Virus record (IMG/VR): IMGVR_UViG_3300028558_000024
Coordinates: 13,098-77,097 of that record
DNA length: 64,000 bases
Source: a virus
Direction: 5' to 3' (one strand)
The notes under the pieces: generated by a model
The model's input: only the letters and a program-made list of their open reading frames with translations
Databases searched by the model: none
What the model was told of the DNA's origin: nothing
In this document: positions 1-64,000 of the stretch, one piece after another
Layout: every line of letters starts with the position of its first letter
How positions within the stretch are numbered: the first letter of the stretch is position 1
Translations under genes and position numbers: made by a program

Positions 1-154
1 ATGAAATCTGCGAAGAAAATGACTTTTCAATTCTAATGCACAGAGAGCACGACGGCGCCGATCTACTCTGTGAACCCGATCAAGACGATTGCGAGGAATG
101 GCTAAAGCAGCTTGTTATCGCGATGGAAATTGTTGACATTCAGAAGGATAAACC

Positions 155-481
155 ATGAGCTATGACGACATCGAAAGACGCGAAGAAGTGCTTGAAAAGT
201 ATTCGAAAAACATGGAGGGGCATCAATTCACCTATGTTCAGCATGACAATGCAACATTGACTCAGGTTTGCACACAATGCTGGGCGGTTAAAGGAACTCA
301 CTCGGCTTGGGCGATGTGCTCAAAGAAGAATGTTTGGCCCGAACTTCGATACAAAGCAGCGCTTAGAGAACTTGAGGGGCTGAGGGCGAAGCGATCAGAA
401 ATCAATGCCGAGATTCACGAAAAGCTAATGGAAATCGACCAACACAAACGGGAAATGGAGGCGTTGAAAGTTGAAGAGTAA
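155..481 (+). CDS. hypothetical phage protein with C-terminal coiled coil
   Basis: AAGGA RBS before ATG; tightly packed with neighbouring ORFs. Confidence 0.6.
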   Translation: MSYDDIERREEVLEKYSKNMEGHQFTYVQHDNATLTQVCTQCWAVKGTHSAWAMCSKKNVWPELRYKAALRELEGLRAKRSEINAEIHEKLMEIDQHKREMEALKVEE

Positions 482-671
482 GAAACCAGAATGGAAAACA
501 AAAACAACCATCAATAACGCTATGGCTCGCAATGAAGAGACTCGGCAGCACTTGAAGGCTGAGTTGTGGAAAGTGATTGAAGAAAAGACCCGTGATACGG
601 ACGCGGAAACAATGAACGACCTTTCTGATGCGTTGGCATGGCGTGTTATGAGCTATTTCGGCTATATGTAA
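471..671 (+). CDS. hypothetical protein
   Basis: overlaps upstream stop; GGAGG upstream of TTG start. Confidence 0.5.
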   Translation: MKSKKPEWKTKTTINNAMARNEETRQHLKAELWKVIEEKTRDTDAETMNDLSDALAWRVMSYFGYM

Positions 672-682
672 GGAGAGAAAAA

Positions 683-958
683 ATGACACTACAACTCAAC
701 CCAGCTAAAGAAAACATCCCCCTGTCTGCTAGAGAAACTTTGGAATTTCTTGAAAAACAGGGGTTTAAAGTTGAGCTTGAATATTGCAGGGAAAGCGCAT
801 ACAGCGCAACAATCAAAGACAAAAACGGAGCTTGTCTTGCAACAGCCGGCGGGGCAAAAATTGGGAAAGCAATCTCGTCGGCTTACGGATCGTTTGTGAG
901 AACTGCAGCTTATCAGGCGAATTGGGCCGGTCCACAAAAAGGGAAGGTGATTGGGTGA
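683..958 (+). CDS. hypothetical protein
   Basis: AAGGAG RBS, ATG at 683. Confidence 0.6.
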   Translation: MTLQLNPAKENIPLSARETLEFLEKQGFKVELEYCRESAYSATIKDKNGACLATAGGAKIGKAISSAYGSFVRTAAYQANWAGPQKGKVIG

Positions 959-1599
959 TTTCTTGCCATTTGATTGTTGGCGATTATAGGCTTTCGGGTA
1001 ATATCGAAAATGATACTGAATGCTCCGTGAACATTTTTGATTTTGAGACTTATCCTATGTCGGCAGCAGTGGCGGCAGTTTGCTGCGAGAAATTCAACAA
1101 GATAATTGATGAAGGGCCCGAGCGTGAGATCTCTCTTTTCTTTCCCAGGAAAAGACAAAAGCAGACCTTTCATGGAAGGCTATTGATAGCTTGTTTGCCG
1201 GATGCAAAAAGCCACCAAGGCGATCAAAAATTGCGTGTTAGGTTTCGGGTCGACAAATTTATCGCGCATACGGTTTGAGGTTGAGATGTTCACGCAAGAA
1301 GAAATCATTCTCCTTAACGGGCTGCTTTGTCATCCAAATCGCGGATGGCATCACGCGCACGAAATCATGTATGAGGTGCTGTGCTTGGAGAAAACAGACC
1401 ACTACCGAGCAATAGCCCGAGTGAAGATTGGCGCAATTACAAAAAAAGATCCGAATCTGATTGAAGCTAAGACTCAAGAAGGACCGTGGCGAGTAAACCG
1501 CAAATATCTTCTTGATTCGTATTTGCAGCGGCCAGTGGCTAACGATAAACCAAAAACAGAGTCTAGTTATGTAGAACAACTTGAAGCGGCGGGGATGAT

Positions 1600-1875
1600 A
1601 TGACCAACGAAGAAGAAAAAGCAATGAGAATGAACCAATACCGCCACTTCAAAACTGTTGAAGAGTTTGAGGATTTTGCATGGGGCGAATGGCACCGGTT
1701 GCGGTCTGTTCTGCTGAAACCAAAAGAAGAACTGTCGAACTGCGGGAAAAGATACTTGATGGCTCAACTGAATATGGTCGAGTATTTCCTTGGCGCTGAT
1801 TCAAGCTGTGAGCAGTGGCCTTATGAAAAAATTGCCAAATCAATTCGGTGCGTGAAAGGTAGGAAGGTGTATTGA
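1600..1875 (+). CDS. hypothetical protein
   Basis: ATGA overlap with upstream ORF. Confidence 0.55.
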   Translation: MTNEEEKAMRMNQYRHFKTVEEFEDFAWGEWHRLRSVLLKPKEELSNCGKRYLMAQLNMVEYFLGADSSCEQWPYEKIAKSIRCVKGRKVY

Positions 1876-1876
1876 T

Positions 1877-2182
1877 ATGAATAACGACCTTCGAAAGAAA
1901 CGAATTGAAGAGATAAAAGGGCGACTAGATCGAGTTGAGTGCAATGCCGCAGTGAATGCTTTCCCTGTCGGTGACATGAAGTGGACAATCCAAGAATTAC
2001 GGTGGCTGCTCGGCTTAACTGAACGCTTTGAAAAAATCCGTGAAACCTTCCGGCACATTCAAACAAATTGCGGCTCCGATCTTTGCAGCGGTCACGATGT
2101 TTGCTGCGAAGACTGCCCGGACGATAGGTTTACTGATGCGCTAGAGGAATATTTGCTTTACATGGAAGGGGCTGAAGGATGA
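1877..2182 (+). CDS. hypothetical Cys-rich protein
   Basis: operon packing. Confidence 0.55.
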   Translation: MNNDLRKKRIEEIKGRLDRVECNAAVNAFPVGDMKWTIQELRWLLGLTERFEKIRETFRHIQTNCGSDLCSGHDVCCEDCPDDRFTDALEEYLLYMEGAEG

Positions 2183-2487
2183 GCTACTTATCGGAAATTG
2201 TCGTCATCTGCGACAACGGTCACGCTTACAATGACCTCAACAACGTCGAGCTTATTTATCAGTGGCTTCAACAGCAAGAACACTACGTTGAACACGTGAG
2301 TATGCAGAAGAATGACGGAGATTTGGCGATTTCCTATTTCTTCGGAAGAATCAACAATCTCGACACTGATGCACTAATTGAGTACATCAAAAGCCTGCCG
2401 CGATGGTCGGATCAGTTATCGGTGCTAGTCAATAAAGACGGCGGGCATGTTGAGCAAGTGATTGGGTACCACAAACGAAATGACTGA
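2179..2487 (+). CDS. hypothetical protein
   Basis: ATGA overlap; GAAGG RBS. Confidence 0.6.
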   Translation: MSYLSEIVVICDNGHAYNDLNNVELIYQWLQQQEHYVEHVSMQKNDGDLAISYFFGRINNLDTDALIEYIKSLPRWSDQLSVLVNKDGGHVEQVIGYHKRND

Positions 2488-2914
2488 GAAGAAACAAATG
2501 AACGAGTGTATTTGCACTGCAATGGACGGCAGAGGAAGAAGCCCTTGCGGCGTTCGATGCCCTGCACACCCATTAACGAAAATGTGTATTGACTGCAAAG
2601 AGAAGGAAATTAGCGACTCACCCGATAGGTGTTGGCCATGCCAATCAAAATGGAACGACGCAAACCGTCCGAAATCTTGCAAGCACATAAACAAGGCTTA
2701 CGTCTCAATAATCGACTCGTTCCACGCTTTAGAAAGAATGGCGACAAGCCTTAATCCAGACCCGATCATCTCAAAACGAGTCAAGTTCGAAGTCGCACCT
2801 GGTCAAACTAAAGAAGAATACGATGAGCAAGCAAAGAAGCTCAGAGAGGTTTGGCATTGGGTAATTGAAAAAATGCATGTCGAGTACAAACATCACAATT
2901 GGTTTGAGGAATAA
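2462..2914 (+). CDS. hypothetical Zn-finger-like protein (start uncertain)
   Basis: several CxxC/CxC motifs; TAATG coupling to next gene. Confidence 0.5.
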   Translation: MGTTNEMTEKKQMNECICTAMDGRGRSPCGVRCPAHPLTKMCIDCKEKEISDSPDRCWPCQSKWNDANRPKSCKHINKAYVSIIDSFHALERMATSLNPDPIISKRVKFEVAPGQTKEEYDEQAKKLREVWHWVIEKMHVEYKHHNWFEE

Positions 2915-3333
2915 TGGGAACGAATTATTACTTACTGAAAGACGTTTGCAAGCATTGCGGCCGTGGCGATGACAAAATCCACTTGGGAAAATGTTCTTCC
3001 GGCTGGGCGTTCACCTTTCGTGGCTACAGAGAAAACGATCCGAATAATGGAATTGATGGCGTGAAAGTCGAATGCATTGAAGACTGGCTCAACCTGATTA
3101 GACACACTCCGAATTCAAAGATCGTTGATGAATACGGCAGAGAAGAAAACCAAGAAGACTTCATAACATCGGCTGTATATCACGGCTTTAACTACGAAAA
3201 GCGAACTGGACGAAAGGCGCTTCAACACGCCGAATATTCTCACAACCAGAAAGACCCGATGTTTAGGCGCCATGCGCTAGAAACAGATGAAATGATCGGC
3301 GGTCACAGTTTTACTTTTGTGGAGTTCAGCTAA
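2914..3333 (+). CDS. conserved phage hypothetical protein (MGTNYY...CxxCG...HLGKxSxGW type)
   Basis: N-terminal motif pattern recalled from phage hypotheticals; GAGG RBS. Confidence 0.6.
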   Translation: MGTNYYLLKDVCKHCGRGDDKIHLGKCSSGWAFTFRGYRENDPNNGIDGVKVECIEDWLNLIRHTPNSKIVDEYGREENQEDFITSAVYHGFNYEKRTGRKALQHAEYSHNQKDPMFRRHALETDEMIGGHSFTFVEFS

Positions 3334-3624
3334 TGCCTTGTAAATCAGTCTGTAAAACCTGCAATGGAATCGGACAGTTTATTTGCGAGTGCAACATTTG
3401 CACGAATGAAATTTTTGCCGATGAAAAGACACCACATGACGGACCATGCACGGATTGCAAAGGAACGGGATACGAGAAAGAATGAGCATGTTTGACTACG
3501 CCTGCTCGGAATGCAAATTCTGCACATTCCACTGTAAATGTGATGAAACTGGTGAATGGATTAAATATCCAGATGAAGAACCTTGCCCCGATTGTGACGA
3601 CGAAGCGGAGAAGCATTTGCACTA

Positions 3625-4179
3625 ATGGTTAGAGTCTCAGCCGGTCCCGATTCAAAACAGGACTACCAAACCGATCCGAAATTCATTGAAGCAGCCGAAG
3701 CCAGATTCGGGCCGATCAGCTTTGATTTGGCTGCGCATAGCTTCAACACTCAACACGAGAAATACTTTTGTGCCCCTGAGCTCCGGTTTGAAAATCCTCT
3801 CGCCTATGGCGTCGATGCCTTCGCACATGACTGGGGCGAACTCAGCCAAACCCTGAAAGCTGGCACTCTCATGTGGCTAAATTGCGAGTTCAACGACTGC
3901 GACAGTTGGGCCTACAAGTGCCGACAATCAGCCCCATATCTAAAACACGGAGTAAGAATCGGACTACTGACCCCGGCGGCCGTCGGGGCAAAATGGTACA
4001 TTGAAAATGTCCACCAAAGAGGCTACAACACCATTCTGGACGGCCGGTTGACCTTCGTCGGACAAGAACACCCATTCCCCAAAGACTGCCAATTCACAAT
4101 TTATTCACGCGACGACATGAAAGGCTATGAGATTTGGCCGTGGCGCGATGAGCTTTTAAAGCGGAAGCAATTGTGTTAG
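3625..4179 (+). CDS. phage Dam-like N6-adenine DNA methyltransferase with atypical motif IV (NCEF)
   Basis: QT-P...DLAA...N...YF...DAF..DW...WLN and late GRLTF...PFP match the phage Dam family layout; NPPY position reads NCEF. Confidence 0.7.
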   Translation: MVRVSAGPDSKQDYQTDPKFIEAAEARFGPISFDLAAHSFNTQHEKYFCAPELRFENPLAYGVDAFAHDWGELSQTLKAGTLMWLNCEFNDCDSWAYKCRQSAPYLKHGVRIGLLTPAAVGAKWYIENVHQRGYNTILDGRLTFVGQEHPFPKDCQFTIYSRDDMKGYEIWPWRDELLKRKQLC

Positions 4180-4359
4180 AGAATAGACCTTAGTCAATAT
4201 ACATGAGACTTTCGGCAGAAAGCATGGACAGAACACCGAGAACCGCATATATAGCGGGATACCGGACGAAAAACTTTTAGTAGCGCTTTTTTAAAAAGCC
4301 GTTTACGATCATAAAACTAAAAGATTAGCCGAATAACCCCCAAACTTTGTCCCGCGCCA

Positions 4360-6822
4360 ATGTCACGACGCGGAAGGAAACTTGTGTCGAAAGCTGCCGA
4401 GATTGCCCTTTTCTATACACCTGATGCTGAGATAGATTCGGAAGGCAATTACAAAATCAACTGTCCCAACCCTGGACACCCCGACAATAATCCCAGCTGC
4501 ATAGTAAAGGACCGCGACAACGGCGGTGTCGCTGTTTGGTGTTTCGTCTGCCGAGATTCCCCGGCCATTCTTGCTGGTATGAAAGCTGATGGAATTTATG
4601 GAGCGCCCAAAGACCAGGGTGCAACAAGAAGAAAGATGTCGCCAAATAATCCTGCACCTATAGCGGCTCCGGTGGCACAAAAGAAAAAGAAGGAAATAAA
4701 GTATCGCGATGAACTTCCCCAAAACCACGAAGGCAGTTTTGAATATAAGCGGAAAGGCGAAATCGCCTATGTAAAACAGCGCTATACAATCAAGGGCGAG
4801 AGAGTCTTTGGTTATTGGACCTTCGACAAAGAGAAGAATCAGTGGAAAAACACCCGAGAAGGTGTCGAGCCTATTATTTGGCAAATCGACAAAATTGAAG
4901 AAGCTGCAGCCCAGCAAGAACCGATCTTCATAGTTGAAGGCGAAAAGGATGTTCTAACAATTGAAAGAATCTCCGAAGGTGTCTTGTTTGCAACAACAAG
5001 CGACACGTCAAGTTTCTGGCCTGAACAGCACACTGAAGCCCTAAAGGGTGCATCTTGTGTTTACATCATTCCAGACAATGACAAAGCCGGTGAAAAACAC
5101 CTAAATGTTGTCGGCGCAAAACTTGTTGAGGCTGGATTTGAGACGAAAGTCATTAGACTGCCTGGCGTCAAAGACAAGGGTGATATTACAGACTGGATAG
5201 AAGAGAACGGCAAAACCTTTGAAGATCTTGTCTATGCAATGGAGGCGGCGACGCCTTTTGAACTGCCGCAAGCGGTGGAAGAACCTCAATTGAACTTCGC
5301 GTCACTAGAAACATCCGCTAAAGAAAAGCTACCACCAATAACTAAAGATGAACTCCGGGCGAAAAGAGAACAAAAACGAAACGGCGGACTAGATCTGCTG
5401 GACCTCGGAGATTCGCCGGCGGGCGACATCGCAAACGGGAAAAGGCTAATTCGTTTTGCCGACGGGAATCTCAAATGGGCGACCGAGGGCATTTGGTGTC
5501 GATACCAAGACGGCATCTGGCGGCAAACTGATGACAGGCAGGTTGAAGTGAGTGGAATGGCTCAGCAAGTAATGCCGCTTATAACAAAGGAAGCCGAAGC
5601 CTTAGAAGGCATTGCCGATCATGCGCTGCAAAAAGAAATGGTGAAATGGGCCAAGGAATGCAACACGCATTTGGTTCGAGTTAAAGCCATGGTCGAAGCC
5701 GCGAAACCTCATGCTATGTGCTCGATTAAGGATTTCGACAATGAGAAACATATCGTCAACCTCAAAAATGTGCTGGTTGATCTAAGAACCGGAAAGGCGA
5801 TGCCGCACGACAGAGCGCGGATGAATATGAAGCAGATCGGCATTAATTACAATCCGAATGCTGATTCTCCGGATTGGCGCGAATTCATTGAGCAAATTAC
5901 CAACGGTGATTATGAAAAAGCTGCTTTCATTCAAAAGATGGCCGGATATTCATTAACCGGCGAAACCAAAGAGCAAAAGGCGATATTTCTGCACGGGCCG
6001 GGCGGGAACGGTAAAGGCATCCTGGTCAATACCTTGCTTAAGGTCAATCAGGGGTACGGTACGATGGCGCGGAAAGAGATGTTTATGCAAACGCATTTGA
6101 AAGACCATTCGGATAATGCGTCGGTACTGCTGGGCAAGCGATTCGTCTCCATTAGTGAAATTGAACAGAAAGACAGGATCAATCAAGGCTTCTTTAAAGA
6201 CGTGACCGGAGGCGACAGGGTTCGTGGCCGGTTGATGCGCTGTGAATCGTTTGAGTATTTCCCTGAAGCGAAGTTATGGTTCTCGACCAACTTCCTGCCT
6301 GGAATCGACGATTCTTCGGAATCGGTCTGGAGAAGAATTCTTGTTGTGAACCTTGATCAAATCTTCGACAATCCAGATGTAAATTTAGCCGATCGCCTAT
6401 CCACTCCCGAAAACCTTGAGGGTATTTTGAAATGGATAATTGATGGTGCGGGAGCCTGGTACAGAGAAGGTCTATGTCCGCCACGAATAATTATTGATGA
6501 CACCAAAGCATATAGAGGCGATCAAGATCGACTCGGTAATTATTTGGCTGAGTGTGTCGAATTCGGGCCTTATGAATGCACAACCAAGGATTTCTTTGAA
6601 GATTGGTCCATTTACTGTAAGGCGGGTAATTTCCATCCCGGACAACTCATGCCTTTCGGCAAGAATTTAAAGAACCGCGTTTTGCGTGAGAAATTGGCAG
6701 TTGAGCCAAAAAAATGGACTAATGGGAATGGTTTCTCTGGGATGATTCCGACTCGAGTCAAAGAAAGAGAAGCCAGTGGGAACTATTTGGGCAAGCGCAC
6801 AGAGAAAGAAGACGAAGATTAG
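4360..6822 (+). CDS. primase-helicase: Zn-binding + TOPRIM + P4/D5 SF3 helicase + C-terminal winged helix
   Basis: CP..H.D..PS..C..C; IVEGEKD and PDNDKAG (TOPRIM); GPGGNGKG Walker A; TGGD and STNFLP SF3 motifs. Confidence 0.92.
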   Translation: MSRRGRKLVSKAAEIALFYTPDAEIDSEGNYKINCPNPGHPDNNPSCIVKDRDNGGVAVWCFVCRDSPAILAGMKADGIYGAPKDQGATRRKMSPNNPAPIAAPVAQKKKKEIKYRDELPQNHEGSFEYKRKGEIAYVKQRYTIKGERVFGYWTFDKEKNQWKNTREGVEPIIWQIDKIEEAAAQQEPIFIVEGEKDVLTIERISEGVLFATTSDTSSFWPEQHTEALKGASCVYIIPDNDKAGEKHLNVVGAKLVEAGFETKVIRLPGVKDKGDITDWIEENGKTFEDLVYAMEAATPFELPQAVEEPQLNFASLETSAKEKLPPITKDELRAKREQKRNGGLDLLDLGDSPAGDIANGKRLIRFADGNLKWATEGIWCRYQDGIWRQTDDRQVEVSGMAQQVMPLITKEAEALEGIADHALQKEMVKWAKECNTHLVRVKAMVEAAKPHAMCSIKDFDNEKHIVNLKNVLVDLRTGKAMPHDRARMNMKQIGINYNPNADSPDWREFIEQITNGDYEKAAFIQKMAGYSLTGETKEQKAIFLHGPGGNGKGILVNTLLKVNQGYGTMARKEMFMQTHLKDHSDNASVLLGKRFVSISEIEQKDRINQGFFKDVTGGDRVRGRLMRCESFEYFPEAKLWFSTNFLPGIDDSSESVWRRILVVNLDQIFDNPDVNLADRLSTPENLEGILKWIIDGAGAWYREGLCPPRIIIDDTKAYRGDQDRLGNYLAECVEFGPYECTTKDFFEDWSIYCKAGNFHPGQLMPFGKNLKNRVLREKLAVEPKKWTNGNGFSGMIPTRVKEREASGNYLGKRTEKEDED

Positions 6823-6865
6823 TTTTGCCGCTTGAGTTGAATGAAATTACGCTGCTCTTAATTCC

Positions 6866-7414
6866 ATGAGAGCCGTAAAAATGTCATTTGATTACAAATC
6901 AGACCCCCGCTTTGAAAAACTCGTCGGCTATGTGCTGAAAAGCGAAGGCGGATTTGTTAATGACCCGCACGACAAAGGCGGGCCAACCAAGTGCGGCATC
7001 GCTCTTAACTTCAACAATCTAATTTGCCGGCAATTCGGTATCGTCGACGCTAATACAATGCGCGACATAATGACGCCTGAAATTGCCAAGAAAATCTATT
7101 TCCACAAATACTGGACATCAGTCGGCTGTGAAAGAATTGCGTCAGATCGGCTGGCATATATCCATTTTGATTGTGCCGTAAATTGTGGCGTTGGCGCTGC
7201 ATCATCGGTCCTGATTCATTTGACCAATGGAAACAAATTGCCTTATTTCGAGGCTGAAGGCAAAAACGCTGCATTGTGGGAACAAGCGTTCAAAGAATAT
7301 GACGAGGCCCGGCGAAGATATTACAATCGATGCCGCGACAAAGACCGCTACCTGAAAGGCTGGTTGAATCGGTTGGCATTTGTTGAGAAAGTTGCCAAAA
7401 CGTTGCCGGATTAA
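6866..7414 (+). CDS. glycoside hydrolase family 108 lysozyme (endolysin)
   Basis: EGGFVNDPHDKGGPTKCGI; FDCAVNCG; C-terminal GWLNR. Confidence 0.9.
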   Translation: MRAVKMSFDYKSDPRFEKLVGYVLKSEGGFVNDPHDKGGPTKCGIALNFNNLICRQFGIVDANTMRDIMTPEIAKKIYFHKYWTSVGCERIASDRLAYIHFDCAVNCGVGAASSVLIHLTNGNKLPYFEAEGKNAALWEQAFKEYDEARRRYYNRCRDKDRYLKGWLNRLAFVEKVAKTLPD

Positions 7415-7614
7415 CCGGCAACCTGCAACATGGAAGCGGCGAAAGCTTCATGATCAAACTTAGGCTTAAGCGGGCTTAGTGTGCTGAGAGCAAATTCGAC
7501 AAGTTCGTCTTCTGTCCACAAATACGGGCGAGACAAGGGGCTCAAAACAGATATTGCCTGCCTTGTAATGGCGGCGATTTGCTTCTTCTGTTCGGCTGAA
7601 AGTTCATTGTTCAT
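7411..7614 (-). CDS. hypothetical protein
   Basis: last gene of minus-strand block, converges on lysozyme. Confidence 0.45.
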   Translation of the reverse strand: MNNELSAEQKKQIAAITRQAISVLSPLSRPYLWTEDELVEFALSTLSPLKPKFDHEAFAASMLQVAG

Positions 7615-7894
7615 CTAGCTATTCTACTACGACAACAAGGCCTGTAAATCCGACGCCAAAGACAACAAAGGCCCATCGACTGGACGACGATTTTTTAAAA
7701 TGTGCCGCCGATTACGACGAATCTCACATCCAGTCGCATCAACAAGAGAAGTATTGCGGTTGGAAATTGAGTGAACGTACAAAACAGTTTCGGAATCGAT
7801 TGAAATGCGATCCAGGAAACTATCGGCACAGCACGGACAAAGGCGTTTAACGAGAGTGCTCATATGCTGGTATTGTGCCCGGTGGCAGCCGGAT

Positions 7895-8185
7895 TTAGTC
7901 GTCAAAAATGGGATCTGCCATTCTTGCCACAATTGTCAAAATCGGGCCTTGTTCATCAACAAACGGATAGATTCCGTAGATTTCATAACCTCGGTCTTCC
8001 ATCTTGTTAAGGTCGGCTTTTAGCTGGTCACCGGGACGCGAATGATCGCAAGCCCAATACCACCGCTCTGTCTTGTAATAATCGGAGCCGTCAGTCGTTA
8101 ATTCGAAAACGCCTTGCTTGGCCAATGGCAGTTCCGTCATAGCGCGGCGGCGAGAAAACAATGAATCGTAGTCTGTATCTGGCAT
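7895..8185 (-). CDS. hypothetical protein
   Basis: AAGGAAGG RBS before ATG at 8185. Confidence 0.55.
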   Translation of the reverse strand: MPDTDYDSLFSRRRAMTELPLAKQGVFELTTDGSDYYKTERWYWACDHSRPGDQLKADLNKMEDRGYEIYGIYPFVDEQGPILTIVARMADPIFDD

Positions 8186-8189
8186 AGCC

Positions 8190-8726
8190 TTACCTTCCTT
8201 TTTGAGATTCGAAGAAACCGTCAAAGGCCTCTTTCATATACCGATAAACCAAAACCTCAAGATCGTCGACTGGATAGCCGGATTTCGACATGTCATCCAA
8301 TTGCTTAAGCTTAGATTTGAGGAAAGAACCAAACTGCGGCATTTTGTCGTCGAGCTCTAATTGGACGATCTTGACTTGCTTTGGAGACTTATTTACCTTA
8401 ATAAACCGCTTTTGTATTCCGATCCGATGTTGATGCTCGTGGCGAAATTTTGCGGACAAGGTGGCCTTTTGTAGCGAATCAACATGAAAGCGATATGAGA
8501 CACCCAAGCGGTCACGAATCTTTTCCTCGACAAGCGATGCAACAATCTTTCCAAAAAGCTGCATAGAAGGAATTTCAATTTCTTGCACGAGGCACCATTT
8601 TTCAAATCCTTTGAACAATTCGCCCGCACGCATCGTAATTGCAAGCCTACATTCCCGATTCGCCCGCCCATACTCGATTATGTAGATGTAGATCGCGCAA
8701 GTGCTGCAATCCGTTGTATTTTCCAT
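8190..8726 (-). CDS. stand-alone winged-helix protein resembling the P4/D5 primase C-terminal origin-binding domain
   Basis: ELFKGFEKWC....IPSMQLFGKIV...KIR..LGVSY pattern; GGAG RBS before ATG at 8726. Confidence 0.55.
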   Translation of the reverse strand: MENTTDCSTCAIYIYIIEYGRANRECRLAITMRAGELFKGFEKWCLVQEIEIPSMQLFGKIVASLVEEKIRDRLGVSYRFHVDSLQKATLSAKFRHEHQHRIGIQKRFIKVNKSPKQVKIVQLELDDKMPQFGSFLKSKLKQLDDMSKSGYPVDDLEVLVYRYMKEAFDGFFESQKGR

Positions 8727-8915
8727 TAATCCCAAACTCCGCAATGCCGTTGCTCTATGTAGGCTGTGACCATAACAAGATCGGTCATGTGCCTTCAACA
8801 TACATCAAGAACACGAAATGCAATCACTAAATAGACTCTCATTCTTCGCTGAATTTCAAAGGACAAAAAAGCATCAAATCGCTGAAATGCCCAAAGTTCG
8901 TTCGGCGACCAAGTC

Positions 8916-9196
8916 TGCCTCCATATGCCTCCATACCATTTGCTTAGTTAAAACACTGAACTGCGCCGACTCTTACTAAAATATGGAGGCATGGAGGCAG
9001 CTTTCTTTATCTCTGAAATACAAGTGTCTTGTATAAGTGTCTAGCCGTACTACTCTCTTTGTCTTCTTTTTCTTTTATTGTATAAATCAAGAAAATGCCT
9101 CCATTGCCTCCATTAAGTCTGAAAAAGCAACAAACACCATAGATTCGGGATGGAGGCAAAAATCAAATGCCTCCATTTTGCCTCCATTGCCTCCAC
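8916..9196. repeat. iteron array, 10 x TGCCTCCAT in both orientations; candidate replication origin
   Basis: + copies at 8916, 8926, 9096, 9105, 9168, 9179, 9188 (last TGCCTCCAC); - copies at 8983, 8991, 9150; AT-rich spacer 9001-9095. Confidence 0.8.
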
Positions 9197-9323
9197 AAGA
9201 ATTAAATGACTCGCAAGTCAGTTATGTAACCCTGTTGCATATACGTTTTTAATGAGTCTAAATCGCAATAAAAACAGGCGAGTCATCCCCGCCCGTGGTG
9301 ATTGGTAGTCGATTGGATATGCT

Positions 9324-9908
9324 TTAGGCGTTCCGCTTCGAAATCGCCAAGACCGTGTTGGGGCTGATGTGCAATTCAGCGGCGATCCAGCGGTAGCTGC
9401 GACCTTCCGAAATCAATTCCATCACGCGTTTGTCGTTGGTTGTCGTGGTTCCGCTTGGACGGCCGAGGGTTTTGCCTTTGCGCTTCGCTTCTTCGAGTCC
9501 CGACATTACGCGTTCGCGAATCAAATCCTTTTCAAATTCGGCGAAGGCACCCATAACCGTTGCAATCATCTTGCCTTGTGCGGTCGACAGATCGAACGTC
9601 ATGCCAGTTTGGGCAATCAAACTCACGCCAACCGATTGCAATGCGCTGAGCGTTTCAATTAGGTCGATTGTTGAGCGTCCCCAACGGGACATCTCTGTGA
9701 CGAGGACAACATCAATCTTTCTAGCTTGTGCAAGGTCCAATACTTTCTTGCGTTCTGCGCGGTCCCGCTTGCCGCCAGATGCCTTTTCAGTGTAGATGCC
9801 TATTACTTCATAGCCTGCCTTGGCTGCATATTGCTGTAGGTCTGCTATTTGGCGTGCGCAGTCCTGGTCTTTGGTTGAGACTCTGGCATAGATTGCTGCT
9901 TGTACCAA
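9324..9908 (-). CDS. small serine recombinase (resolvase/invertase) with C-terminal HTH
   Basis: YARVST catalytic Ser; EKASG; SRWGRS; AEFEKDLIRER; GRP hinge; HTH. Confidence 0.95.
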   Translation of the reverse strand: MVQAAIYARVSTKDQDCARQIADLQQYAAKAGYEVIGIYTEKASGGKRDRAERKKVLDLAQARKIDVVLVTEMSRWGRSTIDLIETLSALQSVGVSLIAQTGMTFDLSTAQGKMIATVMGAFAEFEKDLIRERVMSGLEEAKRKGKTLGRPSGTTTTNDKRVMELISEGRSYRWIAAELHISPNTVLAISKRNA

Positions 9909-9962
9909 TTAATCCCCCTCGACCTGTATGGCTGGTCATGCCCGTCCGTTGGTATGGATATA

Positions 9963-9996
9963 GTGTAACTCCAAAACAGATGTTTTATAGTTACAC
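9963..9996. promoter_or_regulatory. imperfect palindrome upstream of resolvase, candidate res/crossover site
   Basis: GTGTAACT-CC-AAAACA-GA-TGTTTT-AT-AGTTACAC with 2-nt centre. Confidence 0.55.
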
Positions 9997-10350
9997 CTCA
10001 TGCAATTAACCTTTGCATCAACTGCGCATCGCACCAACAATCAATACATGGACACAGAGCAACCCCTCAATCCATCAATAGATAGAACGACCGCAGCACC
10101 GAACAAGGACTGCGCCTGGTGTGCTGGTATGGGCGGATATAGGGCACAGCCCTGCATCTGCCAATGCCTCAATCCATGCTGCAATCCATTAAGTGATAGC
10201 GATGTGGACAGAGCAACAGCCCGAGAAGCCGCACTAGACGTGCTCTTCGGCGATAAGAAAGTTTAGGGGGCACCCCCTAAATGGAGGGACGAACCTCCGA
10301 GCGGCGTTACCCCCTCCCTCAAATTTTCCAATTTTTTTGGAGTATATACA

Positions 10351-10575
10351 TTGCATATACGTATTAACACTTTCCTGATCGCCTCAGTTTTCCTGCTTTC
10401 CTCGCTGTTTGTTGCCCCTCTACCGTCCGAAGCGAAAGGTCTTGGACGTAAATTACTCGGCGCCCCTTTTTGGGCTGTTGGTTTTGTCGCGACTCTTGTT
10501 GCTGATGTGACGTTGGTTCCTTTGAAGGACGGCGCGTTGCATTACGTTCGCAAGCCTGCGGTTCGGGGGTGGTAG
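10351..10575 (+). CDS. small membrane/exported protein
   Basis: signal-like N-terminus plus second hydrophobic segment; GGAG RBS. Confidence 0.5.
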   Translation: MHIRINTFLIASVFLLSSLFVAPLPSEAKGLGRKLLGAPFWAVGFVATLVADVTLVPLKDGALHYVRKPAVRGW

Positions 10576-11583
10576 TGATGGACGCCATTCTCAACGCCCT
10601 TCGCAATTCCGAATCACCTGCTGTTTTAGAGAAGATGGTTCTTTTCTTCTTTTACGACCAGGTGCTTGTAATGGATCGTCCTGCTGATAAGGCGATGGAA
10701 ATTGCAAAGAAAGAGACTGAGATATTTATGCAATCGCTTGAATTGCTCGATGCTGAGCCGCTGCCGGTTCCAACTGAGCATCATTGCGGTTTAGATCCTT
10801 GTCCAACTGCGGGGTGTTCTGAGTAATGGCTAACGAAATCTGTTTTACCGTTCCTGGCTGGCTTGTGATTTTGATTGCAACCGGATGCGCTTTGACTGTT
10901 CAGGCGTTGGTTATGACTTTACTTGTCCATTTTAGTGTCATCGACTGCATTATGGTGACTGGCAAGAAGCCGCGGGGCTGGGTTAAGACTTGGCTTTCGC
11001 ACAAAGCGAGAGGTGGCAGCGAATGATTCCCTCTTCCCGCACCCTTTTCGCCATAATCAATTTCCTCGAAGGTCAGTTGGACTTTTGGAACGGTTGTTAT
11101 GCTTTGGTTTCAATGCTTCTCGGCGCCGTAATTTTCGCCCCAATTTTCCTCCCGATCATTGTTTTGCATTGGCTTTGCTGCCGTCTTTTGGTTGAAGTTG
11201 AGAGGCGTTGCTGTGACTGATTCTTCTCAATATGGCTTTGCATGTTTTGACATGCGCACTGAATTGCAGAAACGCAAAGAATGGGCGGTGATGTTTTTGT
11301 CTGGCGAGAAAGAGTTTTGTAAGGAGAATTTGTCGGTCGGCGACATGAAACTCTACGAGGAACAAGCCCGGAACGTTTTGAAATTCACAGTCGCGGAAGA
11401 GACTTTGCGGACTATGTTGGATCGAGGCGTTGAACTTTCTTCGAATTTGGCCACTGTTTCAATTGCCATCGCCGATCAAATGGTTTCAATCTTTCCCGTG
11501 ACATCTCCGAAACCTTCGCCGAATATGGTCACAGTTGTTATGAATCCGCCTCAGCCTCCGACGCCACAAGTGGAGAAAACGCC

Positions 11584-11919
11584 ATGACATTTGATTCTTG
11601 TTTGAATATCCGGCCAGTTCCTGGCGAAACTTACTCGATGGTTTACGGGTTGTTGCCTTGCCCGTTTTGCGGCGATAACAATCAACTCCTAAAAACTCAA
11701 AACGACGGGAAGAACTGTTACTACTATTTGTCGTGCCGTTTGCATTCATGTTTATTGGGTCGAACTCGCGCGCACCGTTCAAAGGACAAGCTTTTTCGAA
11801 CTTGGAATAACAGAATTTCCAAGGCTACTCCAGCGGTTCAAACATACAAACCGGAACCGGCTTTTTCACCATTGCAATCGTTTGCTTTGTGGTTCCGTGA
11901 ATTTTTCTTAGGTAAATAA
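11584..11919 (+). CDS. Lar (restriction alleviation)-like Zn-finger protein
   Basis: LLPCPFCG...C...C...WNNR pattern. Confidence 0.6.
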   Translation: MTFDSCLNIRPVPGETYSMVYGLLPCPFCGDNNQLLKTQNDGKNCYYYLSCRLHSCLLGRTRAHRSKDKLFRTWNNRISKATPAVQTYKPEPAFSPLQSFALWFREFFLGK

Positions 11920-12257
11920 TGCTGCGCAATTATACTTTCAGGCGTTTTTCTTTAATAACCATTGCCGTAATTATACTTAGCTTTAATTACCGTTCCGGGG
12001 CAAATGCCGACGATTCTCCCAAACCCTGCTGCCCATCAATTCACGAAGAGTTCTCGATTTTTCGCGCTGAAACAACTGATCGGGTGGATGATTTGGAGCG
12101 GAAAAACCGGTTATTGACCGATCAGGTCGATACTTTGTGCTTGGATTTTGAACGACTCAAATCAAAACTTAGCCCAAAGCCGAAGCGCTACCACATCAAA
12201 GCAACCGATCATAATTGCGACAGAGTTGGTGGTAAGGCTGTGAAATCGACATATTAA
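11919..12257 (+). CDS. exported coiled-coil protein
   Basis: signal-like N-terminus (ANA), heptad region. Confidence 0.5.
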   Translation: MLRNYTFRRFSLITIAVIILSFNYRSGANADDSPKPCCPSIHEEFSIFRAETTDRVDDLERKNRLLTDQVDTLCLDFERLKSKLSPKPKRYHIKATDHNCDRVGGKAVKSTY

Positions 12258-12711
12258 CCCGATATGTCGAAGAATCCGGAGTAGATCGACATGTTATTAC
12301 TCGTTGACGATTTCTGGTTCGGTGTTTTATGTGGCTCAGGCGGCTTGTCCTTGTTTTTGTTGATTTGTTTAGCGTTAGTTTTTGATTTTGGAGTTTTAGA
12401 ATAATTATGCATATTCCCGAATTTTGGCAAGGTGTTCTATCCGTGATCGGCATTGAAGTTCTTTTAGTGGCAATCGGTTACGGCGTTTTGTGCTGGATGA
12501 TGCAGGGGTTAGCTGGCTAGTTTTATGAACAAAGGCACCCTCAAAAAACTCAACGAGATTTTGGAGCTTGCGGCGGACAATATCTTTTCCTTGCTAGATT
12601 CTGCGCAGTCTCTCAAGATTGAAATTGCAATTCCAGACGAAGAGACTGATAGGACGTTTTATAACTGCTATGAATTTTTCTCAGAACCCAATGAAATCAA
12701 GGCGGAAACCA

Positions 12712-13149
12712 ATGAAAAAGGTACTCACGCTGGCTCTGGTTGCTGCGGTTTCCATGAATGCATTTACAATGGCGCCGGCTGAAGCCTTTCCTTCCTTCAA
12801 AAAAGTCGCAAAAGGCATTTTTCGCGCAGTTGAATTGCCTTTGATGGTTGGACTTGGTGGCGTTCTCGGAATAACTGTCGGCGCAATTGCAGGCGGCGGC
12901 ATGGGCATAACTGCTGGTGCAATGGCCTGGTATGACGTCGGCGAGCAGGATAAACAGCTTGAGGCTGCCAAAGAAAACGCTGCGAAGATGTTGGAAGATC
13001 TCAAAAATCATGTTCCAACCCCAGAAGAGCAAAAGCGCAGCGACGAAATGGATGCGCTTATGAAAGAAGGCGAGAGATTGTTGAAGGAATTCGACACTCT
13101 CAACGCAAAACCCTCCGCTCTCCCCGATCCCGTAGAGGTAAAACCCTAA
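12712..13149 (+). CDS. signal-peptide, glycine-zipper membrane protein with coiled coil
   Basis: MKKVLTLALVAAV...APAEA; GxxxG repeats. Confidence 0.6.
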   Translation: MKKVLTLALVAAVSMNAFTMAPAEAFPSFKKVAKGIFRAVELPLMVGLGGVLGITVGAIAGGGMGITAGAMAWYDVGEQDKQLEAAKENAAKMLEDLKNHVPTPEEQKRSDEMDALMKEGERLLKEFDTLNAKPSALPDPVEVKP

Positions 13150-13533
13150 ATGACCGCATTTGATCAAGCTTTGTTTTTACTCTCGGCCCGCTGCAAAAAA
13201 ATCGAAGAAGATTTGGGGGTTTGCGTCTCTCAAGTTGTCTTAGAATGCGACAAAAAAGATGGCGCAGGGACTGTGCGCAAACTTTACAGCAAATTCGATG
13301 GCAATTTCGTTGATATGAGCCGTCACGAAGAATCCGTCGCCGAGACTCCAAACCCCGAACCTGGACCCGAAGTCGTTTTGCAAAACGATCAAATCTTCGC
13401 ACCTCCGGCTTTGCCCGATGAAGCTCCTGTCGAAAGAGTCGAGGTTTTACCGCCTATTGTTGAAGAAATTCCAGTCGAAGCTTTGCCGGCAGACGATGAA
13501 TCCCAATCCTCTCAGTCGAAGAAGAAAAAATGA
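13150..13533 (+). CDS. hypothetical acidic, Pro-rich protein
   Basis: operon packing. Confidence 0.55.
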   Translation: MTAFDQALFLLSARCKKIEEDLGVCVSQVVLECDKKDGAGTVRKLYSKFDGNFVDMSRHEESVAETPNPEPGPEVVLQNDQIFAPPALPDEAPVERVEVLPPIVEEIPVEALPADDESQSSQSKKKK

Positions 13534-14216
13534 CCTATTCCCTCGAAATCTCATTAGCTGCACTTTCAAAACTGCAGTCTATTGTTGAATGTCAAAAAGC
13601 TGATCAAGAGTTGTTGGCTCGAGTCTTGACGGATGCTGTCGAACATTTTGAACGGAATCGAAAAATTCCGGCGCGCAGGACTGATGTCAAACTCTTTACA
13701 CCGCCTCCAGTCGCCGGATTTCATCGTGTGCCGGTTTTAGAACCAATTGCCGACAAACCTGAGCCAATTTCTTCTGCGCCCGCGCAAGTGCCAGATGATG
13801 TCATTGTCGATGCCTGCAAAGCAATAACCGAAAAACTCGCCAAAGTTCATAAGCTTATGGATGAGCCCAAGAAGCCGGAAGAAGAAGAAGAAGAAGAAGC
13901 TTGCAAAATAAAGGATGCTGGTTTTAGAGAGTGGGAAATTAGCAAAACAGGAAAGGTTGTTGAAAAAGAAACTTCGATAAACCAAAAACCACGGAATGAC
14001 GGCTTAATGACCGGAGGGATGCTCAAACCATGCGTCAAATGCGACAAAGTCAAACCAAGCAGATGGATGGAAAGGGAAGCGAAAAAGCCCTATGCCTATT
14101 CCGGCTGGTGTTTGAATTGTTCATTCCAGCGCGATCAAATCGACGAACCGAAGAATAAAGACGGCACCCCGCGAAAGCAAATGTGTCCAGCGCCCAAACA
14201 AGGCGTTGAATTTTAG
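13530..14216 (+). CDS. hypothetical protein with C-terminal CxxC..CxxC
   Basis: ATGA overlap; Zn ribbon motif. Confidence 0.6.
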   Translation: MTYSLEISLAALSKLQSIVECQKADQELLARVLTDAVEHFERNRKIPARRTDVKLFTPPPVAGFHRVPVLEPIADKPEPISSAPAQVPDDVIVDACKAITEKLAKVHKLMDEPKKPEEEEEEEACKIKDAGFREWEISKTGKVVEKETSINQKPRNDGLMTGGMLKPCVKCDKVKPSRWMEREAKKPYAYSGWCLNCSFQRDQIDEPKNKDGTPRKQMCPAPKQGVEF

Positions 14217-14337
14217 AAAATGAGGCAATTTTCACCGTTTCCCGCTGAGAATCTTGTTTGTTGTACTTTCGTCGGCATTGTGCAAATATTTTAGAGACAG
14301 TCAGCGATAAGTCCTCCCTACCAAAACAGCCAACCTG

Positions 14338-14374
14338 AGCCGTTTTCATTACGAAGACGGCTTTTGTTGTTTTT
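14338..14374 (+). terminator. intrinsic terminator
   Basis: AGCCGTTTTC-ATTAC-GAAGACGGCT followed by T-rich tract. Confidence 0.7.
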
Positions 14375-14445
14375 CAAATTCCCCGCACGATTTCGAAATT
14401 TCACGTATCGTATTATTTGGTTACGGAATCTTTGGAGGGTCTTAA

Positions 14446-15159
14446 ATGCTTCGAAACTGCACGTCTTGCGGTCTTAGCCGAGATCCCCTGATTTGGTTCT
14501 CCGAAGAAAACCCTGATAATTGCCGAGAATGTCTTTTTAAAACCGATCGCTTTAGTGCAACGACAATCGCCTTTGTCGGCGCCATGATTGTTGCGGCTTC
14601 CACTTCGCGCCGGACGACTGAATATGACCCAACCTGGTTAAGTCGAACAGCCGTCCAAGTCAAAAAGGCTATTCGGAAAGTTGCCGAGACTGTTTCTCCA
14701 ATTGTCGCGGCTGAAAGTCGCCCCAAGGATGAACCGCCTGTTGGTGAGCAGAAATGGCTCTTAAGAAAACCCGAGAAGTGCGCCAATTGCAATCAAGGGA
14801 ATATGCTGTTTTCTGAGCACTCGACCGATCTAAATCTTGAATGCTGGAGTAATCTTTGCAAAGTATGTCTTTTGATCATGAACCGATATTTAGACAACTT
14901 GGCAAAACAGGCAGCCATGAAGGTTGACGATAAAAAGCGCGTCGAGGCGATTACTTTTAAAGCTATTGAAAAAACCCGCGTGGAAACCTATCAGATCCGC
15001 TGCATGTCTTGTAAAATCCCCCGCGATCCAACAAAAGTCGCTGTGGTCGGCGCGGTTTGCGAATTTTGCATAGACGAAACTCGGGCTTATGATTTTTGGG
15101 AAGTTCACGAAGCGCATATGAAGCACCAAAAGCACAACCCGACAATGAGGATGATGTGA
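14446..15159 (+). CDS. hypothetical protein with three Zn-ribbon-like CxxC pairs
   Basis: GGAGG RBS; six CxxC motifs. Confidence 0.6.
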   Translation: MLRNCTSCGLSRDPLIWFSEENPDNCRECLFKTDRFSATTIAFVGAMIVAASTSRRTTEYDPTWLSRTAVQVKKAIRKVAETVSPIVAAESRPKDEPPVGEQKWLLRKPEKCANCNQGNMLFSEHSTDLNLECWSNLCKVCLLIMNRYLDNLAKQAAMKVDDKKRVEAITFKAIEKTRVETYQIRCMSCKIPRDPTKVAVVGAVCEFCIDETRAYDFWEVHEAHMKHQKHNPTMRMM

Positions 15160-15422
15160 TGGTTGAAATGAGAATTTTCCACTGCCGCGATCATGCCTTT
15201 GGCGGACAAGTTTCGGAATTTGCCAATCATATTGAACAGCGCCCGCTTGCAATTAACGAATTTGGCGAATGCGGCACGAGATTTATTAATGGTGACATCG
15301 GCCGACTTTTAGATCACGATTGTCGCAAACCCGCTGTCGAAGAAATTTTGTTGAAGAAGGTCAGGATAGACGGGGATATGTACTCAGTAGATCCTGAAGA
15401 CTACATGTTGGAGAGGTAGATT

Positions 15423-16694
15423 TTGAAGAAAGAAGTATTGGGCGAACATCTAGCAATCAAGCCACGTTTAGTGAGTGAGCTTATTCCCTATGCCAGAAAC
15501 GCGAAAAATCACCCCGAGGAACAAATTTCCAAAATTGCTGCCAGTATAAAAGAATTTGGCTTCAATAATCCCGTTGCTGTCGATGGTGATAACGGCATAA
15601 TCGCCGGCCATGGCCGTGTTATGGCAGCGCAGAAACTTGGACTTAAAACTGTTCCGACCGTTGAACTGTCGCACTTATCCGAGACGCAAAAACGCGCATA
15701 TATCATCGCTGATAATAAGACCGCAGAATCAGACTGGCTGGGCGAAATGCTCTCTCTGGAAATGAAAGAACTCGCTCTTGAAGACGATTTTGACATGTCT
15801 CTTTTAGGATTCGACAAAGACGAATTAGGCGAATTCCTCAACTACAAAACCTCTGAATTGCCGGCAGGTGGATTGACTGATGAAGACGAAGAGCCGCCAC
15901 CGCCTGAAGATCCAGTTACAAAACTGGGGGATGTTTGGATTCTCGGAAATCACCGTCTAATGTGTGGTGATTCAACGCAAATCGATCAGGTTGAAGTTTT
16001 GCTCGACGGCGAAAAGGCTGACATCACCTTTACAGATCCGCCCTATGGCGTTGCATATACCGGAGGCGCCAAGAAGCGAGAAGCATTAGCCAACGATGAG
16101 CGGGGCACCGTTATTTATGACGAAGTGCTCCCAGTGATAGCTTTGGTAACGAAGAAGGGCGCACCACTTTACCTTTGGTATGCTGATGTGGTATTAGCAG
16201 CCGCAGCCGCAGCCGCAGCCGCAGCCGGTTACGAAATTAAGGCTCAAATTGCTTGGGTAAAAAATAATGCTCAATTCGTCACGTCGGCGCATTACAAGGG
16301 CAAGCACGAGCTTTGTATGTATGCTCACCAGAAAGGCGAGCGGGCTCCTTGGTATGGTCCGAACAATGAAGTCACCGTTTGGAATGTTGATCGCGCAAAC
16401 AAGAACGAATATCACCCGACGCAAAAGCCTGTTGCCCTTTCAGAAAAGGCATTAACCAATTCTTCGAAGACTGGCGATATTGTCTTAGATCTTTTTGGCG
16501 GATCTGGCTCAACAATGATCGGAGCTGAAAAGATTGGCCGTCATGCTCGCCTTATGGAATTGCAGCCAACCTATTGCGACGTCATCGTCAAACGATGGCA
16601 AGAATTCACCGGCAAACAAGCCACCCTCGAACTTGATGGATTGACGTTTAATCAGTACTCGAAAGAGAGAAAGTCTTTGTCTAAAAAGGCTTAA
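15423..16694 (+). CDS. ParB-N domain fused to N4/N6 DNA methyltransferase (beta class)
   Basis: IAGHGR (ParB-N); TDPPY; HPTQKP; DLFGGSGST; typical position upstream of terS. Confidence 0.93.
   Translation: MKKEVLGEHLAIKPRLVSELIPYARNAKNHPEEQISKIAASIKEFGFNNPVAVDGDNGIIAGHGRVMAAQKLGLKTVPTVELSHLSETQKRAYIIADNKTAESDWLGEMLSLEMKELALEDDFDMSLLGFDKDELGEFLNYKTSELPAGGLTDEDEEPPPPEDPVTKLGDVWILGNHRLMCGDSTQIDQVEVLLDGEKADITFTDPPYGVAYTGGAKKREALANDERGTVIYDEVLPVIALVTKKGAPLYLWYADVVLAAAAAAAAAAGYEIKAQIAWVKNNAQFVTSAHYKGKHELCMYAHQKGERAPWYGPNNEVTVWNVDRANKNEYHPTQKPVALSEKALTNSSKTGDIVLDLFGGSGSTMIGAEKIGRHARLMELQPTYCDVIVKRWQEFTGKQATLELDGLTFNQYSKERKSLSKKA
16197..16226 (+). repeat. (GCAGCC)5 in-frame microsatellite encoding Ala10
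   Basis: direct reading of sequence. Confidence 0.9.
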
Positions 16695-16897
16695 CCCTTA
16701 ATAATCTAGTTGCGGAGCCATGTTTGGACTTAGCGCCAGTCCGAGCGCAACTCCGCGCCAACTTCTAAATATCTGCCGAACTTAACGCAGATCCCTTGGC
16801 TCTAATTCGTCGGTGAGATCGCCGGATTGGGGATTCAAGGCGTTTGCTTTGTCAATTAACCTTTGCATCAAATTAAATTGTCGGCAAATTATGAGTT

Positions 16898-17473
16898 ATG
16901 CCGAAGAAGAAACTCCCTGCAAAAACATTGGAAGGCACGATTGCTCGAGAGTCGAAGAAATCGTCCGACGTCTTTAATCCAGAGACTCTAACCGCGATCC
17001 AAGTCCTTGCCGCGTGCTGTTTCACGGACAAGGAAATTGCTTTAGAGCTTGGAATGAGCGTTCAAAAGCTGGCCGAGAACAAGAAAAAATATCAAGCGTT
17101 TGCCGAAGCCGTTGAACTTGGTCGAATGAAGGCAAAGAAAAAATGGGGTAAAGCCTTACTTCGAAAAATCGATGAAGGCGATATGCAGGCGATCAAATTC
17201 TACGGAACTCACGTTTTGAAGATGTCGGCGCCAAGGGCGGACGAAGACGCCGGGAAAGGAAGCACGACAAATATTGTCGTTTTCTCCCCTGAAGACATGC
17301 AAAAAGACGCTTGGCAAAAAATGGTTGAAGAAGCGAAGAAGCGCGCAACTGAAGCAGAGCCACAGCCAGAAGAAGAAAAGCCGGAATGGATGCAAGGCGA
17401 CAACGTCATTGATCTGCCGGCAATAACTTTAAACCCAGCATCAAGGGAGATTCCGCAAAGTGGAACTTCCTAA
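16898..17473 (+). CDS. terS: terminase small subunit (putative)
   Basis: HTH-like TDKEIALELG; F.EA.E.GR..AK; overlaps terL start. Confidence 0.7.
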   Translation: MPKKKLPAKTLEGTIARESKKSSDVFNPETLTAIQVLAACCFTDKEIALELGMSVQKLAENKKKYQAFAEAVELGRMKAKKKWGKALLRKIDEGDMQAIKFYGTHVLKMSAPRADEDAGKGSTTNIVVFSPEDMQKDAWQKMVEEAKKRATEAEPQPEEEKPEWMQGDNVIDLPAITLNPASREIPQSGTS

Positions 17474-19952
17474 GATCGATTCATCAAATGTGGCGCCATT
17501 TGAAGTAAAGCCGCAGCCAGGCCCGCAACTGTTTTTAGTTACCTGTCCCTACCAGGACATCTTTTTTGGCGGCCAGCGTGGTGGCGGGAAAGCTCAAACG
17601 CTTGACTCTGTGGTGCATACGCCGTTTGGACCGAAACGAATGGGCGACATAAAGTTGGGCGATCAGGTCTGCAATCCCGAGGGTGGAATCGCCAATGTAA
17701 TCGCAATTCATCCTCAACCAAAGCAGCAAATCTACAAAGTAACTATGGCTGACGGTGCGACGACTCGCGTCACCGGTGGGCACATTTGGCTTTCGCGGAT
17801 TGTCGGGCAGAAACTCAAAGCGAAAAGGCGATGGATGCACGTTTCTCGTTATTTGTATGAGGGAAGAGATTATCTCAACTGGAAGCTCTTCACGACGCTT
17901 CAACTTAAGGAATGGATCGCCAAAGGACCAGCGAGCCACAACAGCAGACTGCCAGTCTTGCCTTTGCCACAACCGTTGACCTATACCGTGAGTGGACGGA
18001 ACCCCGCCAAAATTGATCCTTACATTCTTGGTTTGATCATTGGAGATGGGCATTGCGGTGACACCGGTATTGGCATCACTTCTGCCGATAAAGAGATTGG
18101 AGACATGCTACTCCAACTGGGCTTTGTTGAAAACCGGAAGCCCGGAAATGCAGCATCAACCTATTTAGCTCGAGGGGAAATATTTCAAACCTTAAGAACA
18201 GCCCTTCAGCAGCTCGATCTGTACGGCTGTAAATCCAATAGCAAATTCATCCCCCGCCAGTTTCTCTACGGTTCAATTGAAAACAGGTGGGAGTTACTTC
18301 GTGGGTTGATGGATTCGGACGGTTCGGCAACTCCAGAGGGCAAGTTGAATTACTCGTCGGTGAGCAAACGCTTAGCCGACGAAGTCCGCACTTTGATTGA
18401 AGGACTCGGTGGCTGGGCGACCATATGGGAGAAGCCAGGAAAATATAGAAACGAAGAAGGCGAAATAGTTGAATGCCAGATTTCTTACAACCTTTACATT
18501 AAGCTTCAAGACCACAGTCAAGCATTTCGGCTTAAACGAAAGAAGGAGAGAGCGGCCAAGTATTCATTCAATGGTGGCGCTGATCAATGGCGCAAAATTG
18601 TCTCCATTGAAGAAGACGGCTTTGAAGAAGCTCAGTGCATAACAGTCGATCATCCGAACGGGCTTTACCTCACAGATAATTGCATTGTCACCCACAACAG
18701 TTTCGCAGTTCTTCTCGACTTTATTTATCATGCTGCAAAATACGGCGAACACGCTGTCGGCTTGATTGTTCGTGAATCGTATAAAGAGCTTCAGGATTTC
18801 AATGAAAAGAAAGCCATGCCAATTCTGTTTCGGCTTGGCTGGGATTGGAACGTTGGACGACAGACATGGTATGCGCCCAACGGGGCCACTCTTCGCATGG
18901 GGCACATGGCGACTCAAAAGGACGCAAATAAGCTCCTTGGCGCCGAGCTAACCTGGTTTGCTGTTGAAGAAATTGGTAATTTTCCAAACGACAACATCGA
19001 CAAGCCGGAGCCCGGATCTAACGTCGGACTCGACATGATTCGCGGATCGATGAGATCGGCTCACGGTGTACCTGTTCGCTTCCTTTGTACTGGAAATCCA
19101 GGCGGAATTGGGCATCGCTGGATCAAAGCGCGGTACGTTGATCCGGCTCCGCCGATGACACCTTTTAAAGACGAAGAAACAGGTCAGTGGCGCGTTTTCA
19201 TACCTTCTTCAACAAAAGATAATCCGATTTTGATGGAAAGCGATCCCGAGTACGTGGATCGTTTGCGTGCCGTCGGATCGAAAGCCCTGCAAAAGGCATG
19301 GATCGAAGGCGACTGGGAAATTTCACTCAAAGGCGAGATTTTTGAACGCCCCTGGTTCGGCTGGTACGACTGGAATCCGGAAGACGCGATTATGCCTCGC
19401 ATTGGCATTGGCTCCAAGTGTCCGCCGATTCATGGCCGATTTTCATCATGGGATACGGGCTGCAAAGTCGAAGAGGTTCATTCTAAGACAGCCGGACTTA
19501 CCTGGGCGACTTCCGTCAATGAAATTTTCATTCTCGATATGTTTAACAAGCGAGTTCAATTTCCTGTACTCGTCGATACAGTCAAGATGTCTTCTCGAAA
19601 ATGGAGACCAGAAGCAATTTGGGTCGAGGAAAGATCTTCCGGCATTCAATTGGTTCAAACATTGCGCACTGGAACACAACTCCCAATCAAGCCAGTTCAG
19701 GTCACCCGTGACAAAGAGAGCCGAGCTCATGCCGTCAGCGCCGGATTGACGACAGGAAAAGTACTTTTGCCCTCCAAGTGTCCATGGGCTTACGATTTGT
19801 TGGAAGAGCTTTGCGCATATCCACAAAAAGGCGAAAGCGATTTAGTCGACGCTTTCACTTTGGGAATGTCTCAGATTTCTTATTCCGAAGAAAGAATCAA
19901 GAAATTCAGGAATAGCGCAGGATACCGAAACCGCTCAATTTACGGAAGATAG
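17460..19952 (+). CDS. terL: terminase large subunit containing an intein
   Basis: GGQRGGGK/S Walker A split by intein; VEE Walker B; TGNPGG; SWD nuclease motif; DLVDA. Confidence 0.93.
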   Translation: MELPKIDSSNVAPFEVKPQPGPQLFLVTCPYQDIFFGGQRGGGKAQTLDSVVHTPFGPKRMGDIKLGDQVCNPEGGIANVIAIHPQPKQQIYKVTMADGATTRVTGGHIWLSRIVGQKLKAKRRWMHVSRYLYEGRDYLNWKLFTTLQLKEWIAKGPASHNSRLPVLPLPQPLTYTVSGRNPAKIDPYILGLIIGDGHCGDTGIGITSADKEIGDMLLQLGFVENRKPGNAASTYLARGEIFQTLRTALQQLDLYGCKSNSKFIPRQFLYGSIENRWELLRGLMDSDGSATPEGKLNYSSVSKRLADEVRTLIEGLGGWATIWEKPGKYRNEEGEIVECQISYNLYIKLQDHSQAFRLKRKKERAAKYSFNGGADQWRKIVSIEEDGFEEAQCITVDHPNGLYLTDNCIVTHNSFAVLLDFIYHAAKYGEHAVGLIVRESYKELQDFNEKKAMPILFRLGWDWNVGRQTWYAPNGATLRMGHMATQKDANKLLGAELTWFAVEEIGNFPNDNIDKPEPGSNVGLDMIRGSMRSAHGVPVRFLCTGNPGGIGHRWIKARYVDPAPPMTPFKDEETGQWRVFIPSSTKDNPILMESDPEYVDRLRAVGSKALQKAWIEGDWEISLKGEIFERPWFGWYDWNPEDAIMPRIGIGSKCPPIHGRFSSWDTGCKVEEVHSKTAGLTWATSVNEIFILDMFNKRVQFPVLVDTVKMSSRKWRPEAIWVEERSSGIQLVQTLRTGTQLPIKPVQVTRDKESRAHAVSAGLTTGKVLLPSKCPWAYDLLEELCAYPQKGESDLVDAFTLGMSQISYSEERIKKFRNSAGYRNRSIYGR
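17592..18698 (+). mobile_element. class 3 intein with LAGLIDADG homing endonuclease (369 aa)
   Basis: starts Ala (AQTLDS), ends VTHN/S; TGGHIW, AQCITV, VTHN give the WCT triad; LGLIIGDG and LRGLMDSDG motifs. Confidence 0.9.
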
Positions 19953-21596
19953 ATGCTCAAGTATTTGCAAGAAACACTCAAGAACGACAGACCGGCTTGG
20001 CAAAATGCTGATGATCGCTTTTGTGATTTAGATTTACGCGATAAGTTTCTTTCCTCTCAAGCTTACGACCACCTGAAACACAACTTTTCGCAGGAAGAGG
20101 ATAGCAATCAGGATTTCATACCTATATATAAGCGTCGGCCTTCAGTTATCTACCCTTATGCTTCGGCAATTTCGGCTCTCGTTGCTCGCAAAACCTTTGG
20201 CGGACGTCATGCGCCCAGATTGACTCACGATAAAGACGAAGTTCGAATGAAGGTTGAAAGGCTTCTCCAAGAGGCCAAGTTTAGCCGACTCATGATCCAA
20301 ATAGCCAAATGGGCGTCTGTTGGTTCGATGGGCGTTACGTACAAAATTTTAGGCGAAGGCGACAAAGGCAAAATCATTGCAACGCCATGGAGAGCGAAAT
20401 ATTGCACTCCCAGATATGACAAGATGCAGAATTTGAAGTCTTTGCGGATTGCCTATCCGACCTGCGGTTATGAGTTTTTGGCTCGAGGCTGGGACAAAGA
20501 CATTAAAGGCGATCCAATTATTGCAACCGGAAATTATTGGCGGATTGTCGATCAGACTAAAGAGTACGAACGTTCTTATACGCCAATTTTCGAAAGTATG
20601 TGGAAGCCGTCTGATGGCGATAGTCTTTTGCAATTCAATGAGAAGGAAGACGAGGTCAAACACAATCTCGGCATTGTTCAAGCGCATTGGTTCACCAATT
20701 CAACAACCGGCTCACTTCCAGACGGCGAATGCTTGTTTGGTGCCGCTCTTCCCATTTGCATAGATATTGACTTCACTTTATCTTCGCTTGGCCGGGCCAT
20801 CAGATACAACGCCTCGCCCCAGGTCGTCACAATTGGCGAAATGGTTGACGGCAATGGCGGAGCAGCCGAGGACGGCAAGCCCAAGGCTCGTTCACCACAT
20901 ATGATGCTGATGTTTTACGCCGGCGAGAAAGACGCGGGCGGCGGAACCGTTAATGCTGGCGATGCCAAACTTCTTGAAATGACCGGGGAAGGCATCAAAA
21001 TTGGTTTGGAGTATGTCCAGTTTCTACGGAAATTGGCCCAAGAATCAACTGCAGCGATCGTAAAAGATCCCGATCATGCCGGAACATTGATCACCGGGGC
21101 TGCCATGGATTCTTTTGATGATAACTTCATCGACCTTATCCAAGATCTTCGCTGCTGCCTTGGCGATGACGGGACATTGCAACTCACTCGCCAAATGTGT
21201 CTTGTTGCAATTGCAGCCAAACACCCAATCATGGCGGGCGTTAACGTCGAGGATATTGACGGTCTTAAATATCAATGGCCCAAAGTTCACGAGCTGACGC
21301 CTCAAGACCTACAACAACTTGTCGCTTCTTTTGTTCAAGCAATTACCGGGCCGACTGCCAAGGGCGCCATGGGCGGCTTGGTTCAGTTACCGGGCTGGAA
21401 GCCTCTAATCGATCCCGAGGACGCCCGTAATTACATCTACGACAATTGCGATTTTCCAGTTGAGTCGACTGACTATATAGAGGATGGGATTTTACCTGAC
21501 GGCGAGAAGGATGACGGCAAAACCGCCATAGACACGCCTGATGAGTCTGATGTTTTGCCACCAAATGAAAAATTGAAAAAAGGAGTTACAGGCTAA
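19953..21596 (+). CDS. portal protein
   Basis: 547 aa directly after terL; size and synteny. Confidence 0.75.
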   Translation: MLKYLQETLKNDRPAWQNADDRFCDLDLRDKFLSSQAYDHLKHNFSQEEDSNQDFIPIYKRRPSVIYPYASAISALVARKTFGGRHAPRLTHDKDEVRMKVERLLQEAKFSRLMIQIAKWASVGSMGVTYKILGEGDKGKIIATPWRAKYCTPRYDKMQNLKSLRIAYPTCGYEFLARGWDKDIKGDPIIATGNYWRIVDQTKEYERSYTPIFESMWKPSDGDSLLQFNEKEDEVKHNLGIVQAHWFTNSTTGSLPDGECLFGAALPICIDIDFTLSSLGRAIRYNASPQVVTIGEMVDGNGGAAEDGKPKARSPHMMLMFYAGEKDAGGGTVNAGDAKLLEMTGEGIKIGLEYVQFLRKLAQESTAAIVKDPDHAGTLITGAAMDSFDDNFIDLIQDLRCCLGDDGTLQLTRQMCLVAIAAKHPIMAGVNVEDIDGLKYQWPKVHELTPQDLQQLVASFVQAITGPTAKGAMGGLVQLPGWKPLIDPEDARNYIYDNCDFPVESTDYIEDGILPDGEKDDGKTAIDTPDESDVLPPNEKLKKGVTG

Positions 21597-21949
21597 TGGC
21601 TAATGGCGACAGTATTTATTTAGTCAACGGTGTTGCGCCGACAACCTATAAAGGTTGGAAAGCGCTTGACGCATCGAGTGCAACCTCTGGCGATTCGGGC
21701 TGGCTTGATCCGTTGCCCTATTCGAAATTTTCGCTTGAAGTGACGGGAATCGCTGCCGGCGACAAAGTCAAACTCTGGGGCACGAATAAAGAATTTCCGC
21801 TGTCGAGTGATGCGGGCCAATTGATTGGCGCCGAATTGACAGCAAATGGATATACGCAATTCACCGGCTCTTATGCCAGATTGCGTGTTACACAGAGCGC
21901 TAATGCTGGCGGTGGTTCTGTCACTGCCGTTTTATTGGCGACAAAATAA
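21596..21949 (+). CDS. small beta-rich virion protein, paralog of 37746-38099
   Basis: 117 aa; DSGWL...V.L.GTN...RLRV pattern. Confidence 0.55.
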   Translation: MANGDSIYLVNGVAPTTYKGWKALDASSATSGDSGWLDPLPYSKFSLEVTGIAAGDKVKLWGTNKEFPLSSDAGQLIGAELTANGYTQFTGSYARLRVTQSANAGGGSVTAVLLATK

Positions 21950-21966
21950 GGAGAATCAAACCAACC

Positions 21967-22638
21967 ATGTCAGACGAAACCCCTAAAAACGTCGAAGACC
22001 CCAAGCAAGAAGATCCGTCCAAAAACCAAGATCCTCCAAAGAAGGAAGATAAATCCGCTGGCGACGACAAGCGAAAAGCTTGGAGTACGGACGATTATGA
22101 ACATGAACTGTCGAAAGTTCGAGGCGAAGCAGCCGAAAAGAGAAAAGCTCTTAGCGACTTGCAAAAGAAACTCGATGCTCACGAAGAAGAAAAGAGCAAA
22201 GCTGAAACAGACCGACTGAAAGCTGAAGGCAAATTCAAAGAAGCTGCCGAGAAAGCCGAGAAGGATCTCCAAGACTACAAGAAGATAGCCGAACAACGCG
22301 CAATCAAAGCTGAAGCGAAAGCCGCGGCAATTGCTGCCGGCATGAATCCCAATGCGGCCAAGTTTCTTGATACGACAAATGTCAAATATGACGATGCCGG
22401 AGAGCTTTCCGGAATCGAAGAAGCCATTGCTCAAATGAAGAAGGATCTGCCTGAAGTTTTCAAAAAGGAATCCGACACTTCCAAAGACGTAAAACCAACT
22501 GGCTCGGAGAAAGATGATCCGCCTCCCGCCAAAAAGGGAACAACTCCAACCGCAATGGCAACTGACTCGAAAGGCAATTTCCTGATCTCCGACAAAGATC
22601 TCGATAAAGCGATCAAGGAAATGGCCAAAAAAATATAG
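21967..22638 (+). CDS. capsid scaffolding protein
   Basis: charged coiled coil (LSKVRGEAAEKR), directly upstream of capsid gene. Confidence 0.75.
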   Translation: MSDETPKNVEDPKQEDPSKNQDPPKKEDKSAGDDKRKAWSTDDYEHELSKVRGEAAEKRKALSDLQKKLDAHEEEKSKAETDRLKAEGKFKEAAEKAEKDLQDYKKIAEQRAIKAEAKAAAIAAGMNPNAAKFLDTTNVKYDDAGELSGIEEAIAQMKKDLPEVFKKESDTSKDVKPTGSEKDDPPPAKKGTTPTAMATDSKGNFLISDKDLDKAIKEMAKKI

Positions 22639-22810
22639 TTGACAAAAGTCAAAGCAGCTATCAATGATTGTGGAGTAGGTCAGGCACCTACTCCAATCTT
22701 TTTAGAGCCAGGCGCTCCGTGCGGGTTGTAACCGCAACGTAAATCTCTCAAAAACTAGTCCGGGCCAGGCGCCCTCAGTGTCACACAAGACTAAGAGGGG
22801 TTTCCTTATA

Positions 22811-24193
22811 ATGTCCGGCAATTTCCAAAATCTTCCAACAGCTCTGCAAGTAGTCATTCAACAAGGATGGCTTGAACGCAAAATTAGAGCCGCATTGCAA
22901 AACAAACTTGCATATCGCGCTCTCGTAGAAAAAGAAACTTTCCCAACTAGAATTGGCGAAGCTTTCAAAAGAACTCGCACAGCGATGTTGCCGGCTGTCG
23001 TTAAGAAGCTCGTTCCGTCGGATATGTCCAACGCAGCTTCTTTGACCAATGGACAAACCGCGCAAACCGCTCCTGGCTATGAACAATGGGACGTAACTCT
23101 TGAAGAGCACGGCACTTTCCTTGGCTTGAACCGCAAGCAAGACAAGGTTTCTCTCGTCAATAACTACTTGAGAAATGCTGGCTTGCTGGCCAATCAATCA
23201 GCCAAGTCTCAAGAACACATGGCTCGCAATCCCTTGTTTGGCGCTTATCTGAGTGGAAACAGCTATGTTGTAACAGCATTGGGTGCAGGCACAAGCACGA
23301 CCGCGCTCGTTAATGACATTCGCGGCTTCGACACTGTTTTGATTGCAAACGGCACTCTGGCAGCTACAAGCGTTTCAAATCCTTTGACTTGTTATGCAAC
23401 CAAGCCGGATAACACCGTTGTCACTCTTTCGGTGACGGGCGTTGTCGCAGAAGGTACAAATCACAGCTCTGCTTCTCAGCTCTCTTCGGACGGCGTTGAA
23501 CAGGGCGGAATCTCCGGCACTTTGACTTTTGCTGATGCTGGCGGCACTTTGCCGGACGGTACAGTTATCAAAGCAATCCATGGTTCAACCATTTTGCGCC
23601 CGAAAGGCAAAACTCGCACTTCAGCCTTGCTGGGCGGCGACATGCTGACTCTCTCATTGCTTTTGGATGCAAAGCTTGCACTGGAAAACAATGGCGTTTC
23701 CGGAGCAATTGATTGCGTTCTTGATCCTTCTTCATTGCGTCAACTGTATGCCGATCCTGAATTCCAGAATCTTCACACTGGCGGCAGAGCTGATACTGAA
23801 ATGAATACTGGCATGATTTCAGCAATTCTCGGAATCAATTTCCGCACAACTACTGAAGCATTCCAGCAACCGGCATTCTCCGGAACCGGCGCTCACAACA
23901 TTCCTGTTGCTGTCCGTAGACCAATTCTTGTCAGCGAAGGCTGCATTGTTGAATCGACTTTCGAAGCCGATACTGAACAGGAAGATCAAACCATCCATAA
24001 CATCGTCACCGTTGACGGCGTTAATTTCATCGACAGACCATCCTTGGACGTTTTCGCTCAAAACGTCACACAGGCATGGGAATGGACCGGTTGTTACAGT
24101 GTTCCACAAGACCAATCGATGACAGCGGCGATTATGCCGACTGCATCCGGCGCCCGCTACAAGCGCGCTGTGGTTATCGAGCACGCAGGCTAA
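22811..24193 (+). CDS. major capsid protein
   Basis: 460 aa after scaffold; AGAGGGG RBS; followed by strong hairpin. Confidence 0.75.
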   Translation: MSGNFQNLPTALQVVIQQGWLERKIRAALQNKLAYRALVEKETFPTRIGEAFKRTRTAMLPAVVKKLVPSDMSNAASLTNGQTAQTAPGYEQWDVTLEEHGTFLGLNRKQDKVSLVNNYLRNAGLLANQSAKSQEHMARNPLFGAYLSGNSYVVTALGAGTSTTALVNDIRGFDTVLIANGTLAATSVSNPLTCYATKPDNTVVTLSVTGVVAEGTNHSSASQLSSDGVEQGGISGTLTFADAGGTLPDGTVIKAIHGSTILRPKGKTRTSALLGGDMLTLSLLLDAKLALENNGVSGAIDCVLDPSSLRQLYADPEFQNLHTGGRADTEMNTGMISAILGINFRTTTEAFQQPAFSGTGAHNIPVAVRRPILVSEGCIVESTFEADTEQEDQTIHNIVTVDGVNFIDRPSLDVFAQNVTQAWEWTGCYSVPQDQSMTAAIMPTASGARYKRAVVIEHAG

Positions 24194-24210
24194 GCCTTTC
24201 GGCGAGGGGA

Positions 24211-24238
24211 GTGAGCGGACCCGAAAGGGTCCGCTTAC
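24211..24238 (+). terminator. stable GAAA-tetraloop hairpin after capsid gene (stabiliser or weak terminator; no U tract)
   Basis: GTGAGCGGACCC-GAAA-GGGTCCGCTTAC. Confidence 0.55.
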
Positions 24239-24270
24239 ATAATTAAGAGTTTTCTGGAGAACAAAAAACA

Positions 24271-25446
24271 ATGTCGCTGAATCCTAATGCAAGACTTCTG
24301 CCTGCTTTGAACGCTTCAACTATGGTCAATGGGCAAGTCGTTCCACTTTCTCCTTCTGATCAACTTGCATCGGACGCGAGACTTTTGGCGACCGCGACAA
24401 TAACCGTCGGGGGTTCAATTACGAACCTCGACAAATTGCGAGTAAGGATTAAATCAGGCGCTCTTGAGATTGATGTAACTGCCGCCATGACGGGCGGTGA
24501 CACTACCACTACCGCAGCGGCCAAAGTTGCAGCCGCAATCAATGCAAATGCGACTTTGCGAGATCTTGGTTATGCAGCTTCTTCGGCTGCAGCTATCGTA
24601 ACTTTGACCGGTTATGGACCAATTCCAATGATTGTCGCTCTCGATTCATGGGCCGAGTCGGCTGGTTTGACTTTGACGTGCGGCGGGACGGTCACTTCCG
24701 GCGAAATGGAAATCGTCAAATTCGTTTCTGATTTGCTTCCGCTTGGATACAAATATGTCAAGGTTCTTTCAGCTTCGACAACTACTGCGCGCGCAACCGC
24801 AATCAAAAACGCTATTAATGCTGATGTTGATCTTGCCAATGCCGCCATTACTGCAACATCTTCTTCGGCTATTGTCACAATCGACTTGAGTGCAGTTGAT
24901 TCTGACGTCACCGTGACTTCTTATGCATGGCAACCTTCGGCAACCGTTACTGTCGGCGGCACGCCTGCTGATGGCAATGCGCCTATTTTGGTTTTCACTG
25001 CAACTGGCTTGCCTGGTGGAGATACCACGATCAACTATACCGTTTCGGGATCACCGACGACAACTCAAGTCGCAACTGCCTTGGCGGGCGTCATTAACGC
25101 AAATTCTGAACTTATTGCAGCAGGTATCACAGCCAGCCCATCAGGAGCTGTCGTGACCGTGACCTTGCCCGACAATATTGGCGGCATCGTTCTTTCCAGA
25201 ACAAATGACACCACGACTTACACTTTGAGCGCTGGTCCGACTGAAACTATTGTCAAAGCCGCCGAAGCAACTGAAACTATGACAATTTCACAGGTTTTCA
25301 CGGGCGGAGGCGGCCCGATTCTGCCAACCGCAGATTTCCAATACATGTACAACGGACAACCCCTGTCTTTCAGAGCTGGCTTCCCCGCGGAAGTTACAAG
25401 TGACCTTTTGACAATGCTTCTGAGGGACGCACAACAGATCTCTTAA
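24271..25446 (+). CDS. virion structural/decoration protein with three internal repeats
   Basis: Thr/Ala/Gly-rich; TTT..A..(L/I)...IN...A..S.A.VT repeated three times. Confidence 0.6.
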   Translation: MSLNPNARLLPALNASTMVNGQVVPLSPSDQLASDARLLATATITVGGSITNLDKLRVRIKSGALEIDVTAAMTGGDTTTTAAAKVAAAINANATLRDLGYAASSAAAIVTLTGYGPIPMIVALDSWAESAGLTLTCGGTVTSGEMEIVKFVSDLLPLGYKYVKVLSASTTTARATAIKNAINADVDLANAAITATSSSAIVTIDLSAVDSDVTVTSYAWQPSATVTVGGTPADGNAPILVFTATGLPGGDTTINYTVSGSPTTTQVATALAGVINANSELIAAGITASPSGAVVTVTLPDNIGGIVLSRTNDTTTYTLSAGPTETIVKAAEATETMTISQVFTGGGGPILPTADFQYMYNGQPLSFRAGFPAEVTSDLLTMLLRDAQQIS

Positions 25447-25461
25447 GGAGTTCATTCCAAA

Positions 25462-25785
25462 ATGGCAACCAATCCCCCCGCCGAAACAACAACCTCAACC
25501 AAAACAGCCGCTCAAGAAAAACTTGAAGAATTGAAGCGGAATGCAATTGCAAAAAACCAACCGGCCGCAGCCGACAAAATTGAAGCCTACAGAATTTCAG
25601 CAGATTGCAGAACTGCTTTGCACGGTTCGATTGTTTCTTACAAGAAAGACGACATTGTTTCCGATCCTGGAATGATCGTTCAATTGAAAGCGCAAGGAAT
25701 AGACATGCTTCCGATTGAAGCGGCTTTCCATGAATGCCCAAATTGCAAATCCAGGTTCGCGGCGGCCACAGCAGAAAGGAAGTAA
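25462..25785 (+). CDS. hypothetical head-module protein with C-terminal Zn ribbon
   Basis: AAGGAG RBS; CPNC motif. Confidence 0.55.
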   Translation: MATNPPAETTTSTKTAAQEKLEELKRNAIAKNQPAAADKIEAYRISADCRTALHGSIVSYKKDDIVSDPGMIVQLKAQGIDMLPIEAAFHECPNCKSRFAAATAERK

Positions 25786-26571
25786 ATGCTCACCGACATG
25801 GAACGAGTCGCAATCAGAAGTCACCTCGGGTATCCGCCCGTTGGTGCTCCGCAGATTGCGCCGGGCCGCGTCGGGCGTTATTTGCTCACGAATATCGATC
25901 TTTCCGTTTATGACGACTCTTTCAATGCTTTGGAGTTTCGTTTAAACCGTTTGCGTGCAGCAGAAGAAGTCCTTTTAACTGGCGCTGCATATGGGGCAAT
26001 TTATTTCGGAAACCTTCAGCCGTTCACGACAGCTGATTCAATCACGATAACGATTACTCAAGGGACGGCGATTGATAAGGAATTGACTTACACCGCCTTA
26101 AATGGCGAGAAGCTCATTCCGTTCATGACAAGGATTTCAACAGCAATCAATCAAGACGTTGATTTGACGGCCGCCGGCTTTACTGGCTCCTTCCCAAATG
26201 ACGGCTCAATGAGTGAATTCGCGATCTTTGCTCCCGTGGAATTTGAAATTGCTATCACCACGACCGGCAATATGCTGGCTACTTTGAGCGGCTTTGGCAA
26301 GCTGCCGAATATGCACTTTGATTCTTGTTGCGATTCGGGCGAAGTCGTTTATGGACTGATCAATATCTGTGATGCTTTGGAAAATGCGATTGCAGGCTCA
26401 TCTAAACAACTTGGCTTTGCCAGAACAGGCGATGTCTACTTTAATGGCCGTGTTTTGAGAGAAAGAGAAAAACTCTACCAAAGATATAGGAAGCGTTTGG
26501 CCGAATTTCTGAAAGTGCCATTCTTTGCAAGTAGCACGGGCGGCGGTGGGGCTGGAAGGTTTGTCTGCTAA
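25786..26571 (+). CDS. head-tail adaptor (putative)
   Basis: MLTD.ER..IR.HLGYP start; RE..Y..YR.RLA.FL end; synteny. Confidence 0.6.
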   Translation: MLTDMERVAIRSHLGYPPVGAPQIAPGRVGRYLLTNIDLSVYDDSFNALEFRLNRLRAAEEVLLTGAAYGAIYFGNLQPFTTADSITITITQGTAIDKELTYTALNGEKLIPFMTRISTAINQDVDLTAAGFTGSFPNDGSMSEFAIFAPVEFEIAITTTGNMLATLSGFGKLPNMHFDSCCDSGEVVYGLINICDALENAIAGSSKQLGFARTGDVYFNGRVLREREKLYQRYRKRLAEFLKVPFFASSTGGGGAGRFVC

Positions 26572-27359
26572 TGTGCAATTCAATGGCGCGAGAGATACAA
26601 GCGCTCAGGAATTGCGCTAAAGGTCTGGAAGCCTCAATGAGTGGGGTTCCTTTTGACGTTTATCGCCTCAAATCGACGGTGAGCGGAGACTTCATCCAGG
26701 ACGCAACCCGGATCGCTCAAAACGTCATGATTTCCTATACGGTGAAAACCTCTAAGGATGTCGAAGGTTCGATGGAAGTCCCGAAATGGCAGGAGCTTGT
26801 TGTTTATGCAGTCACAGGCAATTTTGCGCAATTTCATGTCGGTGACGTGTTTGTCTGCCGTGACACTGTTGCTGGGGATAACCATATACGGTTACCGGGT
26901 ACGCGAGAACTTAACGCATTTGCGCTGGCCTCGGACGCCTTTCTAAAACTGTCGCTCGGAGCTCGGATAAACACCCAAATTTCAATCAGTCGTCAGTCAA
27001 AGACAACCAATGATGAAGGATTCTTTGATCCGACGGCTAAAAATTCCCAAGTTCTCAAAATCAACAACGGCCGCTGTCAGTTGATGCCTTCCGAATCGAA
27101 GCCGCACATAATACCGGCCGGGCTTGTAGCTGCACGCGGAACCTATGGTGAAAGAGACTTTGACGGCGTTCCCGCAATGGAAAGGAAGTCTTCTTGGATT
27201 TGCTTCGTTCCGCCTTTGCCGGGATTGAAATTTAGAGAAGGCGATCGCATCCAAGGACAAGACGGAGCCCTTTATAAAGTTGTCGTCGCATATACGGAAG
27301 AGGTTGGCTTTATTGGTTCTCAGTTGTTTTTAGAACGCGAAAACGCGCAACCCGGTTAA
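26571..27359 (+). CDS. head closure/neck protein (putative)
   Basis: synteny; GDRI...G..Y.V motif. Confidence 0.55.
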   Translation: MCNSMAREIQALRNCAKGLEASMSGVPFDVYRLKSTVSGDFIQDATRIAQNVMISYTVKTSKDVEGSMEVPKWQELVVYAVTGNFAQFHVGDVFVCRDTVAGDNHIRLPGTRELNAFALASDAFLKLSLGARINTQISISRQSKTTNDEGFFDPTAKNSQVLKINNGRCQLMPSESKPHIIPAGLVAARGTYGERDFDGVPAMERKSSWICFVPPLPGLKFREGDRIQGQDGALYKVVVAYTEEVGFIGSQLFLERENAQPG

Positions 27360-27364
27360 ACGAA

Positions 27365-28255
27365 ATGGCGACAGTAACTCAAATCATGCAAAAAGTTAAG
27401 GCCGTCATCGAGGCGGCTGTCGCTGATTTGTTGATTGACGGGAATCCGGCCGACATAACCGTCGGACTTGGCTGGCCGGATGTTGAAAGATTGCAAGATG
27501 TCGCCCGCGGCAAGATGTTGATCTCGGTCCATGAGCGCTTAACTGGAAAGGTTCCGCGCAGGTACTTGAACCAAACCCAGCAATTCACCCCGCTTCCTTG
27601 CGGAATCGCGGCTGTTTTGTCAAATGATGTAATCGGCCCGACTGGCTCAGAAACTTTGACTTTGTCATTCTCGGTCGGCTCAAGTGCCGTCAACCAATAT
27701 GACGGCGTCGGACTTGGCGCGGCATTTGGTTTTCTCGAGTCTGGCGCGACTGTGATTGCGAGCACCGGCAATTCTCTTCATGACGTTGCATCGGCGTTGG
27801 CAACAAACATTAATGCGACCGATGTTTTGTCTGATTGGATTTCCGCCTCGGCAACTGGCGCTGTCGTTACTTTGACAAATCTCTTATCCGCGCCTTTGAA
27901 AATTGCCAAAGGCGTCGGGAACAGAACTATCAGAACGAAGGAAACCGGCAGAGAACAAGCCGATCTTCAAATAACGCTCTGGGCCGACTCACAAAAGTCG
28001 CGTTATTCCATTGGGGATATCATCCAACCTCTTTTGAACGACCTTGAAGATCAAGGAAGAGTCCAAATCAATGCCGGCGACCACGCAAACTTTGGCTATA
28101 ACGGCTCAATGAATAATGATGCCGACGTCCAAAAAAACACTTATCGAAGGGAATTTTTGCTTAGTGCTGAATATTCAGTTAGAAAAACAGACTTCGCATA
28201 CCCTGTCTTGGCTCAAATTCACACTTATAACAATCCAAGAAATCCCGCGACTTAA
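27365..28255 (+). CDS. tail terminator/neck protein (putative)
   Basis: synteny before sheath; QITLWA...R motif; YRREF. Confidence 0.55.
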   Translation: MATVTQIMQKVKAVIEAAVADLLIDGNPADITVGLGWPDVERLQDVARGKMLISVHERLTGKVPRRYLNQTQQFTPLPCGIAAVLSNDVIGPTGSETLTLSFSVGSSAVNQYDGVGLGAAFGFLESGATVIASTGNSLHDVASALATNINATDVLSDWISASATGAVVTLTNLLSAPLKIAKGVGNRTIRTKETGREQADLQITLWADSQKSRYSIGDIIQPLLNDLEDQGRVQINAGDHANFGYNGSMNNDADVQKNTYRREFLLSAEYSVRKTDFAYPVLAQIHTYNNPRNPAT

Positions 28256-28345
28256 CTTGACGCGCCAAAACTTTGTTTTGCATCGCCCAAAATCTCCGCT
28301 TACGTTTGATATCGAGGGCAGAGATATCAGTTTGGAGATCCGCAA

Positions 28346-29920
28346 GTGGCACAGATTATTCAGTCGAGTTCTTTCAATCCGATCAATCTTCGGGCAAACG
28401 GTCTTTATATCGTTCGCCGTCCACCTTCGGGATTTAAAGCCGCAGTCGCAACCGATGTAATTGGATTTGTCGGTGGAGCTGATTGGGGTAAACGAAATCA
28501 ACCAACTCTAGTTGGTGATGTGCGAGCTTACGGCCGCGCATTCGGCCCCTTGAATGCAGCGTCTTTGACTGATGTTCATGACATGGCGATTGCAATCAAT
28601 GTCGCCTTCTCCCAATCCGCTGGCGGAAGCCCTATAGAGGCGCTCTGTGTTGCCGTAGATGACGGCACGGCTGATTATGCAACGATTGCCCTTGTTGACA
28701 CTTCCGGCTCTCCTAAAGCCGGTGGATCGCTCACCGCAAGATGCGTCGGGACTGCTGGTAACGCAATTACCGTCAATTTTGCAGCTGGCACAGTCACCAA
28801 TACCGTAAACGTCAAGATTTTTGCCTTCGATGGCGCCGATTCTGAAATTTACGAAAACCTTCCTTCTGCCGGAGCTGGTGTTTTCTGGGCTTCCTTGAAA
28901 CAAGCCGTCAATTTCGGAAATACTTTGCGTCCACCTTCTAAGCTCGTTCGCTTCGTTGACGGAGTTGACGTTGCAACCGCAATCACTCCAGCGCTTGGCA
29001 CCTTTGATTTGACCGGTGGATTGTCTGGCCGTTCCGGAATCGACTCAGCCGACTTGCTTGGTTCTGATTCCTCAGTTCCAAAAACCGGCGCCTATTCGTT
29101 GCGTTCGCAAGATCCTTCTCCGTCTGTCGTTGTCCTTTGCGGCAACTATGACAATACAATCTATTCAAGCCTTAAGACTCTCGCTGAGTCCGAAGGCTGG
29201 ATTCAATTGCTCGATTTTAGCGCTGGTACTTCAAGCGCAACTGCAAAGGCTAACAAGAAAACCTATGCCGTTGACTCGTTCAACGTCGGCTATTGCTGGA
29301 ACCAAACCTACATTTACGACTCAGTCAACGGACTCACCAGGCTTCTGCCGGCGTCTTACACGATTGGCGGCAGGATTGTTTCATTGCAACCTCAAGAGTC
29401 CTGCGGAAACAAGGAAGTCTTCGGTATTGTCGGAACAGAAAGAAACGATCCTTCAACTGGCGATGTTCCATTCAGTGAATCGGAAGAAGGAGATTTGGAG
29501 CAATCGGGAATCCTCTTCATCAAGAGAGGTATTCCACGCAATGCCAACATCTTTGGGATCAAGCACGGGATGTCATCGCTCACTGGTTTCAATACTTCAA
29601 ACCTTGCGCATACCCGCATAATCACATTCTTGTTTAAGACCGTTGAGTCTGCTGTCGGCCAGTTTGTCGAAGAAATTCAAACCACTGATGTCGATGATCA
29701 AACCCGTTTGGGCGTCGAAACGGCTGTTAATTCAGTTCTGATCGAAGCTCAGAAAAATAGACTGGTCGATCAATTCAAGGTCCAATGCGATCTCGACAAC
29801 AACAGCCCAGCAACAATCGCCGCTGGTCAACTCAACTACAAGACCGAGATCCGCCCAATTGGACATGCCCGATTCATCATCTGGGATTTCACCTATGACG
29901 TGAACGCCCAGGTCGCCTAA
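28346..29920 (+). CDS. contractile tail sheath protein
   Basis: GLYI..P; G.ADWG..N.P; C-terminal F.V.CD..NN....I..G.L. Confidence 0.9.
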   Translation: MAQIIQSSSFNPINLRANGLYIVRRPPSGFKAAVATDVIGFVGGADWGKRNQPTLVGDVRAYGRAFGPLNAASLTDVHDMAIAINVAFSQSAGGSPIEALCVAVDDGTADYATIALVDTSGSPKAGGSLTARCVGTAGNAITVNFAAGTVTNTVNVKIFAFDGADSEIYENLPSAGAGVFWASLKQAVNFGNTLRPPSKLVRFVDGVDVATAITPALGTFDLTGGLSGRSGIDSADLLGSDSSVPKTGAYSLRSQDPSPSVVVLCGNYDNTIYSSLKTLAESEGWIQLLDFSAGTSSATAKANKKTYAVDSFNVGYCWNQTYIYDSVNGLTRLLPASYTIGGRIVSLQPQESCGNKEVFGIVGTERNDPSTGDVPFSESEEGDLEQSGILFIKRGIPRNANIFGIKHGMSSLTGFNTSNLAHTRIITFLFKTVESAVGQFVEEIQTTDVDDQTRLGVETAVNSVLIEAQKNRLVDQFKVQCDLDNNSPATIAAGQLNYKTEIRPIGHARFIIWDFTYDVNAQVA

Positions 29921-29979
29921 TCAATCCCATCACAACCAGCCGAAAGCCAGTCAGGAAGCCAGAAAGGAGATAACCGCAA

Positions 29980-30438
29980 ATGTCGGATCAAGTGATTCAA
30001 GACTTTAACATCGGAAAAGACGCGACAGTAATGTTCAAGTTTCCGAGTGGGCAAGTTATCTCCGGCGTTCAGCTGGCGCACATCGAATCGGTCAGCGTTA
30101 AGCGTCTCCAAAAGATGACCGAAAAGACGCCGATGACAAACAATGGCGATACTCTTCGTCGCTCTCATCCGCAAGGATACGAGCTGACAATGAAATGCAC
30201 CCGTTATAACGGCAACTTGACTGAAGTTTTCACTCAGATGGATGAGAACTACAGAAACAGCGGATTGCCACAACGTTTTGATGTAAACATCACCGTTAGA
30301 AACCCTGATGGCACCTTGAATCAAGGCACATTCACCAATTGCGTTTTTGAAAACTTCGGCTTCGGCGACTTCGAAGGAATCGATGCCGTCAGTCAAGACG
30401 TGAGCATGAAGGCTCAAAGATACGTAAAAACAAAATAG
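29980..30438 (+). CDS. tail tube protein
   Basis: 152 aa after sheath; AAAGGAG RBS. Confidence 0.75.
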   Translation: MSDQVIQDFNIGKDATVMFKFPSGQVISGVQLAHIESVSVKRLQKMTEKTPMTNNGDTLRRSHPQGYELTMKCTRYNGNLTEVFTQMDENYRNSGLPQRFDVNITVRNPDGTLNQGTFTNCVFENFGFGDFEGIDAVSQDVSMKAQRYVKTK

Positions 30439-30446
30439 AGGACTGA

Positions 30447-30986
30447 ATGTCAGACAAAGAACCCCCCGCCGGCAGTTATGACCGGAATGTAAAACGCTCT
30501 GTAAAAGTCGAAAGAAGAAAAGACAATTTTGCGCAGGCAACGGAAAGAGAAGCGGCCCAAAGGGAGCAACTCGAAAACCAAGAAGCGGCCGCAAATCAAG
30601 TCATGGACGCGCTTGCTGCTGGCTCCATTCAGCCGCAGGAGCCTCCGCAATTGACTCGCGAGCGCAGAAGAGATCCCGTCGAATTTCAAATACCAAACGG
30701 ACTGACTATTCAGATGGCGCCTCCTAGAGAAGCCATTCAATTTCGCATTGCCAAAATCTACAAGCAAGAGCTCAATGTGGATCAGTCGGTAATTTATGCA
30801 AAAGCTATTTTGCATATTACGAAGATCAACAACGAATTTATTTCACCTCCGACAGACCGAATACAGCTTGAGCTTATCGCTAACAGGCTTGAGACAGACG
30901 GGCTCGAAATGGTTGCAAACAAAATGATTGAGCATTTTATGGGCATCGATTTAGATGCTCTTAAAAAAAATATGCTCGGATTTTGA
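30447..30986 (+). CDS. tail assembly chaperone
   Basis: between tube and tape measure; ends in an A8 run. Confidence 0.65.
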   Translation: MSDKEPPAGSYDRNVKRSVKVERRKDNFAQATEREAAQREQLENQEAAANQVMDALAAGSIQPQEPPQLTRERRRDPVEFQIPNGLTIQMAPPREAIQFRIAKIYKQELNVDQSVIYAKAILHITKINNEFISPPTDRIQLELIANRLETDGLEMVANKMIEHFMGIDLDALKKNMLGF

Positions 30987-31146
30987 CCATTACGAAATAG
31001 TCTTTCTAGTTCGCAATGGACTCGACTATCAAGAGGCGCTTAATATGCATCCAATGGAGCGTCGAGCATGGTTCTATCAGCTTGCCATGATGGATGGAAA
31101 TGAAGTGAACTGGGAGACGGGAAGAGTTTCGAAAAGGAAGAAGTAA
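30955..31146 (+). CDS. chaperone extension ORF, likely reached by frameshift
   Basis: overlaps chaperone end at CTTAAAAAAAAT; lies in +1/-2 frame. Confidence 0.55.
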   Translation: MLLKKICSDFDHYEIVFLVRNGLDYQEALNMHPMERRAWFYQLAMMDGNEVNWETGRVSKRKK

Positions 31147-31670
31147 TGTCAAAAACATTCGACAGCTTCTTCCTCGCATCACAGCACTGGAAGACCCGCG
31201 TTAAGCCAGCCGTTAAAAGAAACCTTCAGGGCAGCCTGCAAATGCTCGCTCAGGGCGTTCAAAAGCGTGCAATTGATTCTGTCGGACATTACCAACCGGC
31301 AATTTCGCCTTTCCCGGAATGGGCACCCTTAGCGCCCGCGACAATTGCGCGAAAAATGCGGGGAAGAAGAGGCCGCGGCTGGGGATTGAATGGCAATCCA
31401 GATTCTCCGCTTTATCGCACTGGCGAATTTAGAAAGCACATTTTCTATCGAATCAATCAGCGAGATTTGACCGCGACAATCGGAACGACAAAGGATTACA
31501 TCGTCAATACGGAACTCGGAACGTCGCGAATGCCACCAAGACCCGTGTTTGGTCCGGCCGCTATGCGAGAAGTTCCTTTGCAGCTTTCAAGCATTCAAGC
31601 CAATATGGTTATGGGTTTATTCGGTACTTTCGCAAACGGCAAAGCAACCGGTATTTTCATTGGTGACTAA
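31146..31670 (+). CDS. virion morphogenesis / HK97 gp10-like tail completion protein
   Basis: WAPLAPATI.RK; PL.RTG; ELGTSRMPPRP. Confidence 0.75.
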   Translation: MSKTFDSFFLASQHWKTRVKPAVKRNLQGSLQMLAQGVQKRAIDSVGHYQPAISPFPEWAPLAPATIARKMRGRRGRGWGLNGNPDSPLYRTGEFRKHIFYRINQRDLTATIGTTKDYIVNTELGTSRMPPRPVFGPAAMREVPLQLSSIQANMVMGLFGTFANGKATGIFIGD

Positions 31671-33677
31671 ATGCTCAATCTTTTCAAAGTCGGTGTAACT
31701 GTCCAGCTTCTTGATCGCGTTTCAGGAGGTCTTGATTCCATTGGGACGGCTTTAGATCGGGCACAAAAACATACTGGCGCTTATCAGGATTCATTAAAGG
31801 GCTTGCAGGCGCATATAGACAAGCTGAGCGCTATCAAATCTATCGGCGAAATGGGCTTTCACGATAGCGTCGGAATGCTTGATGCGATGATCGATCCGGC
31901 CAAGGAATATACATCCCAGATTATCCGAATGAATATGGCCGGTCTTGAGCACGAAACGATCGCCAAAAACATTGGCACAGCATGGGAAGTCGCCGGGAAA
32001 GTGATGACGACGACTGCAACGGATAACCTGAAAACGCTTTCGGAGCTTTATGGTGTTATCACAGAGAAAGGCGGAACCATGGAAGAAGCTCGAAATCTTC
32101 TTCCGCGCTTTCAAGAAATGAAAATGGTTTTGATGGCTGGCTCAGAGCATCCAATTGAAGGGCTTAGAGTAGAGGGACTTGCTTATGATGCTGTAAAAGC
32201 CGCTGAAATGGTTGGAAAAACCGGACAAGAAGGCATCGTTCACATGGCCGACATGATGGAAAAGGTCATGATTGCATCCGGTGGCAAAATCACTCCAACT
32301 GACTATCAAAACTTTTTCAAATATGCCGGACAGGCGAAGATGAGCCTTTCCGAGAACGAACTTTTTGGAGTTCTCCCGGAATTGATGATTGAAATGAAAT
32401 CACGAGGCGGCGGCTCAGGCGGCTCAGGCGGACCCGGAACCATGTATGCCTCATTATTCTCGACGCTCGTCCAGGGCACCATGAGCAAAGCAACGGCAGG
32501 ACATCTTCAGGAACTCGGTCTGATGAGCGGCGAAATGCTTAAAACAACGACGACCGGAACAGTCGCGGAAGGGCTTACATGGAAGGATGTCGCGGGCACA
32601 GATCCAAGCAAATGGATCATGCAGAAGCTTATCCCAGCAATCATGGCAAAGCATCCTGATCTTGAAGGCAACGAAGTTGGAATGGCGATGGAAATTGCCA
32701 AAGTCATGAAGGGCCCGAGGAAAACCACGGCCTTGATTGGTGAAATCTTCAACAAGGAAACAGCGGGCATTATTGCGAAGTTTCGCGAAAACCGTGAGCG
32801 TGTTTTGCCGCACGATCAACTTGTCGAACAAGCCAAGACTAGCCCGCGCGTTCTTGATGCGTCATTTGCTGCGCAGTGGGAAAGCTTGATGACTGTTTTC
32901 GGCAATGAAATTATGCCGTTCTTCACTCCAATGGTTCGCGAATTGACGGCAGGTTTAAAAGGCGTTGCGGCATTCATGCGCGATCACAAATGGGTTGCTC
33001 AAATGTCAGTGATGGGAGTTGCTTTAGGCGGTCTTGGAATGGGAATCCTTGCCCTCGGTGCAACCGCTGGGCTGACGGCAATTGCATTCGCTCCGTTAAT
33101 GGCATTTTTGCCTGAAATTGGATTTGCGGCTGGGATTGCCGCAGCCGGAGTAACTTGGCTTGGCGCAACTTTCCTGTATTTACAAAAAGCGACCGCGAAT
33201 ATTGGCAATGGCATAGCCAGTGGTGTCGAATTAGCAAAAACTGCTTGGACAAACTTTGGACAGTTTGCCATGGAAACAATCGCGACGATTATTGAGCAGG
33301 GCGGTATTCAAATTGCTGGGCTTGTTTCGCTTTTCGATCAAAACAAAGGCGCGGAGATCTATGCAGCCAGCACAAATATGGCGCAAGGCCTTCGCGATTC
33401 CACTATGTTTGGCAGCCCAAAAACCGGGCCGTACTTGTCCGAAATTCGCGACGAGCAATGGCAAAACGGAAATGGAATAGATGGACAGAATATGCATCAC
33501 AAGCATGAAGTCAATATTGCAGCAGGTGCAATCAATGTCGTCGCTCAAGCTGGACAAAGCGCTGAAGAAATCGCCCAAAAAGTAATTGAAGAAATCAACA
33601 AGGCGATTCTCAAGGGCATCCAAACCAGCGGCCCTGGAATTGGCATCATGAGCAGCCCTGTCTTTGGTGGCACTTAA
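31671..33677 (+). CDS. tape measure protein
   Basis: 668 aa, helical with hydrophobic Gly/Ala segments; synteny. Confidence 0.8.
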   Translation: MLNLFKVGVTVQLLDRVSGGLDSIGTALDRAQKHTGAYQDSLKGLQAHIDKLSAIKSIGEMGFHDSVGMLDAMIDPAKEYTSQIIRMNMAGLEHETIAKNIGTAWEVAGKVMTTTATDNLKTLSELYGVITEKGGTMEEARNLLPRFQEMKMVLMAGSEHPIEGLRVEGLAYDAVKAAEMVGKTGQEGIVHMADMMEKVMIASGGKITPTDYQNFFKYAGQAKMSLSENELFGVLPELMIEMKSRGGGSGGSGGPGTMYASLFSTLVQGTMSKATAGHLQELGLMSGEMLKTTTTGTVAEGLTWKDVAGTDPSKWIMQKLIPAIMAKHPDLEGNEVGMAMEIAKVMKGPRKTTALIGEIFNKETAGIIAKFRENRERVLPHDQLVEQAKTSPRVLDASFAAQWESLMTVFGNEIMPFFTPMVRELTAGLKGVAAFMRDHKWVAQMSVMGVALGGLGMGILALGATAGLTAIAFAPLMAFLPEIGFAAGIAAAGVTWLGATFLYLQKATANIGNGIASGVELAKTAWTNFGQFAMETIATIIEQGGIQIAGLVSLFDQNKGAEIYAASTNMAQGLRDSTMFGSPKTGPYLSEIRDEQWQNGNGIDGQNMHHKHEVNIAAGAINVVAQAGQSAEEIAQKVIEEINKAILKGIQTSGPGIGIMSSPVFGGT

Positions 33678-34651
33678 TGGTTGGCGGCAACATATTTCCA
33701 GGTGGAGGCTTTGCAGTTCCTGCTGGGACGCCCGCAAATTCGGCAAACAGTTCAAGCAGTGGCGAAGATCCGCTCAAGCTTGGCGGGCTGACAATTGAGA
33801 ATTTTGCCGCACCCGACGAATTAGCGATCGGCTTGCAAAAGGCCTTTTGTATCCACGATTTCCCTGGCGGTGAAAGAGAACTTCAAATCTGGGGCGAGTT
33901 TTATAAGTCGATTACATGGACCGGGCTTTTGCTTGGTTCGGATGCCGAAGACAGGGCTCATCAGCTCGAGACTTTCATGAAGCGCAAATCAAGCAAGGTG
34001 CTTGAATGGCGCGGTTACCGTTTAGATGTCGAGATTGTCGATTTCGTCGCTAAAATTCTTTGGCGCAATGAGATTGAATATACAATCGAAGTCGTTCCCT
34101 ATAGAGTTCAGAATGCCGCTGGTGGCAACCAATTCAACTCACCCGAAGCGATTCTTGATGCGAGTTTTGCGCAAGCCTCTGAAGCGGCTGGAGGACAAAG
34201 CCCTCCCTTTGAATTGCAGGCTGCCAAAGAACAAATCGACGATCTTCAGGATTTGGTCGAACAAAACTTGAAAGAATCCAATGGGAAAGTTTCAGACATT
34301 GATCCTTCAATAAGACTTTTTCTGGCAACCCAAGCCGCGACGATCAATTCGGGGCTTTTCAATATCATGCAATCCTCGGGGCCGGTGATTTCCTCGAAAG
34401 CTGCCGACCTGCGGACATATATGCAAGTCGTTCAAAACACGCTTAACGCGCCCGAGAAGCAATACAAAATGGTTCGTTATATAAATCCAAATCTCCTTAA
34501 AATTGCATCCGCTGAATATGGTGACGCCTCTTTATGGACCGTTATTAGGGACGCAAACGGTTTAGTCGATCAAGTTCTTGTCGGCGAATATGTTTTGAAG
34601 ATTCCCTTGAATCCAACCACCGCTCAAACAACGACACAGCCGGTTTTCTAA
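33677..34651 (+). CDS. tail tube initiator / baseplate protein with C-terminal LysM-like domain
   Basis: LLKIASAEYGDASLWTVIRDANGL...LKIP. Confidence 0.7.
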   Translation: MVGGNIFPGGGFAVPAGTPANSANSSSSGEDPLKLGGLTIENFAAPDELAIGLQKAFCIHDFPGGERELQIWGEFYKSITWTGLLLGSDAEDRAHQLETFMKRKSSKVLEWRGYRLDVEIVDFVAKILWRNEIEYTIEVVPYRVQNAAGGNQFNSPEAILDASFAQASEAAGGQSPPFELQAAKEQIDDLQDLVEQNLKESNGKVSDIDPSIRLFLATQAATINSGLFNIMQSSGPVISSKAADLRTYMQVVQNTLNAPEKQYKMVRYINPNLLKIASAEYGDASLWTVIRDANGLVDQVLVGEYVLKIPLNPTTAQTTTQPVF

Positions 34652-34655
34652 ATAA

Positions 34656-35909
34656 ATGGGCGACATCAAAACCTACGAAACGACTGTGCTGATTGATAAG
34701 CAGGAAGTTCCATGCAAGGGCTGGAATATAACCGGGGGCGCCTTTGGCTCGGTTGGCACTGTCAGGCTTACGACGACATGCGAAATGCTCGACGCTGCCG
34801 GCGTTGATTTAGTTGGACTGGTCGATGCTTCAAAAATCATTCCCATTGACGTTTTCATTGATATTGATGGCAAGAAAACCCAGATTTTTGGCGGCTTTTA
34901 TGATGACAATGATGGCGAATGGCCGCAGGAAGAAATAACTCTCAACGGCCGCGACTGGGCAGGCCTTTTGATGGATAAGAAATCCTGCATTGCCGGGGAG
35001 ACGAAGACTGTCGAACGCATCGTGACAGAACTTTGCCAATTTAGCGGCATAACTCCACAAATCACCGGAAATGCTGATGTAAAGCCAGGAACAGATTTAA
35101 ACGGCGCCAATATTTTGACAATGGGTCCGCAAGAGCATTGGTCAGTCATCCAAAAACTGGCCCAGTTCCTTGGCTATGAAGTGACGGTCCTTCCGCAAAA
35201 GATCCTTGTGTTTGGCCCGCCCGATTTGAATCCACCGCAAAGGACTTTCCACTATAAAGCCGATCCGGGTTCGAAGCCTGATTTGATCAAGCTGTTAAAA
35301 CTCCATACCAAAAACAATAATCGCCGGAATAAGACTTTCAGAGTTGTTGTAACGAGCTGGGACCAACAAAGAGTCGCTAGATCAACCGGACAAGCCGTTG
35401 TCCTTGGCGATGACGTTTCAAATACTGGGCTTGGCAAATCAACCTACAATCCTTCAACCGGTCAGATTCAGACTTCCATTTCGACAGGCGGAAGCATTCC
35501 AGCTGGCATTTATGGTGGTTCAAGTGGTCCAATTGTTTCCAATACCATTGACGACAAGCTGAAAGACAAGCCAATCTTCAGATTCAACAGATCGGGACTT
35601 TCCCCGGCTCAAGCCCAGAAAGAGGCGGACTCAATCGCTCAAGATCTTGCAAAGCGAGAATTTGTCATTACTGGCGTCATCTCGGGAATGCCGGAAATAA
35701 AAGCACATGATCGCCTGACGATTGAAGATCATGAAAAGGGATTGCTTAAACCATTTGCGAGCCGGGGCTATAGCATTGTCGGCTTTGAGCATTCATTCTC
35801 GATGAATGAAAGAAACACCGAGTACACGACAAAGTTTTCAGCAGTGGCAATTCCACCGGGCATCTCCGATGATGTTTCTGCAACCTTCGCTAATTGGTCG
35901 ACGACTTAA
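34656..35909 (+). CDS. baseplate hub (P2 gpD / Mu gp44-like)
   Basis: LNGRD..G.L.D; W..IQ.LA...G; synteny. Confidence 0.75.
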   Translation: MGDIKTYETTVLIDKQEVPCKGWNITGGAFGSVGTVRLTTTCEMLDAAGVDLVGLVDASKIIPIDVFIDIDGKKTQIFGGFYDDNDGEWPQEEITLNGRDWAGLLMDKKSCIAGETKTVERIVTELCQFSGITPQITGNADVKPGTDLNGANILTMGPQEHWSVIQKLAQFLGYEVTVLPQKILVFGPPDLNPPQRTFHYKADPGSKPDLIKLLKLHTKNNNRRNKTFRVVVTSWDQQRVARSTGQAVVLGDDVSNTGLGKSTYNPSTGQIQTSISTGGSIPAGIYGGSSGPIVSNTIDDKLKDKPIFRFNRSGLSPAQAQKEADSIAQDLAKREFVITGVISGMPEIKAHDRLTIEDHEKGLLKPFASRGYSIVGFEHSFSMNERNTEYTTKFSAVAIPPGISDDVSATFANWSTT

Positions 35910-37718
35910 ATGCTTTCACATCACGAATTTGTCCACTTAATCAAACAAGTCTGCGCGCAGCAAATGCAGGATATTCGCGCGGTCAGAATTGGACATATTT
36001 CGTCTTATGACAAGGCCACAAATCACGTCCGAGTCGTTATGCCTGATTTGACCGATCAAAACGGCGTGCCGATTGTTTCTCCTTGGATGCCTTTAGGCGT
36101 TCCAATGGTCGGAGCTGGGTTTGGAATGCTCTATTATCCGCACGGCGGAGCAACTCCAGATAATCCGGCTATTGGTGAGCAAGTCACTGTCCTACTTTTG
36201 GAAAGAGATTCTGGCTTTTCATTCTCGGCCAGTATGCACTATACAAGCATTCAGCCACCGCCGACGCCGACTGATTTCCAGCCCGGAGAGTTTTTAATCC
36301 GGCATGAGTCAAGCGCGTTTGTCCGCATGTACAAAAATGGCGATATTGGTATAAGCGCTGCAAATGACATGTTTTTGCTCGCCGCCAATGATGTGACGGT
36401 AGCGGCGGGCCGCGATCTCAATCTTTCAGCCCAAAGAGACATCATTGCTCTTGCCGGTCAAAATATAACCGGAGAAGCCGATAAGGAAAGTATCCAATTC
36501 ACGGCCAAAAAGAACTTCACCGTTCAGGCTGAGCGAAATATCTCAATGGCGGCGGAAGAAGATTTCAATGCACTTGCATCAAAAGACATGAGCTTAACCG
36601 CTCAGGAAAATCTCGATGCAAATGCCAAGAAGGTTTCAATTCAGGCATCAGACGACGCGAGCCTGTTGGCTACAAAGACAATCACTATCGCAGGCGGAAC
36701 GTCTGTCACGACAAGCGCCAGAACGGTAACAATCGACGCCGATACAACAGCTCGGATTCAAGGCGGACAACACGCTTATTTAACAGCGGCGGCCGTCAAT
36801 ATCTATGCTGCCAAAGATCTGGGTCCGTCCATTTCAACAACTCTTTCAACTAGGACAAGGCCAGCCACCCAAGAGGCTATTTCCGATATCAAGATAAACG
36901 GAAAGTCGGTAAGCATTTTGCGCGGAGCCGTTGCCCGCATCTTCAATCAAAACGATGTCGCTGCCGGCAATCAAAAAGGCATTCCAATTATGAATGGTCC
37001 GGCAAATGCTGAGATCATTCTAGGTGGTCGAACTGTCACAACTCAAAATCCTGCTTTTAGCGAAGCGAAAGACGGTGAGGTTATCGTTGATGCAGACAAT
37101 TTCATCAAACTCAACTCAAAGAAAAAGATCGACATAATTGCAAAAACCAATCTGAAAATCGACTCGCAAGATGCTGTCATCAATTCAAGCCGGACAATGG
37201 CTATTTCTTCTCCAAGTATCAAAATTCGCGCCATAAACCAGACCGACTCAGATTTGACCTTGCTTGGAAGCCGAATAAATATCTCAACAAGCTCAGATTT
37301 CACCGATACCGCATACAAGCAAATTGGAATTACCACTCCGACAGATGGCGATATGCTTTTAACAAGTGGCGGCAAACTGACAGCGGTCATTGCTGACGAG
37401 ATTGATATTTCATCGACAAATGATTGCTCGATTCATACAACTGGCGGCGGGAATTTGTTCCTCGGCCTTGCGCAAGCAGGACCAATTACAATCGATTGCA
37501 ATAATACGATGTCGATTTTGAGCGCGTCAGGTGTTGCCACGACATTGATTGGCGGACAAGGCATCAATACCTTCAAGAAGCTCATGACAGAGGATTTCCT
37601 GGATCTTTACAATGCTCACGAGCATAGCGGTATATTCCCAGGCAGCGGAAATTCTGGCGCACCTTTGACGCCGGGAACCGCAGATGTGTATTGCACTCAC
37701 GTCTTGGAGGCTGCTTAA
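35910..37718 (+). CDS. baseplate central spike (gpV/gp5-like) with long beta-helix
   Basis: OB-fold N-terminus (G.ISSYD...VRV, SPWMP, GEQV); 8-aa beta repeats; C-terminal HEH metal motif. Confidence 0.8.
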   Translation: MLSHHEFVHLIKQVCAQQMQDIRAVRIGHISSYDKATNHVRVVMPDLTDQNGVPIVSPWMPLGVPMVGAGFGMLYYPHGGATPDNPAIGEQVTVLLLERDSGFSFSASMHYTSIQPPPTPTDFQPGEFLIRHESSAFVRMYKNGDIGISAANDMFLLAANDVTVAAGRDLNLSAQRDIIALAGQNITGEADKESIQFTAKKNFTVQAERNISMAAEEDFNALASKDMSLTAQENLDANAKKVSIQASDDASLLATKTITIAGGTSVTTSARTVTIDADTTARIQGGQHAYLTAAAVNIYAAKDLGPSISTTLSTRTRPATQEAISDIKINGKSVSILRGAVARIFNQNDVAAGNQKGIPIMNGPANAEIILGGRTVTTQNPAFSEAKDGEVIVDADNFIKLNSKKKIDIIAKTNLKIDSQDAVINSSRTMAISSPSIKIRAINQTDSDLTLLGSRINISTSSDFTDTAYKQIGITTPTDGDMLLTSGGKLTAVIADEIDISSTNDCSIHTTGGGNLFLGLAQAGPITIDCNNTMSILSASGVATTLIGGQGINTFKKLMTEDFLDLYNAHEHSGIFPGSGNSGAPLTPGTADVYCTHVLEAA

Positions 37719-37745
37719 TTGATTTAGGCAATTGGAGATCTAAAA

Positions 37746-38099
37746 GTGGCAAACGGCGAAGTATTAGACACACTCTCTTCCGGCGCAGAGGAATGGCAGC
37801 TCATTAGATTTCTTGATGAGGTCAGCGCAGCGGCAGACTCTGATTGGCTTGAAGCGCATATATTCCGCGACGGAACGCTTGATGTTAAGACTTCTGGCTC
37901 GCCGACATTCTCAATCAGCGTCCAAGGCTGCAATGATGATGGGAAGCCGAGCATAAACTATATCGGTCCCAACTTGATTTCGGCAATAACCGCAATCGGT
38001 ATCTACGACCTGGCCAAGCTGCCCGTTCGCTGGATAAGAGTCAAGACAACTTATTCCGGCTCCGGAACAATCTCCGTTAACGGAAATCTCTGCACTTAA
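37746..38099 (+). CDS. small beta-rich virion protein, paralog of 21596-21949
   Basis: 117 aa; DSDWL...VQGCND...RWIRV. Confidence 0.55.
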   Translation: MANGEVLDTLSSGAEEWQLIRFLDEVSAAADSDWLEAHIFRDGTLDVKTSGSPTFSISVQGCNDDGKPSINYIGPNLISAITAIGIYDLAKLPVRWIRVKTTYSGSGTISVNGNLCT

Positions 38100-38515
38100 T
38101 GACGACTTTCGCCCTTGATACAAACGGCGATTTGATCCGCACCGATAGCGGCTCATATTTGCTTGTTGACGGGCTTAATGAAATCACGGAACGCATAATC
38201 CGGCGAGCAGTTACAAATCCTTCTGGAGTCTCGGCAACAGGTCAGGCAATTGCCGGAGATTACATTTATCACCCAGATTATGGTCTTGGCTTGGCCGCTT
38301 ATGTCGAGGGAGTCACAACTTCCGATATTTTCCAGAAGCTGAGTAGCATCATCAGGCAAGCAGTTCTTGAAGATATTGGCACGGACAAGAATTTTGAGCC
38401 GGAAGTCATTGCAGTCGAGCAGACCTTTGACACTCTTTCCATTGGTACAAAGTTTCGCACCGTCAACGGCGAGCAGGGCGATTTTACTTTGGATTTCCAA
38501 CTCCCCTCCCCATAA
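38099..38515 (+). CDS. baseplate wedge gp25/gp46-like protein
   Basis: GDL...G.....G...I.RR..T; HPDYGLGL. Confidence 0.75.
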   Translation: MTTFALDTNGDLIRTDSGSYLLVDGLNEITERIIRRAVTNPSGVSATGQAIAGDYIYHPDYGLGLAAYVEGVTTSDIFQKLSSIIRQAVLEDIGTDKNFEPEVIAVEQTFDTLSIGTKFRTVNGEQGDFTLDFQLPSP

Positions 38516-38548
38516 GCTGAATTTAGCTTTTGCGGGGAGACTGGGCAT

Positions 38549-39703
38549 TTGGCGATCGTTGTCAAAACACATGCGAAGTTCGTTTCGGACATGGCCGCAT
38601 CTTGGGCGGCGGATCTTGGCATTGAGCCGTCATTGCCTGAAGGCGATCCGGTTCTTGCGTGGTTTGAAAGTGTCGCATCCCAATTAGAAAACGTTCTCGG
38701 GCAAATTCAGGTTATTAACGCCTTTGCAAGAGCCTCAACCGCAAATGGCGCTGATTTGGACAGTTTCTTTGACGGCGACTTTGGTTTTCCGCGACTGCAG
38801 CCGCAGAAAGCAAACGGAATCGTCACCTTCTCTTTGAGAAGTATTAGAAATACCGCGACTGTCATCAATTTGGGCTCCCTTGTTCAAAACGCCGATGGAA
38901 GCCAAGTTTTTGAAGTTATCGCAGATACAAATATTGCGGGTTGGTCTTCCGAGCAAAATGCATATCTCATCCCGTCCGGGCAGCTCTCAGTAGATGCCCG
39001 CGTCAGGGCTTTACTAGCGGGCAGTGGCGGCGACCTCCAACCCGGTAAAGTGATTTCCATAATCACAGGCAATGCCGACGCAGTAACAAACGAAAACGCC
39101 TTCTCGGGCGGCACAGACGTTGAGACTGATGCAGATTATAGAAAACGCTTCCCGCTTTGGATAAATTCACGGTCGAAAGCGACGAGAGATGCGATTTTTG
39201 AAGCCGTTATTGAATTGGTTCCAAACGTCAAACTCGTCGAGAACCGCAGACCTCCAACCGAGGATGTTCCCGATGGTCCCGAAGAAGAAGCATATTTCAC
39301 CGTCATTATTGACGACGGCACGGGCGATCCGCCTGATTCATTGATAACTCTCGTCACTCAAGCAGTCGAGGCAGTTCGCGGTTTTACGATTGAATTTTCG
39401 GTAATTAAGCCGCAAGCCGAAGATCTTCAAGTTGCCATGACAATCAACGTCGATCCTGATTTTGAGGAAGGCACTGTCTCGGGCAATGTTAGAACGGCCC
39501 TTTTTGAATATGTGAATGGTCTTGAAATTGGCAAATCGCTTTATCTATCAAAACTCATTACAGTCGCGTCAAATGTTGAAGGTGTCTTAAATGTTGAGGC
39601 TGAGTCAACAACTGTAAACACCCTTGAGCAAGACTTTGTGGCAACGCAATTCCAAGTTTTGAGACTTGCCGAAGAAGATTTGGCCGTTACGGTTGATTCA
39701 TAA
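38549..39703 (+). CDS. baseplate J-like protein
   Basis: A.GADLD; A.G.VTF; GG.D.ETD..YR.R. Confidence 0.9.
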   Translation: MAIVVKTHAKFVSDMAASWAADLGIEPSLPEGDPVLAWFESVASQLENVLGQIQVINAFARASTANGADLDSFFDGDFGFPRLQPQKANGIVTFSLRSIRNTATVINLGSLVQNADGSQVFEVIADTNIAGWSSEQNAYLIPSGQLSVDARVRALLAGSGGDLQPGKVISIITGNADAVTNENAFSGGTDVETDADYRKRFPLWINSRSKATRDAIFEAVIELVPNVKLVENRRPPTEDVPDGPEEEAYFTVIIDDGTGDPPDSLITLVTQAVEAVRGFTIEFSVIKPQAEDLQVAMTINVDPDFEEGTVSGNVRTALFEYVNGLEIGKSLYLSKLITVASNVEGVLNVEAESTTVNTLEQDFVATQFQVLRLAEEDLAVTVDS

Positions 39704-41079
39704 TGACTTCTGAAAGATCGACCAATCTCCCGACTATTGATGCGGATGCATGGGCAGTCCGTATTCTCGACGTTTTCCCTGAAGCATGGTCAAACAGTGC
39801 TTCGCGGAATCCCGGCGGCGAAATTTACGCCTTGATGAAAGCAGTCGGAGAAGAATTAGACATCTTCAACAAGAATCTTCAGTATGTTTTGGATGCTTCA
39901 AGAATAAGCACCGCAACAGATGAGGCGCTTGATCGAGTTGCGCAGGACTATTACGGCCCGACAGCAGTTGCAAAACAGGAAATTATCCGAGCGCCTGGTG
40001 AGGATGACGACACTTTCCGCGCCCGTATCAAAGCCAGTCTTCTCCTGCCTTTAGGCACAAGAGCCGCAATCATTGAACTCATAACTAGACTGACCGGTCA
40101 AGCTCCAAGAGTCATGGAACCATGGAATCTCAACGATACGGCCGCTTGGGATGCCTTTAGTTATTGGGATATTGACACGGTCGACAACCCTTCAAGGTAC
40201 GCCGATCCTTCTTTGCGCGGACAAGGTTTTGTCGAGTCACCTTTGCCCAATTTCCAGGGCGATGGCATCCCCAATCCGCTTTGGTGTTACGACGAAGGCG
40301 CTTGTTATGACACCTTTTCGGCATACTGGCTTGATGCTAGTTCGACATGGTTTTTGAATATCAAGAAGTTGGACGATCTTCTAAACAAGACGAAAGTCTT
40401 TGGAACGAGGATTTGGCGCAGATATTTAAGTCAACCTCTAACGTCTTGGGCTCTTGGTGGTTCAAAAGGGGTTGTTGAAGACGCTTTGTTTACGGAGATT
40501 GAGGTATTTCCTCAATTTGCCAATACCTTCTCGGTAATTGCCTCAGCTAATTGGAACACGTCAATTGATGTTGATTACATATCCAACAGCAAATTCAGGC
40601 TGACTTTCGGAACTCCGCCTCCGCCTGGCGGCGGTTCAGTTGATTGGCTTGCGGCTCCTGTCACTGTGCCGGGATTTGCCACTATTCCGATGAATATTGG
40701 ACAGACCGAAATGGATATTACCGTTGTTCCGGAATTGCTTGGCCGCAATTTGTTTGTCTCTCCAAACTGGAACTCGAGCTTTTGGATGACTGCGACAGAT
40801 GTCGAGAATAAATCAGTTGAGTTTGATGTTCCTGCGCCGAATTTCGGACAAGTTTCGACGGTTCTTATAGCTCAAGACAAGAGCGGTTTTGAAAGCGTTG
40901 AGCCCGGAACGGTTGAGACAATCGTCAATTTGGATGCGAAGACACCCTATCAGGCTTTTGTAATTCCTTCATGGAACACAATTTGCGAGATAGACAAGTC
41001 CGACGATCACATCACAGTCAAATATTCGACGCCACCAACAGAAGCAGGAATTATCTTTTGGGGCTTCCACGACGTCTAA
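39703..41079 (+). CDS. baseplate wedge / gpI-like protein with C-terminal extension
   Basis: TAT..ALD..A.D..G...R..GE.DD.FR.RI...L...GT..AI. Confidence 0.7.
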   Translation: MTSERSTNLPTIDADAWAVRILDVFPEAWSNSASRNPGGEIYALMKAVGEELDIFNKNLQYVLDASRISTATDEALDRVAQDYYGPTAVAKQEIIRAPGEDDDTFRARIKASLLLPLGTRAAIIELITRLTGQAPRVMEPWNLNDTAAWDAFSYWDIDTVDNPSRYADPSLRGQGFVESPLPNFQGDGIPNPLWCYDEGACYDTFSAYWLDASSTWFLNIKKLDDLLNKTKVFGTRIWRRYLSQPLTSWALGGSKGVVEDALFTEIEVFPQFANTFSVIASANWNTSIDVDYISNSKFRLTFGTPPPPGGGSVDWLAAPVTVPGFATIPMNIGQTEMDITVVPELLGRNLFVSPNWNSSFWMTATDVENKSVEFDVPAPNFGQVSTVLIAQDKSGFESVEPGTVETIVNLDAKTPYQAFVIPSWNTICEIDKSDDHITVKYSTPPTEAGIIFWGFHDV

Positions 41080-41146
41080 AGTTAGTTTTGCCTTGAGACA
41101 AACCCGCCAATACGCTTGATCCAGAATCTCTGGAGTAAAAGAAAGC

Positions 41147-42403
41147 GTGGACCGGCCAAAAATCTATTCGCAGGCTAATATCCGAATCTTCGATCATGCC
41201 AAAGGTTGGCAAGACATGCTCAAAGGCTTCGGTGGACTTGCAGAAGATCTTTTTGGCGGCACCGTCACGATCATTACAAAGTTTGTTGCGACCCAACAGA
41301 GTCCGGCTTCGCTAATCATCAATCTCACCGAAGGCAGGACTTACCAGCTTTCTGCAATAGATGGAACGGCTTACTCTTCACTGCCCGCCAATTCGGAAAT
41401 CATATATCAACAAGGTTATGCACCGGCTCAAACGCTCACCTTTAACACCTCTGGATTGACTTCCGGGCAATCAAAATATGCCCTTGTCGTTTGCAGATTT
41501 ACTCAACCCGACGAAATAAGGCCCGACGATCCTACAGACGGTGTCTTGGCTTTCTTTAACGCAGCAAATCCGGCCCAACCTCTTCAAGGCCCTGGAAATT
41601 CTGGCGCAGCGTTAACAACTGTCCGCAAAGGATTGGCAGAAGTTTCTATCGTTTATGGAACGGCGGCCACAACGGGAACTCAAACACCACCGCCAGTACC
41701 GGCCGGCTACGTACCAATGTATTTGGTTTCTATAGCCTTTGGACAAACCGCAATCACAACAGGACAGATTGAAGTTTCCGGTCCCGACGCTCACCCCAGC
41801 GCCGAAGTAGCACCGTTTGCCGGTGGACTTTATAGCCACCGGCATACAGGTGTTGTCGGGCAAGCCCATCAAATCGATCTCGAGTCAGAGGTGACAGGCG
41901 TTTTGCCTTTTGATAATTTGCTGATGACTTCAAATGCCTCGGCCGGAAAGATTCCAAACTTAAGACTTGGAACTGGCGATCCAAATGGCACTTTGGCAGG
42001 CGGAGTTGGTGACGAGTACTTCCAAACTTCAACAAACGTTCTTTGGTTTTGCGTAACAGCCGGCAGCTCATCGACTGCTGTTTGGTCGCCGTCCGGTCCT
42101 GTCGCTCCGCAGATTTACAGCTCTTTCCCTCTGGTTTTAACGCAAACGAGCGGAACGTCCGGGCTGAACATGTCGGCTGATGGAAATATCACTCTGCCTG
42201 ATACGGCCTTGGCATGGGAACTCAAAATCGCCCGCACCGATTCAAACACTGGAGTCATTGGCACGCTGATTCCTCATGCTGGCGATAGTTTCCTGAGTGG
42301 CGCCTCTTCTCTGACGATAGATTCCGGCGATGTTTGGCATCTTCAATCGATTGTCGGCGCGAACAAAATCTTAGTTTTGAGTCAATTCAAAGGTGGAGTG
42401 TAA
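41147..42403 (+). CDS. tail fibre (proximal) protein
   Basis: follows baseplate genes; G.GDPNG..AG..GD.Y module. Confidence 0.65.
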   Translation: MDRPKIYSQANIRIFDHAKGWQDMLKGFGGLAEDLFGGTVTIITKFVATQQSPASLIINLTEGRTYQLSAIDGTAYSSLPANSEIIYQQGYAPAQTLTFNTSGLTSGQSKYALVVCRFTQPDEIRPDDPTDGVLAFFNAANPAQPLQGPGNSGAALTTVRKGLAEVSIVYGTAATTGTQTPPPVPAGYVPMYLVSIAFGQTAITTGQIEVSGPDAHPSAEVAPFAGGLYSHRHTGVVGQAHQIDLESEVTGVLPFDNLLMTSNASAGKIPNLRLGTGDPNGTLAGGVGDEYFQTSTNVLWFCVTAGSSSTAVWSPSGPVAPQIYSSFPLVLTQTSGTSGLNMSADGNITLPDTALAWELKIARTDSNTGVIGTLIPHAGDSFLSGASSLTIDSGDVWHLQSIVGANKILVLSQFKGGV

Positions 42404-43527
42404 TGTTTAGGAAATTTCTTGCGCCCTTGATGGTCGCGCTTATTTTGTCGTCAACACTTTCGGCCTCCGCCGAATACCGATCAAGGTCTGTCGATTTTGG
42501 CGGTGACGGAAGATTGGGCAATGTGGCCATTTCTTCGAACACTTCCGAAACTTCGACGGTGCAAAAGAATTATGCCGGTCTGACGGTAAACAATTCGATT
42601 ACTTATAGCCTCAAACATGGCTCGGTAATTAATTGCGTTAATACGCTGACGGTTAATGGAACCCTTCTTGTTCTGGCTGGATTCCCTGGCGGAGCAGCCA
42701 GCACTGGACGTCTTGCAACGTCTGGAGCTGGCGCTGGCGGCGGTCAGGCTCCGGCTGTTTCTAACAAAAATAATTCCGGTTCAGGCGGCGGCGGCAATGG
42801 TGGCAATGGTGGAAACGGAGGCAACAATACCTCTGGCACTTCTCCCAGCAATGGCGGCCGCGCAATTGGCGGTCCTGACTGGACGTATGGCGGCGGCGGT
42901 GGCGCCGGACAGGCTGATTCATCATCCGATCTTGGAACTGTTGGCGGGGACGGTGCCGGATCTCTCCGGGTACTTGCAGTTAGATCTATTTCAATTCCTT
43001 CCGGTGGTCTAATTAAGGCCAATGGCGGAAATGGAACTTCCGGCTCTTTAAATACGACCGGATCAGGCGGTGGCGCAGGTGGACAAATTCTTCTCTATTC
43101 GCTCACTTCCATTGTCAACAATGGTGGCATCGAGGCGAAAGGCGGCAACGGTGGAAACGGCGTCGGCTCTGGTAACGCAGGCGGAGGTGGTGGCGGAGGC
43201 GGCGTGGTCCTTCAATTTGCTCCCGTGACGAGCGGCAGCGGCACGATTACGCTGACCGGTGGAGCGCCGGGGACTGGTCAAACGCAAATGACCTCGGGCG
43301 GAACTGGCGTCTCAATCACTATCAATGATTATCCGAATTTGCCTTTGATCGGCGAAGTTGATTTCCGTATGGGCGAGATCTGCAAAATGGCTCGCAAAAA
43401 TGGTGGCAGCATTGTCATAAATGATATCGAGCCCTTCCTGGCTGCATTGCCTCAGCCTGATACTTTCCACGGCTCACGCGATTTGATGCCTTTGGCTATT
43501 TTGAATCGGAGAAAATATGCTGCGTAA
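42403..43527 (+). CDS. glycine-rich adhesin/tail-tip-like protein with Sec-type signal peptide
   Basis: MFRKFLAPLMVALILSSTLSASA; GGxGG polyglycine blocks. Confidence 0.6.
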   Translation: MFRKFLAPLMVALILSSTLSASAEYRSRSVDFGGDGRLGNVAISSNTSETSTVQKNYAGLTVNNSITYSLKHGSVINCVNTLTVNGTLLVLAGFPGGAASTGRLATSGAGAGGGQAPAVSNKNNSGSGGGGNGGNGGNGGNNTSGTSPSNGGRAIGGPDWTYGGGGGAGQADSSSDLGTVGGDGAGSLRVLAVRSISIPSGGLIKANGGNGTSGSLNTTGSGGGAGGQILLYSLTSIVNNGGIEAKGGNGGNGVGSGNAGGGGGGGGVVLQFAPVTSGSGTITLTGGAPGTGQTQMTSGGTGVSITINDYPNLPLIGEVDFRMGEICKMARKNGGSIVINDIEPFLAALPQPDTFHGSRDLMPLAILNRRKYAA

Positions 43528-45646
43528 AAGCCTTTTACTGGCTGCAATTCTTTCATTTTTGACTGCACCTCAAGCGGCCAAGGCGGATGATGTCGGCTTG
43601 TTTTTCCGCAAGCCTGCCGATGTTGGTGCGCCCGTTGTAAATAAAACAATGGTCGTTGATCCGACTGACGGAGCGCTCAAAGTTTATGGCTCGCTTGGAT
43701 GGGCAAATAAGACTTTGCCTCAAGCCGCCCTCGACGCTTCGACAGCTCCGACAATCAATGACGATTCAGGCGATGGATACTCAATTGGTTCTTTCTGGTT
43801 TGATTCAGTTTCCGGTCAATTCTATGTCTGCACGGATGCAACTCTTGGAGCCGCTTCCTGGGCGCTCATTACGTCGGGAACCGTTTCGCCGACTGATTTA
43901 ACTAATGCGACAAAAACGAAGCTTACAACCGCCGACATCTTCTCCGATTTCAAAGTTTCCGGATTTGGTTCCACAGATCCTGGCGCAGTTTTAGCAATGA
44001 CAACTCCTTCCGGCGTTGCCTATGCTGGCGGAGTGCGTGTTTCGTATGGCTCAAATGCTCACACTTACACCGCTTCAAAAGATACCTATGACTATCTGCA
44101 AAGCGACGGAACGACCAATCATATTGCCGTAAACAATGGCGCATCAGCTCCAACCGGTCAGCCCGGATTGTTGCTTCAAAAGGTTGTCACGAATGGGACC
44201 GAAATAACTGCAGTCACAACGCTTGCACCGGCAACTCCAACTTTCAGCGTCGGCACGGCCACTTTAAGCACCGACGCTCTTGGTCTTGGACAAGCAAATA
44301 CGCTTTATGCGCCGATTTCTTTTACGACTTCAAAAACTCAGGCTTATGTTTATTGCGTCCAGGACAGCGCCGACGGCGTTCCAAACTTCCGTCTTTTGAC
44401 CAATGGTCATTTGCCTGTCGTTAACGTCGCTCATGGTGGCATGGGAACTGCTGTAACGCCAAATGCGCTCGGTCTTTATTATTCCAATGGAACAACTGGC
44501 GCTCTTGTTTCTGCGCCGGCAGCTGCTTTCTCTATTCCAATCACAAACTCAGGAAATACGGGCTGGGAATATATCACCAAAGACGATCTAGCCACTTACA
44601 TTGGCGGTGGTGGAGGAGGCGGCGGTTCAGATGAATCTTTCTTCGGCGGCGGAGGTACTGAGACTGGCTTGACCCAGGGCACAGGCACATTTATACATCC
44701 ATTCACTACCGACAACACTACATTTTTGATCGATACGGGAAATACCGTCGACTATGCAAGTGGCACTGTTATTAATGCCAATTCGACAATAACCGTTACC
44801 GGAACCCTGAATGTAACTGCCTCAGCTGCGGGCGGCGTTGGAACTTCAGACAAATCCTCAATGGAGCCAGGCGGCGGAGTTAACGGTGGACACGTTGGCC
44901 GAGTTGTTGATGTTGCAGCTGGCGGCGGCGGCGGTGGCTGTGGTGGTCACGGTGGGAACGGTGGATCGGTAACGTCGGGCACGATTGGTGGACTTGGAGG
45001 GCAGGCATTTGCTGAAGGCGATGCTTATTTGCTCCGTGGTCTAACCGGCTCTGGTGGCGCGGCTGGTGAAGCCGGTACAGGCGCTGGAGGTGACGGCGGA
45101 AAAGGCGGCGGCTTCCTTGCTCTTAATGCCGTAGGTTCAATCCTTGTCGACGGCGTCATAAATGCAAAAGGCGCCAATGGCTCGGCTGGAACTACCCAAG
45201 CAGGCGGCGGCGGAGCTGGATCGGGTGGAGTGGTTGAAATTGCAAGCCAAGCGTCAATTACAATTACCGGAACCGTCAATGTATCGGGCGGCAATGGCGG
45301 TGCTGGTGCCGGTTCAACCGACGGCGGCGGCGGAGCTGGCGGTGGCGGAATAGTGATTTTGATTGCTCCTTCTGTCGATTTTTCAGGCGGCACAATTACT
45401 TTGTCACACGGAACAGCCGGAACTCACGGCACTCAAACGGCCAGCGCCGGAACCGACGGCTTCATTCTAGAGATTGATGTGACTCCAAACGAGCCGATCA
45501 ATTTGATTCATGGTTCTGGCGGGGCTTTCTTGCTTGATGAGGCTCGCAAAGAGCGACTTGCGACAGGTGCAAAAATCATTCGCTGGGACGCGGCCAAATA
45601 TCACGCCTTAATGAAGAAAGCTTTGACGATGCGTTCGGCTGGCTAG
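43517..45646 (+). CDS. glycine-rich fibre/adhesin-like protein with Sec-type signal peptide
   Basis: MLRKSLLLAAILSFLTAPQAAKA; APT..DD...GY..GS.W fibre module; Gly-rich C-terminus paralogous to upstream gene. Confidence 0.6.
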   Translation: MLRKSLLLAAILSFLTAPQAAKADDVGLFFRKPADVGAPVVNKTMVVDPTDGALKVYGSLGWANKTLPQAALDASTAPTINDDSGDGYSIGSFWFDSVSGQFYVCTDATLGAASWALITSGTVSPTDLTNATKTKLTTADIFSDFKVSGFGSTDPGAVLAMTTPSGVAYAGGVRVSYGSNAHTYTASKDTYDYLQSDGTTNHIAVNNGASAPTGQPGLLLQKVVTNGTEITAVTTLAPATPTFSVGTATLSTDALGLGQANTLYAPISFTTSKTQAYVYCVQDSADGVPNFRLLTNGHLPVVNVAHGGMGTAVTPNALGLYYSNGTTGALVSAPAAAFSIPITNSGNTGWEYITKDDLATYIGGGGGGGGSDESFFGGGGTETGLTQGTGTFIHPFTTDNTTFLIDTGNTVDYASGTVINANSTITVTGTLNVTASAAGGVGTSDKSSMEPGGGVNGGHVGRVVDVAAGGGGGGCGGHGGNGGSVTSGTIGGLGGQAFAEGDAYLLRGLTGSGGAAGEAGTGAGGDGGKGGGFLALNAVGSILVDGVINAKGANGSAGTTQAGGGGAGSGGVVEIASQASITITGTVNVSGGNGGAGAGSTDGGGGAGGGGIVILIAPSVDFSGGTITLSHGTAGTHGTQTASAGTDGFILEIDVTPNEPINLIHGSGGAFLLDEARKERLATGAKIIRWDAAKYHALMKKALTMRSAG

Positions 45647-45701
45647 ATAGTAGATCTATCAAACCCCTCTATCGTCGAAACCCAAATTTTTCGGAGTTAT
45701 C

Positions 45702-46034
45702 ATGTCCTTCCCATTCCAAAATCTTTTCACTGAAAAAGCTTCAGCCGCACTTGTCGGCGCCGTTACCGATGCCGCTAAAGGCATTGACGAAAACCATGAT
45801 GGTATTCCAGACATCGAGCAAGGTCAAACCGCGTTTGGGAAAATCGTCGGCGGAGCCACCAAGGCAATCAATGCATCCGGCTTTCTGGCATTCATTGCCG
45901 TTATTGCCGATGCAGCTTCAAAGCTCGATGTGCCGGCAGCCAAAGAAGGCTTTGAGCAGGCAATTGAAGGCGCACACGAAGTTTATGCAATCGTGACAGG
46001 CGTTATCGCGAAGTTTAACCCGCCGAAAGTATAA
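45702..46034 (+). CDS. hypothetical protein (lysis region?) with DxNxDGxPD motif
   Basis: GGAG RBS; DENHDGIPD. Confidence 0.5.
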   Translation: MSFPFQNLFTEKASAALVGAVTDAAKGIDENHDGIPDIEQGQTAFGKIVGGATKAINASGFLAFIAVIADAASKLDVPAAKEGFEQAIEGAHEVYAIVTGVIAKFNPPKV

Positions 46035-46067
46035 AAGGAATCAAGGGGCCAACTGGAGACATGGGGA

Positions 46068-46442
46068 TTGAAAGACAATGACGTTAACAATGATCCTTTG
46101 CGGAATCGTGTTATTTCTGATGCGTCCGGTCCTCACGTTATTGGACACCAGCCAAGCGCGTCATCACACGAATCCCTCGCCCGCTTTGAGGCCATTCACG
46201 AAGAAGTCCAAAGTGTCAAAGACAGCGTAAAAAGCGACAATTTGATTGTTTGGACAAAGCAATTCTGCACAATTCTGGGCGGAATCAGCTTTCTTTACCT
46301 CATAACGATTGATGCGCTATTCCAATGGAACAAAACGCCCTACAACACCCCTGAAATGGCTTGGGTGATTACGGTCGCCCTAGTGAGCGGAAATGTATTC
46401 GATCTTTTGGCGCAGTATATACAAAGACTCCGCGGTAAATGA
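46068..46442 (+). CDS. putative holin (2 TM segments)
   Basis: two hydrophobic segments, basic C-terminus, end of tail module. Confidence 0.5.
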   Translation: MKDNDVNNDPLRNRVISDASGPHVIGHQPSASSHESLARFEAIHEEVQSVKDSVKSDNLIVWTKQFCTILGGISFLYLITIDALFQWNKTPYNTPEMAWVITVALVSGNVFDLLAQYIQRLRGK

Positions 46443-46561
46443 GAGTCTATTCACCGATTGCCTTGGGCACTTCTGACGCATAATGAATGCATTCGAACGC
46501 AACTGAATGCGTCTGTATGGAAATGAATAGGAGCGGCACCCCTTGCGGGCGCTGATTTTTT

Positions 46562-46849
46562 GTGCCTAGAAAAGCATTAGACCCTGGAGACAAATTTCTT
46601 GATGCCGTGCAAGCGGCCGAGTTGATTGGCTTTAGCCGAAATACTTTTATAAAGATGGTCATGGAAGGAGAATTTCCCGTTCCTTATATGAAGATCGGGA
46701 ACAAATACCGCTTCAGAAGAAAGGACATGGAGGCTGTCATCGATACCTTGACTGTAAATGGAAGCTTCGATCCTTCATTGACGATAAAGCCTCCGGTTGT
46801 ATCGGAAGAAGAAGCTGACGAGATTTTGGGCACCGATGAAGACGATTAA
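46562..46849 (+). CDS. excisionase-like HTH DNA-binding protein
   Basis: L...QAAELIGFSRNT...G..P..KIG..YRF. Confidence 0.8.
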   Translation: MPRKALDPGDKFLDAVQAAELIGFSRNTFIKMVMEGEFPVPYMKIGNKYRFRRKDMEAVIDTLTVNGSFDPSLTIKPPVVSEEEADEILGTDEDD

Positions 46850-47073
46850 TTGGGCGTGGACGCGGAGAGAAGAACCCGAACTCATTCGCGATACTTATCC
46901 TCTCGTTATAGCGCAGTGTGTTTTTTTGCTTCCCGGCGAATTGTTTCTCTTTCGAAACACCGCAGAAGAAGCTGACTGGACAAGACGATATCCAGACCCG
47001 AAGAAAAGAAAAGTAGCCAGATTGGCCGAACGTTTTAGATCAGCAGGAATGAAAGTCGAGGACAGCACAGAAA

Positions 47074-47337
47074 ATGCCCAATGAATCACCGATGCTCTCA
47101 GACGCCATAACAAATGCGACCGTTACTTTGACCGAGCGGCAATGGTCGACGGTTGTATCGGCTCTTCGTTTTTACACAGGGCTGCTGGTGAATCCTGAGA
47201 ACAAAAGCGACTTCGCTGCGGTTGCCGACATTGATCCATCTTCGCTTTATCGATCGCTTTGCATTCAACTTGGATTGGTCAACGAAGACAGCAATATCAA
47301 ATTGAAAGACCCATACACCGGAGATGTTATCGAATGA
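47074..47337 (+). CDS. hypothetical protein
   Basis: operon packing. Confidence 0.5.
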   Translation: MPNESPMLSDAITNATVTLTERQWSTVVSALRFYTGLLVNPENKSDFAAVADIDPSSLYRSLCIQLGLVNEDSNIKLKDPYTGDVIE

Positions 47338-47425
47338 TCGAAGCAGCTTTGATGGTACTTGCGGCGTTTGCAATCTCAGCAATATCGCAGTGGTTTTACG
47401 AGAATTTTGAAGAGGGACAAGACTG

Positions 47426-47758
47426 ATGGGAGTAGCTAGAGAATACGAAGTACGGCGACTCGTTCAAGACGAATGCGCCAAATACATAAACGGCGACAAG
47501 CACCATAAGATCGTCACGCCTGGTCAAAAATTGATTGCACTCGGAGCGACGATAAACAAACTCGGCACAATTATTAGTCATCAAAGAAGAACCATTCGAG
47601 CACAAAGAGAAACGATCAGAGGGCTTGAATTGGCTATATCAAAAGACCCTGATTATCTCCGCATTTTTGAGCAGAATCGTGGGCAAATGGCTGAATTCAT
47701 AAAAGCTTTTGTCGAGTGCAAAATACCAGAGCCGCCGGAACCCAAAGAAACAACATGA
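47426..47758 (+). CDS. hypothetical coiled-coil protein
   Basis: GAGGG RBS; operon packing. Confidence 0.5.
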   Translation: MGVAREYEVRRLVQDECAKYINGDKHHKIVTPGQKLIALGATINKLGTIISHQRRTIRAQRETIRGLELAISKDPDYLRIFEQNRGQMAEFIKAFVECKIPEPPEPKETT

Positions 47759-48221
47759 CCTTCAAATTTACGCCGCATACAAATCCGCCGAAGAAAGGCG
47801 ACATTTTTCACATCGTTCAAACCTTCGCCGGCAAAACGACAATTGAACACGCGACTGTCAAAACCGTGCATATGAGCAAATTCCTCTGCATGAGAAGGTT
47901 TGCAGGACGCACCTCGCAAATCGGCTTTTACAAAGATCCGAATGCGGATGGAAGCCACACAATAAGCGGCGGAATCCCTTACGTTTCAAATGCGCGCGCA
48001 TGGCCCGACAGCAAAAAGGAAATGGCATTGGCCGAGTTTTACAGAAGAGGTGGAAAAGACAATGCCTGATTTTGTCGTTTACCGAACCAGAACAATCAAA
48101 GAATGCGCCAATGTAAACGCTTCGGACGAGGATGAGGCCGAAGAGAAAGCTGATGATCTTGGTGATGAAAGCTGGGCAGAGCAAGACGAAGATGTCCGTA
48201 TAGACAGGGTTTTTCTAGCCG

Positions 48222-49466
48222 ATGAACATGAAGCGGAAAGAGATTTTGACTGTGAATGAACTTGAAACAAAACAAACCGAGTTAACCGACGAGCAAAAAG
48301 CCGCAGTCGAGTACATTCGCGCCAATGCATGGAAAGGGCTTGTTGCTTTGGCGGGTCCGGCTGGAAGTGGAAAAACTACGGTCATTAAAAGTCTCGTAGA
48401 TGTGCTTAGGCAGCCGGTCTTGGCGAGTGCCATGACAAATAAGGCCGCTTGCGTTTTAAGAAAAAAGGGTATCGATGCCGTTACTTTCCATCAAGCTTGC
48501 ATGGCGCCAATCTTCAAACCGCCACTCCATGATATTGCGCGTTTTCTCAATGAAGCTGACGAGAAGAAAGTTAAATACCCCGAAGAGTTGAAGGCTGAAT
48601 ATTCAGAAGAGGAATTATTCAAAGCTCTTTTGGCGACTCGCAGAACGGGCATCAACTCTGGAATGCGGGCGCTCGGAATCACGAATATTTTTTCGTATAT
48701 TTCGGGATGGATTGCCGCTGGAAAGAAAGAGGGAACGCTTATTGTCGACGAAGCTTCGATGCTCGGCGACAGAGAGCTAGAGATTGCGCAAGAAGTATTC
48801 GACTGTGTAATCTTGATCGGAGATACGCACCAGCTGCCACCCGTCAAGAGTTCTCCCGTCTTCTGGGAAGTTGAAAATCGTATTGAATTGACAAAGATTC
48901 ACCGCCAGGCCGAAGGTTCGCAGCCTCTTCAGATCGCAACGAAAATCAGAATGGGGCAAATGGTGCCGATGTCGCCACGCAAGAACATTGATTATGAATT
49001 GTGCAAAGCTGGTATGCCGGTAATTTGCTGGAAAAATGTGACGAGAACCAGGCTAACCAACGAGATCCGAAAAGCGCTTGGCTATGAGGGCTTACCGCCA
49101 CAAGAAGGCGAGTATTTGATTTGTCGAAACACGCAGGATAAAGACGCGAAGCTTCGAGGACTTTTCAATAATTCAATTTGGCGAGTCGTAAATTCAATCG
49201 ACTGGGTCTGCACCTTGGAGAGTGATGACGGCGAAATCCTGAACGGTGAGCACGTCTTTGATGAAGACGCTCAAGTCGGAGATGGAGTTCCGTATCGGTT
49301 TGCTTATTGTCTAACAGCTCATTCGAGCCAGGGTTCGGAGTGGGAAAGCATCCAAATTCACGCGCCGGACGCGTCGGCTGTGCTGAATTTCAAGAAAGAC
49401 GAAGGCGCAAAATGGCTTTATACCGCCGTTACACGAGCAAAGGGGGAATTGCGATGGGTAATTTAG
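48222..49466 (+). CDS. SF1B RecD/Dda-like DNA helicase (start probably GTG 48252)
   Basis: GPAGSGKT; IVDEASM; GD.HQLPPV; HRQ; TAHSSQGSE; LYTAVTRA. Confidence 0.92.
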   Translation: MNMKRKEILTVNELETKQTELTDEQKAAVEYIRANAWKGLVALAGPAGSGKTTVIKSLVDVLRQPVLASAMTNKAACVLRKKGIDAVTFHQACMAPIFKPPLHDIARFLNEADEKKVKYPEELKAEYSEEELFKALLATRRTGINSGMRALGITNIFSYISGWIAAGKKEGTLIVDEASMLGDRELEIAQEVFDCVILIGDTHQLPPVKSSPVFWEVENRIELTKIHRQAEGSQPLQIATKIRMGQMVPMSPRKNIDYELCKAGMPVICWKNVTRTRLTNEIRKALGYEGLPPQEGEYLICRNTQDKDAKLRGLFNNSIWRVVNSIDWVCTLESDDGEILNGEHVFDEDAQVGDGVPYRFAYCLTAHSSQGSEWESIQIHAPDASAVLNFKKDEGAKWLYTAVTRAKGELRWVI

Positions 49467-49614
49467 AATCCGAAAATCATCGTTTGACCTGTCTCGTTTG
49501 CATCGAAACCGGAAGCTGCAAAACCCGACGGGAGATTGAGGCGGAAGAGGGAACGCGGTCGGTAGTTGTCGCCTATTGCGGCGATGAGCATCAAATGCAA
49601 GCACTTCGCAAAAT

Positions 49615-49962
49615 TTGGGAGAACGAATAATGTGGGCAGGTCCAGGAATGCCGGGGTGTGAAGGCGTTGAAACTCAAGAACAGAAGCCGCTCTCCTTGCG
49701 ATTGAGAATTGCCGCTCAATATTTTGCCGAATGTTATTTTGGCAAATTATATGATGCGACCACAGAGCATCGCATGAAGACTGAGGCGGCTGTTAAGGTC
49801 TTCGAGAAACTACTTAAAGAGGTCGAAGATATTCAGGAGAAAAACAATCGACGCCTTCAAATGCTGATGCGAATTCGCAATATCGCATATGAAAAGCATC
49901 AGCCGGATCGGTGGGCTATCTATGATGTTCGCGCTGAATTTAGGGGCTCGACTCCGTTATGA
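49615..49962 (+). CDS. hypothetical protein
   Basis: operon packing. Confidence 0.5.
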   Translation: MGERIMWAGPGMPGCEGVETQEQKPLSLRLRIAAQYFAECYFGKLYDATTEHRMKTEAAVKVFEKLLKEVEDIQEKNNRRLQMLMRIRNIAYEKHQPDRWAIYDVRAEFRGSTPL

Positions 49963-50155
49963 AGTGGCTCAAAAAACTCCTTAACGCTGGTTATCGCGTC
50001 GACACCCTCCCAAATCAAAACGGTGATGGGCGGTTTATTGTGAGAGTTTGGCTCTATTTTGGGCCAGATATTATGAATCGGAAAGTCGTTTTCGACGACT
50101 GCGAATGGGATGTTGAATCAATGTATCAAGCGGCTTGTCAGAGGCTGGGGGTTAA

Positions 50156-50962
50156 GTGAAATACAGAAGTTGCATCCGATACCCCGGAGGCAAACAACGG
50201 CACTTAAAATACCTAGTCCCTTTGATGCCCAAAGGAGTCTTTGAGATGCGTGACGTTCTGTGCGGTGGAGCTTCGGTTTCACTAGCAGCGGCAAAAGAAG
50301 GCATCGCCAAACGTTACTGGCTCAACGACCTTTTCTATCCGGTTTTCAATTTCTGGCATATCGTGAGCAGACTCGGGCAAGAGCTTGTGAACGAAGTTTT
50401 CTTCATTCACGAATTGACTGACGAAAAACTGAGGGAAAGAGTCTTAGAAGGCAAAGAAAGACTACTCGCAAACAAGCCATACGACTCACTTCTTATGGCA
50501 ACTGATTTCTTTATCCTCAATCGCTGCAGCTTTTCAGGTTCAACTCTTTGCGGCGGATTGAAAGGAAAGATTCGCGAACGTTTCAACCTAAGCAACATCA
50601 CCCGAATTCTCGATTGCTATGTCGTTATGAAGGATTTCGGATTCACGGGCGTCGACTTTTCAACAGTTATTCAAAAGGGTGGCACGGAATCTTTCCTGTT
50701 TTGCGATCCGCCATATATCTCCGCTTCCAAGCTTTACGGCAATGGTGGTGATCTACACGACGACTTCGATCACCTTAAACTAGCGGAGTTGCTTCACGAA
50801 ACCGATCACAAATTCATGTTGACCTATGACGATCATTATCTGATTCGGCGCTGGTATGGCGGATTCAACATCCGCGAACTTGGCGTCACAAACTCAATGG
50901 ACAACTGCGGAAAGAGCGGGAAGCCGAAGAGAGTAAAGGAATTGGTAATTACGAATTACTGA
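50156..50962 (+). CDS. D12-class N6-adenine DNA methyltransferase
   Basis: RYPGGK; D..CGGASV; ND; NR.SFSG; DPPY; E..ITNY. Confidence 0.92.
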   Translation: MKYRSCIRYPGGKQRHLKYLVPLMPKGVFEMRDVLCGGASVSLAAAKEGIAKRYWLNDLFYPVFNFWHIVSRLGQELVNEVFFIHELTDEKLRERVLEGKERLLANKPYDSLLMATDFFILNRCSFSGSTLCGGLKGKIRERFNLSNITRILDCYVVMKDFGFTGVDFSTVIQKGGTESFLFCDPPYISASKLYGNGGDLHDDFDHLKLAELLHETDHKFMLTYDDHYLIRRWYGGFNIRELGVTNSMDNCGKSGKPKRVKELVITNY

Positions 50963-51007
50963 TGGAACGAACGATTGTTAGAAACCCAAACTGAAGGAAA
51001 AACTAAA

Positions 51008-51757
51008 ATGTCAATAAAACAACTAAACCAATTGATCGCTCTGGAAAAAGGCGTAAAGCAACGGACATACAAAGAGATTGACGCAGCATATGACTTGCTG
51101 CGAAAACCGGAAGTACTCAATGGATTTGCAAAGGAATACCAGCCGCTTGAGGAAAACGGACAAAGCTTGCCGTCCGAATCGAAGAAAGTTCAGATAACGT
51201 CCGGTGAACTCTTTGAAATTATCAAAGATCAGATGATCGAATACCTCAATATTGAAACCAGCAAGGATTTTACGAATGCTTCTGCAACCGGTGACATCAT
51301 CGCCAATGGTGTCGAGATCCAAAAGGGCGTTCCGGTTACAACATTGCTGGCATTGGAGAAACAACTTCTTGATCTGAGAACCAGTATTGAAAAAGCTGTA
51401 ACGCTTGATCCTTCGCAAGACTGGAAGTTCGACAAAGCTACTGGCTGCCAACGAACAGAACCGGTAAGAAAAGCTCGCACCAACAAGGTTCCAAAGGTAA
51501 TTACGTTGGCACCCGCTACAGACAAGCACCCCGCCCAAACACAGCTCCTTCAAGAAGATGTGATCGCAGGCTATTGGGTGCAAACGGAAATTTCTGGAGC
51601 ACTTGAAGCACCGACAAAACGCAACTACATTGAAAGAGTGAATGATCTTCTTGATGCAGTGAAAGCCGCACGGGAACAAGCAAACAGCACGGAAATTAAA
51701 AGGTTCGAATTCGCTGAGAAGATGTTGAATTACGTCTTCGCTGGTGATAAAGTCTAA
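51008..51757 (+). CDS. uncharacterised helical protein (LNQLIALEKGVK type) directly upstream of a tRNA-mimic RNA
   Basis: GAAGGA RBS; motifs Y.P..E.G..LP.E.K.VQ, VP...LL.LEKQL, A.ATDKHPAQ, SGA, AVK.ARE.AN. Confidence 0.8.
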   Translation: MSIKQLNQLIALEKGVKQRTYKEIDAAYDLLRKPEVLNGFAKEYQPLEENGQSLPSESKKVQITSGELFEIIKDQMIEYLNIETSKDFTNASATGDIIANGVEIQKGVPVTTLLALEKQLLDLRTSIEKAVTLDPSQDWKFDKATGCQRTEPVRKARTNKVPKVITLAPATDKHPAQTQLLQEDVIAGYWVQTEISGALEAPTKRNYIERVNDLLDAVKAAREQANSTEIKRFEFAEKMLNYVFAGDKV

Positions 51758-51759
51758 GT

Positions 51760-52187
51760 ACGGAAACGAAGTTCAAACTTAAATTCAAGATGAAAGCGAA
51801 GTCGGTTTGATGCAGGTGCGAATCCTGCTCGGGGCTCCAATATGCCCCGGTAGCCCAACAGTCGAGGCGACCGACGAGCAAAAAGAAAATCAACTTATTT
51901 CCTAAGTTGATTGCTGAAAGCAAGGTGTCTCAAGCACCACTGCAAATCACTGGAAGATTTCGGTTCAAATCCGAACTCGGGCGCCATGCCTGGGTAGCTT
52001 AATGGCAGAGCATCCTTTCTTAGACCTAAAGCAGTGGTTTAAACGTCGTCACCACGCGAAGAAAACAGCATAAAAGCATATAGCTCAATAGTAGAGCGAT
52101 TGACTTGTAATCAATTTGTTCTGGGTGCGATTCCCAGTATGCAAAATAAATACCGGGGGCGTCTCAGGCTACGAGGCGCCTCCACCA
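51760..52187 (+). ncRNA. large structured RNA built from tRNA-like modules (boundaries approximate)
   Basis: permuted T-acceptor-D modules at 51801-51875 and 51952-52015; cloverleaf 52076-52142; minihelix-ACCA 52155-52187; enclosing helix 51936-43/52031-38. Confidence 0.75.
52076..52142 (+). tRNA. tRNA-Thr(TGT)-like cloverleaf with 5-bp acceptor stem and no CCA
   Basis: GCATA-TA-GCTC/GAGC D arm, ATTGA-CTTGTAA-TCAAT, CTGGG-TGCGATT-CCCAG, TATGC. Confidence 0.65.
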
Positions 52188-52201
52188 TTTAGTAATTACT
52201 T

Positions 52202-52230
52202 TTGCCATAAACGACTTCACGCGGTAACTT
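52202..52230 (+). promoter_or_regulatory. sigma70-like promoter for downstream tRNA-Met mimic
   Basis: TTGCCA-17 nt-TAACTT, 5 nt before element start. Confidence 0.5.
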
Positions 52231-52235
52231 CTAGT

Positions 52236-52299
52236 CAGCCAAGCGTGGAGGGGCTCAGCCTCATAACCTGAGCCCGAGCGTTCGAATCGTCCTTGGTTG
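52236..52299 (+). ncRNA. D-armless tRNA-Met(CAT)-like RNA
   Basis: CAGCCAAG/CTTGGTTG closing stem; GGGCTCAG/CTGAGCCC stem with CTCATAA loop; TTCGAAT T loop. Confidence 0.55.
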
Positions 52300-52349
52300 T
52301 CGAGAAATCGGGTAGCGGTCCCAGCCGAGCCTGCACCGACTTAGTCAAT

Positions 52350-52390
52350 AAAACACTTCATCGCCTGCACGGGATGAGGTGTTTTTGTTT
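52350..52390 (+). terminator. intrinsic, possibly bidirectional terminator
   Basis: AAAACACTTCATC...GATGAGGTGTTTTTGTTT. Confidence 0.65.
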
Positions 52391-52646
52391 TGCGGCGAAA
52401 AACTTACTTTTGCAATCCTCCTGGGCCCAAAACAAAATCAAATTACCCCCCAAACCGAAAGACGTTATTGCAGGTAAGAGATTTTGAAAACTGAAGTATC
52501 AGGAAAAGTTGTCGAGCATGAATTGACTGCAAAGGTCATCAGAGCAGACGGAACGATTGAGAAGGAAATTCTCGTCGGGTACTTCGGACCACATTTGAGA
52601 AAACACCTTATCTGCATTTGGAATAACCTCTTGAGGGCTATTAAGA

Positions 52647-53072
52647 ATGGCAGACGTACTAACTAACGCCGGACTGGCGATTGTAACCAACCGCATAATC
52701 GGCTCCGGCACGGAACCGAAATATGCCTCATGGGGCACGGCGGCCGGTACTGCTGCTGTCGGCAACACGACTCTCTTTACCGAGGCCATGTCGACTCAAA
52801 ACGACGGCTCCTCGCACAACAACCGAGTATCTGGCACCTCTTCAAGAGTTACAGGATCACAGACAAACGACACCTATCAAGTAGTGGCTACCTTGACTGC
52901 TGATGCTGGCAAAACAATCACAAACGCTGGTTTGTTTGACTCTGACGGATTGGCCGCTGACCTCGTGACTGCTCCGGCAGGCGGCAATTTGTTCGTCAAA
53001 TCCGACTTCACCGGCATTGCCTTAAATACCGGCGATGCAATTCAGTTCACCTTCAAGACCCGCTTCAGTTAA
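52647..53072 (+). CDS. tail-fibre/collar-like structural protein
   Basis: LTNAG...GT......T.L..E...I.NAGLFD pattern of fibre N-terminal domains. Confidence 0.6.
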   Translation: MADVLTNAGLAIVTNRIIGSGTEPKYASWGTAAGTAAVGNTTLFTEAMSTQNDGSSHNNRVSGTSSRVTGSQTNDTYQVVATLTADAGKTITNAGLFDSDGLAADLVTAPAGGNLFVKSDFTGIALNTGDAIQFTFKTRFS

Positions 53073-53087
53073 GGATTATTCGCTCAA

Positions 53088-53501
53088 ATGACATTAGGCG
53101 ACACAACCGAAAACGACATCGTTAAGTACATATTCAATTCCGTTTCGATGCCCAACTATGGCTCGGGCGATTTGTATGTGAGTTTGCATACGGCCGATCC
53201 TGGTGAAGCCGGAAACCAGCAAACAAGCGAGGCGACATATACAAGTTATGCCCGAGTTTTGGTGACTCGCACTGGGACCGGTTCTTGGACTGTATCGGCA
53301 AACCAGGCGTCGAATACTGCGGCGGTAACTTTCCCGACAGCGACAGGCGGATCAAACGTCATAACGCACGTCGCAATCGGAACAGTGATCAGCGCGACTG
53401 GACAGATTATTGGCTCGGCTGCATTGCAAGCGCCGATAACGGTCGTCAACGGAATCGCGCCGAAATTCGCTATTGGCCAATTGATCTTCAATCTGGACTA
53501 A
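53088..53501 (+). CDS. phage fibre-associated structural protein
   Basis: LYVSLHTADPGEAG...E..Y..YARV...N...V.FP.ATG. Confidence 0.65.
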   Translation: MTLGDTTENDIVKYIFNSVSMPNYGSGDLYVSLHTADPGEAGNQQTSEATYTSYARVLVTRTGTGSWTVSANQASNTAAVTFPTATGGSNVITHVAIGTVISATGQIIGSAALQAPITVVNGIAPKFAIGQLIFNLD

Positions 53502-53510
53502 AGGAGTCTC

Positions 53511-54365
53511 ATGGGTTTCAGTAGTTTGGATGACATGATCAGCGAGATCTCATCCGGAAAGTATCAGCACACAAGATTCCAGAAAGTCTCATCAAACGGA
53601 GCCACTTCGGCCGCCGGCAGATGGCATGAATGGTTCACGGCAACTGGTATTCCTGCGGCTGGCTCTTTCACTGGAACAGCTGGGGTGGCGACTCAGATGA
53701 CTCGCACCACGACAGGTGCAATGGATGTTAACGCTGATGTCTCGACTGATACGCGGCATTTGCTTTCGGGTTCGATGTGGACGGCCTCTTCGGTAATCAC
53801 TCCGGCGACGGCAATCCTGGTCGATATGCTTTTGTATTACCCTGCCTGTGTTGTCACCGGCACTCCGACCACATTAGATAACACTGCTACTCTTCCTAGA
53901 TATACAAACGGGAAAGGCGTCATGTGCATCATTGCTGTGCAAACGGCTCTCGGTGCGGCTTCACCTGCTTTGACGTTGACCTACACCGATGACTCGTCAA
54001 ACACTGGTAACGCCTCGAGCGCAATGACATCTCCGGCTAACTCGGCTCCAATTTCGACAATGTTTGCCGCTGGAACCGGCGCTCCATTTTTGCCTCTGCT
54101 TGCTGGCGATGTCGGCATCAAAAAGATCGAATCTTATACTTTGGCATCCGGCACAACCGGCACCGCAGCTTTTATTCTCGTTAAGCCTCTAGCCGAATTT
54201 CCTATCGTCGCACAATACGTGCCAGGCGAAAGAGAATTTGTGACGCAGTTGCCGGCATTGCCTCAGATTGTCGACGGAGCTTGCCTTGGCTGGTTGACCT
54301 TACTCGGCGGCGCGATGACAACTTCGCAAGCAATTAGCGGACACATTAACTTCGCATGGGGTTAA
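53511..54365 (+). CDS. structural protein, paralog 1 of 5
   Basis: MGF..LDD; LVD.LLYYP; LPRYT.G.GV; KPL; P.I.DGACL; ends WG. Confidence 0.7.
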   Translation: MGFSSLDDMISEISSGKYQHTRFQKVSSNGATSAAGRWHEWFTATGIPAAGSFTGTAGVATQMTRTTTGAMDVNADVSTDTRHLLSGSMWTASSVITPATAILVDMLLYYPACVVTGTPTTLDNTATLPRYTNGKGVMCIIAVQTALGAASPALTLTYTDDSSNTGNASSAMTSPANSAPISTMFAAGTGAPFLPLLAGDVGIKKIESYTLASGTTGTAAFILVKPLAEFPIVAQYVPGEREFVTQLPALPQIVDGACLGWLTLLGGAMTTSQAISGHINFAWG

Positions 54366-54368
54366 ACT

Positions 54369-55256
54369 ATGTCGCTGGTTGGATTCAACGACTTAATCAC
54401 CTCTTTGACGGGTGGCAAAAGCTACTCTTCTTTCTATCAGAAGACTATCTTTAATCCGGCTTCTTCCGCTGCTGGACGTTGGCATGAAACTGCGTCAGCT
54501 TATGGCATTCCCGGTACTGGTGGCGGCGTTGGAGTTTGGTCCGGAACTGCCGGCGTTGCAACTTCCTGCATAAATGCCCGCAATGGTACGCAGCCTTGGC
54601 TTGATGCTGGTCCGGCTGTAACGACTGATACTAAAATTCTGACCTCGGCTTCGATGATTACGAACGTCTCGACGCTGCCTCCTGCTTCGGCGATCCTTGT
54701 CGATGTCCTGCTCTATTATCCAAACCTCGTTTTAACAACGACACCGACAACCCTGAATAATTCGACGACCTTGCCTCGCAATACCGGTGGTACTGGGGTG
54801 ATGGCTTTTGCCGCGATTCAGACCGTTGGGACTGCTGGCGCGGCCGCGATTAAATTGACCTATACCGATGACAGTTCGAATACGGGAAATGTCTGCGCTC
54901 AGTCGTTAATTCTTCCGGCTGCAACTGCTCCTGTTTCGAGTTGCTTCCACTGGCAAGCGGCCGGACTGGGAGTCTTTACCGATCTTCTGACGACCGATAA
55001 AGGCATCAAGAAAATCGACTCTTATTCGATCTCTGTTAATGGCGACGGTAAGGGCGTTATCGTCCTTTGTAAGCCATTGTTGCATATACCTTTGGCTGCG
55101 CAGTATGTTCTTTCGGAGCGCGATTATGTTATGCAAATGCCTCCCGGTCCAATCATTCATGATGATGCATGTTTGATGTGGCTTATCTCGATGGGCGGCA
55201 CGGTCACAGCGGCTTCCGCCGATATATTCGGCGAACTGAATTTTGCTTGGAGTTAA
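54369..55256 (+). CDS. structural protein, paralog 2 of 5
   Basis: same motifs; ends FAWS. Confidence 0.7.
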   Translation: MSLVGFNDLITSLTGGKSYSSFYQKTIFNPASSAAGRWHETASAYGIPGTGGGVGVWSGTAGVATSCINARNGTQPWLDAGPAVTTDTKILTSASMITNVSTLPPASAILVDVLLYYPNLVLTTTPTTLNNSTTLPRNTGGTGVMAFAAIQTVGTAGAAAIKLTYTDDSSNTGNVCAQSLILPAATAPVSSCFHWQAAGLGVFTDLLTTDKGIKKIDSYSISVNGDGKGVIVLCKPLLHIPLAAQYVLSERDYVMQMPPGPIIHDDACLMWLISMGGTVTAASADIFGELNFAWS

Positions 55257-55259
55257 CTA

Positions 55260-56120
55260 ATGGGTTTCACTGATGCAGCCGATCTGAAGACTGAGATTTA
55301 TACAAATGGAAAATTGTATACCGCTCGTTATAAGAAAACATGGCCCAATGGTGCCGGTACGGCGGGCAGGTTCTATGAGCTTTTCACATCAACTGGTATG
55401 CCCGGCACGGGAACCTTTGCCGGATCGGCCGGTATTGGAACTGTCCCGACAAGCGCGACGACCGGCGCTCTTGATATTGGTCCGAACGTCTCAACGGATA
55501 CAAAGCACATTCTTTCAGCAAACATGAGAGTCCCGGCGGCCACAATGGTTCCGGGATGCATGATTTTGGTCGACATCGTCATTTATTATCCGGCCTGCAC
55601 TATCAATGGATCGCCTGCAACTCCAACGACATTGGATAATACAGCGACAATCTCGCGCTATACAGATGGGCTCGATCTGAAATGCTTTGTCGCAATTCAG
55701 GCAACCGCAACCGGCACGGCCTCGATTGTCTTGACTGGTAAAGATGCAGCAAATAACACGATCACGCACACAACTGCCGTCACAAATGCCGCGACGGGCG
55801 TTTCTCTTTTGTGCTCTGACGTTGGCTCCGGAAGCCTACCATTTGTAGCATTCACGTCAGGCACGTCAGGTCCGGTCAAGATCACCAGCTATACCTCAAC
55901 CGGCGCGACCGGTGGAACTGTTGCGATCGTGATTTGCAAACCGATCCTGGTTTTGCCTGTGCCTGACTCAACTTTCTGGGTTGAACGTGATTACCTCACA
56001 ATGTACTCGAAATTGCCACAAATAAAAGACAATGCCTGTCTTGCATGGCTGGCTTTTCCAGGTGGCGCATTGGCGAATAACACCATATTTAGTGGCGAGA
56101 TTCAAATGGGTTGGGGTTAA
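55260..56120 (+). CDS. structural protein, paralog 3 of 5
   Basis: same motifs; ends GWG. Confidence 0.7.
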   Translation: MGFTDAADLKTEIYTNGKLYTARYKKTWPNGAGTAGRFYELFTSTGMPGTGTFAGSAGIGTVPTSATTGALDIGPNVSTDTKHILSANMRVPAATMVPGCMILVDIVIYYPACTINGSPATPTTLDNTATISRYTDGLDLKCFVAIQATATGTASIVLTGKDAANNTITHTTAVTNAATGVSLLCSDVGSGSLPFVAFTSGTSGPVKITSYTSTGATGGTVAIVICKPILVLPVPDSTFWVERDYLTMYSKLPQIKDNACLAWLAFPGGALANNTIFSGEIQMGWG

Positions 56121-57005
56121 ATGTCAATCGCAAGTTTGAACGATATCAATTCCGCTATTGCCGCAGGAAGGCTCGCCTCTAGCTATTTCACGCTTACTGT
56201 CGGAAGTGGAAGCAATGGCAGCATACTGGATACCTTCATCCGATCAAGCGGTAGTATTCCGGCTGGGCCAGTTTCAGGCACCCTTCCTGGCACCGCGAAA
56301 GTTGCGGTAGCAATGGATCGCACTACGCCTGGAGCATTAGACCTAAATGCAAATGTGTCGTCATCTGTTAGACAGGTTCTTTCTGTAGATATCAACGCAG
56401 TTAACAGCAATATCGGAACGACAGCCATTCTCGTTGATATGCTTCTATATTACCCTTCCTGCCCTTCAAGCAATGGCTCGATGACGAACACCGCAACTTT
56501 GCCGAGATATACGGACGGGAAAGGGGTAATGGGCTATGTCGCATATAACACGGCCGGGGCAACACCTGGGGCCAGCGCATGGGTTCGTTTAGACAAAACG
56601 AATGACTTAAACAACACGGGCGGATTTGATGCGAGTGGCGAGCATGGAATCATCTCTGATGGATTGGGTAGCGTTCACCCCTTTCAGACTGGCGGTGTTT
56701 CCGGCGGAAACACAAACGGATGCTGGTTCGCTTCTGTAGGTGCGGGCGCAACCGGAATCAAGCAGGTAAATTCCTATACCGTGGGAAGCAATTTTGGTGG
56801 CACTTTCAATGTGATTTTGTGTAAGCCTCTACTGCATGTAAATATTGGACAAGAGGGTTGCGCTATTAAAAAATTTGGAATAGGTGAAGCTCCCATAATT
56901 CAGGATGGCGCCTGTCTTAATTGGCTCTTTTATTCGCCACAAACCTCTGGCACATGGCCTTTCACTTTTCGCGCTACAGGGAGCATTAGATATATATGGG
57001 GTTAA
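56121..57005 (+). CDS. structural protein, paralog 4 of 5
   Basis: same motifs; ends IWG. Confidence 0.7.
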   Translation: MSIASLNDINSAIAAGRLASSYFTLTVGSGSNGSILDTFIRSSGSIPAGPVSGTLPGTAKVAVAMDRTTPGALDLNANVSSSVRQVLSVDINAVNSNIGTTAILVDMLLYYPSCPSSNGSMTNTATLPRYTDGKGVMGYVAYNTAGATPGASAWVRLDKTNDLNNTGGFDASGEHGIISDGLGSVHPFQTGGVSGGNTNGCWFASVGAGATGIKQVNSYTVGSNFGGTFNVILCKPLLHVNIGQEGCAIKKFGIGEAPIIQDGACLNWLFYSPQTSGTWPFTFRATGSIRYIWG

Positions 57006-57451
57006 TAGTAAACGGCACAGAATATTCTCAGTTTAGAGAGCAATTCCAGGGTGGAAACTGGAATTTCGGTAATAATGTCGGTCCCATAAAAACCAGCACG
57101 GCGGCTAATTGTAGCGGTTTAAGCAAATCCTTTTATCCCCGCGCCGGCTTTATCCAAGAGATTCCGATTCCTTCGGGTGACTATACCCAAAATCAATGCG
57201 TCTCCTTGCCGGTTAAGAACTTCTCAGGGCTCTATGCTTTAGGACAGGCTGCAGCAGGCACCATTTCTGGTGCTGGAACGATCACTGCAATTCTGACTAG
57301 AATCTTCACCGGCGTCATCTCGTTCATGTATGCAGTAGTAAGCGGGAAAGCCGGCGGCACTTCGACCGCTATCGCTTCAATGACGGTGAATATGAATGCA
57401 GTTGTCTCAAGCACGGCAACAATCACAGCAACGGCAACGGCGGATCAGTAA
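56996..57451 (+). CDS. short partner protein (MGLIVNG), resembling the N-terminus of 58305-60770
   Basis: start codon embedded in the WG-stop codons of paralog 4. Confidence 0.6.
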   Translation: MGLIVNGTEYSQFREQFQGGNWNFGNNVGPIKTSTAANCSGLSKSFYPRAGFIQEIPIPSGDYTQNQCVSLPVKNFSGLYALGQAAAGTISGAGTITAILTRIFTGVISFMYAVVSGKAGGTSTAIASMTVNMNAVVSSTATITATATADQ

Positions 57452-58314
57452 TGGGATTCAGCGGAGTCGATGATCTGAAAAGCGAGATTGCTGCAGGTAA
57501 ATCGTCTTGCAGTTATTTCCTTCATGCGTCGGCCCAAGTTGGCACCTTTCCCGCCTTCTACAATACTTTCATTCGCACATCTGGAGTCCCGGCGCCAAAT
57601 ACTTTGACCGGGACCGCCGGAGTCGCCACATCTTTAGACCGCACGTCAACCGGAGCGATCGCTTTGAATGCGAATGTCTCAACCGACACAAGGCATGTGA
57701 TCTCCGTTTCTATCGCGCCATTTTTAACGGCGGGAAACCCTTATCAAGCCATTCTTGTCGATATGTTGCTTTATTATCCGAGCGTTGTGCTGACTGGAAC
57801 ACCAACGACATTAGATAATACCGTGACACTTCCTCGCTATACGAATGGCAAAGGAGTGATGGGCTTCTTTTGCGGACAAGTCGCTGGCGCTGGCGCCGTC
57901 CAAATCACCCCGACCTATACCGATGACGGCGGAAACGCTGGCAATGCCGGCGGAGCCTTGGCGACTTCGGACTGCTCTGTTATTACCGAGGTCTATCATG
58001 CCGAGAATGACACTTCTGCTTTTCGCGCCAGTCCATTCATTCCGCTCGCAGCCGGCGACATAGGTATTAAGAAGATCGAGTCATACACAATTGGCACCGG
58101 GCAGGCGACAGCAACAGGCGCATTTTTTCTTTGCAAGCCGATCCTCGAGTTGCACTTCCAGAGCCATCTCGGAATTGAAAAGAATTTCGTCACCGACACT
58201 CTGACGCTCCCACAAATTCAAGATGGTGCTTGTTTGACATGGCTGATTGGGGGAGGATCAGCTACAGTAGCCAGCTTCAAATTCAGCGGGAGCATTAAGT
58301 ACGCATGGGGCTAG
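57451..58314 (+). CDS. structural protein, paralog 5 of 5
   Basis: same motifs; ends AWG. Confidence 0.7.
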   Translation: MGFSGVDDLKSEIAAGKSSCSYFLHASAQVGTFPAFYNTFIRTSGVPAPNTLTGTAGVATSLDRTSTGAIALNANVSTDTRHVISVSIAPFLTAGNPYQAILVDMLLYYPSVVLTGTPTTLDNTVTLPRYTNGKGVMGFFCGQVAGAGAVQITPTYTDDGGNAGNAGGALATSDCSVITEVYHAENDTSAFRASPFIPLAAGDIGIKKIESYTIGTGQATATGAFFLCKPILELHFQSHLGIEKNFVTDTLTLPQIQDGACLTWLIGGGSATVASFKFSGSIKYAWG

Positions 58315-60770
58315 TAATTAATGGCCACAGATTAAGCGGGCTCCGACAGCGCTGGAATGGCGGCACGGGGGCAACTACTTCTATTGGCGTCGAGCAGGGC
58401 TATGGCCTTCCTGGGCGCATATTCTTTCGCCACGGGTTCAATGAAGGCGAAGGCATTCCGGCTGAGACGCATTTCTCGAGCGTTCTCTATTTACCATTAA
58501 GACCCGGCTACGTAATCGGCACAGTCTCAGGAACCGGCACGATCACGGCGACGATGATCGGTGAAGGGCCGCTTTATGCGACGATCTCCGGGCAAAGCAC
58601 TTTAACGGTTGAAGGCTATACCGATGCAACGCCTCTTTATGACGCGGCAATCTCCGCGACGATTTATGGAACTGGCTCAGTAGTCGGTAATGCGACTATC
58701 GCGCTTCAACAGCAATATATTTCCGCGACAGTGAGCGGCAAAGGTTCAGTTATTGGGCAGCCGCCAATCCCGATCAGGGTTGCGCTCAGCTATTTGTCGG
58801 CTGCGGTCGTCACTCTCACCAAATTCCGAATCATCCATGTAATCTTGAGCTATTTGTCCAGCGCGGCTCGCACTTGCCTGAAGATGCCGAAAGTCATCAA
58901 GTCGATTACTTCTAGTCATGCTCTCACCCTCACGAGAAAGATCTACAAGACGATCTCATACCTTGAAACCTGCGTTTACACGCTCACGAAGCTGATAAGG
59001 CCGACGAAAAGCTACCTGTCAAGCCATGCTCAGTCGTGCCTGAAAGTGGCGAAGTTGATAAAATCCTTCACAGCGAGCCATGCATATTCTGTCACCCGAA
59101 AAATCTACAAAACGCTTTCATACTTGGAAGCGGCATCGCAGAGCATTCTCAAATCCTGCCGGCGAACCCTTTCTTATACGGGCTCCCATGCTCAGACGCT
59201 TACGAAGAAGCTCGTCCGCACCTGGACCTATACCTGCTCGAATGCGCAAACGCGGATTAAGAAGATCTACGCCACAAAAACCTATGTCTCAACAGCGATT
59301 CAAACAATTGCGAAGCTGCTTCCGCGCACAAAAGCCTATACATCAAGCCATGCTCAGACATTTATCAAACTGATTAAGCCGACTAAAAACTATGTGAGCA
59401 GCCATGCTCTGACGCTGATCAGAAAGATCTATGCGAAAAAGAATTATGTCTCGACGGCCGTCCAATCAATCGTCACGGATTTCATCTCGGGCACAATCCA
59501 CAAGACGCTTAATTACGTTGCGGGAAGCACTGTCACGACGCGGAAATTTGTCGAAGTCATCAAATCCTATACAGAGTCATGCGTTTACACTCTGACGAAG
59601 TTGCTTCCGCGCACTAAGACATATGTTCCAAGCCATGCTCAGACATTCATAAAGAAGATCGAGCCGACAAAATCGTATTTGAGCGGCCACGCTTTGACGT
59701 TGACGAAAAAAATCTATGCGACAAAAAGCTATCTTTCAACATGCGTTTACACGCTAAGAAAGCTGATCTATCTGATTAAGTCGTACACCTCTACGGCTCA
59801 CCAGACCTTCTTCGATCTGTTTGTTTACCTGCGGACCTTCAACTATGTCGGCGGTCACGCGCAAACACTGATCAAGAAAGTCAAAGCAACGAAGAATTAT
59901 GTCTCCGGATCGGCTGTGACTTTGCGGCGATTGTGCTTGAAAACAATCTCTTATGTCGGCTCTCACGCACAAAGTCTGATCAAGAAAGTTAAAGCGACGA
60001 AATCCTACACCGCGGCAAGCACCGTCACACACACAATTCTGCACGTCGTTTTGTTGACTTTGACTTACCTGTCAAGCCATGCCCAATCGCTGACAAAGAA
60101 GGTATTCGCTACGAAGTCCTATATTTCGAGCCATGCACAAACTCTGACGAAGCTCACAAAGGCGACAAAGTCTTATTTCTCAAGCCACGCTCAAAGCCTC
60201 ATAAAAAAGGTCAAGGCGACGAAAGCCTATACCGTCGCGCACAACTGCTCCCTGGCAGCCTCACAGGTGGCAACACGAGTCTTCAATTATGTTGCTGGAT
60301 CGGCAATAACAATCCGGAAGCAAATTGATGCGACGAAAAACTATGTCGCCTCGAGTCATTTGACGATCAGGAAATTCATCTCTCTGACAAAAGTGATCGT
60401 ATCTCATTGCCTCTACTCAATAATCAAGCAAGCCGAAACGACCATAACGGTCTCGGTGAATATCCTCGCTCACGGCGCGGTCAGCCTAACAAAGTCAATT
60501 CACAAAACTCTCAGCTTTGCCGGCAGCATTAATTCAACTCTGCAAAAGCTGATCAAGAAAACAAGAAATTTCCTCGCCGTCTGCAATTACTTCATTGTGC
60601 GCCAAGGTCTAGCACTCGACCTTAAGTTCTATATCGTCGCGGCCGTAAAGCTCAGAACAATCATGTCGGAAAAAATTCGTATTGGCGCCCCCGAGGCAAA
60701 AGACCGCATTATAGAGTCAATCAAGAATCGGCTTTTCATCTCAGGAGAAAGGGACCGCAGTGACGACTAA
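58305..60770 (+). CDS. long fibre-like protein with basic 18-aa repeats
   Basis: SHAQ(T/S)L.KK..ATKSY.S repeated over about 550 aa. Confidence 0.7.
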   Translation: MGLVINGHRLSGLRQRWNGGTGATTSIGVEQGYGLPGRIFFRHGFNEGEGIPAETHFSSVLYLPLRPGYVIGTVSGTGTITATMIGEGPLYATISGQSTLTVEGYTDATPLYDAAISATIYGTGSVVGNATIALQQQYISATVSGKGSVIGQPPIPIRVALSYLSAAVVTLTKFRIIHVILSYLSSAARTCLKMPKVIKSITSSHALTLTRKIYKTISYLETCVYTLTKLIRPTKSYLSSHAQSCLKVAKLIKSFTASHAYSVTRKIYKTLSYLEAASQSILKSCRRTLSYTGSHAQTLTKKLVRTWTYTCSNAQTRIKKIYATKTYVSTAIQTIAKLLPRTKAYTSSHAQTFIKLIKPTKNYVSSHALTLIRKIYAKKNYVSTAVQSIVTDFISGTIHKTLNYVAGSTVTTRKFVEVIKSYTESCVYTLTKLLPRTKTYVPSHAQTFIKKIEPTKSYLSGHALTLTKKIYATKSYLSTCVYTLRKLIYLIKSYTSTAHQTFFDLFVYLRTFNYVGGHAQTLIKKVKATKNYVSGSAVTLRRLCLKTISYVGSHAQSLIKKVKATKSYTAASTVTHTILHVVLLTLTYLSSHAQSLTKKVFATKSYISSHAQTLTKLTKATKSYFSSHAQSLIKKVKATKAYTVAHNCSLAASQVATRVFNYVAGSAITIRKQIDATKNYVASSHLTIRKFISLTKVIVSHCLYSIIKQAETTITVSVNILAHGAVSLTKSIHKTLSFAGSINSTLQKLIKKTRNFLAVCNYFIVRQGLALDLKFYIVAAVKLRTIMSEKIRIGAPEAKDRIIESIKNRLFISGERDRSDD

Positions 60771-61062
60771 AATCTTCAGCTCAAAAGAACCAGACGAAAT
60801 CGACACTTTTACATGCGATTTTGAAAACCGCCTTGATGCCGAAACAATCTCTACCGCGACCGTCATTTGCGAAGTCGTCCAGGGCGTTGACGCATCAGCC
60901 GCAGCAATGTGTTCGGGAGACCCCGTCATTGCAGGCTCACAAGTCCGGCAATTGGTCAGGAATGGTCTTAACGGGAATATCTACAAATTGACCTACACGG
61001 CCATAACGTCGGGCTCAAGAGAGTTGATTGAAACTTTGAAGATTCCGGTTATTGATGAGTAA
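60760..61062 (+). CDS. fibre adaptor-like small structural protein
   Basis: K.P.E.....DF...L..ETI...G..G..Y.L....TS..R pattern. Confidence 0.6.
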   Translation: MTTKIFSSKEPDEIDTFTCDFENRLDAETISTATVICEVVQGVDASAAAMCSGDPVIAGSQVRQLVRNGLNGNIYKLTYTAITSGSRELIETLKIPVIDE

Positions 61063-61500
61063 TCAATTGGCGGGATCAGTCAGCCCGAGTTGAGCCTTGC
61101 TCATGAGTCGCCCATTTTGGAAAGTGGCATTCATGTTTGCGATGCCAATACCCTTCCATGTATACATTTCGGTCCCACAGCCTGCGATGTTATTTTCGGA
61201 CATCAGAGAGCCCTTCTTGCCGATGATTTGGCAAACCTCTTCATATGACATTCCATTTTCCAATTTATTGAATTCAGCAAGGGTGACGGCCGATTTTGAT
61301 TCTTCAGCCATCTTGGTTGCAACCGTGCCACAGAGAGCCACGCAGCCGCCGAATGATAAGACGACGAAAATGCCGACAACTAGAAAAACCGTCTTCCAAA
61401 AGGAGCGCCCTAGACTTTTACCGCAATGCTTGCAGACTTTTGCAGCCGCCTGAATAGGCTCGGCGCAATGAGGGCAATTCTTCATGTCGTTCTCGGGCAT
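61063..61500 (-). CDS. Zn-ribbon + TM + BLIP/DUF3862-like exported domain (moron, possible superinfection exclusion)
   Basis: CPHC..CKHC; one TM; GMSYEEV..IIG...Y.W...F.NG.L..KAQ.GL. Confidence 0.7.
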   Translation of the reverse strand: MPENDMKNCPHCAEPIQAAAKVCKHCGKSLGRSFWKTVFLVVGIFVVLSFGGCVALCGTVATKMAEESKSAVTLAEFNKLENGMSYEEVCQIIGKKGSLMSENNIAGCGTEMYTWKGIGIANMNATFQNGRLMSKAQLGLTDPAN

Positions 61501-61679
61501 GTCGAAATTATACCCATCGGATATGTATTTGATCTCATATCAGGGAAAACCCTAGTTTCCAAACCTTCACCAGTGGATAAGATGGAAAGTCTGGGAACCC
61601 CGGTGTCCCAGCAGACTTTGATACTTCATAAAAATTGACGATCTGTATGGCAACATACCCCTGTCGGGTATTGGTTGAC

Positions 61680-61694
61680 ACAACAGAGTGTTGT
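61680..61694. promoter_or_regulatory. palindromic operator 1, upstream of integrase
   Basis: ACAACA-GAG-TGTTGT. Confidence 0.6.
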
Positions 61695-61740
61695 ATTGTC
61701 CGATTGAATACGTTTTGGATATACAAATAGGGGTGACTCC

Positions 61741-62664
61741 ATGGGAAATGCATACATGGCGGCAGATCTTCGCGTGCCTACTTTGATGGACGTTTGGCTG
61801 GATTACAAAAGGACGCGGAAGCTAAAACCCGCAACCGAAGCCGATTACAGCAAAAGACTCAGACAGTTGAGTGATTGGTGGGAGACGCCAATCAACGAAA
61901 TTTCAAAAGGTTTGATTTGTGATCGGCACCAAACTCTCACAGAAAGAAGTCCAAGCCATGCCAATCTGGTATTCAAGGTTCTACGGGCCTTGATGACATA
62001 TGCCGAAATTAAATACGAAGACCGAGAAGGCGCGCCACTTTTGAAAAGCAATCCCGTAAAATCGCTGTCCAGCTTGCGGGCGTGGAACAAAATCAAGCGG
62101 CGGAAAACGATCATCGGAAAGCATCAAATGAAGGCATGGTTTGAAGCCGTCTACAGCCTTGAGAATGTCGTGGTGCGTGATTTCCTTCTGACTCTTCTTC
62201 TGACAGGACTACGCCGGCAGGAAGCGGCATTGCTGACGTGGGACCGCATTGATCTGATTGGTCGCCGGATTCTCATTCCCGATACAAAAAACGGAGACGA
62301 TCACGAACTTCCGATTCCCAACTACTTATATAGAGTCCTTTCCGAGCGAAACCTTGGCAAGCGAAGCTCAAATCCCTACGTTTTTCCTGGAAGGGTGGCC
62401 GGGAAATCACTGTGCAATAGCAACAAGTCCTATCAGCACGTGATTGAAAGATCGGGCGTCCAGTTCTGTTTGCACGATTTGAGACGCGGATTTGCCACGA
62501 CAGCCAGAAGCGCCGGGATAGACAAGGACTATATTAAGCGCCTCTTAAATCACAAGAGCCAAGACGTGACGGACGGCTACATCATCATGTCAGTAGAAGA
62601 TCTCCGCAAACCTATGCAGCTCATAGAAGATTGCATATTGGAGGCTGCTGGGTTAGGATTTTAA
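61741..62664 (+). CDS. int: tyrosine integrase
   Basis: TGLRRQE (R), TKNG (K), HDLRR, LNH, TDGY catalytic residues. Confidence 0.95.
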   Translation: MGNAYMAADLRVPTLMDVWLDYKRTRKLKPATEADYSKRLRQLSDWWETPINEISKGLICDRHQTLTERSPSHANLVFKVLRALMTYAEIKYEDREGAPLLKSNPVKSLSSLRAWNKIKRRKTIIGKHQMKAWFEAVYSLENVVVRDFLLTLLLTGLRRQEAALLTWDRIDLIGRRILIPDTKNGDDHELPIPNYLYRVLSERNLGKRSSNPYVFPGRVAGKSLCNSNKSYQHVIERSGVQFCLHDLRRGFATTARSAGIDKDYIKRLLNHKSQDVTDGYIIMSVEDLRKPMQLIEDCILEAAGLGF

Positions 62665-62706
62665 GTAACTAGAGGTCACCCTCGCTTAGGCAATGGTGGC
62701 CGCTGA

Positions 62707-62745
62707 TCCCGAGTAGCGCAGTGGTAGCGCAGGTGACTGTTAATC
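62707..62745 (+). pseudogene. 5' half of tRNA-Asn(GTT); candidate attP core
   Basis: TCCCGAG-TA-GCGC-AGTGGTA-GCGC-A-GGTGA-CTGTTAA-TC, then similarity stops; 42 nt after int stop. Confidence 0.7.
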
Positions 62746-62802
62746 GGGTCAGCGGATGCATCAAGACCAGCGAAGAATCCAGCTTTAACGCGGGTGACTG
62801 CC

Positions 62803-63060
62803 ATGAAACGAGTTCGAACCAAACCTATAGATCCGTTTATCCAATGGCTTATGGATGAGCGGGGGTTTAAGCATTTAAGCGAGGCGGCGGCGGATGTTCA
62901 AATCAATCCGAATGCACTCACTGTATATGCGGACAGGGGTGTTCAAAACTTCAAGGCGATGCTCCGGCTTGCGAGGCAATTCAAGGTACCTATAGAAAAG
63001 GTACCGGTATACCTATCTACCTATATAGAAACGCTCAATGAAGCGGATCTAACGCCGTAG
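62803..63060 (+). CDS. XRE/Cro-like HTH regulator
   Basis: M.ERG...LSEAA..V.I...AL..Y..RG...F..M.RLA..F.VP.E. Confidence 0.6.
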   Translation: MKRVRTKPIDPFIQWLMDERGFKHLSEAAADVQINPNALTVYADRGVQNFKAMLRLARQFKVPIEKVPVYLSTYIETLNEADLTP

Positions 63061-63085
63061 TCACCCCGAATTTAGTTGCGGTGAC

Positions 63086-63100
63086 ACAACACTCTGTTGT
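63086..63100. promoter_or_regulatory. palindromic operator 2, between putative -35 TTGCGG and -10 TATTAT
   Basis: ACAACA-CTC-TGTTGT. Confidence 0.6.
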
Positions 63101-63476
63101 ATTATTTCCGAGTTGAAAGCGTAACGCGTTAACACGCACCACATACGGTGCATATACCGCAAAAGCGTTATAGACAAAAGGCATCTAATGAAACACTAAC
63201 AGTTGGCTCGCAGAGCCAATTGTAGTGCCGTGGAAATACAAATAATCGCTCGACGGAAGTCGCGAAATCCCGGAAAGGGGCCCTAAACCAGCCCCGTTCC
63301 ACGGTTTTTTGATGCGTTCAAGGGTTGTGCTTAGGCGCAGCCCTGGTAAGCGCGGGCTTAGAGCAAAAGAAAAAAACGCCTTGACTCACATCGTCCGGGA
63401 AGTGCCTCGTGGCACGCGGAAATTAAGTGGTTAGGTTCCACCCGGACGATCTGAGTTTAAGGACTTTGGAGAAATT

Positions 63477-64000
63477 ATGCCCCGTAAGAAAAAAGCTGAC
63501 ACAAAGGAAGAGGCACCTGTCGCGGAAGAATTCATTCCCGATGCCTTCGTAATTCGAACCACGACGAGCGATGGAAAAGCTTATGGCGGTTTCCAATGGC
63601 CGATGACTGTCGGAACTGTTGTTGAATGCCCTGACTGGAAGCCAATCGCCGCTTGTGGCTACGGATTCCACGGCAACCTTGACGGAGTTGGTGACTGGGG
63701 ACTCTTGAGCGGCGCTCACGATGCGCTTTGGTGGATCGTTGGTGTTAAACGCTCCGAGTGTATTGATTTGTCCGGCAAGGTCAAATTCCCTCGCGGCAAA
63801 ATCATCTATATAGGTAGCATCAACGGTGCTCTTTGTCAGATCACAAAAGAATGGCGCCGAATAGTTGATGAAGCTTGCAAGGCTGCGACGGAGTCGCAGG
63901 CGAAGCAAGACTTCGCACATGCATCGACAGCCGGACAAGAGGCACATGCATCGACAGCCGGACAAGAGGCACATGCATCGACAGCCGGACAAGAGGCACA
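63477..64000 (+). CDS. phage protein (GGFQWP...CGYGFHG type) with C-terminal 9-aa repeats; truncated by window end and absent from the ORF track
   Basis: GGAG RBS, ATG at 63477, open to window end: MPRKKKADTK...GGFQWPMTVG...AHASTAGQE repeats. Confidence 0.75.
   Translation, partial: MPRKKKADTKEEAPVAEEFIPDAFVIRTTTSDGKAYGGFQWPMTVGTVVECPDWKPIAACGYGFHGNLDGVGDWGLLSGAHDALWWIVGVKRSECIDLSGKVKFPRGKIIYIGSINGALCQITKEWRRIVDEACKAATESQAKQDFAHASTAGQEAHASTAGQEAHASTAGQEA
63915..64000 (+). repeat. 27-bp perfect tandem repeat, at least 3 copies
   Basis: GCACATGCATCGACAGCCGGACAAGAG x3 plus a partial copy. Confidence 0.9.

What the first reader, a model, noticed from the sequence alone, without database searches (positions are those of the whole stretch)
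52155..52187. Terminal hairpin has the form of an alanine-identity minihelix (G3.U70, A73, CCA)
Seen: GGGGGCG-TCTC-AGGCTAC-GAGG-CGCCTCC-ACCA, giving G1-C72, G2-C71, G3.U70, discriminator A and encoded CCA, with no U tract directly after the stem. Known: G3.U70 plus A73 suffices for AlaRS charging of minihelices, and this stem resembles the tmRNA acceptor. Inference: the RNA's 3' end may be alanylated, giving it tmRNA-like or aminoacyl-donor ability.
Basis: partly seen in the sequence, partly recalled or inferred. Interest (0 to 1): 0.8.

Follow-up and report, generated by a model that had tools for sequence, protein, structure and literature searches.

The report
tRNA-like end hairpin of phage RNA
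The flagged stem-loop is real and is one copy of a widespread, conserved hairpin that closes a tRNA-mimicking RNA cluster beside an unstudied gene (DUF7873) in phages and bacteria; it imitates the top half of a tRNA, but its relatives do not keep the alanine-specific features seen here, so alanine charging is probably not its job.

Summary
The hairpin at 52155-52187 is exactly as described: an 11-bp stem, a 7-nt loop, G1-C72, G2-C71, G3.U70, A73 and an encoded CCA, with no U tract.

It is not a chance hairpin. It belongs to a conserved family found about 350-900 nt downstream of DUF7873 genes in phages and bacteria. Members have:
- an 11-14 bp stem, with every seed pair covarying;
- a loop N-G-G-N-U-A-Y;
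- G1-C72;
- a single-stranded R-C-Y tail.

The hairpins often abut tRNA genes. The permuted tRNA-like modules of the same RNA carry the same N-C-Y-A tail. I read the hairpin as a mimic of the tRNA acceptor/T-arm, serving tRNA-end enzymes (RNase P, 3' trimming, CCA repair) and perhaps a protein that binds the loop.

The alanine features are not a family trait. G.U at pair 3 occurs in 5 of 62 members, no more than at other positions. NCCA occurs in about 18%. Both are scattered on the DUF7873 tree and differ among close relatives.

Within this phage's own lineage the hairpin is invariant, so local charging by AlaRS cannot be excluded (about 10%). No expression data exist.

The scan met this hairpin family before on other DNA (note e1-5962806) and reached a similar verdict.

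The parts
50975..51757 (+). DUF7873 protein gene (260 aa), the conserved neighbour of the RNA cluster
   Evidence: Pfam PF25283, E 9.7e-81. The AF2 model has pLDDT 91.9 and no significant PDB fold match. Relatives anchor the 180 or so homologous loci.
51802..51874 (+). tRNA-like module 1 in permuted order: stem strand UCGGU, T-arm GCAGG-UGCGAAU-CCUGC, acceptor 3' strand UCGGGGC, loop U-CCA-AUAU, acceptor 5' strand GCCCCGG, D-arm, stem strand ACCGA
   Evidence: Weak Rfam YrlA hit (RF02553) of 29.6 bits, E 3e-4, below the gathering score of 69. Module parser. Three compensatory double changes in the acceptor stem in the 88%-identical relative.
51959..52016 (+). tRNA-like module 2 in permuted order: T-arm UUCGG-UUCAAAU-CCGAA, acceptor CUCGGGC, loop G-CCA-U, GCCUGGG, D-arm with GG
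52074..52145 (+). tRNA-Thr(UGU)-like cloverleaf with a 5-bp acceptor stem (two A.A on top) and no encoded CCA; it ends 9 nt before the hairpin
   Evidence: ARAGORN. Rfam tRNA, 56.8 bits. Two compensatory changes in the relative (52080/52138 and 52123/52135). A tRNA-Thr(UGU) also precedes the hairpin in L084, L123, L141/142 and L161.
52155..52183 (+). The finding: end hairpin with an 11-bp stem (GGGGGCGUCUC/GAGGCGCCUCC) and loop AGGCUAC
   Evidence: CM R1 hit of 24.5 bits, E 0.005. Unchanged in the 88%-identical relative.
52184..52187 (+). Single-stranded tail ACCA (discriminator A73 plus encoded CCA), which fits the family's R-C-Y-(A/U) tail
52353..52391 (+). Probable intrinsic terminator of the RNA cluster (10-bp stem ACACUUCAUC/GAUGAGGUGU, 10-nt loop, UUUUGUUUU). 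If so, the hairpin lies inside the primary transcript.
   Evidence: Read from the sequence and present in the MFE fold. The simple terminator scan does not flag it because the loop exceeds 8 nt. This is an inference.

Best explanation
The hairpin is the local copy of a conserved end hairpin of the DUF7873-linked tRNA-mimic RNA cluster. The cluster consists of two permuted tRNA-like modules, often a tRNA, and then this hairpin.

The hairpin is a third acceptor mimic, shaped like an acceptor/T-arm minihelix: a 12-13 bp helix, G1-C72, a 7-nt loop and a free R-C-Y(A) tail. The most likely mechanism is inferred, not shown:
- RNase P recognises it and cuts 5' of G1. Its R73-C74-Y75 tail is complementary to the GGU of the RNase P RNA P15 loop.
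- The 3' side is set by cleavage at the next tRNA or in the A/U-rich trailer, followed by exonuclease trimming and CCA repair.

This would separate or cap the neighbouring RNAs and leave a stable tRNA-like end. The invariant GGNUA loop is a second recognition site, for a protein (DUF7873 is the obvious candidate) or for a tertiary contact.

The alanine identity of this copy (G3.U70, A73, CCA) is a lineage-specific state, not the family's function.
For: Family membership:
- The same hairpin lies 350-900 nt after DUF7873 on the same strand in about 50 of 82 viral loci and 32 of 48 bacterial loci.
- CM R1 hits total 53 and 37 in those two sets, and 8 in metagenome loci.
- All 13 seed pairs change on both sides. 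Covariation is 1.11 against 0.25 in shuffles, although the seed was chosen for perfect pairing.

Loop motif:
- In an unbiased census, 58 of 94 perfect hairpins of 11 bp or more downstream on the + strand carry GGNUA in the loop. The three control sets give 0 of 48, 0 of 28 and 0 of 21.

tRNA-top-half features in 62 non-redundant members:
- The stem is 13 bp in 32 and 12 bp in 19.
- Pair 1 is G-C in 51.
- Tail position +1 is a purine in 44, +2 is C in 47 and +3 is a pyrimidine in 58.
- RCY occurs in 37 of 62, against about 6% expected. NCCA occurs in 11.

Other support:
- The same N-C(87%)-Y(90%)-A(60%) signature follows the acceptor 3' strands of 174 permuted modules.
- A tRNA gene starts 1-7 nt after the tail in 11 or more loci, which argues against a terminator role there. 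A tRNA ends 2-25 nt before the hairpin in 7.
- Precedents in print: M. smegmatis YrlA is cut by RNase P and receives CCA in vivo (PMC4201824). The RNase P P15 loop binds the substrate RCC motif and cleaves acceptor/T hairpin models (PMC3299987). RNase P removes terminator hairpins after tRNAs (PMC4176162, PMC2811032).
Against: - There is no transcript, end-mapping, cleavage or binding datum for any member, and no RNA run holds this stretch.
- The loop is not a T-loop, and its role is unexplained. It is not complementary to the upstream RNA, and the modules have their own D-loop GG.
- Eleven of 66 members are followed by a T-run and may simply terminate transcription.
- The stem here is 11 bp, one short of a canonical minihelix.
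- The fit between R-C-Y and the P15 GGU is my inference from known RNase P biochemistry, not a test.
- The invariance of 52146-52206 in the relative includes flanks. It could reflect another constraint, such as a promoter for the downstream RNA.
Confidence: 0.6

Rival explanations
1. It is a functional alanine minihelix. In this phage lineage the hairpin is released with a 5' G1 and a 3' ACCA-OH and is charged by host AlaRS. It then acts as an anticodon-less Ala-RNA: a decoy for AlaRS or EF-Tu, an alanine donor for an aminoacyl-transferase, or an RNA whose 3' end is protected by acylation.
For: - All known sequence determinants are present: G1-C72, G2-C71, G3.U70, G4-C69, A73 and CCA. G3-U70 is the major AlaRS determinant in all three domains, and minihelices are charged (PMC6451123, PMC11392972).
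- The acceptor is identical to that of real tmRNAs.
- The hairpin and its flanks are unchanged in a relative that is about 12% diverged, although other helices there changed by compensation.
- L029's phage, whose DUF7873 is only 26% identical, keeps the acceptor 7/7, G.U, ACCA and the loop, while the distal stem is wholly replaced.
- A at +4 is enriched after RCC (10 of 22).
Against: - L029 was found by searching for exactly this acceptor, so the match is subject to ascertainment bias.
- In the unbiased sample only 1 of 5 ACCA-tailed members has G3.U70. The others are L094, L095, L131 and L246.
- G.U at pair 3 (5 of 62) is no commoner than at pairs 6 and 7.
- G3.U70 also occurs with non-CCA tails, in L143 and L122.
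- Close relatives L092, L104 and L114 differ in identity.
- There is no evidence that the RNA is released or charged.
Confidence: 0.1
2. It is only a terminator or 3' stabiliser. The hairpin is a plain end hairpin that stops RNA polymerase (a U-less, I-shaped terminator) or blocks 3' exonucleases. Its likeness to a tRNA end is incidental.
For: - It is a GC-rich perfect stem at the end of the RNA module.
- Eleven of 66 members are followed directly by T-runs.
- In actinobacterial loci nothing else obvious ends the RNA.
Against: - A terminator needs no invariant loop, yet GGNUA occurs in 58 of 94 hairpins against 0 of 97 controls.
- It needs no R-C-Y tail.
- In 11 or more loci a tRNA gene starts 1-7 nt after the tail on the same strand, leaving no room for a promoter.
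- In the window there is no U tract, and the cluster runs on about 200 nt to a canonical terminator.
Confidence: 0.12
3. It is primarily a protein-binding site. The GGNUA loop on a long stem is the docking site for DUF7873 or another protein that assembles the RNP. The stem-end features only reflect shared ancestry with the tRNA-like modules.
For: - The loop is the only sequence kept among close relatives whose stems and tails differ (L092, L104, L114).
- The hairpin is strictly linked to DUF7873 loci.
- In Planctomycetota the hairpin lies just upstream of the gene instead of downstream, so the link is kept while the order changes.
Against: - There is no binding datum.
- The DUF7873 model has no recognisable RNA-binding fold in PDB.
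- This reading does not explain the R-C-Y tail or the tRNA-slot placement. It is compatible with the best explanation rather than exclusive of it.
Confidence: 0.15
4. It is a chance hairpin, or a remnant of a tRNA-Ala or tmRNA gene (an attP core or a deletion derivative).
Against: - A syntenic, covarying family exists in more than 100 loci.
- The loop is the family's GGNUA, not a T-loop.
- An attP core carries only the 3' part of a gene, not both acceptor strands.
Confidence: 0.01

Closest known systems
M. smegmatis-type YrlA Y RNA (Rfam RF02553; Chen et al. 2014, PMC4201824)
   Same: It is a bacterial and phage non-coding RNA built from tRNA-like parts. Its 7-bp acceptor mimic is cut by RNase P and receives CCA in vivo, and its authors raised possible aminoacylation and 3' protection. 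The window's upstream modules give a weak YrlA hit.
   Different: The hairpin itself is not part of the YrlA model. No Ro60/TROVE gene is in the 77-kb record. The partner gene is DUF7873. The hairpin has no D- or T-arm, and its loop is GGNUA. The YrlA score (29.6 bits) is far below the gathering score (69).
Synthetic acceptor/T-arm minihelices: minihelix-Ala for AlaRS (PMC6451123, PMC11392972) and the pATSerUG hairpin substrate for RNase P (PMC3299987)
   Same: Both have a coaxial stem of about 12 bp, a 7-nt loop and a free RCCA end. This copy also has G3.U70 and A73.
   Different: Those are laboratory constructs with real T-loops or tetraloops. This one is natural and genomically encoded, with an 11-bp stem here and a conserved non-T loop. 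Most family members encode only R-C-Y, not CCA.
Terminator hairpins after E. coli tRNA genes that RNase P removes (valU, lysT, leuX; PMC4176162, PMC2811032)
   Same: Both are hairpins directly downstream of a tRNA in a tRNA operon, and RNase P cleavage upstream of the hairpin starts processing.
   Different: Those have U tracts and no conserved loop or RCC tail. Here most members lack U tracts and many are followed at once by another tRNA.
tmRNA tRNA-like domain (SsrA)
   Same: The acceptor stem GGGGGCG/CGCCUCC, G3.U70 and ACCA are identical to the two-piece tmRNAs in L013 and L056.
   Different: It has no T-loop, no D-loop analogue for SmpB, no pseudoknots and no tag frame. ARAGORN and Rfam find no tmRNA.
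tRNA-like processing signals (plant mitochondrial t-elements, mascRNA-type 3' tRNA-like ends). This comparison is from my own knowledge and an earlier scan note, and was not tested here.
   Same: In both, a tRNA-shaped element is used as a handle for RNase P/Z to define RNA ends.
   Different: Those occur in eukaryotic or organellar contexts and are full cloverleaf-like folds. This is a bare minihelix in phages and bacteria.

Membership tests
DUF7873-linked end hairpin family (undescribed; defined here and in scan note e1-5962806) | Lies 350-900 nt downstream of a DUF7873 gene on the same strand, after the permuted tRNA-like modules | tested here: met
   The gene ends at 51757 and the hairpin starts at 52155. 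The same layout occurs in L085-L227.
DUF7873-linked end hairpin family (undescribed; defined here and in scan note e1-5962806) | Perfect 11-14 bp stem starting with G1-C72, and loop N-G-G-N-U-A-Y | tested here: met
   The stem is 11 bp and the loop is AGGCUAC. CM R1 scores 24.5 bits, E 0.005. The loop motif occurs in 58 of 94 hairpins against 0 of 97 controls.
DUF7873-linked end hairpin family (undescribed; defined here and in scan note e1-5962806) | Single-stranded R-C-Y tail | tested here: met
   The tail is ACC(A). RCY occurs in 37 of 62 family members.
Alanine-accepting minihelix (AlaRS substrate) | G3.U70 wobble pair with A73 and G1-C72/G2-C71 | tested here: met
   Read directly from the sequence.
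Alanine-accepting minihelix (AlaRS substrate) | Free 5' end at G1 and free 3'-terminal CCA-OH on the mature RNA | not testable with these tools
   CCA is encoded, but no RNA run holds the stretch. The hairpin is internal to the predicted primary transcript.
Alanine-accepting minihelix (AlaRS substrate) | Charging with alanine by AlaRS | not testable with these tools
   This needs a biochemical assay.
Alanine-accepting minihelix (AlaRS substrate) | Identity elements conserved in homologues, as for tRNA-Ala and tmRNA | tested here: not met
   G.U at pair 3 occurs in 5 of 62. Only 1 of 5 unbiased ACCA-tailed members has it. The traits are scattered on the tree.
tmRNA (SsrA) tRNA-like domain | Alanine-type acceptor stem with ACCA | tested here: met
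   Identical to the acceptors of the tmRNAs in L013 and L056.
tmRNA (SsrA) tRNA-like domain | T-arm with a T-loop, a D-loop analogue, pseudoknots and a tag reading frame | tested here: not met
   ARAGORN finds no tmRNA in the window. Rfam finds none, at gathering score over the whole window or at E up to 10 over 51600-52500 around the hairpin. The loop is AGGCUAC.
Intrinsic (Rho-independent) terminator | GC-rich hairpin followed directly by a U tract | tested here: not met
   The scan finds no terminator-like site at the hairpin. Only 11 of 66 family members have a T-run.
RNase P hairpin substrate (acceptor/T-stem model type) | Coaxial stem of about 12 bp with a 3' RCC motif able to pair with the P15 loop | tested here: met
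   The stem is 11 bp here and 12-13 bp in 51 of 62 members. The tail is A-C-C here and R-C-Y in 37 of 62. The RCC-P15 interaction is described in PMC3299987.
RNase P hairpin substrate (acceptor/T-stem model type) | Cleavage by RNase P 5' of G1 | not testable with these tools
   This needs an in vitro M1 RNA assay or in vivo end mapping.
YrlA (Rfam RF02553) | Match to the covariance model at the gathering score, and a Ro60/Rsr partner | tested here: not met
   The upstream module scores 29.6 bits against a gathering score of 69, and the hairpin is not covered. TROVE is absent from the 77-kb record, which is 68% complete.

The most novel reading that the evidence does not exclude
In this phage lineage the hairpin is cut out by tRNA-processing enzymes and alanylated by host AlaRS. 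The lineage comprises the window, its 88%-identical relative in run X20 and the distant phage of L029. The product would be a natural, genomically encoded, anticodon-less aminoacyl-RNA. It could titrate AlaRS or EF-Tu, feed an aminoacyl-transferase, or protect its own 3' end by acylation. More broadly, different family members would mimic different acceptor identities.
Probability: 0.1. Interest if true: 0.8.

Novelty: new variant of a known kind. Interest (0 to 1): 0.45.

Why it matters
tRNA mimicry by non-coding RNAs is known from YrlA, tmRNA and viral tRNA-like ends. The RNA that accompanies DUF7873 in hundreds of phages and bacteria is still undescribed in the papers and RNA libraries I could search.

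This work shows that the RNA's closing hairpin is not a plain terminator. It is a third acceptor-end mimic with a conserved GGNUA loop and an RNase P-type R-C-Y tail. That gives concrete, cheap experiments: RNase P cleavage, CCA addition and loop binding by DUF7873.

It also sets a sober prior for the striking alanine minihelix look. That look recurs sporadically at about the frequency expected for any G.U pair, so it should not be read as a new tmRNA-like system without charging data.

Tried and rejected
- Rfam 15, at the gathering score and at E up to 10, finds nothing real at the hairpin; the only hit is a chance 13-bit lncRNA match.
- The exact 33-mer is absent from viral contigs and genome contigs.
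- The pattern GGGGGCG-N9-25-CGCCTCCACCA gave 80 viral hits, the cap. Nearly all are coding sequence or chance. Only L029 is a homologue, and four hits are 3' ends of tmRNA genes.
- I tested whether the loop pairs with the upstream RNA, for example GGCUAC with the GUAGCC of module 1. This fits the window but not most loci, so I rejected it.
- I tested whether the loop GG replaces a missing D-loop GG. Most modules have their own GG, so I rejected this too.
- No RNA holder is listed for the stretch. The laid runs are DNA contigs only.
- Searches for closer relatives by protein in viral contigs and metagenome contigs found nothing above about 50% identity.
- The DUF7873 fold has no significant PDB match. 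The best hits are Cas7/Cascade chains at E 0.017 and TM 0.15, which is not evidence. The pdb_via_wide library was unavailable.
- No paper mentions DUF7873.
- I considered an attP or tmRNA remnant and a chance hairpin, and rejected both on the comparative data.
- The test of association between G3.U70 and ACCA is not significant once the two ascertained members are removed (1 of 5 against 3 of about 57).

Full report
**1. Observation**

Window 52155-52187 (+) reads GGGGGCGTCTC AGGCTAC GAGGCGCCTCC ACCA. It has 11 contiguous pairs, a 7-nt loop, G1-C72, G2-C71, G3.U70, G4-C69, discriminator A and an encoded CCA. It folds at -21.8 kcal/mol, z = -4.0. No U tract follows, and the terminator scan flags nothing there. 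The description is therefore correct. The only caveats are that the helix is 11 bp rather than 12 bp and that the loop is not a T-loop.

In Markov shuffles of the window, hairpins followed by NCCA are as common as in the real sequence (2.6 +/- 1.6 against 4). A hairpin of the alanine type (GGG.../...UCC-ACCA) arose in 0 of 60 shuffles.

**2. Surroundings**

The window is part of a 77-kb viral record from rhizosphere metagenomes. The hairpin lies in an ORF-free RNA cluster (51760-52400) directly after a DUF7873 gene at 50975-51757 (Pfam E 1e-80). The cluster holds, in order:
- Two permuted tRNA-like modules (T-arm, acceptor 3' strand, N-CCA in a loop, acceptor 5' strand, D-arm). The first gives a sub-threshold YrlA hit.
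- A tRNA-Thr(UGU)-like cloverleaf with only a 5-bp acceptor stem and no CCA.
- The hairpin, 9 nt further on.
- About 165 nt more RNA-like sequence and a probable terminator at 52353-52391.

No Ro60/TROVE gene is in the record.

**3. The hairpin belongs to a family**

Anchoring on DUF7873 proteins, I fetched 80 viral, 48 bacterial or archaeal, 14 metagenomic and 80 further viral loci.
- A hairpin with an 11-14 bp stem and loop N-G-G-N-U-A-Y lies 350-900 nt downstream on the same strand in about 50 of 82 viral loci and 32 of 48 cellular loci. The cellular hosts include Nocardia, Streptomyces, Enhygromyxa and Saccharibacteria. In Planctomycetota it lies just upstream of the gene.
- A covariance model built from 20 members finds 53, 37 and 8 hits, almost all at that place. 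The window's copy scores 24.5 bits.
- Every one of the 13 seed pairs changes on both sides. The seed was chosen for perfect pairing, so only the covariation counts as evidence.
- A census that ignores the loop gives the cleanest test. Of 94 perfect hairpins of 11 bp or more in the 900 nt downstream (+ strand) of 100 loci, 58 have GGNUA in the loop. The figures are 0 of 48 on the opposite strand and 0 of 28 and 0 of 21 upstream.

**4. What the family looks like**

In 62 non-redundant members:
- The stem is 13 bp in 32, 12 bp in 19 and 11 bp in 6.
- Pair 1 is G-C in 51 and pair 2 is G-C in 40.
- The first unpaired 3' base is a purine in 44, the next is C in 47, and the next is a pyrimidine in 58 (29 C, 29 U).
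- The fourth tail base is U in 36 and A in 14. A is enriched after RCC (10 of 22).
- RCY occurs in 37 of 62, against about 6% expected. NCCA occurs in 11.

The acceptor 3' strands of 174 permuted modules in the same loci are followed by the same signature: N-C (87%)-Y (90%)-A (60%), with NCCA in 45%.

The hairpin also sits in tRNA slots. A tRNA gene starts 1-7 nt after the 4-nt tail in L095, L099/L120, L103, L105, L110/L111, L128, L134, L151, L163 and L187. A tRNA ends 2-25 nt before the hairpin in the window, L084, L123, L125, L141/L142, L161 and L246.

These are the properties of a tRNA acceptor/T-arm minihelix, not of a plain terminator. Only 11 of 66 members are followed by a T-run.

**5. 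Mechanism (inferred)**

The R73-C74-Y75 tail is what would pair (A-U or G.U, C-G, C-G or U.G) with the GGU of the RNase P RNA P15 loop. That loop binds the RCC motif of substrates, and RNase P cleaves acceptor/T hairpin models (PMC3299987). Two precedents are in print:
- RNase P removes hairpins downstream of tRNAs in E. coli operons (PMC4176162, PMC2811032).
- The acceptor mimic of M. smegmatis YrlA is cut by RNase P and receives CCA in vivo (PMC4201824).

I therefore propose that the hairpin is a handle for tRNA-end enzymes. Cleavage 5' of G1 frees or caps the upstream RNA. The 3' side is set by the next tRNA's RNase P site or by cleavage in the A/U-rich trailer, followed by trimming and CCA repair.

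The invariant GGNUA loop needs a second explanation. It is not complementary to the upstream RNA in most loci. It does not replace a missing D-loop GG either. A protein contact is the simplest reading, and DUF7873 is the obvious candidate. The DUF7873 model (pLDDT 91.9) has no significant PDB match, so this remains a guess.

**6. The alanine reading**

Arguments against a family-wide role:
- G.U at pair 3 occurs in 5 of 62 members, no more than at pairs 6 and 7.
- It also occurs with non-CCA tails, in L143 and L122.
- Of the ACCA-tailed members found without bias, only L092 has it. L094, L095, L131 and L246 have G-C or C-G there.
- On the DUF7873 tree, the 11 NCCA members need 11 changes and the 7 G3.U70 members need 7 changes. 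This is a FastTree topology and many forks are unresolved.
- The well-supported clade L092/L104/L114 has ACCA+G3.U70, GCCA+A3-U70 and a T-run on the same loop, AGGAUAC.
- G3.U70 is neither enriched nor avoided. That suggests charging is neither selected nor harmful.

Arguments for a local role:
- A relative that is about 12% diverged (run X20, a 70-kb contig) shows no listed difference across 52146-52206. Over the same comparison, module 1's acceptor has three compensatory double changes and the tRNA-Thr-like unit has two.
- L029's phage, whose DUF7873 is only 26% identical, has tRNA-Thr(UGU), a 3-nt spacer, and then GGGGGCG GGGCC AGGCUA GGCCC CGCCUCC ACCA. The acceptor, G.U, ACCA and loop are kept, and the distal stem is fully replaced. 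L029 was found by searching for exactly that acceptor, so this is biased evidence.

Biochemically, any released copy with these ends should be an AlaRS substrate (PMC6451123, PMC11392972). Whether it is released is unknown.

The tmRNA reading fails. The acceptor is identical to those of real two-piece tmRNAs (L013, L056). Nothing else of a tmRNA is present.

**7. Relation to earlier notes**

The scan has met the DUF7873 tRNA-mimic RNA many times. It met this very hairpin type once, in note e1-5962806, which is very probably L029's genome. That note concluded [quoted passage not shown]. My own data agree on the first part. They differ on the second: the loop motif, the R-C-Y tail and the abutting tRNAs argue for a tRNA-end mimic rather than a terminator.

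**8. Verdict**

- The hairpin is a new variant of a known kind, tRNA-like processing or stability elements, within a still undescribed RNA-protein system.
- Interest is moderate.

Noticed in passing
window 51836-51843 and 51983-51987; modules in L085-L227: The loops capping the acceptor stems of the permuted tRNA-like modules begin N-CCA in 45% of 174 non-redundant modules and N-C-Y in about 80%. In the window they are U-CCA-AUAU and G-CCA-U. This resembles M. smegmatis YrlA, which RNase P cuts there and which then receives CCA. The modules may therefore be split into two-piece RNAs with free CCA ends.
   Followed up: partly
window 52074-52145: The tRNA-Thr(UGU) call has perfect D, anticodon and T arms but only a 5-bp acceptor stem (A.A, A.A on top) and no CCA. 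The 88%-identical relative shows compensatory changes at 52080/52138 and 52123/52135, so the fold is maintained. A tRNA-Thr(UGU) sits directly before the hairpin in L084, L123, L141/142 and L161, and directly after it in L103 and L187. This looks like a recurrent partner of the module.
   Followed up: partly
window 52146-52206: A 61-nt block (the hairpin plus 9 nt before and 19 nt after) shows no listed difference in a relative that differs at about 12% of positions elsewhere in 51703-52347. The flanks UAAAU and AUUUA can pair around the hairpin with symmetric ACC/ACC bulges. An ACC or CC also precedes G1 in L029, L092 and L246.
   Followed up: no
window 52040-52052; L092, L094, L095, L131 upstream of their hairpins: A conserved UUAAACG(U)CG motif lies between module 2 and the end hairpin in several otherwise diverged loci.
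   Followed up: no
window 52202-52344: Further structured sequence lies between the hairpin and the terminator: an 8-bp stem with a CUCAUAA loop and a GUUCGAAUC T-loop-like stretch. It is conserved at about 88% in the X20 relative.
   Followed up: no
L013 11125-11544; L056 3151-3493: Two viral contigs carry permuted (two-piece) tmRNA genes whose acceptor stem GGGGGCG/CGCCUCC-ACCA is identical to the window hairpin's. Their T-loop is the unusual GGCGGUA.
   Followed up: partly
L007 ~2922-2959(-), L080 ~1098-1135(-), L011 ~1335-1369(-), L045 ~500-540(-): Unrelated viral contigs hold other ACCA-ended hairpins with the same alanine-type acceptor and no tRNA nearby. They have 15-bp stems with GAAA or UUCG tetraloops, or a canonical T-loop (UUCGACU / UUUGAUU). 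They may be independent natural minihelices or tmRNA tRNA-like-domain remnants.
   Followed up: no
L107, L122, L147, L148 (DUF7873 match regions): The DUF7873 reading frame contains one in-frame stop in each of these four viral loci. These could be a recoded stop, a sequencing error or a pseudogene.
   Followed up: no
L196, L197, L199, L200 (~2440-2484): In Planctomycetota the end hairpin lies about 20 nt upstream of the DUF7873 start rather than downstream, so the order of RNA and gene is inverted there.
   Followed up: no
window 50975-51757 (protein model m76a3af29c0a5): The confident DUF7873 model (long helices plus a beta-sheet) has only insignificant Foldseek hits. The top ones are Cas7-type Cascade backbone subunits (E 0.017-0.06, TM about 0.15). 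Earlier notes mention six-letter repeats in the partner RNA. This is a lead only.
   Followed up: partly

What the first reader, a model, noticed from the sequence alone, without database searches (positions are those of the whole stretch)
51760..51810. Exact 6-nt periodic AAR tract at the RNA 5' end
Seen: AAG/AAA at 51769, 51775, 51781, 51787, 51793 and 51799, with variable 3-nt spacers. One frame reads TETKFKLKFKMKAKSV-stop with no start codon upstream of the tract. Inference: either a single-stranded array bound by an oligomer of the upstream protein (one subunit per hexamer), or a tmRNA-like internal reading frame encoding an alternating Lys/hydrophobic tag.
Basis: partly seen in the sequence, partly recalled or inferred. 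Interest (0 to 1): 0.7.

Follow-up and report, generated by a model that had tools for sequence, protein, structure and literature searches.

The report
Six-base repeat leader of phage tRNA-mimic RNA
The six-base-spaced AAR tract is a real, untranslated and widely conserved part of a folded RNA (a back-to-front tRNA look-alike) that follows an unstudied gene, DUF7873, in many phages and bacteria, and it is probably where a protein docks on that RNA.

Summary
Observation confirmed. AAG/AAA sits at 51769, 51775, 51781, 51787, 51793 and 51799. It is the only such run in the window, with none in 100 shuffles.

The tract is not a peptide tag. It is the window's version of a conserved hexamer array, A-R-R-Y-U-N, usually four units. 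In relatives the array starts 29-62 nt (mostly 33-52) upstream of the T-arm of a YrlA-like tRNA mimic. That mimic follows DUF7873 genes in 76 of 82 phage loci and 72 of 80 bacterial loci.

- **Constraint is on nucleotides.** 'Arg' codons in the array are AGR 25 : CGN 1, against 164 : 1244 in the adjacent genes. There is no conserved start or stop.
- **Pairing in relatives.** Hexamer 1, probably hexamer 2, and the GAGC just upstream covary with the linker after the tRNA-like core. Hexamers 3-4 keep their A and U without a covarying partner.
- **In this window** the tract is predicted mostly unpaired.
- **Second array.** Another in-phase AAR run covers the gene's own ribosome-binding site. Apart from a coding (AAG)7 repeat, these are the only such runs in the 77-kb record.

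Best reading: an RNA-level docking platform, most plausibly for DUF7873, with possible feedback. Binding is untested. This scan has noted the same motif before on other DNA.

The parts
50982..51011 (+). Second in-phase AAR array (AAACCC AAACTG AAGGAA AAACTA AAATGT) covering the Shine-Dalgarno sequence and start codon of the DUF7873 gene
   Evidence: Besides the finding and a coding (AAG)7, it is the only run of four or more in-phase AAR in the window and in the whole 77-kb record. It is predicted unpaired. In-phase motif pairs are enriched upstream of DUF7873 genes: 12/56 against 18/513 other genes.
51008..51757 (+). DUF7873 gene (249 aa), the only protein gene that travels with the RNA
   Evidence: Pfam PF25283, E 8e-81. 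1116 homologues. No other conserved neighbour in 82 loci. AF2 model pLDDT 88.7 with no significant fold match.
51763..51766 (+). GAAA, the window's counterpart of the family's GAGC box just 5' of the array; it could pair with UUUC 51898-51901
   Evidence: In relatives GAGC covaries with GCUC of the linker: 4 Watson-Crick types, z 6.0, 5.6 and 3.3. The assignment in the window is by analogy only.
51769..51804 (+). The finding: six AAR-NNN hexamers. The first four (51769-51792, AAGTTC AAACTT AAATTC AAGATG) fit the family consensus A-R-R-N-T-N. The last two (AAAGCG AAGTCG) are particular to this phage and run into the closing stem.
   Evidence: Aligned without gaps to the array of 17 relatives by a covariance model built without the window (69.7 bits, E 7e-15). 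Family statistics.
51801..51807 (+). 5' strand (GUCGGUU) of the stem that closes the tRNA-like core; pairs with 51869-51875 (GACCGAC)
   Evidence: MFE and centroid fold; 6 Watson-Crick pairs plus 1 G-U read from the sequence.
51812..51828 (+). T-arm of module 1 (GCAGG UGCGAAU CCUGC)
   Evidence: Rfam YrlA alignment. RNAalifold finds compensatory changes in relatives. Own covariance model.
51829..51850 (+). Closed 7-bp acceptor-like hairpin UCGGGGC-UCCAAUAU-GCCCCGG, whose loop begins with N-CCA
   Evidence: The loop starts with N-CCA in 58 of 114 non-redundant modules.
51853..51868 (+). D-arm-like stem-loop (GCCCAACAGUCGAGGC)
51869..51875 (+). 3' strand of the closing stem
51876..51921 (+). A-rich linker between the two modules, again phased in hexamers (AAAAAG AAAAUC AACUUA UUUCCU AAGUUG AUUGCU). 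It holds the local hairpin 51888-51896/51904-51912 (-8.0 kcal/mol). It also holds the window's degenerate copy of the family's UNAGCAU box (UUGAUU 51907-12), which could instead pair with hexamers 1-2.
   Evidence: Homology to the family linker in alignment A2.
51959..52011 (+). Module 2: second closed-acceptor tRNA mimic (T-arm, CUCGGGC-GCCAU-GCCUGGG, D-arm), followed by the family's UUAAACG motif at 52037-52048
   Evidence: Own covariance model, 34 bits, E 2e-6.
52074..52145 (+). tRNA-Thr(UGU), standard cloverleaf, in the same non-coding stretch
   Evidence: ARAGORN; Rfam tRNA 56.8 bits.
52354..52392 (+). Terminator-like hairpin (CACTTCATC / GATGAGGTG) followed by a T run; probable end of the gene-plus-RNA transcription unit
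   Evidence: Read from the sequence. The consensus scan did not list it, probably because its loop is 10-11 nt.

Best explanation
The tract is the untranslated, hexamer-phased leader of the first tRNA-mimic domain of a non-coding RNA that is probably co-transcribed with the DUF7873 gene. It is this phage's version of a family-wide array, A-R-R-Y-U-N x4, here extended to six AAR units, which abuts the stem that closes the tRNA-like core.

Shown:
- The array is conserved in sequence, phase and position across phages and bacteria, at the nucleotide level.
- In relatives the Y-U-N-A tetrad of hexamer 1, and probably hexamer 2, pairs with U-N-A-R tetrads of the linker 3' of the core.
- In relatives the GAGC just upstream of the array pairs with GCUC of the linker.
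- Hexamers 3-4 keep A1 and U5 without a covarying partner.

In this window the whole tract is predicted mostly unpaired and faces an equally A-rich 3' strand.

Inferred: the array, with its stem and purine-rich loop, is the docking platform of the RNA for a protein. This would play the role that the Ro60-binding stem and loop play in Y RNAs. The most plausible partner is DUF7873, the only gene that travels with the RNA. The second array over the gene's ribosome-binding site would let the same protein limit its own translation.
For: Identity and homology:
- YrlA-like core just 3' of the tract.
- A covariance model built from 17 relatives, without the window, hits 51750-51878 at 69.7 bits (E 7e-15) and aligns the array without gaps.
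- Closed-acceptor modules follow DUF7873 genes in 76/82 phage loci, against 3 elsewhere in those loci, and in 72/80 bacterial loci.

Periodicity is conserved:
- Runs of three or more hexamers occur in 21/66 leaders against 10/5000 control windows.
- In hexamers 3, 4 and 5, which were not conditioned on, A at position 1 is 86%, 82% and 79%. T at position 5 is 72% and 79%, then lost.

Nucleotide-level, not peptide-level:
- AGR 25: CGN 1 in the array against 164: 1244 in the adjacent ORFs, p 5e-22.

Pairing of the first hexamers:
- N6 of hexamer 1 forms a Watson-Crick pair with the linker box in 46/58 loci (G-C 34, C-G 9, U-A 3). Permutations give 29.3 +/- 2.7, with 0 of 2000 reaching 46.
- GAGC/GCUC and hexamer 2 also covary.
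- Hexamers 3-4 do not: their N6 is unpaired in 7/13 and 10/13 sequences.

This window:
- Tract-to-linker complementarity is no better than shuffles (z -0.26).

Link to the gene:
- Apart from a coding (AAG)7 repeat, the only runs of four or more in-phase AAR in the 77-kb record lie on the gene's ribosome-binding site and just after its stop.
- The motif is enriched upstream of DUF7873 starts: 12/56 against 18/513, p 6e-6.
- No other conserved neighbour gene.
- YrlA-like RNAs beside a TROVE gene in a jumbo phage that also carries the DUF7873 cassette showed no such arrays on visual inspection.
Against: - No binding, transcript or processing data exist.
- DUF7873 is mildly acidic (pI 5.5) and has no recognisable RNA-binding fold.
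- The array near the ribosome-binding site occurs in only about a fifth of loci, and A-rich ribosome-binding sites are common.
- Much of the array can be explained by base pairing alone in many relatives. Own duplex energy is -16.3 against -11.9 kcal/mol for shuffles, with z below -2 in 10/44 loci.
- My covariation tests do not correct for relatedness.
- In the window the helix analogue (51771-81 with 51903-12) is about 7.5 kcal/mol worse than the competing local hairpin. The window's fold is therefore uncertain either way.
Confidence: 0.5

Rival explanations
1. Purely structural element. The array is only the 5' strand of the long imperfect basal helix of a Y-RNA-like molecule. The 6-nt period reflects 4-bp segments (Y-U-N-A with U-N-A-R) separated by purine-rich 2x2 internal loops, with no sequence-specific protein contact.
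For: - MFE folds pair the array with the linker in many relatives.
- Own duplex energy beats shuffled and foreign partners.
- Hexamers 1 and 2 and GAGC/GCUC covary with the linker.
- The linker is itself hexamer-phased (UCAGAC UCAGAU UCUCGC) in actinobacterial loci.
Against: - A1, R2 and U5 stay fixed across phyla instead of covarying to G-C.
- Hexamers 3-4 lack a consistent partner.
- 10 of 44 loci, the window among them, show no excess complementarity.
- The same motif recurs at ribosome-binding sites, where no partner strand is evident.
Confidence: 0.27
2. Fully single-stranded track bound by a DUF7873 oligomer, one subunit per hexamer, in the manner of TRAP or Cas7.
For: - Strict 6-nt phase and a near-constant number of units (four).
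- Predicted unpaired in this window.
- Array over the gene's ribosome-binding site.
Against: - Hexamers 1-2 are base-paired in relatives.
- The protein is acidic and shows no oligomeric or RNA-binding fold match. The Cas7 rows in Foldseek have TM about 0.1, which is noise.
- Oligomer prediction could not be run.
Confidence: 0.12
3. tmRNA-like internal reading frame encoding an alternating Lys/hydrophobic tag, with translation resuming on the tRNA-like RNA.
For: - The frame *SLSTETKFKLKFKMKAKSV* is open and ends just before the T-arm.
- Relatives read (K/R)(L/F) repeats in the same frame.
- N-CCA follows the acceptor 3' strand.
Against: - AGR 25: CGN 1 in the array against 12% AGR in the adjacent genes.
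- An in-frame stop before the T-arm in only 13/44 loci; in the rest the frame runs on past the T-arm start into the structured tRNA-like core.
- No tmRNA found by ARAGORN or Rfam.
- C3-G70 instead of G3-U70 in both acceptor stems.
- The tract lies 5' of the T-arm, not 3' of the acceptor 5' strand as in permuted tmRNA genes.
Confidence: 0.02
4. A signal of another kind: an RNase E or other processing site, an S1/ribosome standby site, or a DNA-level protein-binding repeat that controls transcription of the RNA.
For: - A/U-rich unpaired sequence next to structured RNA is typical of processing sites.
- The core pentamer A-R-N-Y-T is its own reverse-complement class, so a DNA site cannot be excluded on symmetry alone.
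Against: - The array keeps its distance to the T-arm (mostly 33-52 nt), not to the gene end (stop-to-T-arm distance +41 to +609).
- It is conserved across hosts of many phyla with different promoters.
- Position 3 is strand-specific, R in 71-98%.
- Processing sites are not known to need four phased copies.
- No promoter-like site in the region.
Confidence: 0.08

Closest known systems
YrlA-type bacterial and phage Y RNAs with Ro60/Rsr (Rfam RF02553; Chen et al. 2014, PMC4201824)
   Same: Back-to-front tRNA mimic: T-arm, acceptor-like stem closed by a loop, D-arm and no anticodon loop. The 5' and 3' flanks form a stem and loop that serves as a protein platform. The RNAs come in tandem next to the partner's gene and are also found in phages.
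   Different: - Scores 29.6 bits against the family's gathering score of 69.
- The Ro60-binding motif GNCGAAN0-1G is not enriched: 4/109 against a 2.8% background.
- No TROVE gene in the 77-kb record, and none in 3 of 5 complete relatives.
- The constant neighbour is DUF7873.
- On visual inspection, TROVE-adjacent YrlA-like RNAs in a phage that carries both systems show no hexamer arrays.
Mycobacterium smegmatis YrlA (PMC4201824)
   Same: A 7-bp acceptor-like stem. That RNA is cut by RNase P and receives CCA. Here N-CCA is already encoded at the start of the closing loop in both window modules and in 58/114 modules of relatives.
   Different: Processing is not shown here. The partner and the flanks differ.
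TRAP with the trp leader, and Cas7 backbones on crRNA (my own knowledge, not tested here)
   Same: Short RNA motifs repeated at a fixed 5-6-nt spacing and read by one protein subunit per repeat.
   Different: No fold similarity of DUF7873 to either: the Foldseek rows to Cas7 have TM about 0.1. Only four units are present, and the first one or two are base-paired in relatives.
Two-piece (circularly permuted) tmRNA
   Same: The gene order T-arm, acceptor 3' strand, CCA, short spacer, acceptor 5' strand looks like a permuted ssrA gene.
   Different: No tag frame under amino-acid constraint, no G3-U70, no pseudoknot series, and no hit by ARAGORN or Rfam.

Membership tests
YrlA / Y RNA-like (Rfam RF02553) | Covariance-model score at or above the curated gathering score (69 bits) | tested here: not met
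   29.6 bits, E 0.0011, at 51787-51899.
YrlA / Y RNA-like (Rfam RF02553) | tRNA-like domain: T-arm, acceptor-like stem closed by a loop, D-arm | tested here: met
   (12 of 16 pairs have compensatory changes in relatives).
YrlA / Y RNA-like (Rfam RF02553) | Conserved 5'-strand Ro60-binding motif GNCGAAN0-1G (PMC4201824) | tested here: not met
   The window has AGCGAAG, a 6 of 7 match. Strict motif found in 4/109 modules against a 2.8% background.
YrlA / Y RNA-like (Rfam RF02553) | Encoded next to a Ro60/TROVE gene | tested here: not met
   No TROVE in the 77-kb record, which is 68% complete. No conserved neighbour other than DUF7873. TROVE is present in 2 of 5 complete relatives, but 25-60 kb from the cassette.
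YrlA / Y RNA-like (Rfam RF02553) | Long stem formed by the 5' and 3' flanks, with a large internal loop | tested here: inconclusive
   Supported in relatives. In the window the analogous helix is 7.5 kcal/mol worse than a local hairpin.
tmRNA (one-piece or permuted) | Recognised by ARAGORN or by the Rfam tmRNA models | tested here: not met
   no tmRNA hit at E up to 1 in 50500-53500.
tmRNA (one-piece or permuted) | Tag reading frame under amino-acid constraint, closed by a stop | tested here: not met
   A stop before the T-arm in 13/44 loci. AGR 25: CGN 1 against 164: 1244 in the genes.
tmRNA (one-piece or permuted) | G3-U70 alanine identity pair in the acceptor stem | tested here: not met
   Both modules have C3-G70, read from the sequence.
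DUF7873-associated tRNA-mimic RNA (not in Rfam; recurrent in this scan) | Lies directly downstream of a DUF7873 (PF25283) gene on the same strand | tested here: met
DUF7873-associated tRNA-mimic RNA (not in Rfam; recurrent in this scan) | Matches a covariance model built from relatives without the window | tested here: met
   R1: 69.7 bits, E 7e-15, full length, with the array aligned without gaps.
DUF7873-associated tRNA-mimic RNA (not in Rfam; recurrent in this scan) | A-R-R-Y-U-N array of about four units starting mostly 33-52 nt before the T-arm of module 1 | tested here: met
   The window's array starts 43 nt before the T-arm; four units fit the consensus.
DUF7873-associated tRNA-mimic RNA (not in Rfam; recurrent in this scan) | Linker box UNAGCAU pairing with hexamer 1 | tested here: inconclusive
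   The window's box is degenerate (UUGAUUG). Reading 51771-51776 against 51907-51912 by eye, 4 Watson-Crick pairs plus 1 G-U of 6 are still possible, and the position that covaries in relatives is paired here (C51774-G51909); the duplex is weak. The window was not scored in the family test.
Periodic RNA track read by a protein oligomer (TRAP-like or Cas7-like) | Partner protein with a known oligomeric RNA-binding fold | tested here: inconclusive
   No significant fold match.

The most novel reading that the evidence does not exclude
DUF7873 assembles on the A-R-R-Y-U-N array in a 6-nt register. Together with two CCA-ended tRNA-mimic heads it would form a Ro60-independent ribonucleoprotein particle. 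The same protein would bind the look-alike array over its own ribosome-binding site to set its level.
Probability: 0.3. Interest if true: 0.8.

Novelty: new variant of a known kind. Interest (0 to 1): 0.6.

Why it matters
Y-RNA-like tRNA mimics are known only as partners of Ro60. Here the same RNA shape travels with a different, unstudied protein across many phages and several bacterial phyla. It carries a phased hexamer motif that Ro60-type Y RNAs lack.

The motif is the most specific handle on how this RNA is recognised. It gives precise mutations to test: A1, U5 and the 6-nt phase. It separates a paired part from an apparently unpaired part. Its copy on the gene's ribosome-binding site suggests a simple feedback loop that can be tested.

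The analysis also removes an attractive but wrong idea, a phage tmRNA-like tagging system.

Tried and rejected
- **Closer relatives.** A pattern scan of viral contigs for the window's module found nothing. The metagenome scan gave relatives of 50% identity or less.
- **Expression.** No RNA holder was listed among the public runs. Four rhizosphere DNA runs were laid and showed the same strain, with one low-depth difference at 51792.
- **Protein fold.** Foldseek against PDB, VIA-align wide, BFVD and the ESM Atlas gave no convincing relative. The Cas7/RAMP rows in Foldseek (TM about 0.1) were treated as noise. The best VIA rows (Z up to 8.6) are generic helical bundles.
- **Literature.** 'DUF7873' gives 0 papers. 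A 2026 preprint on bacterial tRNA mimics concerns other RNAs.
- **Ro60 motif.** GNCGAAN0-1G is not enriched.
- **Promoter scan.** No site found.
- **RNAalifold on MAFFT alignments.** It recovers only the tRNA-like core and the hexamer-1 helix.
- **Sense versus antisense motif counts.** These proved uninformative, because A-R-N-Y-U is its own reverse-complement class.
- **Chance.** Rejected.
- **Read-through or frameshift from DUF7873 into the KFKL frame.** Rejected: that frame has a TAA three codons before the gene's stop codon, and the array lies 40 to over 500 nt from the gene end in relatives.

Full report
**1. The observation**

The sequence has AAG/AAA at 51769, 51775, 51781, 51787, 51793 and 51799, separated by TTC, CTT, TTC, ATG and GCG. 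The pattern (AARNNN)5AAR occurs once in the window on both strands and never in 100 dinucleotide-preserving shuffles. Block shuffles expect 0.005 such runs. The frame reads *SLSTETKFKLKFKMKAKSV* with no start codon before the tract.

**2. Where the tract sits**

The tract begins 12 nt after the stop codon of a 249-aa gene (51008-51757) that belongs to Pfam DUF7873 (E 8e-81). It ends in the first base of a 7-bp stem (51801-07 with 51869-75). That stem encloses three elements:
- a T-arm (51812-28);
- a 7-bp acceptor-like hairpin closed by the loop UCCAAUAU (51829-50);
- a D-arm (51853-68).

Rfam's nearest family is YrlA, the Y-RNA-like tRNA mimic, but the score is only 29.6 bits against a gathering score of 69. 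The fold has a z-score of -3.2.

Further downstream lie a second module of the same kind (51959-52011), a normal tRNA-Thr (52074-52145), a D-armless tRNA-like element and a terminator-like hairpin. The window is part of a 77-kb phage record from rhizosphere metagenomes.

**3. The cassette is conserved**

DUF7873 has more than 1000 homologues. My scan looked for a T-arm followed at once by a closed 7-bp hairpin.
- It finds such modules within 1.2 kb downstream of the gene in 76 of 82 phage loci. That is 129 modules, usually two about 150 nt apart, against 3 anywhere else in those loci.
- It finds them in 72 of 80 bacterial loci, from Nonomuraea, Nocardia, Streptomyces, Myxococcus, Herpetosiphon, Acidobacteria and others.

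No other protein gene is conserved beside it. The closing loop begins with N-CCA in 58 of 114 modules, including both in the window. This recalls M. smegmatis YrlA, which is cut by RNase P and receives CCA (PMC4201824).

No TROVE/Ro60 gene is present in the record. Three of five complete relatives lack one, and in the other two it lies 25-60 kb from the cassette.

**4.

Upstream of module 1 the relatives carry arrays such as:
- AAGCTC AAGCTC AAGCTC AAACTG;
- AAGCTG AAGTTG AGACTG AAGCTG;
- AAGTTT AAATTT AAACTT AGATTT;
- in actinomycetes, AAGCTG AAGCTC AGGCTG AAGCTG.

Runs of three or more A-R-[AGC]-N-T-N hexamers occur in 21 of 66 non-redundant leaders, against 10 of 5000 control windows. Runs of two or more occur in 55 of 66, against 7%.

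I fixed the phase on hexamers 1-2 only and read the next hexamers without conditions. A at position 1 is then 86%, 82% and 79% in hexamers 3, 4 and 5. T at position 5 is 72% and 79% in hexamers 3 and 4 and is then lost (71 loci). The canonical array is therefore four hexamers plus one A. It starts mostly 33-52 nt before the T-arm (range 29-62).

The window fits this: AAGTTC AAACTT AAATTC AAGATG, then two further AAR units of its own. A covariance model built from 17 relatives without the window finds 51750-51878 at 69.7 bits (E 7e-15). It aligns the tract to the family array without a gap.

**5. Not a peptide**

Four results speak against translation.
- At the 'basic' positions of hexamers 3-5, AGR outnumbers CGN 25 to 1. 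The adjacent DUF7873 genes of the same loci use AGR 164 times and CGN 1244 times (Fisher p 5e-22). What is kept is the A, not the arginine.
- Only 13 of 44 loci have an in-frame stop before the T-arm. Only 15 of 44 have any upstream in-frame start. In the rest the frame runs on past the T-arm start into the structured tRNA-like core.
- ARAGORN and Rfam find no tmRNA.
- Both acceptor stems have C3-G70 rather than the alanine identity pair.

**6. Paired or unpaired?**

Both, in different parts.

In many relatives the MFE fold pairs the array with the conserved linker 3' of the core (..UUCAGAUUCUCGCUCCAGNNUCAGCAUYGCC..). Duplex energy with the locus's own linker averages -16.3 kcal/mol. Foreign linkers give -13.0 and shuffled own linkers -11.9. 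The excess is uneven, however: z is below -2 in 10 of 44 loci, below -1 in 21, and above 0 in 10.

Direct covariation is clear for hexamer 1. Its variable sixth base forms a Watson-Crick pair with the variable base of the linker box U-N-A-G-C-A-U in 46 of 58 loci (G-C 34, C-G 9, U-A 3). Permutation gives 29.3 +/- 2.7, and none of 2000 permutations reaches 46.

An unbiased scan of all position pairs adds two more signals:
- GAGC just 5' of the array pairs with GCUC of the linker, with four Watson-Crick types and z up to 6.0. The arrangement crosses the hexamer-1 helix, as in a pseudoknot.
- The junction of hexamers 2 and 3 pairs with UCAG of the linker (z 4.3 and 3.8).

Hexamers 3-4 show no such partner. 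In a clean actinobacterial alignment their sixth base is unpaired in 7 of 13 and 10 of 13 sequences. The hexamer 1-2 helix in the same alignment is 93% paired.

These tests do not correct for relatedness. The several pair types argue that the helices are real.

**7. This window**

The tract has no more complementarity to its linker than shuffles have, and it is predicted mostly unpaired. The linker folds on itself instead (51888-96 with 51904-12, -8.0 kcal/mol).

An analogue of the family helix can still be drawn: 51771-81 with 51903-12, and GAAA 51763-66 with UUUC 51898-901. Both positions that covary in relatives are Watson-Crick paired in it. It costs about 7.5 kcal/mol more than the hairpin fold.

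The last four AAR units face an equally A-rich 3' strand (51876-51890), which would form a large purine-rich internal loop.

**8. Link to the gene**

In the whole 77-kb record only three places have four or more in-phase AAR:
- a coding (AAG)7;
- the tract itself;
- 50982-51011 (AAACCC AAACTG AAGGAA AAACTA AAATGT), which covers the Shine-Dalgarno sequence and the ATG of the DUF7873 gene.

In-phase motif pairs lie within 42 nt upstream of 12 of 56 DUF7873 starts, against 18 of 513 other genes with a Shine-Dalgarno sequence in the same loci (odds ratio 7.5, p 6e-6). This lead came from earlier notes of this scan, and I tested it here.

In a jumbo phage that has both a TROVE gene and the DUF7873 cassette, the YrlA-like RNAs next to TROVE have quite different flanks (GAUGGUGUAGG .. 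UGUUCCUCG) and, by eye, no hexamer arrays. The Ro60-binding motif GNCGAAN0-1G is not enriched in the DUF7873-type RNAs.

**9. Interpretation**

The tract is an RNA-level element of an RNA family that is not in Rfam and that I found in no paper. Its first hexamers help to build the basal helix or pseudoknot. Its later hexamers keep their sequence and phase without a pairing partner.

The best explanation is a docking platform for a protein, most plausibly DUF7873, with a look-alike site on the gene's ribosome-binding site for feedback.

This last step is inference. The protein is mildly acidic (pI 5.5) and has a confident model (pLDDT 88.7) with no informative fold match. The main rival is that the array is only a helix strand.

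**10. Relation to earlier notes**

This scan has noted the same cassette and the same hexamer motif on other DNA several times. My results agree on the motif and on the site near the ribosome-binding site. They differ from the description 'apparently unpaired': hexamers 1-2 covary with the linker.

Noticed in passing
window 51829-51850 and 51976-51994: Both closed acceptor-like hairpins carry N-CCA right after the 3' strand (UCGGGGC-U-CCA..., CUCGGGC-G-CCA...), as do 58 of 114 modules in relatives. Cleavage in the loop would leave a two-piece tRNA-like RNA with a genuine CCA end.
   Followed up: partly
window 51897-51903 versus 50995-51000: The loop AUUUCCU of the linker hairpin contains UUUCCU, which is complementary to AGGAAA in the Shine-Dalgarno region of the DUF7873 gene. 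The homologous linker stretch in relatives is UCGCUCC, which contains CUCC, also anti-Shine-Dalgarno-like. This may be chance.
   Followed up: no
window 51888-51896 versus 51771-51781: AAUCAACUU in the linker is a near copy of GUUCAAACUU in the tract. Both can pair with AAGUUGAUU (51904-12), so the two could compete for it as a switch.
   Followed up: partly
window 52037-52048: GTTTAAACGTCG lies 3' of module 2. A TTAAACG(Y)C motif recurs at the same place after module 2 in most relatives.
   Followed up: no
window 52236-52299: tRNA-like element without a D-arm: 8-bp closing stem CAGCCAAG/CTTGGTTG, long stem with a CTCATAA loop (CAU), and a TTCGAAT T-loop. ARAGORN does not call it.
   Followed up: no
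L183 2740-3200 (jumbo phage G002, near its TROVE gene): This phage carries both a TROVE/Ro60 gene with YrlA-like RNAs (42.9 and 33.1 bits), whose repeated flanks are GATGGTGTAGG..GTTACTTC, and, 60 kb away, the DUF7873 cassette (L046). The two systems therefore coexist rather than replace each other.
   Followed up: partly
relatives: linker 3' of module 1 (e.g. L104 2406-2440): GAGC just 5' of the array covaries with GCUC of the linker in an order that crosses the hexamer-1 helix. This points to a pseudoknot at the base of the tRNA-like domain.
   Followed up: partly
window 51792: One rhizosphere run has T instead of G (AAGATG to AAGATT) at the free sixth position of hexamer 4. Depth is 2.6 in a single contig, so it may be an error.
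   Followed up: no
window 13879-13902: An (AAG)7 trinucleotide repeat inside a coding region. It is the only other long in-phase AAR run in the record.
   Followed up: no
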